In this document: positions 1 to 64,000 of the stretch, piece by piece
Numbering within the stretch: the first letter of the stretch is position 1
How the letters are laid out: each line of letters starts with the position of its first letter
Source: Octopus vulgaris
Taxonomy: Eukaryota
Direction of reading: 5' to 3'
DNA: 64,000 nt
Assembly: GCA_951406725.2 (NCBI GenBank)
Contig: OX597838.1
Span: forward strand, 13,578,001 to 13,642,000
Notes under the pieces: model-generated
The model's input: the letters and a program-made list of their open reading frames with translations, nothing else
What the model was told of the DNA's origin: nothing
The model's database searches: none
Translations under genes and position numbers: made by a program

Positions 1-342
1 GCTTATATGATATGGCTATAGGTCTATGTTCTGTGTGAGCTTATATGATATGGCTGTAGGTCTATGTTCTGTGTGGGCTTATATGATATGGCTATAGGTC
101 TATGTTCTGTAAGGGCTTATATGATATGGCTATAGGTCTATGTTCTGTGTGGGCTTATATGATATGGCTATAGGTCTATGTTATGTGTGGGCTTATATGA
201 TATGGCTATAGGTCTATGTTCTGTGTGGGCTTATATGATATGGCTATAGGTCTATGTTCTGTGTGGGTTTATATGATATGGTTATAGGTCTATGTTCTGT
301 GTGGGCTTATATGATATGACTATAGGTCTATGTTCTATGTGG
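1..342. repeat. 38-bp minisatellite, about 9 copies (runs off the window start)
   Basis: Unit GCTTATATGATATGGCTATAGGTCTATGTTCTGTGTGG repeated with few substitutions. Confidence 0.95.
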
Positions 343-1533
343 ACAGGTTGGATGACCTGTAATATGTGACTGTGTCTCTGGTATGATAATATTCTCAGGA
401 ATGTATCGTTGTAACAATGATATATTATAGTATGTGATTGGAGCAGGGAAGTCTCATCATAAATTTATTACTGAGGTAAGAAGTTGTCATAGTCAATATA
501 TGACTGAATAGAATGGAAATGTCATAGTGAATATATGACTAAGGTCGAGAGTTCATAATTAATTAAGTATCATGATAAATGTATGACTGAGTTAGATTAG
601 CAGTATCATTGTAAATTTATGACTGAGGTAGGTTTATGGATTCATGACTGAAGCAAGGAAGTTATCATAATCAACATTTAATGTTGTTTCCCATAAATTG
701 GACGGCTTGACATGAACTGGCAAAGCCAGGGGCTGCACCAAGTTCCATAGTTTGTTCTGACTTGGTTTTTACAGTTGGATGCCCTTCCTAACACCAACCA
801 CTTTATAGGGTGTACTAGGTGCTTTCAGTGTGGCACCAATGCTTTTTAAGTGGCACCAGAACCCACAGCAATGCTTTTTAAAGTGGCACCTCAGTTTCAG
901 GATATCGGTCCTGTTGTGTATTAGAGTAAATGTATAACTGAGTTAGGAAAATATAATAGTGAAAGTACCACTGAGACAGTGAAGTATCAGAGAAAGGTTG
1001 GGTGTCCCATAATAGTAAATGTATGAGTGAGGTAGGGAAGGGGATTGTAAATTGCCCCTTTTCTCAAAATACATCAAGGTGTGTTACTATGGAGTAGTTT
1101 ATGAAAGTGGTCAATAAATTTGTATAGAAAATCTCAGATTAACTATAACAGACGGATAGAGAAAGGTGTCTTACTATAGAAGAAATGCTTGTCTACTCCA
1201 GCAAGAAAAGACAGGAGAGGAAGGAGAGAGTGGAGAGGAAGATGGGGAGACAGGCAGTGAGAGAAACGTTGGAGATGCATCAGGACCTACCCACAGGGAA
1301 CATTGTGGGGATATAAGTGCTACAGAGGTGTTAGAGGGGGATGTTCTATAAGAGCGTGAAGGGAGATGTTTCGAGATGAGGGAGAGGTGGCTGTAGCAAA
1401 TGATGGCGGAAGATATTGGAGTGATTGGGACAGGAATATGGTAGTTGTGTGGTGTGGGGACATGGAGAGTGTGGGGATAGGCACATGAGGGAGAATGGCT
1501 TGGTCTAAGAAATGTGGTTTACTTTTTTAACAG

Positions 1534-1644
1534 GAAGAAGACTGGAAGCTGTTGTCCATGTTGGTAGACAGAGAGAAAGAACTCGAACAAATTGAAACAG
1601 CCAAGAGACAGGCAGCACTGAATGATGCCAGATGGATGAAAGAG
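1534..1644 (+). CDS. TCHP: Trichoplein internal exon (gene starts upstream of the window)
   Basis: ttttttaacAG acceptor and GAG/GTAAGT donor; EEDWKLLSMLVDREKELEQIETAKRQAALNDARWMKE; splices in frame to five further exons resembling the vertebrate TCHP C-terminal half. Confidence 0.85.
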
Positions 1645-1870
1645 GTAAGTTATTTAGTAGTAGTAGTAGTAGTAGTAGTAATTGCTACTGTTGCTGCATA
1701 CCCCACACCCACCCAGGTAGCTCTGATCCAGTAGATTTTTTAATCAATGATATTCTTTTGTATCATTCTAATGTGATATGAGGGAAATTTGGCTGCTATT
1801 TCTAGCAGGTTGATCAAGCACCTAAGTGCTTCCTTTGTCAGTAAAAAAACTGTTACAGTGTTGTATTTGT

Positions 1871-2192
1871 ATCATCATCATCATCATTGTTTAACGTCCG
1901 TTTTCCACGCTAGCACAGGTTGGACGGTTCGACCGGGGTCTGGGAAGCCAGGAGGCTGCACCAGGCTCCAGTCTGATCTGGCAGTGTTTTTACAGCTTGA
2001 TGCCCTTCCTAACGCCAACCACTCCGCGAGTGTAGTGGGTGCTTTTTATGTGCCACCTGCACAGGTGCCTGGGGGGTCTGGCATCGGCCACGATCGGTTG
2101 GTGCTTTTAACGTACCACCGGCACGGAAGCCAGCCAAGGCGGCGCTGGCATCGGCCACGTTCGGATGGTGCTTTTTATGTGCCACCGGCACA
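1871..2192 (-). mobile_element. SINE-like family C (RTE-related non-autonomous retroelement), representative copy
   Basis: Body has GGCGTTAGGAAGGGCATCCAGC and repeated GTGCCRGTGGCAC-GTAAAAAGCACC modules; 3' end CCATGCTAGCATGGAAAACGGACGTTAAA(TGA)n. Other copies near 695-890(-), 2372-2520(-), 6146-6405(+), 10575-10840(+), 12135-12830(-), 13815-14085(+), 20842-21033(-), 26860-27100(+), 35255-35580(+), 39750-40220(+), 47435-47725(+), 63515-63720(-). Confidence 0.85.
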
Positions 2193-2741
2193 GCTATTTG
2201 TATATGTGTATTTGTGTATGTGTGTGTAAATATGTAAGTTTGTTATCAACTTTGTTATAGGGTTGTGCCTTATGTTTATGTGTGTATATGTGTTTGTATA
2301 GTGTATATATGTACACTTGGAGTCAACCTCGTATTACCTTCCGTATATGTGATGATGATTGTCATCATAATCATCATGGCACATAGGTTGGACAGTTTGA
2401 CTGGTTCTGATAAGCTGGAGAGCTGCACCAAGTTCCAGTCTGATTTGGCTTGGTTTCTAAGGTTGGATGCCCTTCCTAACACCAACCAGTTTACAGAGTG
2501 TGCTGAGTGCTTTTAATGTGTCAAGGCACACTTCCTGGAATCTTGCTGTGATGCAAGCCAAACCAAAATACATTTTGCATCATGGAAACCTCCATGCTGA
2601 AGCAAAATTTTCACTTACACATAATACTGAGAATACCTGTTTGTGCATTTCATTATAGGGCCATGTGTGTGTGTGTGTGTAGGTGTAAATATGTTGACTC
2701 TATGCAAAGATTTTGTGAAGGTACATGATTCAGTGATAGTG

Positions 2742-3015
2742 TCTTCTTCTTCTTCTTCTTCTTCTTCTTCTTCTTCTTCTTCTTCTTCTTCTTCTTCTTC
2801 TTCTTCTTCTTCTTCTTCTTCTTCTTCTTCTTCTTCTTCTTCTTCTTCTTCTTCTTCTTCTTCTTCTTCTTCTTCTTCTTCTTCTCCTCCTTCTTCTTCT
2901 TCTTCTTCTTCTTCTTCTTCTTCTTCTTCTTCTTCTTCTTCTTCTTCTTCTTCTTCTTCTTCTTCCTCCTCTTCTTCTTCTTCTTCTTCTTCTTCTTCTG
3001 CTGCTGCTGCTGCTG

Positions 3016-3091
<76 letters not shown>

Positions 3092-3115
3092 GACCACCAC
3101 CACCACTACTACTAC
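2742..3115. repeat. Compound microsatellite (TCT)n-(GCT)n-(ACT)n
   Basis: Directly visible; ends about 15 nt before the TCHP acceptor at 3131-3132. Confidence 0.97.
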
Positions 3116-3132
3116 TCTGTTTCTTCTTTCAG

Positions 3133-3194
3133 GTTGTAGAGGAACAGTTGAAAGTGGAGAAGCTACGAGAGGCAGAACTGGATCTCTTGTTTGA
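3133..3194 (+). CDS. TCHP: Trichoplein exon
   Basis: ttctttcAG ... GA/GTAAGT; VVEEQLKVEKLREAELDLLF(E), resembling TCHP xIEEQLQLERAREAELQMLL. Confidence 0.88.
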
Positions 3195-4653
3195 GTAAGT
3201 GATTGTATGATGTGATGATGTTCAACAGTTTATTGACTACGAGTTAGCTCTCCGCTCCCACCTTCTTTTTTTTGCTCCCTTCTTTTTGTAGGCTTTTGCC
3301 CTGATGGTTTTATGGGGTTGAATGCAATTGTAATTCATTGAGTAGTAATTGTTTGTTTAAATAAATTTTAAATTACAGGTTGTTTAGGATAAATTTGACA
3401 GTTTGCTTGAAAGAAAAAGAAAACAATATTCCATCTGAAAATAAAAATATTTAAGAAAAATCAAAAAAAAAATATCAACTAGATTATGACTGGGAGATAA
3501 CAGTTTATTCACAGTAGCCACCCTTGGCTCACCCTGGCCTCAATATATATATATATATATTATATGTAGAAAAATACAAACTGGGACAAGAACGTAAAAC
3601 ATTTAGAAGACGATACAAAAAACACGGATGGGACATTCGAAGCCTTCAATCTTCAGTCAAGAACCGGATCATTCTAGCAATTTCGGCTGATTAATCTTGA
3701 GATCGCTCCGATCCGGCCAGCCCCAAGGAAAAAGTAAGCTACGCGCATTAGATTTCTTGGAAAAAGGATTGAATGTATGCGAAACAGGGACAGAAAAACG
3801 GACGATGCCACACGAATATAAAATACAAAAAACAATAATAGTAAAAACAGGACAAAAACAGCGGGTGTCTTACGACTAATAGACAGTACAACTTAGTTTA
3901 GCTGGCGTATTTGGAAAAAATGCCTTTTTCGGCAGACGAAGACAATGATCTTCTCATGGCGCTGGTTAGAAGCCGAAAGGCTGGTTGACCAGCGGTCACG
4001 TGAGAGGAGAAGAGAGAGAAAAAAAAGGGGGCAAAGGAATCAAAGAGAGAGAGAAAAAGAGGGACGAAGGCAACAAAGGGGGGAGAAGAGAGAGAAAGAA
4101 GGAATTAAAGAGGGGAGAAGAAAGAGAGCGTGCCAAGGATTGGCTTGGCAACAGAAATATATTCAATATATATTCAAGACATGGATGAAATGCTACTAAA
4201 CATTTTGTCCATTGTGCTAATAATTCTGCCATCTTGCTGCCTTAGTTCACTTGGAAATAAGTAAAGTTTATGACAGGAAGAACATCAACCCACAAAATCC
4301 ACCTCAGTAAGTTTCATTTGACCATGTAGGCATGGATAAATGGATATCAGAACATGGTGTTGGTGGTGGCAGTGGTGGTGGTGGTGGCAGTGGCTGCTGC
4401 TGCTAGGGCAACAATGGTGATGGTGGTGAGGAGGAAAAGGAGGAGATAGTGGGAGAGGATTTGCCCCTGGCAGGAATCTTTATGCCATTATCTTAAAACT
4501 GACCAGTTGACTTTTACATAATGTGCATAATATCCTTAGCCTTCTTGGGGAAAGCTGTTGAGGGCCTGGGATGATGAGATATGGTAAGTACGTAGCTCTG
4601 TTTCTGTGGCGTGGTGGACAGATGTGGAACTAAAAGTATTTGATTAATTGAAG

Positions 4654-4735
4654 GGAGGAGGCTGCTCGGATGTGGAAGAAGAGAGAAAAGGACTGGGAAC
4701 TAGAGAAACAAGCCAGAGAAAACCTTATGATTGAG
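4654..4735 (+). CDS. TCHP: Trichoplein exon
   Basis: aAG ... GAG/GTAAAT; phase matches the previous exon; EEAARMWKKREKDWELEKQARENLMIE, resembling TCHP [27 protein letters not shown]. Confidence 0.88.
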
Positions 4736-5245
4736 GTAAATTCTAGCTTTCTATGTCTTTTTTTTCTATCTTTCTGCCTCCTGCTTTTGTAAAGATGGAT
4801 GAAATGCCTTTAAACATTTTTCCTGCCTGAAACTGGTATAAACTTTTTTTTGTGTGTGTGTGTATGTAAAAGCATGTTTCTAGTGTGTGTATGTATATAT
4901 AGTGTGTGTATGTATATATAGTGTATGTATATATAGTATGTATATATAGTGTTCATGTATATATGTTCATGTATATATATGTTCATGTATATGTATATGT
5001 TCATGTATATATGTATATATGTTCATGTATATATATGTTCATGTATATGTATATGTTCATGTATATATGTATATATGTTCATGTATATATATGTTCATGT
5101 ATATATGTGCATGTATATATAGTGTGCATGTATATATAGTGTTTATGTGTGTGTGTGTGTGTGTGTGTCTATAGTATTTGTGTTTGTATGTGCGTGAGTG
5201 TGATTGTAAATGTTAATTGCTACAAGTGATGCATCCATTAATTAG

Positions 5246-5431
5246 GTTTTAAAGACACGTCAGGGACAAATGGAGGAAAAATTGGAGAAACTGAAAGAAC
5301 TACAAAAGGAATCTCTACAGGAACGGGAAGAATTACTCAAAGACATGGAAATGGCCCAGCAACTGTCTTACAGAGAGAAGGATAGACTGGATACAGCACG
5401 ATCCACCCAACGGAAGACATTAGATGAACAG
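5246..5431 (+). CDS. TCHP: Trichoplein exon
   Basis: attAG ... CAG/GTGAGA; 62 codons, VLKTRQGQMEEKLEKLKELQKESLQEREELL...RKTLDEQ, coiled coil. Confidence 0.88.
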
Positions 5432-5441
5432 GTGAGAAATA

Positions 5442-5732
5442 TCTTTATATATAAAACTGAAGTTGTGTGAGAGTCTGTCTCCTCTGATTTAGATTCCTAA
5501 CTACTCCCACATTTTGCGGTGCTGTTTAACTAAAAGCAGGTATCTTATAGTCGTGATTTATATTGAGCCCTTCTGGGTATTAGCGCACGTCTACGATGAT
5601 AAAAATTTACCATCATCTTTTCATTTTTTTAATGCATTTTTTGCTTGGTTTATATAAGGGAAATAACTCTCTAAAAATGCTTATATAGTTATTTCCATTA
5701 CAAACCCGAGCAAAACTGGGCGATACTGCTAG
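5442..5732 (+). mobile_element. Non-autonomous Helitron
   Basis: 5'-TC start, subterminal hairpin CCCGAGC-AAAA-CTGGG, 3'-CTAG, inserted between A and T; about 10 nt downstream of a TCHP donor. Confidence 0.8.
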
Positions 5733-5758
5733 TAATTGTTACGCAACATTTTTGTTTT

Positions 5759-5804
5759 TTAACCCATCTAGCATTCAGATTCTTCTGTCAAATGCAATGC
5801 TTCT

Positions 5805-5836
<32 letters not shown>

Positions 5837-6060
5837 TATCATCATCATCGTTTAATGCCCGCCTTCCATGCTGACATGGGTGGAACTACTTTTTAAATTA
5901 ATCATACAGTATCTCATAGCTTTGAGATTTCAATGATGTAACTTTATTTTTAGTATGACTATACAAGGTAGGTGTGAGAGGTCAGGTCTGGCCAGTTTGA
6001 CTATAAGACAGGCAGAACATTTGGGCCAGATTTGGCCTGCTGAAATGCTAAAACGGTTAA
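5759..6060. mobile_element. TTAA-flanked MITE (piggyBac/Kolobok-like)
   Basis: Ends TTAACCCATCTAGCATT ... AATGCTAAAACGGTTAA; related to 62802-63030 and the fragment at 22272. Confidence 0.55.
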
Positions 6061-6559
6061 GGTTTATTTAACATTGATAAAAAGGAAAGAAATGAATGTT
6101 GTTGGTGGTTTGTTAGTGTAGATTGTTGTTTTGTGGTAATATTTACTGGCACCTGTGCCAGTGGCATGTGTAGAAGATTCGAGCGAGGTCGTTGCCAGTG
6201 CCGCCTGACTGGCCCCGTGCCGGTGGCACATAAAAGCACCCACTACACTCTTGGAGTGGTTGGCGTTAGGAAAGGCATCCAGCTGTAGAAACTCTGCCAG
6301 ATCAAGATTGAAGCCTGGTGCAGCCATCTGGTTCGCCAGCCCTCAGTCATTCGTCCAACCCATGCTAGCATGGAAAGCGGGCGTTAAATGATGATGATGA
6401 TGATGATTTATAAAGCTTGCTTTGGATCCCTGTGGTTTTGGGTTCAGTCCCAATTCGCCTCTAAGCTGTATATGGGGACATATAACTTAGAGGAGAATTG
6501 GAAGCTCCTGTGGGACAACCTACTGAGGGGGCTAAAGACCAAACTTGTGGCTGGTGTAT

Positions 6560-7125
6560 ATGGTGATGGAGCAAGGGGGTAGACAATGCTATAAAAGCAG
6601 AGAGACAGGCCTGGAAAGACTGGAAAAATGGTGGCAGCAGAGAATTATATCGGGTTGCCAGAAGATAAGCTAGGTGTATATATATAGCAAAAGGAATAGC
6701 AGGAATTAAGAGATTTGCTCATGTTCTACAGCATGAAAATCGGAGACATGAGGTGTTCTGGACAGCAAAGCAGAGTATCAAAGAGAATAGAGATGTGGTG
6801 GATGAGAAATGTGTGCAAATGGATAATGGTATGGTTGCACTTAATGATTCGGAGATGAAAGATGCATGGAAGTGCAACTATGAAAGGTTGCTAAATGTGG
6901 AGAATGCATGGGAGAAGGAGTTTTACAATTGCGGACCCAATTGAGGGATCAGCCATCAGTCTACAGCTGTATGATGGATAAGGTAATTAAGGATAAGAAG
7001 ACAGGGAAAGCCCCAGGACCATCGAGAATCAACACTGGGATGCTTAAAATATCTGGCAAAGTAGGATACAGGTTAGTCAGTTGTATACTTAATCAGGCTA
7101 TCCAGGAAGGTGTCGTCTCCAATGA
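6560..7125 (+). mobile_element. Decayed RTE-clade LINE ORF2 fragment (endonuclease-RT linker)
   Basis: Peptides AWKCNYERLLNVENAW and IKDKKTGKAPGPSRINTGMLK, with stops and frameshifts. Confidence 0.8.
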
Positions 7126-7260
7126 CTGTTATATATCAATGCTATCATGTAGATTAACATGTAGAAATTCAACAGATCATGCATTCTTCAGTTCCTAATT
7201 GTAACAAGAGACTCCCTATTTTTGTATTGATGAAAATAAAAAGGCTCTGACATAACAATA

Positions 7261-7423
7261 GGCGCAGGAGTGGCTGTGTGGTAAGTAGCTTGTTTACCAA
7301 CCACATGGTTCCGGGTTCAGTCCCACTGCATGGCACCTTGGGCAAGTGTCTTCTACTATTGCCTCGGGCCGACCAAAGCCTTGTGAGTGGATTTGGTAGA
7401 CGGAAACTGAAAAGAAGCTTGTC

Positions 7424-7466
<43 letters not shown>

Positions 7467-7680
7467 TGTGTGTGTTTGTCCCCCTAGCATTGCTTGACAA
7501 CTGATGCTGGTGTGTTTATGTCCCCCGTTACTTAGCGATTCGGGAAAAGAGACCGATAGAATAAGTACTGGGCTTACAAAAAGAATAAGTCCCGGGGTTG
7601 AGTTGCTCGATTAAAGGCGGTGCTCCAGCATGGCCGCAGTCAAAATGACTGAAACAAGTAAAAGAGTAAAGAGTAAGAGT
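7261..7680 (+). mobile_element. tRNA-derived SINE family A, representative copy
   Basis: Head GGCGCAGGAGTGGCTGTGTGGTAAG (A box) ... GGTTCAGTCCC (B box), CORE-like CCTTGGGCAAGT, internal (TA)n(TG)n, tail TGACTGAAACAAGTAAAAGAG. Other copies near 9715-9876(-), 11715-12058(-), 18552-18830(-), 19443-19561(-), 22459-22845(+), 22862-23022(-), 25583-25980(+), 29995-30400(+), 30630-31215(+), 31226-31640(+), 33556-34165(+), 36153-36408(+), 51105-51360(-), 52731-52865(+), 58271-58415(-), 58739-59155(+). Confidence 0.9.
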
Positions 7681-7766
7681 AACTGAAAATACCTTTGTTG
7701 GTGCAATGGTTCACCTCTGAAAAACAAATCATTTCTGCTTTTGTTATTTATTTGTTTCTTCTACAG

Positions 7767-7910
7767 GTTGCACTACAGCGCCAAGAACTCGAATCTGTAC
7801 AGCAAATTGAGAAGCTACAATTAGATGAAGAGGAAGAAAATGCCAAGTGGTATGATGCTGTTCTCCAGGAGGAAACTGATCGACGGAGACAGAAAGGTTA
7901 CGTTCCTAGA
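7767..7910 (+). CDS. TCHP: Trichoplein exon
   Basis: ttcttctacAG ... AGA/GTAAGT; VALQRQELES...WYDAVLQEETDRRRQKGYVPR. Confidence 0.88.
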
Positions 7911-7996
7911 GTAAGTACAGTCCCTTCGCCCACATATAGGCTGGAGCAGGGGATAGAACTTGTCTCTTCTTAATCCCTCTATCTTTTTTTGTGGCT

Positions 7997-8029
<33 letters not shown>

Positions 8030-8032
<3 letters not shown>

Positions 8033-8285
8033 TATGATAGAAGAAGGTTAACTCTTCCTTCCGTAGAAGAAAAAAATTCAAATCGGACCATGTTAACACC
8101 AAAAATTATTTACATCAAAAAGGTGCCTTTATGAAAATCCCTATTTTTTACGACTGCTGTGTCGCCATTTTTCGGTGTATTTCACTTAAAGAGAATAACA
8201 AGCTACATACTGCCAAATTTTTACTTTTCAAAAATTCCAATTCTAAAGGGTCTAAACAAACTGCAACGCCGGGCGATACTGTTAG
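8030..8285 (+). mobile_element. Non-autonomous Helitron, 3' part
   Basis: Homologous to the element at 51368-51750; ends GCAACGCCGGGCGATACTGTTAG/T (mutated CTAG). Confidence 0.7.
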
Positions 8286-8492
8286 TACCCAATAAAAACC
8301 TCTTTGAACAGAATAAATGTTCCTCCTACCACCTCCACCACAACACTCTTCAGCAAGTTGCTCTTCCCTTGCTGTTGGGCTATATTTATTTTCATACAAA
8401 CACCATCATCATCCCTAGCACCACAAACATATCTGACTGATATTCTTCGATTCTTGCTCACCTAAGTCTGCTAATACCTGTTTATTTTTCAG

Positions 8493-8522
8493 AATTATGG
8501 TCGTCGTACTGCTTGGATGTGA
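8493..8522 (+). CDS. TCHP: Trichoplein terminal coding exon
   Basis: tttatttttcAG then NYGRRTAWM-stop; the spliced end GYVPRNYGRRTAWM resembles the TCHP C-terminus GYRPKPYGHPKIAWN. Confidence 0.85.
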   Translation, partial: NYGRRTAWM

Positions 8523-8785
8523 TCCCCCGTCGCGGGTGATTGCGATGCTGTTGTCACCATTAAGTTGTGATGGTTGATGCTGCTGTACTTCATGGATGTG
8601 ATGGCCGCTGTGTGGCTGTGGTGATTCCTCTTCAACACCCTCATCTCCAAATTGATGCAATGATGAAAACAACTGCAACTACTCTTACTGGCTGCATATT
8701 GTGTTAATGCTACATGTTTGGAGATGTCAACAACCTCTGAAGAAGAAAATTTTGTATATCTATGTGTAGATGAGTACATACATGT

Positions 8786-8833
<48 letters not shown>

Positions 8834-8861
8834 AAGGATGAAAAGGAACACACGAGTTGAT

Positions 8862-9157
8862 ATATATGAAAAAACAAGTCAAGATGGAAAATGCTAAAAT
8901 AATTTTATAAAGAACATTTCAGTACCGGTTTCAGTCATTTGAGACCTTTTCAACTGTAACGATTAAATAATTAAATTTAGAAAAATTAAAAGAAAAGTCC
9001 TAATATTCTTTTAAAAGAACTTTCTTTTAATTTTTTTTCTAAATTTAATTATTTAATCGTTACCATTGAAAAGGTCTCAAAATGACTGAAACATTACTGA
9101 AATTTTTTTTTTTTGATTATTTTAGCATTTTCTATCCTGACTTGTTTTTTCATATAC
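8862..9157. repeat. Long inverted repeat (arms about 135 bp) of Penelope-like terminal sequence
   Basis: Left arm ATATATGAAAAAACAAGTCAAGATGGAAAATGCTAAAATAAT...AATTAAAAGAAAAGT is the reverse complement of the right arm ACTTTCTTTTAATT...ATTATTTTAGCATTTTCTATCCTGACTTGTTTTTTCATAT; short spacer. Confidence 0.9.
8920..8956 (-). ncRNA. Minimal type I hammerhead ribozyme motif, U3-A8 core variant
   Basis: Minus strand CAG-UUGAAAA-GGUC-UCAAAU-GACU-GAA-ACCGGU-A-CUG: helix I CAG/CUG, helix II GGUC/GACU, palindromic helix III, GUA cleavage triplet. Confidence 0.6.
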
Positions 9158-9385
9158 ATATATATATATGTGTGTGTGTGTATGTAAGTGTGTTCGTGTG
9201 TAGGTGTAATCATAGTTATGAATACAAAGCATTGTTATATTGTTAAGGCGATTGTCTTGCATGTGATTCCCAGGTTCAATCCCACTGTTTGGCACGTTTA
9301 GCAAATTTTTTTATAATCACAGACTTGAGTGAAATCACAGACATATGAGTGAAACTTGGCAGATGAAAACTATGAGGAAGCTCTT

Positions 9386-9423
<38 letters not shown>

Positions 9424-9887
9424 GGATTGAGAGCAAGTGAGTATGCGTGTTTGTAAAAAGATGTATGTATATGCTTTTGTGCTAATATACATATATATAT
9501 AATTATATATATGTGTGTGTTTGTGTATGTACTTGCATGTGTGTGTTTATTTTATGCCCATTTTTGGAGCTGGCACAGGTTGGATAAGTATGTATATTTA
9601 AGGCAGTTTTTTGTAGTCTTATTTGAAGATGCTCTTCCAGTCAAATCTTTTCTTATTTTTTAATTCCACTACTTTGAGAGTGCAGAGGAAGGGAAACTCA
9701 ACAATATTCTTTTCTTTTATTCTTTTATTTGTTTCAGACATTTGACTGTGGCCATGCTGGGGCACCGCCTTTAGTTGAGCAAATTGACTCCAGGACTTAC
9801 TCTTTGTAAGCCTAGTACTTAAACTATCGGTCTCTCTTACGAACCACTAAGTGACAGCGACGTAAACACACCAGCTTAGTAGTCTGT

Positions 9888-10276
9888 GGCGAGCTGGCAG
9901 AAACATTAGCACACTGGGCGAAATGCTTAGCGGTATTTCGTCTACCACTACGTTCTGAGTTCAAATTCTGCCAAGGTCGACTTTGGCTTTCATCCTTTTG
10001 GGGTTGATTAAATAAGTATCAGTTACGCACTGGGGTCGATATAATCGACTTAATCCGTTTGTCTGTCCTTGTTTGTCCTCTCTGTGTTTAGCCCCTTGTG
10101 GGTAGTAAAGAAATAGGTATTTTGTCTGCTGCTACATTCTGAGTTCAAATTCTGCCGAGGTCGACTTTGCCTTTCATCCTTTTGGGGTTGGGGTCGATAT
10201 AATTGACTTAATCCGTTTGTCTGTCCTTATTTGTCCCCTCTGTGTTAGCCCCTTGTGGGCAGTCAAGAAATAAGAA
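9888..10276 (+). mobile_element. tRNA-derived SINE family B (head-to-tail dimer), representative copy
   Basis: Head GGCGAGCTGGCAGAAAC.TTAGC, B box GAGTTCAAATTC, central AGGTCGACTTTGCCTTTCATCCTTT.GGGGTCGATAAA..AAGTACCAG. Other copies near 12561-12792(+), 15077-15487(+), 26421-26657(-), 29450-29840(+), 32679-32791(-), 39473-39640(-), 43196-43400(-), 43446-43660(+), 48135-48325(-), 62075-62306(+), 63062-63511(-). Confidence 0.9.
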
Positions 10277-11531
10277 TGACATGGTTAGTAGTCTGCAGGA
10301 GCCAAGAGACAGGGAAAAAGGGTCAGGCTAATGCAGGGTGGGGGAGTTACTATATTATTGGGTAGGGAGCACAATACAAAGCACTTCCAGAAATCAGTTT
10401 TGTTGGCAGGTGTGGGTCTTTTCAAGAATCTCATATTGCCAGAGACCCCGGTCCTTTGTCTTCTCTTCCATTAAGCTCAGGGTCTGAGGTCAGCCTTAAC
10501 CATTCAATCTCATGTCTATCCGGGTCTCCCTATTTTGCTAGTTCCATTCACATTTATTGATTGTATATATATATGTGCCGGTGGCTCGTAAAAAGCACCA
10601 TCCAACCGTGGCCGTTTGCCAGCCCCATCTGGCACCTGTGCTGGTGGCACGTAAAAAGTACACCCACTACACTTACGGAGTGGTTGGCGTTAGGAAGGGC
10701 ATCCAGCCGTAGAAACATTGTCAGACCAGACTGGAGCCTGGTGCAGCCTCCTGGCTTCCCAGACCCCAGTTGAACCGTTCAACCCATGCTAGCATGGAAA
10801 ACGGACGCTAAATAATGATGATGATGATGATGATGATGATTGTATATATATATTTATTTATCATCATCATCATCATCATTTAACATCCCTTTTTTCCATA
10901 CTGGAAATGAAATCTGGAATCAAAGGGTCTTGAAGTTAACAAAGCCTGAAGTTCTAATTAGTGCAAAAACAGACAGAATATTAAGTACACTCTGTAAAGT
11001 GGTCGGCAATAGGAAGGGCATCAATAAGAAGTGACTCAGACCATGACAACCTGTCCAATTCTTGCCAGCATTGAAAATTGATATAAAATGAAGATCGTGA
11101 TGACGTGTGGTGTATGTCTGCCTCAGAATGTATGTATGGTTGCTCTTGTGTCGAGTTACATATGAAACCGATTTAACATTAAGCTGAAGAATTACTTAAT
11201 ACTCTTTAGCAGTGTACTTGTTTATTAAAATGTGATAACTAAAAGGACGATAGTGACTTTGAAGTTCCAACCTGCTAGCCTTTGTATGCGTGCATATCAT
11301 GTATACATGTATATGTATGTATGCCTGTATGTGTTACATATATGTGTTCATGTGTATGTTTATGTGTGTGTATTCTTCAGTGTATGTTTGCGTATATCTG
11401 TCATCATTGCCTTTGTCATTCCTTACAAGGGCATAATTTACTTTTGCAATGCAATAATCTGACTCACTGTGTCTGCTTCCTGGTTTTCCTGTCTTCCTCT
11501 GTGTCACTCTATCTCTATTTGATAACACCAA

Positions 11532-11571
11532 AATAAAACACATTTTATACCATTTTCAACCTAGAAATAAA
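11532..11571 (+). terminator. Candidate TCHP polyadenylation signals
   Basis: First AATAAA hexamers I see after the stop (11532, 11566), followed by T-rich sequence; would imply a 3' UTR of about 3 kb. Confidence 0.3.
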
Positions 11572-13329
11572 AATTGAATTTCAACAGTGAAATATATTTT
11601 AACTCCTGCCTGCTTTGTTAACTAAAACTCTATACGAGATAGAGAATTAAATACATTGATTTTGTTTATCATATTTTTAATACTTTTATTGAATATCATA
11701 TTTTTTTTTTTTTTTCACTTATTTCAGTCGTTACACTGTGGCCATGCTGGGGCACTACCTCGAAAATTTTTAGTCGGATGAAATAACACCATTACTTATT
11801 TTTTTTAGTCAAATGAAACAACCCCAGTACTTATATTTTTCAAGCCTGGTACCCATTCAATTGGTCTCTTTTGCTGAAGCGCTAAGTTACAGGGTATGTA
11901 AATGCACCAACATTGGTTGTCAAGTGATGGTGGAGGTCAAAGAGACACATATGTATGACAGGCTTCTTTCAGTTTCCGTGTACCAAATCCACTCACAAGG
12001 CTTTGGTCAGCCTGAGGCTATAGTAGAAGACACTTGCCCATGGTGCTATGCAGTGGGGAAGCATAGATTTTGCTTTTGTATTACTGCCACTGTTTTGAGA
12101 AGGCACATGGGTGTTGCATTCATGATTGTTAGATCATCATCATCATCATCGTTTAACGTCTGCTTTCCATGCTAGCATGGGTTGGACGATTTGACTGAGG
12201 ACTGGCGAACCAGATGGCTGCACCAGGCTCCAGTCTGATCTGCCAGAGTTTCTACACCTGGCTGCCCTTCCTAACGCCAACCACTCCAAGAGTGTAGTGG
12301 GTGCTTTTATGTGCCACCGGCATGAGGGCCAGTCAGGTAGTACTGGCAGTGGCCATGCTTAAATGGTGCTTTTTATGTGCCACCTGCACAGGAGCCAGTC
12401 CAGCGGCAACAACCTTGTTCGAGTGTTTTTTTCATGTGCCATAAAGGCGACGCAGGTAACGATAATGCTCGAATGATGTCTTTTACGTGCCACCAGCACG
12501 GAGGCCAGCTTGTTGCTCTGGCAATGATCACACTCGTATTGTATTCTTAGTGCTTTTAAAGGCGTTGAGCTGGCAGAAACGTTAGCACGCCGGGCGAAAT
12601 GCTTTGTGGTATTTCGTCTACCGCTACGTTCTGAGTTCAAATTCCGCCGAGGTCGACTTTGCCTTTCATCCTTTCGGAGTCAATTAAATAAGTACCAGTT
12701 ACGCACTGGGGTCGATATAATCGACTTAATCCGTTTGTCTGTCCTTGTTTGTCCTCTCTCTGTTTAGCCCCTTGTGGGTAGTAAAGAAATAGGTATTCTT
12801 AGTGCTCCACTAGCACGGATGCCAGTCATGGCTTTAAATCCCAGCCTGAGTAGTTCATTGTGTTTTTGAGCAGAATTCTTCAATTCATGTGGTTCCAGCT
12901 CACTTAATTGTGTAAACGAATTCCAGCAATACCTGGGAAGTTAATCCTGTGATGGACAGGTAATACATCTCATTCAGTGGGTCTGTTGTCAAGTCAGTCA
13001 TTTATATGCCATGGAAATTGGGTTAAGCTCCGACCTTATGAGGCTCAGGGCCCATGACTGATCTAAGTATGTTATCATCATCATCATCGTTTAACGTCTG
13101 CCTTCTATGCTGGCATGGGTTGGACAGTTTGACAAGAGCTGGCCAGGCAGGAGCCTGCACCATGCTTCTGTGTCTGTTTTGGCATAGTTTTCACAGCTGG
13201 ATGCCCTTTCTAACACCAACTGTTCTGTAGAGTGGTCTCTGTGTTTTTTATGTGGCACTCACATAGGCAATGTCAATTTTGGCATGGTTTTTACGGCTGG
13301 ATGCCTCTTTGTGCTTCATGCATGTCTGG

Positions 13330-13800
13330 AGAGTTAACAACTTCTTGATCCACTCATCCACACCTCTACACATTGGAGTGTTCTGTCCCTTGTTTTGTAC
13401 TGAAAGCTTGCAGTGAATTTTAGCATCTGAAAAACCTTCAGACCAGAGATCTGGTATGGTTTTTACAGCTGGATGCCTCTTTGTGCTTCATGCTTGTCTG
13501 GAGAATTAAAAACTTCTTGATCCACTCATACACACCTCTACACATTAGAATGTGCTGTCCCTTGTTTTGTACTGAAAGCCTGCAATGAATTCTAGCCTCT
13601 GAAAAACCTTCAGACCAGAGAAATCAGATCACTGATCTATGGCCTTCCCTGGTGCACACTGCCATCTGAGTGGCCATGTTTACTCTGTAACACAAGAATA
13701 AAAAGTGGAGCAATGAAGATCAAACTTTGGTGACATCGCCACAAAAGTACCATCTTTTAGTATTGATGAAAGTGCAGATAAGTTTTGACTTTCCCTCATA
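13330..13800 (-). mobile_element. Mariner 5' end with decayed transposase N-terminus, partly duplicated in tandem
   Basis: Minus strand TATGAGGGAAAGTCAAAA TIR-like end, then MATQMAVCTREGHRSVI*FLWSEGFSEARIHCRL...VYEWIKKF (mariner HTH region). Confidence 0.75.
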
Positions 13801-14082
13801 TATATATATGGCAGATGCCAGCGCCGCCTGACTGGCGTCTGTGTCGGTGGCACGTAAAAGCACCAACCGATCGTGGCCGTTTGCCAGCCTCCTCTGGCCC
13901 CTGTGCCAGTGGCACATAAAAAACACCCACTACACTTACGGAGTGGTTGGTGTTAGGAAGGGCATCCAGCTGTACAAACACTGCCATTGGAGCCTGGTGC
14001 AGCCTCCATGGCTTACCAGACCCCGGTCGAACCATCCAACCCATGCTAGCATAGAAAACGGACGTTAAATAAAAAATGATGA

Positions 14083-14133
<51 letters not shown>

Positions 14134-15918
14134 CTGATAGTATTTTCATTTTCCAGCAAGTATGGGCGACAACTGTGAACATGTTTCATATTTATTCTGA
14201 CCTCATCAGTGAGACATAAATTTCAGTATATTGGGTGAAGCAGTAACGGAAAAATGATTAAATAAGTGCATGAATTTGTACATTGGCTGATGTAGCAAAA
14301 CAGAAATTGCTGGGGAACAAAACAACTCAGAAAGACCATCTGAATAAAAGACAGGATGGCCATGGTTAGAACCGTTTTGATCATTTGTCTGAAAGGTCAA
14401 GGCTGGCCTTTCTGACGAACGATCAAACAGTTATACAACAGCTTCACAAATAAACCGCATCATAATGAGGATGTCAACAGGGATGTTGATGATATTAATG
14501 GGAAGATGTCAACAGAAAATTCAAGGCAAATATCTTGATTGCTATGTGTGTATGAATGTGTGATGTATACACATATATACACTTTTCTGGTTCTAATTTG
14601 TGTAGTTATTTATGTTGGCGTTTGAGTATCACAGAGTGCAAATATATTGTGTATATTATGTATAATATATATATAAGGGGAGAAGGTATGTATGAGTACC
14701 TGTATATATATATATGTATGTATATATGTGTGTATATATGATTTCATACAGGATGTCTCCCTCTCGCCTCATATTTGAAGGAAATATGCATCCTGTGTCA
14801 TGTCAAATCACATCACCACTCTCACACAAACATGTAAATTATAATCTACATACATTCATACACACATACATGTATGCATGCATACATATATACATACATA
14901 TATACATACTTGTATGCGTACATACATACATATGCATATATATAGATATAGATAGATAGATAGATAGATATGCATACACACAGACAAATATGAAGTCTGG
15001 AGAATATATATTATGAAATTATTAATTGAAATAACTTTACATGTGTTTCAGTGACCACTGACATTTATGTTATCAAGCTGGCAGAATCGTTAGCACACTG
15101 GGCGAAATGCTTAGCGATATTTTGTCTGCCATTACATTCCAAGTTCAAATTCTGCCGAGGTCGACTTTGCTTTTCATCCTTTTGGGAGTCAATAAATTAA
15201 GTACCAGTTATGCACTGGGGTCGATGTAATCGACTTAATCCCTTTGTCTATCCTTGTTTGTCCCCTCTATGTTTAGCCCCTTGTGGGTAGTAAAGAAATA
15301 GGCATTTCGTCTGCCATTACGTTCCAAGTTCAAATTCTGCCGAGGTCAACTTTGCCTTTCATCCTTCCGGGGTCGATAAAATAAGTACCAGTTACGCACT
15401 GGAATCAATGTAATCGACTTGATTCGTCTGTCTGTCCTTGTTTGTCCCCTCTATGTTTAGACCCTTGTGGGCAATAAAGAAATAAGAATATTTACGTAGT
15501 TTTGGATGTGTGTATCTGTTTGTGAGTTTGTTTATTTCACATCTATTTTTCTATCTTCACATTGGTTGGGCAAATATGTTATTTGAGGCATCACTTTCTA
15601 CTTTGCAGACCAACTCAGTACAAAATTCTCCTGTTTACCTGTTACATACAAAGGCTACCTTCAAAGTTAGCTTACCTCTGATCTCACTACACCTCTTGTG
15701 CATCTGTTGTTTACACAGGGATTTTACACTAAGGAGTTTCTGCACACTCTTTTCCGGCATACCGAGCTTGACCATTTCCTTGATGTCACCAGGGTCCTGT
15801 CTCCTTTTCTAGTTCACCTAACTTTAGCCTTGGTTAAGCTTACTTTAAGATTCATGTCTAGAATTTCTTTTCAAATCTTCCTGCAGGTGCAGATATATAT
15901 ATATATGTTTATATATAT

Positions 15919-16025
<107 letters not shown>

Positions 16026-16159
16026 GTGTAGTTATTTATGTTGGCGTTTGAGTATCACAGAGTGCAAATATATTGTGTATATTATGTATAATATATATAT
16101 AAGGGGAGAAGGTATGTATGAGTACATATATATATATAAGGGGAGAAAGTATGTATGAG

Positions 16160-16196
<37 letters not shown>

Positions 16197-16985
16197 GTAT
16201 ATATATAAGTGTGTGGGGGGGATGTCTCTATTTACCCACCCACCACTTCACAACCAGTGTTAGTGTGGTTACATTCCTGTAATGTAGCAGTGTAGGTGGG
16301 GGACAAACACAGATGCAAAGACACTCACACACATACAAACACACACACGCACACACACACAAATATACTGGGCTTCTTTCAGTTTCCATCTACCAAATCC
16401 ACTCGCAAGGCTTTGGTCGGCCCAAGGCTATAATAGAAGACATTTTTCCAAAGGTGCCACACACAGTGGGACTGAACCCAGAGTCATGCGGTTGGGAAGC
16501 AAGCTTCTTACCACATGGTCATACCTATCCACTCCATAAGGGAAAACATCATATGTAGATAGTAGGTAGTAATTGAAATGATGTAATGTTCATGATGACG
16601 CTGGTGGCAGAGTTTGTGATGTTGATGATGATGATGGTGGTTGTGATGGTGATGGTGATGGCGATGTTTGCGGGTTGAGATAATGGTGAGGGTGATGGCG
16701 ATGGTATTGATGCTGGTGCTGGTGATGACATTGATGGTTAGTCTATGAGATTTCACTTCACGACACAGCAGCAGCTTCATAGTTACAGACATTCCATAAT
16801 ATTGTGTTGTATGGGAGAATAGTAGTAGAGGTTGGTGGAAAAAAATATCTGTGGTAGAAACATAACACTACCCCTCAATCTCTCCCCCACCCCCCTAAAG
16901 TGTCACAGCCAGACAAGACTATAGAAGGTCAAACTAGTTCTTTAACAGATGTCTCTCACACACATACACACGAATTTATACTCTG

Positions 16986-17032
<47 letters not shown>

Positions 17033-17199
17033 AAGAACACATGCACACACACACATACACATGTATAGATATGTACATATATGTATGTGTGTGTATGTAT
17101 ATATGTATATATGTAAATATATGTGTGTGTGCATATCAGTGTATAAATATGTGTATGTACATGTATGCATATATATGTATGTATATATATGTGTGTGTG

Positions 17200-17237
<38 letters not shown>

Positions 17238-17410
17238 CATATACATGTATGCATATATATGTATGTGTATATATGTATGTGTATATATATATATGTGCAT
17301 ACATATATATATATATACATGTATATATATGCATATATATTTATATATGTATATGAATACACATATACACATGCATATGCATGTGTGTGATTATATACAT
17401 ACATACACAC

Positions 17411-17481
<71 letters not shown>

Positions 17482-18856
17482 TATGATAACTAAAAAGGAT
17501 TAATAAATCCAGTCAGATATCTTGAAAGCCCTCAGTGTCAAATAAACTTGGTTAACTAAACATCAAACAGTCAAATATCAAGAAATTCAGAGTAGATGAC
17601 AGCAAAGGCAAGACTGGAGAAAATCACATCTTTAATTGATGATTATACCATATATTTCTGTCAATCATTTCTTTTGTGTCAACATATTCAGATATAGTAA
17701 AAAAGGTACAAAATAGCAGTCAAATTAATATATCTGAAAATATATGCTAACACAATGTTATCAAGGCAATCCAAAATGAGCTAAATTCAAAGTGAATTGA
17801 AATAATATCTCCAATAAATGAATGTATATAGAAACAATGTTAAGATGAAATATAATATTCTAAGAAATGCTAGTTTAGTATTTAGACTTGTGACACCAGT
17901 AGATAACGGAAAACTAAAAAAATATACAGAAATTCTATGTCATGACATTTAGTTATCTTGCTATTAAATATGCAAAAATTTATTAGATAATAATTATGCA
18001 ATTATAATTAATGCATTATGTACTATCAAAATATTTAAATGTTTTTATCTTCTATATTTATGAGAACATTTCAATGTAAAGTCGTTTCTACAATTGAATA
18101 ATTCTAATTTTGAAGTAATCATACAATACATTTCTTCTAGGCAATGATCACTTTTAATTAGTTATGTACAATGGTGCATAACTAATAATGGACCACTTTA
18201 TATCATAGCCAATTTTCCTGTCTTTTAAATGCTAAATGCATTTACTAAGATTCGTAGAATTACATATTTTTCTAAACTTAAATGAAGGAGAATGGTTATG
18301 TAATCTAAATTTCCAAATTGTAGCAGAAAAGAACTTATGTAAATATATCAAAAGAATGTGTTATAATACTGTTCCACATATACAAAAACAGCCATACCAA
18401 CAATCCAACAAACCTCCATCATCAGCTGCCTCACGGATATCATTATGATTTTGACATCTGGGAAGAACCATTCAATCCGGTTATGTCAACAGCACTAACA
18501 TAAATGTTTGTTCCTTCTCCAGCCATGCCTGACTCATAAGGGCCGGTTTCCCGCTAAGTTACGGGGATGTAAATACACCAGCATCGGTTGTCAAGCAATG
18601 TTGGGGGAACAAACACACACATACAAACATATACACACACATACATATATGCATATACATATATACGACGAGCTTCTTTCAGTTTCTGTCTACCAAATCC
18701 ACTCACAAGGCTTTGGTCAGCCCGAGGCTATAGTAGAAGACAGTTGCCCAAGGTGCCACACAGTGGGACTGAACCTGGAACCATGTGGTTGGTAAGCAAG
18801 CTACTTACCACACAGCCACTCCTACGCCTATGTATATATATATATATATATATATA

Positions 18857-19155
18857 CTAGCAACATCGCCCGGCGTTGCTCAGGTTTGTAAGGGAAATAA
18901 CTATATAAGCATTTTTAGAGAGTTACTTCCCTTATATAATAGCAAAACAATGCATTAAAAATGGGAAAAAATGATGGTAAATTTTTTTTTAAATCGTAGA
19001 CTCATCATAGACGCGCGCTAATACCCAGAAGGGCTCGATATGAATCATGACTATAAGATACCCGCTTTTAGTTACACTGCACTGCAAAATGTGGGAGTAG
19101 TTAGAAATCTAAATCGTAGGAGACAGACACACAACTTCACTTTTATATATAAAGA
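18857..19155 (-). mobile_element. Non-autonomous Helitron
   Basis: Same family as 5442-5732; TC...hairpin...CTAG on the minus strand, in an AT context. Confidence 0.82.
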
Positions 19156-19160
19156 TATAT

Positions 19161-19440
19161 ATACAAGGAGGTAGCCAAAAGTAAACGGAAACGGTTTTAA
19201 CACTTTAGTAATGGTCACTTATTGCTTGAAGACCGACCTTGTTCAGGATGACCACTGACCTCCTGAATGAATGAAATCATCACGAAAATTCATGAACTGA
19301 TCTTAGAAGAGCATCGCTGAACAATTGACGAACTTGTTGATCTGACTGGTGTGTCCTGGAGCTCCTGCCAATGAATTCTGAGTGAGGAATTGCAAATGGA
19401 AAGAGTTTCAGCAGAATTTGTGCCTTGTTTGCTCACAGAC
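19161..19440 (+). mobile_element. Mariner transposase relic
   Basis: LEDRPCSG*P...KIHELILEEHR*TIDELVDLTGVSWSSCQ*ILSEELQMERVSAEFVPCLLT (DxPRSGRP and WVPxxL-like motifs) with stops. Confidence 0.8.
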
Positions 19441-19574
19441 AACTTTGGTCGGCCATGACTATCGTAGAAGACACTTGCCCAAGTTTCCACGCAGTGGGAC
19501 TGAACCCGGAACCATGTGGTTGGTAAGCAAGCTACTTACCACGCAGCCACTCCTGCACCTATTAGTATAACAAA

Positions 19575-19635
19575 TCATCATCAATGCTGTCATAATCATC
19601 ATCACCATCATCATCATGACCATCACAATCATACA

Positions 19636-19674
<39 letters not shown>

Positions 19675-20290
19675 TGCAATCATACACATCATCATCATTA
19701 TCATCATCATCATCGCCATTCTCAACATCATTGTTCTCATCATCCTCATCACCATCATCATCATCACCATCATCCTCATCATTGTCATCACTATCATTGT
19801 CATATCTTGTATGGCTGCTGTTCACCGATCTTTCTCTCATCCCTTCTCATTACAGCCTCACTCAACACTTTGCATTCCACTTTAACCACACTGATTTTTT
19901 TTTCCCCTCTGACCACACAACTGGTCACTCATCCATCCCAAATCTCTATTCCACACACATTACCGTCCCTGCTGACCATCCATCCATCTTGCACTCTCCC
20001 TCCCATACGCAACACCCTCTCTCCTCTCACCAAACTCCATCCAATCTTGACCCTCACCACACTCCACACTCCCTCTCTCCACTCTACTCTTCCTTCTTAC
20101 TACACCTCCATCCAATCTTGACTCTCACTGCACTCAACTGCACTCAACCCCCACTCAACTTCTCTCCCTAATCTATACATGCCTCTCATTACACTCCACT
20201 CACTCCACTCCACTCCACTCCACTCACTCCACTCCACTCCACTCACTCCACAACACTCCACTCACTCCACTCCACTCTACTCCACTCCAA
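19575..20290. repeat. (CAT)n tract followed by C-rich low-complexity sequence and (CACTC)n
   Basis: Directly visible. Confidence 0.85.
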
Positions 20291-20720
20291 AAGACCATTT
20301 AGCATCAATCTTTTCTCATCTCTTACATAAGCTCGTCTACACCCGACCAGCCACCCAGCCACCCACCCACCTTCACTACACCACCCTCTACTCCACTTTC
20401 TACAGACTGCTTCCCCCCTGCTCCCCCCAACCACCACCACCACCACTACACCAACCCAAACTCTGATCTGAAAAAGCTCCAAATTAATGTTAGTGTTACT
20501 GTTTTAGTGGTTTATTGTGTCACACCAGTTAAAGAGTCACATGACTTCTTCATAACAGCACCTACAGCAGCAGCAGCAGGAGCAGCAACTGAGAACAACT
20601 ACATCAAAAGGGGGGAAAAAGACCCCCATCTTTCTTCCCCTCTCACCAACTATAAATTATAGTAAACAGCTGGAAGACTATTTTACAAGTTTAGTCTAGA
20701 AGAAATTTGCTAGTTTCAAA

Positions 20721-20763
<43 letters not shown>

Positions 20764-20782
20764 ATATCTATCTATCTATCTA

Positions 20783-20844
<62 letters not shown>

Positions 20845-21064
20845 ATCATCATCATCATTTAGCGTCCGTTTTCCATGCTAGCATGGGTTGGACGGTTCAA
20901 CTAGGGTCTGTGAAGCCGGAAGGCCGCATCAGGCCCAGTCAGATCTGGCAATGTTTCTACAGCTGGATGCCCTTCCTAACGCTAACCACTCCGTGAGTGT
21001 AGTGGGTGCTTTTTACGTGCCACCCGCACAGGTACCATATGTATATATATATTTATATATACAT

Positions 21065-21119
<55 letters not shown>

Positions 21120-21577
21120 GTAAAAAGTGAAAAAACTACAGAGGGCTTGTTTTAAAAGGTTAAAGAATATATATTTGAGTCAATATGTCTGAAGAATGTT
21201 ATAAATTTTTTTCTTACAATGACATAGTTTATAAAGTACAAAGTGAGATAGGGGTTATGAGTGCAACCCACTATGGGATATCAGTTATCCAATATACTGG
21301 TGGTGAAGCACCCAAAAGGCAAATACATAAATGCTTATAATTGCAATGCAATTAATTCATTTATTGTATTAGATGAGCGAAGGTAAAATATTTTACCTCA
21401 AATTCATAATACAAATAAGAAAATGGAGGAACAGATTCCTTTCAATCATCAACTTACAGATATTACCAATTCATATTATTTATTAACTACTTAAATAGGA
21501 ACATCCAAATCCAACAGAATAAAACAATATACATCAATAAGTAAGATAATACCATAAAAATAATACACATAAAATGG

Positions 21578-21702
21578 ATCTTACAGCTGTTTCAGCCTGT
21601 AGATAAAGTATCTCATTCTGCCTATATTAGTCATATGTATTGAGGTAATATGCAGTTAAAAATGAGTTACATATATACATATCTCAAGGCCTCGTCAGAG
21701 AT
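21578..21702 (-). ncRNA. Type I hammerhead ribozyme motif with extended helix II (Penelope-like)
   Basis: Minus strand AUCU-CUGACGA-GGCCU-UG-AGAUA...UAUCU-AC-AGGCU-GAA-ACAGCUGU-A-AGAU: canonical core, helix I AUCU/AGAU, palindromic helix III, GUA site. Confidence 0.7.
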
Positions 21703-21764
21703 TAATCTTCAGTCTACCAAATTTTACTAACAAGGCCTGGAGCTCTAGCAGAAGACACTTATAA

Positions 21765-22062
21765 TAATAATAATAATGAAATCATTGTATACAGTGCTCA
21801 GCTGCACCACAACTTGTCAAAAAGTGCGTATAAAGTATATGTAGTAATATACAAATGTCTGGAAAGCGAACAGTGTATGAGTCAGATACATGCTTGTGTG
21901 TGTATGGATGGGAGAAAATCAAGTGTAGTGTTGGCGAATCTCAGGAAGCATGGAAGTTTTGAAGGATGCAGTGCTCCGACAACTAACAACTGATGCTGGC
22001 AGTCTGTTCCATTCTTCAGCAACTCTTAGCATGAAAAAAATGTTTCTGAAAGTCATGGGAGA
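21765..22062 (-). mobile_element. CR1-group LINE 3' end
   Basis: Minus strand HDFQKHFF...LRVAEEWNRLPASVV (FFxxRVxxxWNxLP), followed by 3' UTR and an (ATT)n tail. Confidence 0.65.
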
Positions 22063-22409
22063 GCAATGGGACTGAACCGAAGACCACATGGTTGGGAAGC
22101 AAGCTTCTTAACCATTCAGCTATGCCTATGCATATGTGCAAGTCACTAATCTTTTGAATAACTTTGTCCCAAATCATGTTCCTAGTTTTGCAATCAGAAC
22201 ATTTTTCACTTCGCCAGTAAAATACAGGTCTTTTTTTTCTCATTTTCTGTTAACGACATAAGGAAGTTCTTTAACCCTTCAGCACATAAACCAGTTATAT
22301 CCGGCCCAAGAATTTCAAACTGTTTTATGTTCAAACCCGTCAGATTTGGTTTTTCACTTCTCTAAAATGTCACCATCATCTTCATCATCATCATCAGCAG
22401 CAGCAGCAT

Positions 22410-22460
<51 letters not shown>

Positions 22461-23069
22461 CGCAGGAGTGGCTGTGTGGTAAGTAGCTTGCTTACCAACC
22501 ACATGGTTCCGGGTTCAGTCCCACTGCATGGCACCTTGGGCAAGTGTCTTCTACTATAGCCTCGGGCCGACCAAGGCCTTGTGAGTAGATTTGGTAGACG
22601 GAAACTGAAAGAAGCCCGTCGTATATATGTATATATATATGTGTGTGCATGTATATGTTTGTGTGTCTGTATTTGTCCCCCTAGCATTGCTTGACAACCG
22701 ATGCTGGTGTGTTTATGTCCCCGTCACTTAGCGGTTCTGCAAAAGAGACCGATAGAATAAGTACTGGGCTTACAAAGAATAAGTCCCGGGGTCGAGTTGC
22801 TCGATTAAAGGCCGCAGTCAAATGACTGAAACAAGTAAAAGAGTCTATATATATACATACATATATACGACGGGCTTCTTTCAGTTTCCATCTACCAAAT
22901 CCACTCACAAGGCTTTGGTTGGCCCGAGGCTATAGTAGAAGACACTTGCCCAAGGTGCCACGCTGTAGGACTGAACCCGGAACCATGTGGTTCCTAAGCA
23001 AGCTACTTACCACACAGCCACTGTGTATGTGGGCATGTATACCAGCATAAATGTGTCTATACGAAACAT

Positions 23070-23565
23070 TGATGTGTATGTGTGTTAGTATGTGTGTGCG
23101 TTTGTACTTATGTACGTGTGTCTGTGTGTATGTCTGTACGTGTGTTTGTGTGCATGTACGTGTGTGTGCGTGTATGTCTGTACGTGCGTGTATGTCTGTA
23201 CGTGCGTTTGTGTGCATGTACGTGTGTGTGTGTGTGTATGTATGTATGTCTGTACGTGTGTTTGTGTGCATATACGTGTGTGTGTGTATGTATGTATGTA
23301 TGTACGTGTGTTTGTGTGCATGTACGTGTGTGCGTGTATGTATGTCTGTACGTGTGTCTGTGTGTATGTACGTGTTTGGGTGCATGTACGTGTGTCTGTG
23401 TATGTATGTGTGTCTGTGTGTATGTATGTTTGTGTGCATGTACGTGTGTCTGTGTATATGTATGTTTGCACGTGTTTGTGTGTGTATATGTGTGTGTATG
23501 TGTGTGTGTATGTGTGTGTATGTGTGTATGTATGTTAGCACGTGTATGTGTGTGTGTGTGTGTAT
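23070..23565. repeat. GT-rich degenerate micro/minisatellite
   Basis: Repeats of TGTACGTGTG and TGTATG. Confidence 0.85.
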
Positions 23566-23814
23566 CATTGAGTAAGTACTGATGTGATGTCATGTCGAGA
23601 GCCAGAGATGCTATAAAGTACGCGCGCGTGTGTGTGTGTGAGTGCGTGTACATGTATATGTGTGTGTGCGCGTACATGTATATGTGTGTGTGTACATAGG
23701 GCGAGTGTAAGTGTAATGCGGTGTCGTGTGGGGTGTGGTGGTGGTGAGAAAGAGAGGTGGGGGGGTAAATAGTGTTTAGTTTGTCATCCCAGATCCCAGT
23801 CCATCACAGCAGTA

Positions 23815-24435
23815 TCAGTTTGTCTGTCACTAAGGTCGTTTCTGTTGTTTCTTTGCCCCGTCTACTCCCTTATTATCTCTTCCATTCTCATCCCACCTCT
23901 CTCTCTCTTTCTCTCTGTCTACACACACACAGACACACACACACAAGTAAGACATAGGACAGAGACAGTTTTTCTCAACGAATATTCTCTGAGAAAAAGA
24001 AAATAATAATAAGAACTAAAATTAACCAAATAAACAAACAGTTTATAAACCTTCCCTACAGAGAAACACTCGTGCTCGCCTGTCCTAGAAAAGTTTGCAA
24101 GAATATCTCTCTCTCTCATCTTATTCTTTGAAAGAAACGAAGAGATTTTTGATAAAAAAGATAAGCAAAGAAAGAAAGAAAGAAAGAAAGATACGGAGAA
24201 AGAGTGCGGGAGATATTGAAAGTCTCAAAAACCCCTTTTTTGAGTAAAGAAAATAAAAAGGTGGGGAACAAAAGAGGGGAAAGAAACTGAAAAATACTTC
24301 AAAAGGCAAACGCACACACACACACAAAAGCAATAATAATAATAATAATAAAGAATCAAAGACGTCCAAATTCTTCACATTGGCTCTCTTTAGAGCTGTG
24401 TATAGGTTCCTTCTTTCCTTCAATTCCAAAGACAA
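23815..24435 (+). promoter_or_regulatory. Probable MMP transcription start region and long 5' UTR
   Basis: Inr-like TCAGTT at 23815; no ATG on the + strand for about 620 nt before the MMP start codon. Confidence 0.4.
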
Positions 24436-24774
24436 ATGGTTACTTTATTGCCGCCTCTGCCCATCTTACGGCGATGCTTGCCCCACGTTTTCTTTCTCTC
24501 GTCTTTCTTCTTCTTCTTTGTAAATTGTTCCACTGATGGAAGAACAACAACGAAAGGAATCGTCATACGGCACTTACTGTCGCAGACGGCGGCCACGGAC
24601 TTGGACGGCAGGAGTTCGCACCCGACCGAAGAAGCCCCAGTTGGTCTACTAGTCAGCACCGCTGCCGCCTCTGCTACCACCATTACTACTACAACCACCA
24701 CACCCGCCGACGTTAATGCGGGTGGTGATAGCGCTTGGGGTGGGATTTGGCCCAGGAACCACTTCGAAGGTGTG
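24436..24774 (+). CDS. Matrix metalloproteinase-like protein exon 1 (signal peptide and Thr/Ala-rich extension)
   Basis: caaATGG start; hydrophobic HVFFLSSFFFFFVNC; donor GTG/GTAAGT; phase 0, joins NYLIRYGYL. Confidence 0.8.
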
Positions 24775-27564
24775 GTAAGTCCTATATTTTTTCTTTTTTT
24801 TCTTTTTTGCACATATGTAATATTGCGACCACTACAACCTTGAGGCCGGCGAAGAAAATCTACTCAGTCATTTGACCTGCTAGAAATAACAGCCAAATCT
24901 CTTTCCAATCATACCTTATTCCCTTTTTACCCCGTTTAAATGGACATGTTAGATAATGTGGCCCTGGGTTACCTGCACATACCAAAAAAGTTGGATGGTC
25001 ACGACAGTATAGTCTTTGGTTATATATTTACTCGATCAGGATTGACCTGGTCAAAACAAAACAACAACAACAACGACTCTTGTCGTGTAGCGATTGTTCG
25101 GCCCCTTGTTACAATGACGTAGCGTGGGGTATGCGGGCAGCACAGAGGGACCATTTTATTACACATGTGTCTTGCTGTATGTAGTCGAAAGAACGTTACA
25201 TTTAAAGAAGAGGGAGACCAATTCGGTTATTGCAGGGGACGGCCAAAACCCACGCTGCTCCACCGACTCCATTCCGGCCTAGACAGGACCGTCTCTCTTC
25301 AGAACACAAGAAATTGAAAAGGGGCAACCAAACTGAAAAGATCCCTATATTATCCAAAATTGTCTTTCCCATTTTTCTAAAGACAGAAAGGGTGTGAGCT
25401 GAGAGATTTGGCTGCTATCTCTAGCAGGTCGAGTGACCTCATGAAGACTACCACGTTTATTATTGTTGTCATTTAGCCCCAGGTCAGCTTTCATCGAACA
25501 GAGTTATGATTAAAGGCGCTCACACTGTCACGCCTGCATCTAAGAGAATTTAATAGATTACATTTTAAGAATCTGACTGTGAGGCGCAAGAATGGCTGTG
25601 TGGTAAGTAGCTTGCTTACCAACCACATGGTTCTGGGTTCAGTCCCACTATGTGACACCTTGGGCAAGTGTTTTCTACTATAGCCTTGTGAGTGGATTTA
25701 GTAAACGGAAACTGAAAGAAGCCCGTCGTATATATATGTATATATATGTGTGTGTTTGTTTGTCTGTGTTCGTCAACCCACCATCGCTTGACAACCGATG
25801 CTGGTGTGTTTATGCCCCCGTAACTTAGTGGTTAGGCAAAAGAGACTGATAGAATAAGTACTAGGCTTACAAAGAATAAGTCCTGGGTTCGATTTGCTCG
25901 ACTAAAGGCGCTGCTCCAACATGGCCACAGTCAAATAACTGAAACAAGTAAAAGAGTAAAAGAGTAAAGAATAAAAGAGAGTGACAGCAGTGTTGTTTTT
26001 CTTGAAATTAATTAATCATTTAAATAATGTGCATTTTTTTTCCTACTCACAACAGACGTAATTTGTAGTAAATTCACATATCTGTCTCTATTATGTATGC
26101 TAGCATCCACTTAATGCTTTTGTTTTACATGCAGAGGGAGACCCTGCAGCCCTATTGCATCTCCTTGTTATTCCCATAGTTGTTAGTTTGGATGTTGCTG
26201 ATGTTATAACTATTATTTAGTTGTGTTTGTTGTTTAGCCCTGGGTCAGCTACAATCCAGAGGATATTATGATCAAAGGGGTGCCCCATCATGACCACAGT
26301 CCAGTGACTGAAACAAGTAAAAGAGAACCTACTTTATATTTCTTCAGAAGTGGTGTGAGTGGTGTATCTAGTGTGATACACATCTAATGTGACATTCCAT
26401 TTATGAAAGACAATAAACTATATCTGTTTCTTTACTACCCACAAGGGGCTAAACACATAGGGGACAAAGAAGGACAGACAAACAGATTAAGTCGATTACA
26501 TTGACCCCAGTGCTTAACTGGTACTTAATTTATTGACCCTGAAAGGATGAAAGGCAAAGTCGACCTCGGCGTGATTTGAACTCTGAACGTAACGGCAGAC
26601 GAAATATGGCTACGCATTTCGCCCGGCGTACTAACGTTTCTGCCAGCTCGCCGCCTTAAAGACCATAAACTATATCATTTAATGTCCTCCTTCCATGCAG
26701 GTATGGTTTGGCAGGAGGACTGTCTACTTTGGTATGGTTTTTACAGCTGGACGCCCTTCCTAGCACCAACCACTTTACAAAGTGTACTAGGCGCTTTTTA
26801 TGTGGCACCAGCATCGATGAGGATACCCAGTAACATGCAAGACAGAACCCTCGAGTGAGGGTGGCACGTAAAAAGCACCAACCGATCATGGCCGTTGCCA
26901 GCCTTGCCTGGCACCTGTGCCAGTGGCACGTAAAAAGCACCCACTACACTCACGGAGTGGTTGGCGTTATGAAGGGCATCCAGCTGAAGAAGCACTGCCA
27001 GATCAGACTGGAGCCTGGTGCAGCCTCCTGGCTTCCCAGACCCTGGTCGAACAGTCCAACCCATGCTAGCATGGAAAACGGACATTAACCGATGATGATG
27101 AGCAAAGAGTAGTATCAAGGGAGGTGGCTTTATATCAGGTGATAGAGATTAGGGTATGTAAAGAGTGACAGAAATAGGTGTCTTGCAGTATAGGAAATAC
27201 ATAGGTACCTCAGTTAGAGAGAGAGAGAAAGAGAGAGGATAGGGGAGAGATGATGATGTGATGGGGCATACACTCAAGTTACAGGTGAAAAAGTGTATAA
27301 GTCAAGTGGAACCAAGAAGTGGGTAGGTAAAGTTAGTGAGATTGTAAAAGGAGAGTTAGAGATGTAAGAGAGAGGGAGATATGTAGTGAGTGGGTACAGG
27401 TGGAGGGAGGGGGTGTTGGGAGGATATGTTATGGGGAAAAGATTTGACAGGGACACATTGTATGCAGGTAGGTTTGTGAAGATGCAAAGGGAGAGTGGGA
27501 GATAGAGAGGAGGGGAATACAGCAAGTGGTATGTGTATGTGTTTGTGTGTATATGTGTGTGTAT

Positions 27565-27618
<54 letters not shown>

Positions 27619-27666
27619 GTTGTTTAACGTCCGCTTTCCATGATAGCATGGGTTGAACGGCAACCC

Positions 27667-27720
<54 letters not shown>

Positions 27721-27946
27721 ATATTTAGCATGCTTGGGTATATTTGAACATGATAAGACCTTTTGCTGCAGATATAGTCCCAAGAAAAAATTCAATAGTC
27801 CCTCAGATAGAAGTCAACACATTGTCTCCTAGAATGAGGTCAAGAATCTCCCTAAAATAGGTCAATTGTTCCCTGGAACACATAAGACAATAAAACCACA
27901 AAGTCTATTTCCTTCATTGATTTGCCTTTTTATTCTTTTATTCTAG

Positions 27947-28073
27947 AATTATCTAATACGGTATGGTTACCTCCATCCTGGCTATGGGTGGTTCCTTGGC
28001 AATACTGAAGCCAAGATTGAACTTCAAGCTGCTCTCCAGAGATACCAAAGAGTTGCAGGAATAACAGTTACAG
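27947..28073 (+). CDS. MMP exon 2 (pro-domain)
   Basis: ttttattctAG ... G/GTTAGA; NYLIRYGYL...LQAALQRYQRVAGITVT(G), the MMP pro-domain signature YLxxYGYL...G.xTG. Confidence 0.92.
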
Positions 28074-28216
28074 GTTAGACTTGTATTTTTTTATTGATTT
28101 TTACAGATTTTTATTGATTGTCATTGATTTTTTTAATTAGTTATTTACATTTTAAGAATCTTTATTGACTTTTGTCCATTATTATTGATGTTGTTGGTTG
28201 CTATGGTTTCTTATAA

Positions 28217-28693
28217 GTGTTGTTCTGAAAGCATTGTTCTGAAAGTGTTATTCTGAGTGTTATTCTGAAAGTGTTGTTCTAAAAGTGTTGTTCTGGAAGT
28301 GTTGTTCTGAAAGAGTCATTCTGAAAGTGTTGTTCTGAAAGTGTTGTTCTGAAAGTGTTGCTCTGAAAGTGTTCTTCTGAAAGTGTTGTTCTGAAAGTGT
28401 GTTCTGAAAGTGTTCTTCTGAAAGTGTTGTTCAGAAAGTGTTCTTCTGAAAGTGTTCTGAAAGTGTTGTTCTGAAAGTGTTTTTCTGAAAGTGCTGTTCA
28501 GAAAGTGTTGTTTCAAAAGTGTTGTTCTAAAAGTGTTGTTCTGAAAGTGTTGTTCTGAAAGTGTTGCTCTGAAAGTGTTGCTCTGAAAGTGTTGCTCTGA
28601 AAGTGTTGCTCTGAAAGTATTGCTCTGAAAGTGTTACTCTGAAAGTGTTGCTCTGAAAGTATTGCTCTGAAAGTGTTGTTCTGAAAGTGTTGT
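28217..28693. repeat. 14-bp minisatellite (GTGTTGTTCTGAAA)n in MMP intron 2
   Basis: More than 30 copies, with GTT/GCT/CTT variants. Confidence 0.95.
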
Positions 28694-29845
28694 TCTTGTA
28701 TACAACAAAGGCTTGGCCTCCAAACACATCATTTACTAACCGACATTTTGTGCTTTTTCTCAAGGAGGTATTGAGTATCATTTGGAATGGAATTGAAAGC
28801 TGATGATGTCAGTGGTTGATTGAATGGTGTGTGTGTGTGTGTGAGAAGTTGGACTTTTTTTTATTATTATTCAAGCCATCCTGTGTCTTCACAGGCTTTG
28901 CAAGTAGCTTGGTGGCTGAGTGGTGTAATCTGAATTTGTGTTATGAATAGGAACATGTGCATTTTGTGATCTTTTGAGGGTGTGTGCATAGGAAGGTAAT
29001 GGATTTGAATGATATTAGTCTTTTTGTTGTTGGTGTTGTTGTCGTTGTTGTTGTGAAAATTTCAGTTGTTCTAACATTGTTGTAAATAACTGCCGGAAAT
29101 GAGGAGGAAAGAGATAAACTGTCCACACCCACATTACACTCTCTCTTTCCCTCTCTCTCTCTCTCTCTTCCTCTCATTCTCTCTTCCTCTCACTCTCTCT
29201 TCCTCTCATGCTCTCTCCCTCTCTCTCTCTCTCTCTCTCTTTCTCTCCCCGCTACTCATCCAACACACCCATACGCCAACTTACACACACACACACAACC
29301 TGAATCCCACCACCTGCTAATTGAGGATGTCACTGGTTATTTCGGTGAATAATAAAGGCATCCTCCTTTCCCTCCTCTCCCTGCCCCCTCCTCGTCATCA
29401 TCATCCCCACCATCACTATCATCACCATCATCATCATCATCATCATTAAGGTGGTGAGCTGGCAGAATCGTTAGCACGTCGGGCGAAATGCTTAGCGGTA
29501 TTTAGTCTGCGTTACGTTGTGAGTTCGAATTCCACCGAGATCGACTTTGCCTTTCATCCTTTCGGGGTCGATAAATTAAGTACCAGTTACGCACTGGGGT
29601 CGATGTAATCGACTTAATACCTATGTCTGTCCTTGTTTGTCCCCTCTGTGTTTAGCCCCTTGTGGGTAATAAAGTAATAGGTATTTCGTCTGCCATTACA
29701 TTCTGAGTTCAAATTCTGCCATGGTTGACTTTGTCTTTCAGCTTCTCAGGGTCAGTAGATTAAGTACCAGTGAAACACTGGAGGTCGATGTAGTCGACTA
29801 TTCCTCTCTATCAAAATTTCAGGCCTTGTTCCTATAGTAGATTAG

Positions 29846-29907
<62 letters not shown>

Positions 29908-30831
29908 ATCACTTCACATTACTGTCCCTGCTACCACCACCACTGCCAACATCACCACTTGTTAAACAACAACAACCCTGATTTTTACATCCAAGGTGCA
30001 GGAGTGGCTGCGTGGTAAGTAGCTTGCTTACCAACCGCATGGTTCTGGGTTCAGTCCCACTGTATGGCACCTTGGGCAAGTGTCTTCTACTATAGCTTCA
30101 GGCCGACCAAAGCCTTGTGAGTGGATTTGGTAGATGGAAACTGAAAGAAGCCTGTTGTATATATGTGTATGTATATATATATATATATGTGTGCGTGTTT
30201 GTGTGTCTGTGTTTGTTTCCCCAACATCGCTTGACAACCGATGCTGGTGTGTTTACGTCCCCGTGACTTAGTGGTTTGGCAAAAGAGAACGATAGAATAA
30301 GTACTAGGCTTACAAAGATAAGTCTTGGGATTGATTTGCTTGACTAAAGGCGGTGCTCCAGCATGGCTGCAGTCAAATGACTGAAACAAATTAGTAAAGA
30401 GAGATATATTTTTAAGAAGTAATTAAACTCACGAAGTGCATTTGGCAGTAAAACTTAGTTTCAGAAAAAAACCCTCCAACCATGCCAGTATGGAAAGTGG
30501 ATGTAAAGTGATGCTGCTGCCATTGGTTATGATGATGAAATGAGCTAACAAAGCAGTTTCTGTAAGGTTGCTCAACCAGCTAGAAATATCAGCTAAACTG
30601 CCACCCTCTTAAAGAAGGCAGGGCATACAGGCACAGGCATGGCTGAGTGGTAAGAAGCTTCTTTCCCAACCTCATGGTTCCAGGTTCTGTCCCTCTGCAT
30701 GGCACCTTGGGCAAGTGTCTTCTACTATACATTTGGGTCGGCCAAATCCGTATGAGTGGATTTGGTAGACGGAAACTGAAAGAAGCTTGCTATACATACA
30801 TGCATACATGCATACGTACATACATACATAC

Positions 30832-30862
<31 letters not shown>

Positions 30863-30963
30863 CATGCATGCAGGCATACATACATACATACATACATACT
30901 TACATCATACATACATACATACATACATACATACATACATACATGCATACATACATACATACA

Positions 30964-30997
<34 letters not shown>

Positions 30998-31421
30998 CAT
31001 ACACATACACACACACACACATATAAGTGTGTGTGTGTATGCCTTTGTGTCTGTTTGTCCCCCACCACTGCTTGATAAATGGTGTTGGTGTATTTATGTC
31101 CCCATAACTTAGCGGTTTGGCAAATAGGTTAGTTTTGACTTAAATTACCTCAAGGCAGTGCTGCAGCATGGCCAATGTCACATGATTGAAACAAGTAAAA
31201 GATAAGCAATAAAAGATGTCAGATTAGGCATAGGAGTGACTGTGTGGTAAGTAGCTTGTTTATGAACCACATGGTTCTGGGTTCAGTCCCACTGTGTGGC
31301 ACCTTGGGCAAGTGTCTTCTATATAGCCTCGGGTCAACCAAAACCTTGTGAGTGGATTTGGTAGACGGAAACTGAAAGAAGCCCATCGTATATGTGTATA
31401 CATATATGTATGTGTGTATGT

Positions 31422-31463
<42 letters not shown>

Positions 31464-32153
31464 TTGTGTGTCTGTGTTTGTGTCCCCCTACCCTTTTCAT
31501 GACAACCGATGCTGGTGTGTTTACGTCACCATAACTTAGCGGTTCGGCAAAAGCGACCGATAGAATAAGTCCTGGGGTCGATTTGCACGACTAAAGGCGG
31601 TGCTCCAGCATGGCCACAAACAAGTGAAATAGTAAATAGTAAATAGATTCACTTTGAAGCAGAGGATAACCATCGCTGAAATGGTTTGCTGGATCAGGCT
31701 TGACCTGGGGTTAAACAAACAACAACACAAATAGCAAAAATGATTATAATAACAACAACAATTGTCATATCATATATTAAAAATTAACTGATGTAAAAAA
31801 AAAAATGGGGAGCAAAAAGGAGGAGGAGGAAAGGAGGTGATGCTGGTGGGGGTCGGTGGAAATGTGGCTGGTCTGGTGTTTATCATCTTCAAGCAATTTT
31901 TTTTCCAACAATTGGGTTTTCCTGCTCTCTCTTTGACCTTTTATAAATATGCACCAAGTAACCTTTGATCTGTGTGACCTTTCCTACATCTTACACCCAC
32001 CTCCTTTTGCCTTCCACTAGTTCTCTACCCTACCTAGGAGCTTAGTTATATTGTGTGTATGTGTTAAGGATGTATATTATTTATGGTAGTGCATATGTAT
32101 ATATGTATGGATGTATCATATCTATATGTATATATATATATATACACATATAT

Positions 32154-32236
<83 letters not shown>

Positions 32237-32274
32237 CACACATAAATATATATATAATATAAATAATATATATA

Positions 32275-32460
32275 TGATAGATCGTTAGTCACTACACACA
32301 TTTTTTTCTCTCCTTGTTTTCTGTGTACCTTTCTGTAGAAGAGCGTAGGCTCGAAATGTTAAAAGAATTTTTCTATTCCTGAGCGTTATACTAATACATC
32401 TGTTTGTTTTGTACACCACCTGTCTTCGTCTTTTGTTGTTTTTTTCGTAAACTCTCCCTA
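32275..32460 (+). mobile_element. Penelope-like terminal fragment with degenerate hammerhead
   Basis: CTTT-CTGTAGA-A-GAGC-GTAG-GCTC-GAA-ATGTT-AAAAG; flanked by (TA)n. Confidence 0.5.
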
Positions 32461-33105
32461 TATATATATATAACTAATAGACCTCACCAAAAAATATAAG
32501 AATACTCTTTTAAATTAGTAGAATGGTAAGCTAGAATATAATACTAAAGAACCCACAGGAACCTTATCTACCTTTAAGACCAAACCCAGCAATAAATACA
32601 TAACTGGATGAGGTAATCTTCAGGTCACAAGGAAATATGACTATTTATAGTAACACCAACACCTCATAAAGGTGTGTAACCGGTACTTAATTTATTGACC
32701 CCGAAAAGACGAAAGGCAAAGTCAACCTCGGCAGAATTCGAACTCAGAAAGTAACAGCAGACGAAATACCGCTAAGCATTTCGCCCGGCATGATTCAGGC
32801 ATAGTGTATCTAGGACTTTGATTCAGATAATTTTTAAAATAATGAAGAATTTAATTAAACAGATTTCTCATGATTAATCAGGTGTTTGGAAATTTTGATG
32901 AAAAGTTTAAATTTAGATTGCTTTTAAACAAGGAATTTTTATCATAGAACCAAGGAGTTTCAGGTGGGTCAGTATGAGAATGGTTAAGGAAGATTTGGTT
33001 TATAATATTTTGTTTTTGTTTATAATATTTAGTCCAACCCATGCTAGCATGGAAAGCGGACGCTAAACGATAATGATGATGATGATGATGTTCTATTTTC
33101 TGCAG

Positions 33106-33237
33106 GTTTCTTTGATGAAAATACATTTAAAATGATGAGGAAAAAACGATGTGGTGTTCCAGATATGAATTATGCACCAAGTTTAGGCCTGAGAGAAGCT
33201 ATTTCTCCACGTCGCAAGCGAAGATTTGCTTTACAAG
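33106..33237 (+). CDS. MMP exon 3 (cysteine switch and furin site)
   Basis: FFDENTFKMMRKKRCGVPD...SPRRKRRFALQ; canonical AG/GT boundaries. Confidence 0.95.
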
Positions 33238-33739
33238 GTAAGTGGTCAGGGAATGTACCCACTACTTCTGCTCTTCATCAGAGATACACATATCCTCAGA
33301 AGATCTTCTGGGAAAATTTTCTCGCAGAGTAATAGATTTCACGACACCATATCATCACTGCCACAAAATCATAATCACAGCATCACCAATAAATTGGAAA
33401 TGTGTTTGCAGGCTTATATGAAATACTACATGGTTTGAGACAAATTTGGGAAGTTTTATAAAGGCAATACTTTCCACTATCTACACACCAGCATAAAGAG
33501 CACATTCATATGAATACCTGAGCAGTTAATAAAAAATATTCAAAAATGCCATATAGGTGCAGGAGTGGCTGTGTGGTAAGTAGCTTGCTTACCAACCACA
33601 TGGTTCCAGGTTCAGTCCCACTGCATGGCACCTTGGGCAAGTGTCTTCTACTATAGCCTCGGGCCAACCAAAGCCTTGTGAGTGAATTTGGTAGACGGAA
33701 ACTGAAAGAAGCCTGTCGTATATATGTATATATATGTAT

Positions 33740-33950
33740 GTTAAGTTAAGTTAATTATTTGGCTCAAAAAGCAAAAAGCAAGGCCATGTAGGGGGGGACA
33801 TGAAGTTATGTACAGGGTGGTGTTCATGCAAAGAGTTCAGGCCACTTGTGGTCAAGGTAGACTTTGAACCGAGCAGTCGTCGGCATCTTCACTATCTCGT
33901 CCGGCAGCTTATTCCACGGATCCGCAACCCGGACGGAGAAAGCCCCTCTC
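33740..33950 (-). mobile_element. CR1-group LINE 3' fragment nested in the internal microsatellite of a family-A SINE
   Basis: Reverse complement of the element at 60510-60715 (AFSVRVADPWNKLPDEIVKMP..., tail TTGAGCCAAA..TTAACT). Confidence 0.85.
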
Positions 33951-34544
33951 CTTTTGTTTGTGTCTGCGTTTGTCCCCCCAATATCTCTTGACAACCGATG
34001 CTGGTGTGTTTACGTCCCCGTAACTTAGCGGTTCGGCAAAAAAGAGACCGATAGAATAAGTACTGGGCTTACAAAGAATAAGTCCTGGGGTCGATTTGCT
34101 CGACTAAAAGGCGGTGCTCCAGCATGGCCGTAGTCAAATGACTGAAACAAGTAAAAGAGTAAAAGAGAGAGAGAGAGAGAGAGAGTAACCAGAACATTAC
34201 CATTCACCATCAAAGCAGTGAGCAAAAATCTTGAGAACATTGTACATCTACAACTACATTACTCTTAGTATTGAGAATGTGTAATTTCACTGCAAATGGA
34301 AATCACCAGAAATTTCAAATGTTGTGTATATCTCATTCAAAACAGAACATCTATTTACATACATTGGATTACTCTGAATATGCAGTTGTGCCTCACAGAA
34401 CACAGCTTGGATGACTGTCCCTTATACACACTAACACACACACACACACACACACACTGATGCCACAGCCATGTAACTGGCACTTTGTGCCAGTGGCACA
34501 TAAGTTTGTGTATATATTTGTATATTTGTCTGTTCAATCTTTAG

Positions 34545-34645
34545 GGTCAAAGTGGAAGCATCGTGAAATTACATACAAGGTCAGTGACTATCCCCAAAAC
34601 CTGTCCCACCATGACGTGGATGCTACCATAAACGCTGCATTCAAG
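34545..34645 (+). CDS. MMP exon 4 (start of catalytic domain)
   Basis: GSKWKHREITYKVSDYPQNLSHHDVDATINAAFK; donor AAG/GTAAGA. Confidence 0.95.
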
Positions 34646-34666
34646 GTAAGACACCATTATTATTAT

Positions 34667-35225
34667 TATTGAGTGAGCGAGCAGAGCATGCCATCAAAGT
34701 GACACTGGGGTAAAATATACGAAGCCCAGTATACCCATCATGACTACCCGTCTGATAAGGGTACACCAGGCACATGCATCACAACCATATGTGCGCGACA
34801 TGGTGATCTCATATCAAGATAAACAGCACATGACCTTGCAGGTGGAGCCCAGTTAGAATTTTCTTCAGATCGAGTAACCCATCCCGCTCAAAAGGTCCCT
34901 GAATAAAGGTTGTTTAAGGACGTTGAACGAAACACCCATGTTTCCAGAGGTGAATTATTCAAACCCCAAAGAATCCTTCTCAACACATGGCTATGATGCT
35001 CCCCCACTACTTCTGCTCGTGATCAGAGATGCACATATCGTCAGCCACTAAGGAACATGCTCAACTGGTTAAGGTCAAACAACTGACAAGCAAATCTGTG
35101 GTATTGAGCAGAATATTTGCTGTAGCCCATCTTTTATACCAAGACAAAACAATGTACATGATAACACTTCCAATCAGTTAAGATCAGAAGCCATGAGAGC
35201 CACTGCCTGGTACTGCATCAGGGCA
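34667..35225 (-). mobile_element. (AAT)n-associated non-autonomous retroelement, family D
   Basis: About 560 bp, TGCCCTGATGCAGTACC...GCTCACTCAATAATAAT, flanked by (AAT)n on both sides; other copies at 35902-36150(-), 47785-48100(+), 48338-48845(+). Confidence 0.75.
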
Positions 35226-35823
35226 TTATTATTATTATTATTATTGTTATTTGGCTTCTGTGCTGATGGCACATAAAAAGCACCATCCGAACGTGGCCGA
35301 TGCCAGCGCCGCCTTGGCTGGCTTCCGTGCCGGTGGCACATTAAAAGCACCAACCGATCGTGGCTGATGCCAGACGCCCCTGGCACCTGTGCCGGTGGCA
35401 CGTAAAAAGCACCCACTAGACTCACAGAGTGGTTGGCGTTAGGAAGGGCATCCAGCTGTAGAAACACTGCCAGATCAGACCGGAGCCTGGTGCAGCCCCT
35501 GGCTTCCCAGACCCCGGTCGAACCGTCCAACCCGTGCTAGCGTGGAAAACGGATGTTAAACGATGATGATGATGATGATGATAATGATTATTATTATTAT
35601 TATGTTTTTTCCTTCTTTCTTCAAATTTTCTTCCGTTTCTCGCCGAGTGTTTTCCATACACCGAGGGCAGAGAAGGGCATTGCATGCATTCCCAGATTAC
35701 ACGCGCAAATTCACAGATAAAAAATGTATTTAAAAATTAATAAATAAATAAATTCATGGATGGATGTTATTTTCACAGCGATAGTGCTCTTCTCAGTACA
35801 TGATGTGAAAATAACTATTATTA

Positions 35824-35878
<55 letters not shown>

Positions 35879-36530
35879 CATTATTATTATTATTATTATT
35901 ATCGAGTGAGAGAGCAGTGCATGCCATCAAAGTGACACTGGGGATACAAATATACGAAACCCAATATACCCATCATGACTACCCATCTGATAAGGGTACA
36001 CCAGGCACATGCATCACAACCATAGGTGCGCAACATGGTGATCTGATATCCAGTTAAACAATGTATGACCTTGCAGGTGGAGTCCAGTTAGAATTGTCTT
36101 CAGGTCGAGTAGCCCATCCCACTCAAAAGGTCCCTGAGTAAGGTTTGTTTTAAGGAGTGGCTGTGTGGTAAGTAGCTTGCTTACCAACCACATGGTTCCA
36201 GGTTCAGTCCCACTGCATGGCATCTTTAGCAAATGTCTTCTACTATAGCCTAGGGCCGAACAAAGGCTTATGAGTGAATTTGGTAGATGGAAACTGAAAG
36301 AAGCCCTTCTGATATATATATGTATGTGTATGTTTGTGTGTCTGTGTTTGTCCCCCTAACATTGCTTGACAACCGATGCTGGTGTGTTTACGTCCCTGTA
36401 ACTTAGCAGTGTGTGTGTGTGCGTGTGCATATAGGTGTGTGTGTGTGCATATAGGTGTGTGTGTATGCATGCATGCGTGTCTGTGGAGGAATTATATATT
36501 TTTAACTCTCTTCTTAATTTACTTTTTCAG

Positions 36531-36762
36531 GTTTGGAGCAACATAACATTTCTACAGTTTACGTGGAAGCCAAGGGATATTGTAGACATCAACATCCGGT
36601 TCCTGTCTGGTAACCATGGTGACGGGATGCCATTCGATGGGCCAGATGGAATCACAGCTCATGCTTTCTTCCCAAATAGCAACAACGATGACTTCGATGG
36701 AGACATTCATTTTGATGCTGAAGAAAACTGGGTGCTGAGTAACAAAGCTGACCAAAAATCAG
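36531..36762 (+). CDS. MMP exon 5 (structural Zn/Ca ligands)
   Basis: VWSNITFLQF...HGDGMPFDGPDGITAHAFFP...GDIHFDAEENW. Confidence 0.96.
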
Positions 36763-37411
36763 GTATTTGGGTAGATTCGGTCAATTTCATCCCTTCCTCA
36801 TGGTGCCAAAGTTAAAATCCATTATTGTAAAGGCAGGTGTGGTTGTCTGGTTAAGAAGTTTGCTCTCTTTGACCTTTTATAAATATGCACCAAGTAACCT
36901 TTGATCTGTGTGACCTTTCCTACATCTTACACCCACCTCCTTTTGCCTTCCACTAGTTCTCTACCCTATCTAGGAGCTTAGTTATATTGTGTGTATGTGT
37001 TAAGGATATATATTATATATGCTTGTGCATATGTATATATGTATGGATGTATCATATATATATATATATATATACACATAAATATATATATAATATAAAT
37101 AATATATATGTGATAGATCGTTAGCCACTACACATGGTTACAGGTCCAGCCCCAATGTGTGACCCCTTCGGCAAGTATCTTCTACTATAGCCTTGGGCCA
37201 ACCAAAGCCTTGTGAGTGGAGCTTGAGAATGGAAACTGAAAGAAGACCATCAGATCATGTGATTTTGAACTTCCTTAGTCTTGTCAATGATGTAATAAGA
37301 AATGGACAATAATAACATATTAATGAATTTGAAGCACCGGATAGTGTCTGCACAGATAAAACAGTATAAAGAGAAGCTTCTATTTATTTTTGAGATGGCT
37401 CTGTGTATGTA

Positions 37412-37461
<50 letters not shown>

Positions 37462-37506
37462 TTATATATATATATATACTTTATTTAAAGCAGCAGAAAA
37501 TTCAAC

Positions 37507-37553
37507 AAAATCTGTTACTCTGAGTTTCTCGTTGCCGTTCATCAGACAGTTTT
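37507..37553 (-). ncRNA. Minimal type I hammerhead ribozyme motif (Penelope-like), antisense in MMP intron 5
   Basis: Minus strand AAAACUGU-CUGAUGA-ACG-GCAA-CGA-GAA-ACUC-A-GAGU-A-ACAG-A-UUUU; canonical core, but the 10.1-11.1 pair is an A.A mismatch. Confidence 0.65.
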
Positions 37554-37592
37554 TGCTATATATAAGAAGGGCTTCTTTCAGTTTCCATCTAC

Positions 37593-37629
<37 letters not shown>

Positions 37630-37921
37630 ATGTGTGTGAGTCTTTGTGTTTGTCCTCCTGCAACCACTTGACAACCAGTCTCTGTGTGTTTACATCCCCG
37701 TAACTTGGCAGTTTGGCAAAAGAGACTGACAGAATAAGTATCAGGCTTTGAAAAATAAGTACTAGGGGGTCATTGCATTCGACTACAAGTTCTTCAAAGT
37801 GGTGGCCCTCCATGGTCTCAAGTAAAAGACAAAAGAAGATTACAAAATGAAAGTGAAAGTAGTTTATAATATTTATTTTATTTATTTATTTTATATAGTT
37901 TTAGCTCACGAGCTGTGGCCA

Positions 37922-38064
37922 TGCTGGGGCACCGCCATTTGCTGGGGCACCACCATTTGCTGGGGCACCGCCATTTGCTGGGGCACCGCCATTTACTGGG
38001 GCACCGCCATTTGCTGGGGCACCGCCATTTGCTGGGGCACCGCCATTTGCTGGGGCACCGCCAT
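37922..38064. repeat. 18-bp minisatellite (TGCTGGGGCACCGCCATT)x8 derived from a SINE-A tail
   Basis: The unit matches the SINE segment GGCCATGCTGGGGCACCGCC seen at about 9750 and 11740. Confidence 0.92.
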
Positions 38065-38204
38065 ATGTCTGTCTTTTAAATAGATGTCATGACTTTTTCA
38101 TGATGTAATTGTCTCAATTCGCCAAACAACAAAAGGTTCAACTAAAAATATTGTTAATTGTTATATTGATTAATTAACCTGTTGTTTTTTTTTTTTTGTA
38201 AAAG

Positions 38205-38363
38205 GTCAGATCAGTCTACTGTGTCAAGCGATCCACCAAATTGGTCACTCATTAGGATTATTCCACTCTGAGAGCATTTCAGCACAAATGTGGCCATACA
38301 TCATGGAATGCAATGGTACTTCAGTGCATGCTGATGACATTCAAGCACTACAGTCACTCTACA
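38205..38363 (+). CDS. MMP exon 6 (zinc-binding helix with Glu-to-Gln change, Met-turn)
   Basis: QISLLCQAIHQIGHSLGLFHSESISAQMWPYIMECNGTSVHADDIQALQSLY; acceptor tttgtaaaAG, donor A/GTAAGT; not in the ORF track. Confidence 0.95.
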
Positions 38364-38644
38364 GTAAGTATAGCATCTGCATCACCTACCTCTTCTACAA
38401 CAGCCTCTGCTATGTTGGACGTAAGTTATAACAGCCTATCTTGTCGATGTTAAATAACTGATGACTTGTTTCATGAAGATAAAATTTTATGAGAAACATT
38501 TCCCTTAACCCTTTCGTTACTGTATCTATTTTGAGATGCTCTGTGTTTCTTTCAATTACTTTAAAAATAACAAAGAATTTAGTTTACAATAAATACTGCA
38601 AAGCTAATTCATAATTTTGAATATGTTATATTTTCAATCAACAG

Positions 38645-39001
38645 GTCCCTCTGAGGGCATCCAAACTGCAGTTTCTAGTAATATGTCAACCAACAAGGAT
38701 GAGAACTTTGAAGATGACCATTCAGGGTCACAGGGTTCAAGTTCAACGACAGCCAGCAGCTCCCACTTGACCAGCCCATCGATGTCAGCTGGGGACAGAT
38801 TCTGGTGGACTCACAGCCAAGACACACAGACAGAACGACAAACCTATCCATATTGGTACCGTTTCTCCAGACTGGGGCCATCAACGACCTCACCCTCGGC
38901 CTTACTGACATCAGCTCAAACTACAGTTAGGCCAAAGTACTGTGATGGCAGATTGGATGCGATCACTGTTGCAACAGATCACCTGACCTATGGATTTAGA
39001 G
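38645..39001 (+). CDS. MMP exon 7 (long Ser/Thr linker and start of hemopexin)
   Basis: PSEGIQTAVSS...VRPKYCDGRLDAITVATDHLTYGFR; phases are consistent with both neighbours. Confidence 0.92.
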
Positions 39002-40442
39002 GTTGGATTTAAAAAAAAAATTTCTTTTTCTTTTTCAAAAGATGGATTAGTGGTTTTGTGGCTGAGCGTAACGTTAGAGTGATCAGTTCAAATCATACTC
39101 ATGATTCAGAATATTACTATGCTTTAATTTTTTATTGTTGTTTTTAAGAATGGTTGTCATAATGTAAAGGTTATAAGATAAGGTCAGGGGTTATGTGAGA
39201 GAGGGAGGTCATAGAGTATTATCATAGCAAGAGTTCATAAAGAGAAGAGGTCATAGAATGAGGTTCTACAGCAGTCAAAAAGTGAATAGGTCAAAGAAAG
39301 AGGTCATTAAGTAAAGACTAGTAAAGATTAGTTAAAGGCCGATAGATCGGAGATCATGGTGTAACAATCTCCACCACTGTCCAATCTACTTCTGTATGTC
39401 TATAGATTCTGGTGGTAACCACAGCAGAGATTAACAAGGTGAATGTGTAGGTTGCTTTTGGGGTAGGGTGTAAGTCAATTACACCAACCCCAGTGCTCAA
39501 CTGGTACTTATTTTATCAACCTTGAAAGAATGAAAGGCAAAGTTGACCTTGGTGGAATTTGAACTCAGAATGTCAAGATGGTTGAAATGCCACTAAGCAT
39601 TTTGTCTGGCATGCTAACAATTCTTCCATCTCACTGCCTTCTAACAGCTACAATTTTAACTGTTAGATCTTCATGTATTGGAGTCAGCAGGAGAGTCCAC
39701 TATATGTACTAGATGAGCTTCTGCTCAGTTTCTGTCATCAAACTCGGTGACTGGCATCCATGCTAGTGGAGCACTAAGAGTATCATACAAGTGAGATCGT
39801 TGCCAGAGCAACAAGCTGGCCTCCGTGCCAATGGCACGTTAAAAACACCATTCGAGCGTGATCGTTACCTGCGTCGCCTTACTAGCACTTGTGCAGGTGG
39901 CACGTGAAAAAACATTCGAGCGAGGTCGTTGCCAGTGCCGCTGGACTGGCTCCTGTGCAGGTGGCACATAAAAAGCACCATTTTGAGCGTGGCCTTTGCC
40001 AGTACCGTCTGACTGGCCCTCATGCTGGTGGCACATAAAAGCACCCACTACACTCTCGGAGTGGCTGGTGTTAGGAAGGGCATCCAGCCGTAGAAACTCT
40101 GCCAGATCAAGATTGGAGCCTGGTGCAGCCATCTGGTTCGCCAGTCCTCAGTTGAATCGTCCAACCCCTACTAGCATGGAAAGCGGACGCTAAACGATGA
40201 TGGTGATGATGATGATGACTTCCGTAAATTCACTTGCAAGTTATTGGTCAACTTAGGTCTTTGTTAGAAGGCAGTTGCCCATGGCGTTGTACAGTGGAAT
40301 TGGTCAGAGAAATATAATGACTGAAATGTGGTGTTAGAAAAGTTGAGTAGATATCTACTTTCTGAAAGTGGAGATGGTAAAGAATAAAATAAAAGAAATC
40401 AAGGTGTTAGCAAGTTAAGTAGTGATCAATGTTTTATTTCAG

Positions 40443-40600
40443 ATGAACTGGTGTTCAGGTTTAACCAGATCAATGTTGATTACACATTTCCAAAGAAAAT
40501 TCAAGAAGTCTTCCCCAGGGGTCCTTTGTCTGTAGATGCTGCAGTGACCTTCAGTAAAAATCGAAAGAAAGCAGCCCTTGGTAGCACATACCTGATAAAA
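40443..40600 (+). CDS. MMP exon 8 (hemopexin)
   Basis: ELVFRFNQINVDYTFPKKIQEVFPRGPLSVDAAV...TYLIK; donor AAA/GTGAGT. Confidence 0.93.
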
Positions 40601-40796
40601 GTGAGTTGGCCTATTTATTGTTTTCTTTTGTTTGTTTATTTTTTTACTATTGTTTTTTTTTTGTTGATGTCTAGCCAAAAGTGATCCAGATTCCTTACGG
40701 CATTTTGGTCATTGGTCAAACAACTAACAGCAATTCAAAGGACACGTTAAAATGGACTGACACACAATGTGTTCTGTTGTAAGCACAGAGCAACAC

Positions 40797-41005
40797 ATGT
40801 GAGGGGACACTGAAAAGTTCCTGGCTTTAAGGGTATCGTGAAACGCCTGATTGGAGGCCCAACCTTGAGCTCTTTTACAGGGCTTAGAAAAACTGAAGGT
40901 CCACTGCAATATGTGTGAATATGAGAGCTCAATATGTTGACTAAAATCATAATTAACCGATCCTCTTGTATTTTCTTTTATCCAAAGCCAGGAACTTTCC
41001 GGCAG
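40797..41005 (+). mobile_element. Mariner-derived MITE (second partial copy at 41213-41362)
   Basis: TIRs CTGAAAAGTTCCTGGCTTT ... AAAGCCAGGAACTTT; internal transposase C-terminal remnant (GLEKLKxHCNxCVNxRxxxVx). Confidence 0.75.
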
Positions 41006-41174
41006 GTATGTTTGAATGGTGGGCTATATTGAATGTACACACACACACACACACACACATATATATGGCAGTTTTCACAAGACCAGCTAAAACAGACCAG
41101 GCTGATCCATCCTATCCAACAGGTTAGGAAGTATTCGTTTAACTTATGAATTTTCTGGTCCCATAACAATAACA

Positions 41175-41212
<38 letters not shown>

Positions 41213-41457
41213 GAAGGTGCTGAAAATTTCCTTGCTTTATGGGTATTGAGAAAGGCCTGGCTGGATGTCCAACCTTTTGAGTTTTTTACAGGGCTTAGAA
41301 AAACTGAAGGACCACTGCAATAAGTGTGTGAATCTGAGAGGGAAAGATGTTGAATAAAATCAGGGTGGAATGCAGTGCATTATACTAAATTTTTTCCTAA
41401 ATTTAGTGACATCTTCTTTATTTAGGGTTTAGTAAGTGAAGAAAGGGCAGTCCCCAT

Positions 41458-41732
41458 TGTAGTGTGTGCACGATACAAATATAAAGGCACTTACCTTCTC
41501 TTCCTAGTGATGGAGACCCTTCGGTGGTAACGGATCCTTCGACACAGCCCCAACCCGAACACTAATGATAGCAGCTGCTGCACCCAACCTAGTGACGTCT
41601 TCCCACGTCCTCACACCTCGATGACCCTGATTCAAAAGGCCGAATCCCCGCTGCCTGCGCACGCCTCAAGGCTGCCCCTTCCAGTTGCCCCAGCTTCCGG
41701 TCAACGCACCCAGCTGCTGACGTCATCCCACA
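41458..41732. mobile_element. Solo LTR (275 bp)
   Basis: TGT...ACA termini, exact 5-bp TSD CCCAT (41453-41457 and 41733-41737), GC/CpG-rich against AT-rich flanks. Confidence 0.8.
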
Positions 41733-42075
41733 CCCATTTATACTGTTTTTTATGACTATCAAAACTTGGAGGAGAAAGGAAGGAAGATTGTGATGTCATT
41801 ACACTGGGCACCTGTTCCAAATGCTTACAAAGGAGCAAACTCTGCTAAATTCATCCAAGGGTCAAGTGATGGTGTTACATCAAGTAATAAATTAACATCA
41901 GTATGCCCCCTATGCAGACTATTTGGCAGTTTCCTAAATAGTCTCTGTCTACTTAATCTTACAAGTTTTGGGTCAACTTAAAACCATGGTCAAAGACATC
42001 TATTGAAAGTGCTGCACTCGTCATTGTCGTCGTCGTCGTCATCATCATCATCCTCACCATCACCATCACCATCAC

Positions 42076-42122
<47 letters not shown>

Positions 42123-42159
42123 CCACCATCACCATCATCATCACCATCACCATCATCAC

Positions 42160-42208
<49 letters not shown>

Positions 42209-42573
42209 GTCATCATCATCATCGTCATCATCATCATCATCATCATCCTCCTCATCATCATCATCATTTTCCAAGCTAGCATGACTTAAATGGTTTGACT
42301 GGAGATGGCAAGCCACAGAGCCGCATCAGGCTCCAGCCTGTTTCGGCTTGGTTTTTACAGCTGCTCTATGGAGTATATTGGGTGCTTTTCATGTGTCACT
42401 GGCATGATTGCCCTTTACATGTCACTGGTACTAGTCACAACTTCCTGCAGAATTGAACTCAGATTGTCCATGATTACAAAGCAAACTTTTTAACTACTGA
42501 GCTCTATAAAAAATGCATATTGAGTTGTTATATAAGCTTTTTTTACTTTTTTTTTTATCTCTTTCCTTTTAAG

Positions 42574-42721
42574 GGCAACCTAGTTTGGCGCTACAGACAC
42601 ACAGAGGACGGTTTCCAACTGGAACACTTCTATCCAAAACCCTGGGCCAAAGAATGGGATGTAACTGGTACCAAAATTGAATCAGCCTTTAAATTAGGCC
42701 GGAAAATCTACCTGTTAATTG
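42574..42721 (+). CDS. MMP exon 9 (hemopexin)
   Basis: GNLVWRY...FYPKPWAKEW...IESAFKLGRKIYLLI; donor G/GTGAGT. Confidence 0.93.
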
Positions 42722-43721
42722 GTGAGTAATTTTTGCATGTGTGTGTATATGTCACAGATAGCAGATGTGTGTTTGTGTTCATTGACATGCCATGACATTC
42801 ATTATATGTGTGTATATTCTGTATGTGTGTATGTGTGTTGACATCATGGAAGCCATGTTTTGTCAAGATTAACAAACGAAAACTGTGTTTAATTGTTTGC
42901 ATTAATAAATAGTGATCCAAATATCACAAAAATTTGTACTGCAATGCTGAAGGTAAGTATGAAAATAAATATTAAAAAAATTAAGATAAAATATACTATT
43001 TCTGAGATATTTTGGTTACACACAAACATCTCTAAAGTTTTAGTATTATTATGATATGTTAACCACAACTATTTTTATTATATTTTCTCCCAGATGTACT
43101 TAATTCTTTATTTCAAGAAACACATGGTATATTTCTGAAATCATTAATAATTATTTAAAATTTTGGCTCAAGACCAACAATTTTGAGGGGTGAGGAAGTA
43201 AATTACATCAACCTCCTGTACTCAGATGATACTTATTTTATCATGAGCATGCATGAAATAGTAGCCAAATCTTTCCTTTTCAGGGGACTGAAAAGCAAAG
43301 TTGACTGTGGCAGGATTTGAACTCAGTATCTAGGGTGTTAGAAGAAATACTACTTGGCATTTTGTCTGGTACACTAATATTTCTGCCAGCTCTACTGCCT
43401 TTCAAACTATTTATAATAAAGACATTACTATTAAGTTATTGCTAAGGCGGTAAGCTGGCAGAGTCATTAGCACACCGGGCAAAATGCTTAGCAGTATTTT
43501 GTCTGTCTTTACATTCTGAGTTCAAATTCCTCTGGGGTTGACTTTGTCTTTCATCCTTTTGGAGTTGATAAAATAAGTATCAGTCAAGCGCTGGGGTCAA
43601 TGTAATTGGCCTATCCCCTCCCCTAAAATCGATGGCCTTGTGCTAAAATTTTAAACCAATAATAAGTTATTCCAATTTATGATTTACAACTAAAATTTCT
43701 CTTCATTTTCTCCAATCTTAG

Positions 43722-44026
43722 ACAATCGAATCTGGTTGTTGAAAGGCAAGAAATCTCGTCAACGGAAGTATGAGAAGAAGCGAATTAAACTGTTCAACCA
43801 GCTGCCAGACTTCCAGGCTGCAGTACAATGGATCAACAGGAATACCTATTTCTTCACTGGCAATGAGTATTACAGAGCTGACTTGCCAGCACAGAGGAGA
43901 CGATATGTACTGAATGGACCGAGGGATACAGCTTATTGGTGGTTTGGCTGTAATGAAATACCACACATACGGCAACCTTTCGAAGATAAAGATGATAACG
44001 GGTGGGATCTTGAACTGACTAAATAA
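43722..44026 (+). CDS. MMP exon 10 (hemopexin end, stop); total CDS 2058 nt, 685 aa
   Basis: NRIWLL...FQAAVQWINRNTYFFTGNEYYR...WWFGC...ELTK-stop; WFGC is the closing Cys of the hemopexin disulfide; no TM or GPI tail. Confidence 0.93.
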
Positions 44027-44259
44027 ACGGATGAGTGAATGAATGGGGTAGATGGGTAGAAGGGTGGGTAAGTTGAATGGATGGGTGAATTGTGTTAAGT
44101 GAGTAAATAAATAGGTGGGTAGGTGGATGGTGGTGTATAGTTGGATGTCAGTGTAGGTACATGGATGGATGGATGAAGAGACGCATAGCATACAAACATA
44201 CATACATATTTTAGCAGATATATAGACAACTATATTGCCAAATTAATAGATACACTGAC

Positions 44260-44579
<320 letters not shown>

Positions 44580-45599
44580 GAAATTTCGATAAACAAAATT
44601 AGATTTGACACATCTATACATACATATGTACATACATATATATAAATTTAAATATGCAACTGAAAGAGCTACCAATAGTTTCATGCTTTTATGATACTTG
44701 AGCAGGCATATTCATAAAATATGCCATGTACCTTAAAGCAATCTTTCAGGCTCTGTCTGTGCATTATATATATATATATTTTAAAAACAAGGATGCGAGG
44801 CAGTAAGAAAATAAGAATAAACACGGAAGAAATGTGAAGAAGATTGGTGCAGAAAACGGAACGAGAAACAAGAAATGAAATCAAGATAACTAAGATCCTC
44901 ATCCTCTCTGATTGCAGAACAAGTTTAGAGCAAGATAACTGAAAATATGTCAACGTCTGCATGACAGCAGCTCAATCCAGAGTGGGTGGTGCCCTTCAAT
45001 TTGATTAAAAAAAAACAAACCTGTCCATGTGTTTACACTTGCTAAAAATTTCAGATCTTGAATTAAGCAGTGTGTTGAAATTGCTGGCTCTAAGAATAAT
45101 ATGAGATCTTTCTGCTATACATAAGTTGCATTTCTGAGATCCATTAACATATATGGCTTGGATTTCTTCACTATTCTCCACTTAATTGCATGTGCTGTGA
45201 AGCTGCTCTTCAAATTCCATACATGGCTAGCCAATTTAGATGCAATGTCATATATACAAACAAATGTACAGGTAAGAGTGATAGATAAATAGTTAAGTAA
45301 GAGGCATATATAGTTAAACCATCTCAGAATTCATCCCACCAGAAAAAAAGGTTTATTAAATTGTCAAGGTATGAAAGAAATCATTACTGCATGAATGACC
45401 CTGGATAACCTGAAATACAGAAATTCCTAACTTTAAAAAGTAACTGAAAATTTAGAAGTAATAATAAATTGGCATTTTTGTATTATGTGTGTGTGTATAC
45501 ATGCATGTGTGTTTGTGAATGTATATGTGTATGTTTGCAGATATATATGTGAGTACGTGTATGTCCATTTTATATAAGAATGTGTATATCAATGGAAAA

Positions 45600-45611
45600 A
45601 ATAAAAATAAA
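45600..45611 (+). terminator. Candidate MMP polyadenylation signal
   Basis: Tandem AATAAA-AATAAA followed by T-rich sequence; another AATAAA overlaps the stop codon (44022-44027). Confidence 0.45.
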
Positions 45612-46449
45612 ATCAATTTTTAGTCGTTTTATTTCAATGAGAGAACTGGACAATCGAATCTCTCTCACTTGCAGTATGCTCTTTATATTTGACATTCAAG
45701 AAATGCAACAACAAAAAATAGTCCTAAACTATCTATATATATAAAAAAGGACCTATTGCTCTGTTTATTAGTCAATTAAAGGAATGAAATTAGCAGCTGA
45801 GACTTTCCTGAAATCTGGCACCAGGGAATCCAAAGACACAGTGTCATGATGGTGCATTTTAATATAATTATAACAATAAATTTAATGACAACAATGATGA
45901 TGTTAATGATGATGATGATTTTGAGGATGATGATGATGATATGATGTTGATGATGATTTCTTTTATTGGCCACAAGGTCCCTTGAGGACAATATAAAAGT
46001 ATGAAATACAACACACACAAAAAAGATAATAATAATAATAATAATGATGATGATGATAATAATAATAATAATAACAATAATGATAATAATAATAATAATA
46101 ATGAGGATGATGAAGATGATGATGATGATGATGATGATAAAAATTATAATAATAAAAATTACAATAAAAGTGAATACTGTAAATTCTGTTTGATTTGTTT
46201 TTCTAAGTTGGAGGTGGAAAGGCCATTTTTTTCAGAGTATTTGAGACAAGTGGGACAGAGGAAGTTACCTTGAAAGTGGACACCTGACTGAAATGTAAGC
46301 AACTAAATAAAGTCCCGTAAATCAGGTGGTTGTATAAAACTGAAGGAGTTGAATAATAAAAAAAATTTTTTTCGGTTTCCTATTTTCCAGAACAGTGAAT
46401 GGGGAGACATTCTTGGGTCAAATTATAGATAATAATAATAATAATAAGA

Positions 46450-47432
46450 AGAAGAATCAAAGATAAAGCATTATACAAGAAATTGAAAATGAATGAAACA
46501 GAAAATAGGCAAAAATAATCAAAGGTAAAGCACTGTACAAGAAATAGAAAATTGAAAACGAATGAAATTGAAAATAGGTGGGTAAAGAAAAGAATGCATG
46601 GTCAAATTCATAGGGATGTTGAAGATAAGACAGACAGAGAAAAAAGATGGCTGTGGATGACTAAAAGTAATGTAAAACCAGAAACGGAAGCTCTAATCTG
46701 TGCTGCCCAAGAGCAAGCACTAAGAACTAACTACATAAAATACAGAATAGACAACACAGCAGAAGGTGGTAAGTGCAGAATCTGTGGACAAAACAGTGAA
46801 GCCATATGGTATATTACCAGCCAATGTGCGCCACAAGCCCAGAAGGAATATAAGAGATGCCACAACAATATAACCAGACTTGTCCATTGGACACTTTGCA
46901 ACAAGTATGGACTTGACAGAGCAAAAAATTGGTACGACCACAAACCTAAAGGCATTGTCGAAAATAGAAATGCAAAGATCCTATGGGATTTTCTGATTCA
47001 GTGTGACCATGAGATTGCGAATAGGAAGCTGGACATAGTCTTAATTGAAAAAGAAAACAATGTTGGATCATAGACATAGCATCCCCAGCTGACAACAGGG
47101 TATGTGATAAGGAAGAAAGAAAAGTCGAGAGATATGATAGGTTAGCTTGGGAAGTTAAGCAGTTATGTTCGATGAAAAATGTAGCAGTAGTACCAATAAT
47201 TGTCGGAGCCCTGAGAACAGTGATCAAAAATCTCAAGAAGTACGTGGAACAAACAAGGGCTGTAATAAGGGTGGAGCACTTGCAGAAAACAGCTCTGCTT
47301 GGAATTGCTCGAATACTCTGGAAGGTGCATGAAAAATAAGAGGTGTTACCTTAGTTCACTGATAGTGGACAACTGACACTGAAGCACACCTCCAGCATTA
47401 GAAGCTGTGCAAAGGCAATAATAATAATAATA
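46450..47432 (+). mobile_element. 5'-truncated R4/Dong-clade non-LTR retrotransposon (RLE type)
   Basis: MHGQ...ETEALICAAQEQALRT...CRICG (zinc knuckle)...ILWDF...RKLDIV, then after a frameshift IIDIASP...K...VVPIIVGAL; lies between (AAT)n tracts, the known Dong-type target. Confidence 0.88.
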
Positions 47433-47739
47433 ATGTAAAAAGCACCATCCGATCGTGGTCGTTGCCAGCCCCGCCTGGCCCCTGTGCCGGTGGCACGTAA
47501 AAAGCACCATCCGATCGTGGCCGTTTGCCAGCCTCTTCTGGCACCTGTGCTGGTGGCATGTAAAAAGCACCCACTACACTCACAGAGTGGTTGACGTTAG
47601 GAAGGGCATCCAGCCGTAGAAACATTGCCAGATCTGACTGGGCCTGGTGCAGCCTTCTGGCCTCCCAGACCCCAGTTGAACCGTCCAACCCATGCTAGCA
47701 TGGAAAGCGGACGCTAAACGATGAATAATAATAATAATG

Positions 47740-47784
<45 letters not shown>

Positions 47785-48098
47785 GTTGAGAGGGATTCTT
47801 TGGGGTTTGAATAATTCACCTCTGGAAACATGGGTGGTTCTTTCAACATCCTTAAACAACCATTATTCAGGGACCTTTTGAGCGGGATGGGCTACTCAAC
47901 CTGAAGAAAATTCTAACTGGGCCCCACCTGCAAGGTCATGTGCTGTTTATCTTGATATGAGATCACCATGTCACGCATATATGGTTGTGATGCATGTGCC
48001 TGGTGTACCCTTATCAGACGGATAGTCATGATGGGTATATTGGGCTTCGTATATTTTACTCCAGTGTCACTTTGATGGCATGAACTGCTCTCTCACTC

Positions 48099-48131
<33 letters not shown>

Positions 48132-49260
48132 CATCCTTTCTACTAACAGCGTAAGGCCTGACATTTTGGGAGAGGGGACTAGTCGATTACATCAACCCCA
48201 GTGTTTCACTGGTATTTCGTTTATCGACCCTGAAAGGATGAAAGACAAAGTTGACCTCAATAGAATTTGAACTCAGAGCATAAAGATGGAAAAAGTGTCA
48301 CTAAGCATTTTACCTGCTGTACTAATAAATAATATTTTGATCTTAACTGATTGGAAGTCTTATCATGTACATTGTTTTGTCTTGGTATAAAAGATGGGCT
48401 GCAGCAAATATTCTGCTCAATACCACAGATTTGCTTGTCAGTTGTTTGACCTTAACCAGTTGAGCATGTTCCTTAGTGGCTGACGATATGTGCATCTCTG
48501 ATCACGAGCAGAAGTAGTGGGGGAGCATCATAGCTATGTGTCGAGAGGAATTCTTTGAGGTTTAGATAATTCACCTTTAGAAACATGGCTGTTTTCTTCA
48601 ACATCCTTAAACAAACCTTATTCAGGGACCTTTTATGTGGGGTGGGCTATTCATCCCGAAGAAAATTCTAACTGGGCTCCACCTGCAAGGTCATGTGCTG
48701 TTTATCTTGATATGTCGTGCACATATGGTTGTGATGCATGTGCCTGGTGTACCCTTATCAGACGGATAGTCATGATGGGTATACTGGACTTTGAATATTT
48801 TACCCCAGTGTCACTTTGATGGTGTGCACTGCTCTCTCATTAATAATAACGACTAGCAGGACCTGTGGAAATTCCACAGTGTAAGTCAGTATATTTGAAA
48901 ACATTATGTGTCACTAGAAATTGAAGCCACAATCTTGTGATCGTGGGTGCAACATTCTAACCACTAGGCCATGCGCCCTCACACACGCGCGCGCATATTC
49001 TTTTACTCGTTTCGGTCATGCTGGGGCACCGCCTTGATAAAAGGTTATAAATAGACGGACTTCAACATAGTTTTCGTCTACTTAATTCACTCGCAAGGCA
49101 TTGCTTACCCCTGGGCTGAAGTAGAAAACGTTTTCCCAAGGGTCACGCAATGGACTGAACTTTTTTTTTTATCAGATCAATTTGTAAAAGAGACAGTAGG
49201 CCCCATATCCTTGCCGCAGTAGTTACTTTGCATTCCACACTGATGCACACCACAATACCT

Positions 49261-49373
49261 ATTTCTTTACTACCCACAAGGGGCTAAACACAGAGGGGAC
49301 AAACAAGGACAGACACACGGATTAAGTCGATTATATCGACCCCAGTGCGTAACTGGTACTTATTTAATCGACC
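49261..49373 (-). mobile_element. 5'-truncated SINE family B with TSD
   Basis: Flanked by the direct repeat CCACAATACCT (49250-49260 and 49374-49384). Confidence 0.85.
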
Positions 49374-49489
49374 CCACAATACCTTCAGATATCCATGACC
49401 TCTTCAAGTAATTAAATTGATCAAACAGTTGAATATTTATCGTCAAAACCAACGGAGATACACACACACACACACGCAATCATATTCGA

Positions 49490-49630
49490 GTGTATGTATG
49501 TATGTATGTATGTATGTATGTATGTATGTATGTATGTATGTATGTATGTATGCATGCATGCATGCATGCATGCATGTATGTATGTATGTATGTATGTATG
49601 TATGTATGTATGTATGTATGTATGTATGTG

Positions 49631-49709
<79 letters not shown>

Positions 49710-49724
49710 GTCTATCTATCTATC
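49490..49724. repeat. (TATG)n-(TATC)n microsatellite
   Basis: Directly visible. Confidence 0.97.
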
Positions 49725-50219
49725 GACATTGATAGTAATTTATTAATTTATCAATGACCAACGAAGTCTCTCCTTGTTTTCTATTATAATTCCATTAACA
49801 ACGAAGATACTCTATGTGCATTTAACAGGACAAAACGAGAAGAAAAAGTCAGAATGTAACTAAATTCTGCAAGGATCTACAACGATTCTACCAATCTACT
49901 ATTATTGATTTTGTTATTTCAATAGAGATCGATACGAAAGGGAAAATTTTAGATCGTCAAAATTGCGATATTTAATCAATTTCGTCCAAATATAACTCAT
50001 CAATGAGAGACAGATATTTTTAAAATTCCATTTCATTGTTTCTCTTTTACGTGGTTAAAGTAAAAGATTGCCTCTGATTATTGAAAGCAGTGCTCCAGTA
50101 TGGCCACGGTTCATGAATGAAACCAGTAAAAGAATAAAAGAATAATAATCCTGATACGAAACTCCACCGAAATGGTATTTTTTTAGACAGGACTAAACTG
50201 TGAGGTAACAATAGCAGAG

Positions 50220-50640
50220 GCATAACTACAGATGTGTGCCTCACCGAATTTGCTGCCTCATAACTTCCAGAAAATTTGATATTTTTTAACGAAATTTTGG
50301 ACAAATACCGCTTAGATGTTGATGATTCAGAATATATCCGGGAAAGAATTTTCCGAGGGGGAGAGGAGTTTCAGAAAATTCACACGATCCGACTTTTTTT
50401 TTCACACACATACACTTTCAGCATAACTACAGATGTGTGCCTCACCGAATTTGCTGCCTCATAACTTCCAGAAAATTTGATATTTTTTAACGAAATTTTG
50501 CACAAATACCGCTTAGATGTTGTTGATTCAGAATATATCGGGTTTTACGGGAAAGAATTTTCCGAAGGGGAGAGGAGTTTCAGAAAATTCACACGATCCG
50601 ACTTTTTTTTCCCTCATATCTTTCACACACACACACACAC
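50220..50640. repeat. Tandem duplication of about 200 bp
   Basis: GCATAACTACAGATGTGTGCCTCACCGAATTTG... starts at 50220 and again at 50421, near-identical. Confidence 0.9.
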
Positions 50641-51001
50641 ATTTGGTTTGCAGTTACTGTCCTAGAAAGTCCAATGGCAAAAAGGAAGTAACGAAGTAAT
50701 TCTCCAAGGTACTTCCTAACACCCTTTCGCTTTCTCTATTACATACCAACTATAATAATATTTCTATGTGCTTATTATAATATTAGCTTAAAAAGCGAGA
50801 AATGCATATTGAATAAAGCAGTCCTTGAAGAAATAAATATAACAGACGAGATGGTCACGATCGGAACGTGTTCATAAGTCAGTTCAACGAAGGTTGCTCT
50901 AAAACTAAACGATAGAAACAATTACATCTAATAAACACAAAGAAAGAAAAATAGATAATTAGAAAGTATAAATATTTGTTTTTGAAGGCTGTTATATGTC
51001 A

Positions 51002-51074
51002 GGTTTCGTGGTGTAGTGGTTATCACGTCTGCTTCACACGCAGAAGGCCGCGAGTTCGAGCCTCGCCGAAACCT
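51002..51074 (+). tRNA. tRNA-Val (anticodon CAC)
   Basis: Acceptor stem GGTTTCG/CGAAACC, anticodon stem TCTGC/GCAGA with CAC at 51035-51037, T arm GCGAG-TTCGAGC-CTCGC; T-run terminator at 51080; TATAAATA at about -30 (50967). Confidence 0.95.
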
Positions 51075-51316
51075 GCTAATTTTTTGATTTTTTTTTTTTT
51101 TTTCCTTTTACTCTTTATTCTTTTACGGGTTTCAGTCATTTTGACTGTGGCCATGCTGGAGCAGATCGACCCCAGGACTTATTCTTTGGCAGCCTAGTAC
51201 TTATTCTATCGGTCTCTTTTTGCCGAACCGCTAGATGACGGTGACGTAAACACACCACCATCGGTTGTCAAGCGATGTTGGGGGGTACAAACACAGACAC
51301 ACAAACATATACAGAT

Positions 51317-51367
<51 letters not shown>

Positions 51368-51750
51368 CTAGCAGTATCGCCCGGCGTTGCTCGGGTTTGT
51401 TTCGACCCTTTAGAATTGGAATTTTTGAAAAGTAAAAATTTTGTATTATGTAGCTTGTTATTCTCTTTAAGTGAACATTTTTCTGGTTGAAATACACCGA
51501 AAAATGGCGACACAGCTGTCAAAATCTCGTAAAAAATAGGGATTTTCATAGAAAAATAAGCACCTTTTTGATGTAAATAATTTTTGGTGTTAATATGGTC
51601 CGATTTGAATTTTTTCTTCTACGGAAGGAAGAGCAAGCTGTCTTCTATCATACTCTCAATTTTGGTCAACTTGTGCCGCAGGGTCTCGGAGGAGATAGTG
51701 TTTGTTGAAGGCTACCAAACCTGCCATACACAGACAACTTCAGCTTTATA
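51368..51750 (-). mobile_element. Non-autonomous Helitron
   Basis: CTAG end plus CCCGGCGTTGCTCGGG hairpin, inserted in the (TA)n of a SINE-A. Confidence 0.8.
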
Positions 51751-51754
51751 TATA

Positions 51755-52710
51755 TCTATATATATAAAACTGTAGTTGTGTGAGTGTCTGTCTCCTACGA
51801 TTTAGATTCCTAACTCCTCCCACATTTTGCGGTGCAGTTTAACCAAATTCGGGTATCTTATAGTCGTGATTAATATCAAGCCCGTCTGGCTATTAGCGCG
51901 CGTCTACGATGAGTCTACGATTTTAAAAATAATTTAACATAATTTTTTATTCCATTTTAATGCACAATTTTTCGTGTGTCGATGGCGGCGGAGTTGGCGT
52001 CCACGCTCAAACACCTGCACCTGTGTTTGCTTCTCCCCCTTCTACCCTCCCTCGTGAAGCTGTGGGGAAGGGAGTGTAAGGAAATCAACGTCGTAAAGCG
52101 TTGTCAAGGAGACCAGCGTTCTTTTAGAACAACGACTTCATGGCTTGAAGACACCAAAACAGAAATGGCTAACAAAGCCCGAATTGGCATCTATAAAGGA
52201 AGTAACTCTCTAAAAATGCTTATATAGTTATTTCCCTTACAAACCCGAGCAACGCCGGGCGATACTGCTAGTATATATATAAAACTCTAGTTGTGTGAGT
52301 GTCTGTCCCTTTCGATTTAGATTCCTAACTCCTCCCACATTTTGCGGTGCAGTTTAACCAAATTCGGGTATCTTGTATCATTTTTTATTCCATTTTAATG
52401 CATAATTTTTCGTGTGTCGATGGCGGCGGAGTTGGCGTCCACGCTCAAACACCTGCACCTGTGTTTGCTTCTCCCCCTTCTTCCCTCCCTCGTGAAGCTG
52501 TGGGGGAAGGGAGTGTAAGGAAATCAACGTCGTAAAGCGTTGTCAAGGAGACCAGCGTTCTTTTAGAACAACGACTTCATGGCTTGAAGACACCAAAACA
52601 GAAATGGCTAAGAAAGCCCGAATTGGCATCTATAAGGGAAGTAACTCTCTAAAAATGCTTATATAGTTATTTCCCTTACAAACCCGAGCAACGCCGGGCG
52701 ATACTGCTAG
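51755..52710 (+). mobile_element. Two head-to-tail non-autonomous Helitrons (51755-52271, 52272-52710)
   Basis: TC start; each copy ends CCCGAGCAACGCCGGGCGATACTGCTAG; shared internal sequence. Confidence 0.85.
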
Positions 52711-53256
52711 TATATATATATATATATATAGGTGCAGGAGTGGCTGTGTGGTAAGTAGCTTGCTTACCAACCACAAGGTTCCGGGTTCAGTACCACGGCG
52801 TATAGTATCTTCTACTATAGCCTCGGGCCGACCAAAGCCTTGTGAGTGGATTTGGTAAACGGAACCCAACCAAATTCACAGAAACGTCAATGTAAAAAGG
52901 GAAAACAGATCAGGTTTATCCGTGAAAAGAAAAGCCTACGGAAACACCACGGTAACCCTGGGCAAGAATGTCATACAAAAAGCACATTACAGTAAATGTC
53001 TCTCTTTTTCCTTTCTTTTTTTTCGTTCATAGGATCATGCTCAAGGTGGCGTCGTCATTCATACGTGCCATCCTTGCTACATTCACCCATCTTTTTTTTA
53101 AAACATTCGCTAGACAAAACTTGCCTCTTTACTCTCACTTTTTTCTTCAAGTGATACTTGAAGAAGTTGATGAGAGGTTGACCAGAGAGGAAAGTGTTTG
53201 TCTCCAATCCTTTCAGATGCGTCCACCAGATACATTCTTTCGCCATAGTTGGTGGT

Positions 53257-56200
53257 GGTCGTGGCAGAGTTGTCCGTAGTAGTCGTTGACTGTGAAGCTG
53301 TCGTCTGGGTTCTTCCAATTCTTCGTGTGTCAGCGTCCATGCTCGCACCTGCACCTGTCTCGCTCCTCCCTTCTTTCCCTCCCTCGTGAAGCAGTGGGGA
53401 AGCAGTAGGGAAATCAACGTCGTAAGTGTTGTCAAGGAGACCACCGTTCTTCTCGAAGAACGACTTCATGGCTTTGAAGTCGCCATGCTCAAAGCAGCAA
53501 AATGGCTTGGAAAGCCGAAGACGAATTTACAAAATGGGGAAACACGCCACACAAAGGCAGGTTTCCCGTGCAAAGAATTTGCACAACCGAATGTATTTAT
53601 TAGTTGTTGCACAATAGACGTCATTGATTAGTTGAAATTGCAGAAGAAAAAACAGCAAATATCTTACAAACTCTAGAATTTTCTGAATAAAGCCAAGAGA
53701 AAAAAATGTTTTATTTTGACACATTCTACAAGTATACGAAGTTTAAAATTTTTTTGAGAAGAACGGTGGTCTCCTTGACAACGCTTCACAGGTGCATGTG
53801 TGAGCCTGGACGCCGACACACGGAGAATTGGTGGTGTTGGTTGTGGTGGTGGTGGTGGTGGTGGTTGTGGTGGTGGTGGCGGTGGCGGTGGTGGTTGTGG
53901 TGGTGATGATGGTGGTGGTGATGGTGGTGGTGGTGGTGATGATGATGGTGGTGGTGGTGGCGGTGGTGATGATGGTGGTGGTGGAGTTGGTGATGGTGGT
54001 GGTGGTGGAGTTGGTGGTGGTGATGGTGGTGATGGTGGTGGTGGTGATGGTGGTGGTGGTGGTGGTGGCGGCGATGGTGGTGGTGGCGGCAATGGTGGTG
54101 GTGATGGTGGTGGCGATGGTGGTGGTGATGGTGGTGGTGGTAGTGATGGTGGCGGCGATGGTGGTGGTGATGGTGGTGGTGAAGGTGGTGGTGATGGTGG
54201 TGGTGATGGTGGTGGTGGTGGTAGTGATGGTGGTGGTGATGGTGGTGGTGATGGTGGTGGTGGTGCTGGTGGTGATGGTGGCGGCGATGGTGGTGGTGAT
54301 GGTGGTGGTGAAGGTGGTGGTGATGGTGGTGGTGATGGTGGTGGTGGTGGTAGTGATGGTGGTGGTGATGGTGGTGGTGGTGGTGGTGGTGGTGGTGGTG
54401 GTGGTGGTGGTGGTGGTGGTGGTGATGGTGGTGGTGATGGTGGTGATGGTGGTGGTGGTGATGGTGGTGGTGGTGGTGGTGGTGATGGTGGTGATGGTGG
54501 TGGTGGTGATGGTGGTGGTGGTGGTGGTGGTGGTGGTGGCGGTGGTGATGATGGTGGTGGTGGAGTTGGTGATGGTGGTGGTGGTGGAGTTGGTGGTGGT
54601 GGTGGTGGTGATGGTGGTGGTGGTGATGGTGGTGGTGGTGATGGTGGTGGTGGTGGCGGCGGCGATGGTGGTGGTAGTGGTGGTGGCGGCGATGGTGGTG
54701 GTGATGGTGGTGGCGATGGTGGTGGTGATGGTGGTGGTGGTGGTGATGGTGGCGGCGATGGTGGTGGTGATGGTGGCGGCGATGGTGGTGGTGATGGTGG
54801 TGGTGATGGTGGTGGTGGTGGTGGTGGTGGTGGTGGTGGTGGTGATGGTGGTGGGTGGTGGTGGTGGTGGTGGTGGTGGTGGTGGTGGTGGTGGTCGTGG
54901 CAGAGTTGTCCGTAGTAGTCGTTGACTGTGAAGCTGTCGTCTGGATTCTTCCAATTCTTCGTGTGTCGGCGTCCATGCTCGCACCTGCACCTGTCTCGCT
55001 CCTCCCCTTCTTTCCCTCCCTCGTGAAGCAGTGGGGAAGGGGAGGGTAGGGAAATCAACGTCGTAAGCGTTGTCAAGGAGACCACCGTTCTTCTCGAAGA
55101 ACGACTTCATGGCTTTGAAGTCGCCATGCTCAAAGCAGCAAAATGGCTTGGAAAGCCGAAGACGAATTTACAAAATGGGGAAACACGCCACACAAAGGCA
55201 GGTTTCCCGTGCAAAGAATTTGCACAACCGAATGTATTTATTAGTTGTTGCACAATAGACGTCATTGATTAGTTGAAATTGCAGAAGAAAAAACAGCAAA
55301 TATCTTACAAACTCTAGAATTTTCTGAATAAAGCCAAGAGAAAAAAATGTTTTATTTTGACACATTCTACAAGTATACGAAGTTTAAAATTTTTTTGAGA
55401 AGAACGGTGGTCTCCTTGACAACGCTTCACAGGTGCATGTGTGAGCCTGGACGCCGACACACGGAAAATTGGTGGTGTTGGTTGTGGTGGTGGTGGTGGT
55501 GGTGGTGGTGGTGGCGGTGGCGGTGGTGGTTGTGGTGGTGATGATGGTGGTGGTGATGATGGTTATGGTGGTGGTGATGATGACGGTGGTGGTGGTGGCG
55601 GTGGTGATGATGGTGGTGGTGGAGTTGGTGATGGTGGTGGTGGTGGAGTTGGTGGTGGTGATGGTGGTGGTGGTGATGGTGGTGGTGGTGGTGGTGGTGG
55701 TGGCGGCGATGGTGGTGGTGGCGGCAATGGTGGTGGTGATGGTGGTGGCGATGGTGGTGGTGGTGGTGATGGTGGTGGCGATGGTTGTGGTGATGGTGGT
55801 GGTGGTGGTGATGGTGGAGGCGATGGTGGTGGTAGTGGTGGTGGTGATGGTGGTGGCGATGGTGGTGGCAATGGTGGTGGTGGTGGTGGCGATGGTGGTG
55901 GTGATGGTGATGGTGATGGTGGTGGTGATGGTGGTGGTGGTGGTGGTGATGGTGGTGGTGGTGGTGATGGTGGTGGTCGTGGTGGTCGTGGTGGTCGTGG
56001 CAGAGTTGTCCGTAGTAGTCGTTGATTGTGAAGCTGTCGTCTGGGTTCTTCCAATTCTTCGTGTGTCGGCGTCCATGCTCGCACCTGCACCTGTCTCGCT
56101 CCTCCCCTTCTTTCCTCCCTCGTGAAGCAGTGGGGGAGGGGAGGGGAGGGAAATCAACGTCGTAAGCGTTGTCAAGGAGACCACCGTTCTTCTCGAACAA

Positions 56201-56365
56201 CGACTTCATGGCTTTGAAGTCGCCATGCTCAAAGCAGAAAATGGCTTGGAAAGCTGAAGACGAATTTACAAAATGGGGAAACACGCCACACAAAGGCAGG
56301 TTTCCCGTGCAAAGAATTTGCACAACCGAATGTATTTTGTATTTATTAGTTGTTGCACAACTTTT
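53257..56365. repeat. Macro-tandem array (about 2.3 units) of Helitron-related sequence with internal inverted repeats and long (GGT/GAT)n tracts
   Basis: Unit start GGTCGTGGCAGAGTTGTCCG at 53257, 54893 and 55993; GGT tracts at 53830-54895 and 55471-55995. Confidence 0.9.
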
Positions 56366-56632
56366 ACATAAAAAATATGATCCAAACACAAACTTTTGAA
56401 GACAATAAAAAGGCAAACTTACTACTATATAGTCGTCCTTTGGCTGCTATTTCTAAAATTTTCGGTATGTGGTCAAGCAACTTGTTGCAAAAACCCTTAT
56501 TATTATAATTATATAAGTTTTTCACCGAATATGATCTTTTTCCATACCGAAATACTACTAGGTGAAATATGTTGATTTTATTAAAGTAATTATATTTCAC
56601 CCTATATCTGTAATGATATATATATATATATA

Positions 56633-56845
56633 TAGTTAATCCAAACAGGAAAGCACAAAGAAACACAACAACGCAAGGACGTGGAGCAAATATAGTATTA
56701 TTGGACGCTTAGGAAAGAAGGAAAGAAGGAGGGTTTAATGTTTCGAGCGGAGATCTTTGTCGGAAACATAGGAGAAGGAAAGATCTAGAGAAGGGAAGAC
56801 AGAGGGAAAAAAATCGCCAACGGTACACCCGGGGTCACATTTTGA
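56633..56845 (-). mobile_element. Penelope-like terminal fragment with decayed hammerhead (56733-56767)
   Basis: Minus strand GTTT-CCGACAA-A-GATC-TCC-GCTC-GAA-ACATT-AAAC; flanked by (TA)n. Confidence 0.45.
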
Positions 56846-57124
56846 TATATATATATATATACACAAACACACACACACACACATATATATATATGAGAGA
56901 GAGATATGGAAATATATATATATATATATATGTGTGTGTATATAGATATATATTCATATATTCAAAGATGCGTATGAATATTAGAAGAAATATATATATA
57001 TATATACAAAATGAGAAAATGGAGAAATATATCTAAATCAATCATCAACTGTCAGATAATACCGAATCATATACTTTATTAAAACACTACACAATAGCAA
57101 TGATATTATATATTAATACAGTAC

Positions 57125-57180
<56 letters not shown>

Positions 57181-57468
57181 CACACATACATATATATTAT
57201 ACTCACACACACACATTTTTCCATGCATACATACATGTGTGTGTTTAATGCAACTTTGTATACATGAACAACTGACGTAAGCTGCATGTAATATGAAAGC
57301 CTGCACATGCTCCCCCCGCTATATATACACACATACGCACACCCCCACATATATGTATACACACACGCACAAAATTCAACCATCCGTAAACACATAAGGA
57401 AATGCTCCATGCTTGATCGCATCGTTTAGACATATGCACATATTATGCATATACTAAATATACATACA

Positions 57469-58270
57469 CTAGCAGCATAGCCCAGCGTTGCCCGGGTATG
57501 TAAGAGCCCCTAGTAGGCAACGACTAATCCCAATCTAGTCCTTTCCCTCTAGGGAACGAAGGCGCATGTGTAGGTTGCAATGTCTTCTCTTCACTCCCAA
57601 ATAACTATCAAACAGCTATCGATAACCCTAACCCTAACCCTAACCCAACCAATTGCGTCCCCTAGACAGTCTGTGGTTTGTGTTTAATACACAAATCGAT
57701 TTGCTATGTGTGCCACATATGATTTTATTAACCGATTTTTTCCAGTAATAAAGTATCATATTGGAATAAAAAGGGCCATATAGCTCCTTGGACCAGACAT
57801 GATGCTCGCTGTGAATTTAAAAAAAAATTCCTGCCAATTTGTGAAAGATATTGTCGAAAATATGTCATCTTGAATTTGAACGCGCTTTCCCAAAATGGCA
57901 TGATTTTATCGATTTTTTCTGATGGTAAGGTATTGCATGGAAAACTAACGTCAGAATTAAGTTTCTTAGGGTAACATTAAGCTTCACCATGAGTTTGGTG
58001 AAAATCGATTGCAAGTTGCGAAAACTACAACAGAAAATGTGTTGCATATAAAAAGCTTAGATTCTCGACCCCATGTCGAATTTATCGATTTTTTTCAGAA
58101 CTGGGGGAACTTTTCAAAATTTTCACTGCGTTAGTTTTGTATTATGACATTGGGCTATGTGTGTGTCAAGTTTCATCAGAATCGGTTGAAAGCCGTGGTC
58201 AGGGTCAGGGTACAACCTGACAGACACACAGACACACAGACAGACAAACTGCCGTTTATATAGAGAGAGA
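57469..58270 (-). mobile_element. Non-autonomous Helitron (second family) carrying (TTAGGG)4
   Basis: Minus strand TC...ACCCGGGCAACGCTGGG hairpin...CTAG; (TAACCC)4 at 57623-57646. Confidence 0.78.
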
Positions 58271-58908
58271 TATACGACGGACTTCTTTCAGTTTCCGTCT
58301 ACCAAATCCCGAGGCTACAGTAGAAGACACTTGCCCAAGATGCCACGCAGTGGGATTGAACCCGGAACCATGTGGTTCGTAAGCAAGCTACTTACCACAC
58401 AGCCACTCCTATGCCTTGTTGACTAAATACAGAATTCTATATTCCATATGTGGGAAGGCAACATATGTCCTATTTTAGTATTTCCTCTAACCCCGCAAGG
58501 CACGTTATTACTTTCATCCCGTTAGACGCAGACGAGCATAACTAGACGATTGTGTAGCTGTATGGTACAGGAGTTCGCTTCCCAGTAAGTTTTAGTCGCA
58601 TAAATGTGTGTCATTCCCCTTAATTTCTCATACTTCTGCAACAATTCATAGACTCATGATTTATTATAATGCATTATAAGATAGAATTCTGCTTCAAGCA
58701 CTCTGTGTAACCCCTATAACTTTTAAAAATTTTTTATAGGCGCAGGAGTGGCTGTGTGGTAAGTAGCTTGCTAACCAACCACATGGTTCCGGGTTCAGTC
58801 CCACTGCGTGGCATCTTGGGCAAGTGTCTTCTGCTATAGCCCCGGTCCGACCAAAGCCTTGTGAGTGGATTTGGTAGAGGGAAACTGAAAGAAGCCTGTC
58901 GTATATAT

Positions 58909-58942
<34 letters not shown>

Positions 58943-59821
58943 ATATGTGTTTGTGTATCTGTGTTTGTCTCCCTAGCATTGCTTGACAACCGATGCTGGT
59001 GTGTTTACGTCCCCGTCACTTAGCGGTTCGGCAAAAGAGACCGATAGAATAAGTACTGGGCTTACAAAGAATAAGTCCCGGGGTCGATTTGCTCGACTAA
59101 AGGGCGGTGCTCCAGCATGGCCGCAGTCAAATGACTGAAACAAGTAAAAGCGAGAGTATTTCCAGAATATTTTTATGAATTTGTGTTCTATACACGGGAA
59201 TTCTCACAATCATAAAAAAAAATTTAATTTTTTAAAAATACACACCCCACTATAAATCCTAAAATTTCCACTTTTTTCGAATTAAAAAAAAAAATCAGAG
59301 TTTAAAACATGGACAGCCTGAATTTTTGGTTTAAATCCTGTGCTGAACCAACCTTGGGGGTATCATCGTTCTAGTAAATGCATTTATGAGGAGAAAAATA
59401 TTGAAAATCATCAATAGATGGCAGCGACAAAGAAACGTGGAAGGTATTAGGTGGTCGGAGGATGTGCTAAAACAACAGCTAAATCGCTAATGTTTTTTGG
59501 CATAATTGTATAAATTCCTGTGTGTGAAAACAGTTACATGGAGTTGTATGGGGTGCTTACACCAGAATTCTGCCCATTATAATTCCATGTTTTTGTTTTT
59601 TTTGCTTTTTTTTTGGATCTTGTTAAATTTATCCTACACCAGATATCTGTCGACTTTTCTTTCACTTAAGTTGCTTTGCATGCTGATGACCAAGATTTCA
59701 TTCATTTTTTTTTTTTCTAGAAATTCTAGAAAATAAAAAATTTCGAAAATAAAAGGTTACGAATATTTAAAGTTATGCAATCATAAGCTTCCATTGACAA
59801 CATATCGACCATCACAACAGC

Positions 59822-59957
59822 ATGCTGTCATGGCATTTGCATTTTATCATTGTTTACTCACTTATTTTTGTTCAACAAAGTCACGTCTTGTCCTTACCTT
59901 CAAAACGCAGAGTAGACGAAACAGGGACAACTGAAGAAGGGGAATATTCCTTGTGTT
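59822..59957 (+). CDS. Possible first coding exon of a secreted protein (3' boundary uncertain)
   Basis: agcATG with A at -3; MLSWHLHFIIVYSLIFVQQSHVLS is signal-peptide-like, then LPSKRRVDETGTTEEG; strong acceptor upstream at about 59720; nearest GT donor is GTATGT at 59958. Confidence 0.4.
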
Positions 59958-60181
59958 GTATGTCTTGTACTCTGTTTGTTTTTTTCCATTGTTTGAAAAA
60001 AGTTCGTTTCCATGTTTTTATTTTTTTGTCTTCGTTTCTCATTATGTTCAACGTTTTTTTTTATGTCCTGTACCCATATATGCATATATATGTAGGTATG
60101 TACATATATCTATGTATATATGCATATATTTATATATTATTTATATTATTATATGATCGAATGCCACGCATCCTTTTCCAA

Positions 60182-60238
<57 letters not shown>

Positions 60239-60242
60239 CATG

Positions 60243-60284
<42 letters not shown>

Positions 60285-60321
60285 TAAATATAGCATATAT
60301 ATATATATATATATATGCTTG

Positions 60322-60715
60322 TGAAGACGCTCGACCTTTATTCTCTAGAAAAACGCCGACGCCTTGGTGATCTCATTCTTGCTCACAACATCATAAGCGG
60401 AAAGTGTAACCTCTCGAAAGAGCTGTTCTTCACTCCTGCTCCAGAGCGTCGGCTGCGGGGTCATTCCGAAAAGCTCTATCTGCAACTATTTCATCTCAAT
60501 CGAAGGAGAGGAGCTTTCTCTGTCCGGGTTGCGGATCCGTGGAATAAGCTGCCGGACGAGATAGTGAAGATGCCGACGACCGCTCGGTTCAAAGTCTCTC
60601 TTGACCAGAAATGGCCTGAACTCTTTGCATGAACACCACCCTGTACATAACTCCATGTTCCCCTACATGGCCTTGCTTTTTTGCTTTTTGAGCCAAAAAA
60701 TTAACTAACTAACTA
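60322..60715 (+). mobile_element. CR1-group LINE 3' end
   Basis: [16 protein letters not shown]...RLRGHS...FSVRVADPWNKLP, followed by a (CTAA)n tail. Confidence 0.88.
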
Positions 60716-61620
60716 TCTGTGGACTATACCAAGGCTTTTGATATTGTTAGTGGTAGTGCATTGTGGGTTATATTGGGGAAGCTTGGATGCTCTTCTGAAT
60801 TTGTTGGGATGCTGAAGGTACTTCATCACAACATAAACACAAAACTAAATTTCAATCGGTCACTTTCAGAACCAAATTCAGTGGGAAATGGTATCAGACA
60901 GAGTGATATAGGCGCAGGAATGGCTGTGTGGTAAGTAGCTTGCTAACCAACCACATGATTCCGGGTTCAGTCCCACTGCGTGGCATCTTGGGCAAGTGTC
61001 TTCTGCTATAGCCCCGGGCCGACCAATGCCTTGTGAGTGGATTTGGTAGACGGAAACTGAAAGAAGCCTGTTGTATATATGTATATATATGTGTGTGTGT
61101 TTGTGCGTCTGTGTTTGTCCCCCTAGCATTGCTTGACAACCGATGCTGGTGTGTTTACGTCCCCGTCACTTAGCGGTTCGGCAAAAGAGACCGATAGAAT
61201 AAGTACTGGGCTTACAAAGTATAAGTCCCGGGGTCGAGTTGCTCGACTAAAGGCGGTGCTCCAGCATGGCCGCAGTCAAATGACTGAAACAAGTAAAAGA
61301 GTAAAAGAGTAAAGAGAGTGATATATTAGCACCCACACTCTTCTTCATATACTTTACTGTAATACTAACATGTGCTTTCCAGGATTGCAAAATTGGTGTT
61401 TAAATGTGATTTAGAATCTCTGGCAAAGCCTTCACTCTATAATGTTTTACTGCCAAGTAAAAATCATTTGGCACTCTTGTTAGAGATCTACTTTATGCCA
61501 ATGATACAGATCTTGTGATTCACTCAGTAAAAGACATGCAGATGATGGTAGATTTCTTGGATGTGTGTACTGCATTTGGACTCAATATTTTAGCATGAAG
61601 ATGACAAAGGTTATGTACAC
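60716..61620 (+). mobile_element. Decayed RTE-clade reverse transcriptase fragment split by a SINE
   Basis: VDYTKAFDIV...NGIRQSDI | SINE | DILAPTLFFIYF...RDLLYANDT (YADD-like). Confidence 0.85.
60911..61314 (+). mobile_element. Full-length SINE family A with 11-bp TSD
   Basis: AGAGTGATATA at 60900-60910 and 61315-61325. Confidence 0.93.
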
Positions 61621-62801
61621 TCCGGCATTTGCCAATCTATTGACATATGACTCTGGAGTCACTGCTGTTCATAGAAAAGCAGGATTTGAAGTCAGGGTCT
61701 TCTCATCTAGAAATGCTGTGTTCAGTAAGAAACAGGCCTACTTTGAAAAGAATATGATCTTAGAAATCATGCATCGTGTGTGGACAGTAAGAGGAACTAT
61801 GTTAAAAAATGATCTTCATTTGGTCACATTCCATGAGAGTGTATTGCTCAGCCTATGAAAATTTCAGTTGACCCTTATAATAATAAGAATTATCATTATA
61901 CCTGCATTTGTGTTAATATTAACATTGAAAAAATCCAACTATTTCATAAAAAAGTTTGGACCTGGGTTTGCACCCCCTGAGCAAACTTTGTTTCCAAGCC
62001 ACTGGATCTCATACATGAGAGGCCTTCAACCTGCAGGCTTAAGGCCCCATGAGTGAAAGATTCCATGGTTGTAAGGCGGCGAGCTGGCAGAAACGTTAGC
62101 ACGCCGGGCGAAATGCTCAGCGGTATTTCGTCTGCGTTACGTTGTGAGTTCAAATTCCGCCGAGGTCGACTTTGCCTTTCATCCTTTCGGGGTCGATAAA
62201 TTAAGTACCAGTTACGCACTGGGGTCGATGTAATCGACATAATACCTATGTCTGTCCTTGTTTGTCCCCTCTGTGTTTAGCCCCTTGTGGGTAATAAAGA
62301 AATAGGTTGTAAGCCCTGCTACCACATGTTTCAGTCTTCACATGTGTAAAACTTCACATGTGCATAAATACACTGATATATGAGTTTGTAAGTGTAAGAA
62401 GATCTAAGACCACATCAAGGTAAAGCATTGTAGAACAGAACAGAGTGCAATACAATAAAGCATAAAAGAATAGTAACAACATTTAAAGAGCAAATCTGTT
62501 TAATCAAGCATTTCCATGGTATCTAAGATCCATTGACGGTAGTATGAAACATCAGTGAAGATAGCAGCATGAAACTCACATCCATACCCAAAGGATGTAA
62601 TACCAGCAACCACCATGGTACCACGATCAGGACAGTACAATGGGCCACCAGAATCTCCCTGAAAAAACAAAACAAAATTGGAAATGCATAAATAAATAGT
62701 TTAATATATTATATTACATTAGTTATTTGTAATAGAAACCTCATCAAGATCCAATCTGTCAAACTTTTGATTAGTTTGAAGTAGATCATCCTCATTATTG
62801 T

Positions 62802-63030
62802 TTAACCCTTTAGCATTTTAACCGGCCATGTCCGGCCAAAAGTATTCTATTTGTTTTATGTTCAAATTGGCCAGATCTGGTCTCTCACACCAGCCCTACA
62901 ATATCATTTTAAAAATTAACAGCTACCTCATCGAAATCTCATAGCTACAGGATAATGCCTGATTAGTTCAAAACAATGTGGATAAAAAAGGATTAATTTT
63001 GGCAGAATAATGTGAACACTAATGGGTTAA
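62802..63030. mobile_element. TTAA-flanked MITE
   Basis: TTAACCCTTTAGCATTT ... AACACTAATGGGTTAA. Confidence 0.6.
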
Positions 63031-64000
63031 TGTCCATTCTCCATGCTGACATGGGTTAAATGTATTTCTTTACTGCCCACAAGGGGCTAAACATAGAGGG
63101 GACAAACAAGGACAGACAAAGGGATTAAGTCGATTACATCAACCCCAGTTGGAAACTGGTACTTTATTTATCGACCCCGAAAGGATGAAAGGCAAAGTTG
63201 ACCTTGGTGGAATTTGAACTCAGAACGTAACGACAGACGAAATACGGCCACGCATTTCGCCCGGCATGCTAACGTTTCTTATTTCTTTATTACCCACAAG
63301 GGGTTAAACATAGAGGGGACAAACAAGGACAGACAAAGGGATTAAGTCGATTACATCGACCCCAGTTGGAAACTGGTACTTTATTTATCGACCCCGAAAG
63401 GATGAAAGGCAAAGTTGACCTTGGTGGAATTTGAACTCAGAACGTAACGACAGACGAAATACGGCTACGCATTTCGCCCGGCATGCTAACGTTTCTGCCA
63501 GCTCACCGCCTTAGACATGGGTTGAATGGTTTGACACAGAGCTGGCCAGCAGGGAGCTGTCCAAGCTCCAGTTGTCTGCTGTAGCATGGTTTCTATGTCT
63601 GGATACCCTTCCTAATGCCAACCCCTTAGCAGAGTGTGCTGGGTGTTTTTTACATGCTGCTGGCACAGGTGTGCTAACACCACACTGGCACAGGTGTTTT
63701 TTAAGTGGCACCACCACCTGAAAGGACCAGCCTGTATGTGTGGAAGACAGCGATTTTGCTTCGCTTGATGTGTCTTATCAAGTGCAACAAATCACCACAT
63801 CTTCCGTGGAACCTTAGGGTTCTGCCAGTACAGTCCAGGGGCTCCGCAAGAAGTTACCAAAACTGCTAAAATCGGCAGTAATTTTTAATTCTCCTGTGCA
63901 GATATGTGTGCATAAGACTATTAGATGATTGCACAGGGGTTCCTTGAGCCAGTGGAATGCTTCCTTGGGGTTCCGCTCCAGCAAAAAGTTTGAAAAGCAC

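Follow-up and report, generated by a model that had tools for sequence, protein, structure and literature searches.

A conserved coleoid matrix metalloproteinase paralogue with glutamine for the catalytic glutamate: a likely pseudo-enzyme with a possible hemopexin-based binding role

Introduction

The glutamate of the zinc motif is described as the general base/acid of metzincins (PMC9848320), and an Octopus vulgaris gene for a matrix metalloproteinase (MMP) in which this residue is replaced by glutamine creates a puzzle: Is the product still a protease and, if not, what has the gene been kept for? The question reaches beyond this locus. Non-catalytic roles of active MMPs have been reviewed (PMC13326533). 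Work on them mostly relies on engineered mutants of otherwise active enzymes, where cutting is hard to separate from binding. In a natural and long-conserved MMP without its general base, the binding function would stand alone, and the surfaces responsible for it could be recognised. Here we analyse the gene, called the HQ gene after its motif, within the window, that is, the whole stretch of 64,000 nucleotides of contig OX597838.1, together with its orthologues and relatives.

The gene and its glutamine codon

A sequence-only reading of this DNA had described ten in-frame exons without stops, and this description holds: the ten-exon model has GT-AG introns and 2058 nt without internal stop, while its 685-aa product shows 0 differences from the database protein CAI9740650.1 (P0048; Octopus vulgaris, 'collagenase 3-like'). 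Pfam recognises PG_binding_1, Peptidase_M10 (PF00413, E=5e-45, residues 202-363) and Hemopexin (PF00045) domains in this product, distributed over the exons as listed in table 1. The motifs named previously are all found, namely the cysteine switch, the RRKRR site, the HGD, AHA and DIHFD elements, Met339 and the Cys463/Cys661 pair, with the qualification that the switch reads KRCGVPD and not the canonical PRCGxPD; the catalytic-zinc ligands His321, His325 and His331 are present on motif inspection. The broader statement that everything apart from the glutamate is preserved stands for the zinc ligands, Met-turn, switch and furin motif, but not for substrate-contact positions, which differ from the consensus of Glu-bearing proteins, and it had missed an extra cysteine pair, Cys317/Cys346.

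The AlphaFold model (mean pLDDT 71) has high confidence in the pro, catalytic and hemopexin folds, the last being a confident beta-rich domain at residues 461-661, and pLDDT <50 for most of residues 21-102 and for 370-457 and 664-685. The top Foldseek matches are MMPs, with rmsd of ~2 Å to the catalytic domains of MMP-8, -12 and -13 and with PDB 1eak among the matches; an ESM Atlas search with residues 405-685 gave just generic hemopexin clusters, under 0.9. When hydropathy alone is profiled, the highest peak (1.95) lies near the N-terminus, at residue 15, and none of the top five peaks is C-terminal. Secretion of the protein is predicted solely from this N-terminal hydrophobic stretch.

Table 1. 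Features of the HQ gene in the window, with the evidence for each where given
Feature	Position	Strand	Basis
Exon 1: start codon, hydrophobic leader (~residues 14-32, likely signal peptide), Thr/Ala-rich low-complexity stretch	24436..24774	+	model and hydropathy
Exon 2: pro-domain, PG_binding_1-like region	27947..28073	+	model and Pfam
Exon 3: cysteine switch KRCGVPD (33144-33164, Cys171), furin-type site RRKRR (33210-33224)	33106..33237	+	
Exon 4: catalytic (Peptidase_M10) domain begins	34545..34645	+	model and Pfam
Exon 5: structural-zinc ligands His262 (36615), Asp264, His277, His293; edge strand with Thr275	36531..36762	+	
Exon 6: active-site helix, zinc motif, Met-turn Met339 (38288-38290), S1' loop	38205..38363	+	
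Exon 6, cysteines Cys317 and Cys346	38222-38224; 38309-38311	+	
Exon 6, zinc motif HQIGHSLGLFH (CAC CAA ATT GGT CAC TCA TTA GGA TTA TTC CAC)	38234-38266	+	
Exon 6, Gln322 (CAA) at the general-base Glu position	38237-38239	+	sequence; same in 7/7 runs and 16/16 motif-covering orthologue records
Exon 7: Ser/Thr-rich linker (predicted disordered); hemopexin start with Cys463 (38941-38943)	38645..39001	+	
Exon 7, linker aromatic islands DRFWW and TYPYWYRFSR, conserved	38794-38808; 38842-38871	+	
Exon 8: hemopexin domain	40443..40600	+	
Exon 9: hemopexin domain	42574..42721	+	
Exon 10: hemopexin end with basic loop, Cys661 (43949-43951), stop codon	43722..44026	+	
Exon 10, tail: conserved, hydrophilic, 22 aa, no apparent membrane anchor	within 43722..44026	+	

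As to the surroundings of the gene, intron 5 contains an 18-bp tandem repeat of ~8 copies with 96% identity (window 37922-38064), 140 bp 5' of exon 6, which holds the zinc motif. Two open stretches, at window 46519-47073 and 60294-60632, resemble what we take to be C-terminal fragments of non-LTR retroelement proteins. The remaining window is mostly occupied by SINE-like and simple repeats, with no further gene apparent.

The glutamine was proposed to replace the metzincin glutamate, and the window sequence bears this out. The same codon was then to be sought in reads and RNA-seq, for which contigs from 7 distinct runs of 7 studies, out of 24 runs listed, were available; contigs drop rare variants, and one of them (X1) may come from the source sample. 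The CAA codon has 0 differences in all seven runs aligned. Contig X1 has 0 differences over 38038-38414. Contigs X5 and X15 show 0 differences as well, and their sequence extends into exon 5 and exon 7. Contigs X2 and X11 cover exon 6 with 0 differences and skip both flanking introns at GT..AG, so that exon 5 is spliced to exon 6 and exon 6 to exon 7. Contigs X19 and X20, the latter from a second organism, differ only in introns and at the synonymous site 38317. Spliced contigs carrying CAA come from 4 of the 7 runs, their RNA origin being judged from splicing, with none of the runs listed recorded as RNA. The HQ gene is transcribed.

The notion that the glutamine reflects an assembly error, a private allele or a decaying pseudogene is left with a negligible probability; no supporting point was found. 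Error and private allele are ruled out by the run contigs and the orthologue records, given the same codon in runs of seven studies and HQ in five named species; the pseudogene is ruled out by the intact ten-exon model, with its open frame, and by the synonymous excess among listed variants that is described below.

Orthologues and age of the substitution

Is the glutamine fixed, and how old is it? Among 17 orthologue records retrieved, all 16 that cover the motif read HQIGHSLGLFH, so that the glutamine is fixed across octopods and a cuttlefish; the named species are O. vulgaris, O. sinensis, O. bimaculoides, Argonauta hians and Acanthosepion (Sepia) pharaonis. One cluster of records, around P0049, stands closest to the cuttlefish cluster. 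Since every motif-covering record has HQ, the change from Glu to Gln is likely to predate the split between octopus and cuttlefish, that is, the decabrachian-octobrachian divergence, placed at ~276.7 Ma (PMC13736915). The resulting ~277 Ma is a minimum age that assumes a single origin and rests on one named cuttlefish, the named set including no Nautilus, squid, cirrate or vampire-squid record. In the cuttlefish record P0320 (CAE1289724.1), the N-terminus is a long low-complexity stretch and the C-terminus a repeat, both apparently errors of annotation; the other records of its cluster present a clean protein of 643-644 aa.

The devices for latency and activation accompany the glutamine in octopods and cuttlefish. 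The cysteine switch reads KRCGVPD in O. vulgaris and PRCGVPD in the cuttlefish cluster. Maturation by furin, as claimed in the sequence-only reading, is plausible for octopods, which have RKRR, and for the cuttlefish cluster, which has RQKR, but the site of the P0049 cluster is a non-canonical TQKR.

Constraint on the catalytic and hemopexin domains

The listed coding differences in exons 5-7 amount to 13, of which 12 are synonymous and one is nonsynonymous (A400V, in the linker); within the catalytic domain all six are synonymous. This 12:1 partition, though an incomplete count covering listed differences only, has P ~1e-7 under neutrality (585 N and 162 S sites) and indicates that the HQ gene is under purifying selection. 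The catalytic domain is strongly conserved within Octopus, being identical to that of O. sinensis (169/169) and nearly so to that of O. bimaculoides (166/169).

Comparison of the two domains reveals an unusual pattern, which constitutes a new observation beyond the sequence-only reading. Between Octopus and the cuttlefish cluster, the catalytic domain retains 88/169 identical residues (52%) and the hemopexin domain 166/200 (83%), with a catalytic/hemopexin distance ratio of 3.9. The corresponding values are 138/169 (82%) and 193/201 (96%) for Octopus and Argonauta (ratio 5.2), and 139/169 (82%) and 192/200 (96%) for P0049 and the cuttlefish cluster (ratio 4.9). In contrast, the ratio lies at 0.22-1.36 in five hand-picked Glu-bearing pairs, with 0.26 for the related Haliotis pair. 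In a wider control of 1383 Glu-bearing pairs of 60-80% identity, drawn from 172 non-redundant HE proteins that are mostly arthropod, non-independent and projected on the columns of our query, catalytic minus hemopexin identity is +0.068 +/- 0.052 with a minimum of -0.113, versus -0.31 for Octopus and cuttlefish. By these alignments, constraint on the HQ gene is inverted with respect to Glu-bearing MMPs, its catalytic domain evolving 4-5 times faster than its hemopexin domain.

The substitutions fall in part near the substrate cleft. Compared with the consensus of the 172 HE proteins, the HQ protein has T275 for Leu (95%), Q318 for Val (87%), Q338 for Leu/Ile/Val (98%) and I343 for Tyr (91%). 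The consensus positions L275 (T/L/T/N), V318 (Q/L) and L338 (Q/Y) also drift among the orthologues, while A276 changes to Ser and D355 to His in both the cuttlefish cluster and P0049, and Met339 to Leu in P0049. All seven zinc ligands, namely His262, Asp264, His277, His293 and the three motif histidines, are invariant in the orthologues. Not every peculiarity is diagnostic, because loss of Tyr343 of the S1' site is common to Glu-bearing relatives, in which the Cys317/Cys346 pair is likewise present.

Outside the catalytic domain, the two aromatic islands of the linker and the 22-residue tail are kept between octopods and cuttlefish. The hemopexin domain has a net charge of +16 to +18, against a median of +5 (of 257), and the Glu-bearing relatives Lottia (+19) and Haliotis asinina (+13) share this basic character, which is therefore inherited and not a new adaptation. 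Polyanion binding by the domain is a lead only, suggested by this charge.

Relatives of the gene and recurrence of the substitution

The O. vulgaris genome contains at least 13 distinct MMP zinc motifs (drawn from 26 Pfam matches), and 12 of the 13 have Glu. In the careful 26-row tree, the five HQ rows group together (100/100) within a 12-row clade (95/94) that also holds Glu-bearing proteins of Lottia, Haliotis and the octopus genome itself (C6). This subfamily is marked by a Cys four residues before the first motif His and another Cys in the S1' loop; of the 24 motifs with either Cys among 334 database motifs, 22 have both. Such co-occurrence suggests that Cys317-Cys346 is a putative subfamily disulfide, which could link the active-site helix and the S1' specificity loop.

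The C6 paralogue (G000:C6:112.92-112.94 Mb; L012, L017, L028-L030) is Glu-bearing, has the same Cys pair and shows matching exon breaks in its catalytic region. A direct sister relationship with the HQ gene was considered for it and is unsupported (FastTree 0.37; fork open in the 26-row tree). Two other members of the subfamily, P0052 (Liolophura sinensis) and P0067, have records without the zinc-motif region, reflecting either a missed exon or true loss. Glu-bearing MMP genes also occur in clusters, four at G000:C25:9.63-9.75 Mb and three at C16:4.58-4.76 Mb; the HQ gene lies ~3.9 Mb from the C25 cluster.

The 329 proteins fetched contain 334 zinc motifs: 309 with Glu, 24 with Gln and one with Asp. 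Eight Gln records are non-coleoid and fall in four groups, namely unionid bivalves, Owenia fusiformis (P0055), P0185 and P0019. In the unionid pair, P0043 and P0329 (Sinanodonta and Potamilus), the cysteine switch is also altered, and domain by domain the two proteins share 93-97% identity. A quick 60-row tree requires 5 changes of state. A single ancient HQ origin shared with Owenia is judged unlikely: the quick tree separates the Owenia protein from those of coleoids, and the careful tree pairs it with the Glu-bearing P0134 (97/96), outside the 95/94 coleoid clade. An AU test on the quick 60-row tree did not reject a union of Owenia and coleoids (p 0.81); the constrained tree even scores 22.5 log-likelihood units higher than the free quick tree, so the free search was incomplete. 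On these trees, Owenia is likely to have acquired HQ independently of coleoids, and the four other HQ lineages, known from database records alone, apparently represent separate origins. The repeated swap of Glu to Gln in animal MMPs suggests an overlooked class.

Function of the HQ protein

By its architecture the HQ gene belongs to the MMP family, yet by its motif it lacks the general-base Glu that active MMPs possess. An essential catalytic residue is substituted, with the change fixed, in a gene that is transcribed and under purifying selection, as expected of a pseudoenzyme. For engineered MMP-9 E402Q, loss of activity with retention of the structure is reported, as is binding and neutralisation of TIMP-1 (PMC4224431). 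Because the motif Glu is the general base and this mutant is inactive, the HQ protein very likely has little or no proteolytic activity. The proposal of a pseudo-enzyme in the sequence-only reading, with inactivity deduced from engineered mutants of other MMPs, has gained strength from the fixed Gln, the splicing, purifying selection and drifting substrate-contact residues.

What, then, would be conserved? We regard as probable, with some reserve, that the gene encodes a spliced and conserved MMP paralogue with fixed Gln, likely non-proteolytic, predicted to be secreted and binding mainly via its hemopexin domain. A binding or adaptor role is preferred, since the hemopexin domain and short linear motifs are under the strongest selection. 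The sequence of events could have been as follows. A duplicate of a Glu-bearing molluscan MMP would have lost its general base before octopus and cuttlefish separated; its zinc-bound domain would have been retained as a folded module, leaving the substrate subsites free to drift; and its basic four-bladed propeller would attach to a matrix or cell-surface partner that is itself conserved, thereby tethering or shielding that partner, or competing for the sites of active MMP paralogues. Of the roles suggested previously, adaptor and substrate shield are favoured by the constraint on the hemopexin domain, whereas that of TIMP sink is less favoured, for the active-site surface varies between octopus and cuttlefish. 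Contrary to a binding protein, the catalytic domain is strongly conserved within Octopus, and octopods and cuttlefish retain the cysteine switch and furin site that normally control an enzyme.

These contrary points lend themselves to other readings. After furin has removed the pro-domain, the exposed zinc site might act as a non-proteolytic decoy that binds TIMP or traps substrate, sparing active MMPs. The TIMP-1 binding of MMP-9 E402Q speaks for such a role, as do the retention of all zinc ligands and of the cysteine switch and the furin site of octopods and cuttlefish. For cephalopods, a single canonical TIMP or none at all has been reported (PMC10755359), so that a single decoy could matter, and the genome has one TIMP-like match at the exon level (G000:C11:38353988-38354269, L032). 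However, the edge strand and S1' wall, surfaces that a TIMP would be expected to touch, vary from octopods to cuttlefish, against 83% identity in the hemopexin domain, and the furin site of the P0049 cluster is non-canonical; we thus deem the decoy unlikely. TIMP could instead bind the hemopexin domain, as in proMMP-2/9, and this would fall under the explanation of hemopexin binding. The same latency and activation devices, together with invariant catalytic-zinc His and a catalytic domain almost invariant within Octopus, would suit a slow or narrow protease that works with zinc-bound water without general base, or with a base relocated or supplied by the substrate. We find residual catalysis rather improbable in view of the role of Glu as the metzincin general base/acid (PMC9848320) and the loss of MMP-9 activity upon its change to Gln. 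Moreover, octopods and cuttlefish have no conserved acidic residue at the tabulated helix or S1' positions, one orthologue cluster has Leu in place of the Met-turn Met, and divergence is faster in the catalytic than in the hemopexin domain.

Could Glu be restored after transcription or translation, producing a switchable protease? Deamidation of Gln322 to Glu is chemically possible, and contigs, in dropping rare variants, could hide minor edited forms. The claim that A-to-I editing cannot restore Glu holds by the genetic code, however, as CAA can be turned into Arg or Gln codons only. CAA is also what four spliced contigs contain, and the drift of other active-site residues speaks against a maintained catalytic state, making restoration very improbable.

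Returning to a protein that binds via its hemopexin domain, we may extend the proposal into a tentative form, which could well be wrong: a dedicated pseudo-MMP that arose in the coleoid ancestor and has served for ~277 million years as a ligand or matrix adaptor by way of its hemopexin domain, and that is better supported than the other cases in a repeatedly evolved class of animal 'HQ' MMP pseudo-enzymes. If true, the gene would be a natural instance of separated function, in which MMP roles other than proteolysis stand by themselves, perhaps in connection with a tissue specific to coleoids.

Comparison with known systems

In the mostly open-access literature searched, no description of a natural Glu-less MMP or of this gene was found. 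No Glu-less member was seen in the accessible portions of echinoderm and planarian MMP papers; the accessible portion of the O. maya transcriptome paper has 'MMP-19' as its sole MMP mention, and MMPs are absent from the main text of the cuttlefish genome paper. The database names 'collagenase 3-like' and 'MMP14' for the HQ gene are labels of similarity that do not imply orthology; because of them, transcriptomes of cephalopod regeneration and wound healing may count the gene as a protease.

The natural frame of comparison is formed by furin-activated secreted hemopexin MMPs (Peptidase_M10 plus Hemopexin), which we take to be MEROPS M10A and of which human MMP-21 and MMP-28 are examples. These proteins and the HQ protein share the cysteine switch of the pro-domain, the RX[K/R]R site and the M10 fold with its Met-turn, three zinc His and structural-zinc ligands; both have a hemopexin propeller flanked by a Cys pair and, to judge by its hydropathy, the HQ protein probably also lacks a membrane anchor. 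It differs by Gln for Glu, a hemopexin domain more conserved than the catalytic one, the extra Cys317/Cys346 and a long linker with conserved aromatic motifs. The furin-activated architecture is described elsewhere (PMC13326533). Molluscan MMPs with the Cys pair (Lottia P0051, Haliotis P0053/P0081/P0199 and the C6 paralogue) belong to the same clade as the HQ protein but keep Glu and, in the Haliotis pair, have the catalytic domain more conserved than hemopexin.

Engineered MMP-9 E402Q and proMMP-2 E404Q have the identical swap with the fold kept (PDB 1eak), but on otherwise intact active sites, whereas the coleoid protein has further substitutions in its substrate subsites. Crabbe et al. in 1994 reportedly dealt with Glu mutants of gelatinase A. 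Where the Glu of zincins is replaced, Gln is described as its most frequent substitute (PMC3650047), and ADAM15 of frog and birds has a natural change from Glu to Gln that is predicted to be non-proteolytic (PMC4550289). That swap in the metzincin motif is the same as in the HQ protein and is fixed in lineages, although ADAM15 is a membrane-anchored adamalysin with a disintegrin domain, whereas the HQ protein is an MMP, predicted to be soluble, with a hemopexin domain. Hence, the HQ gene is not a new kind of system, as inactive ADAMs with the same substitution are already known.
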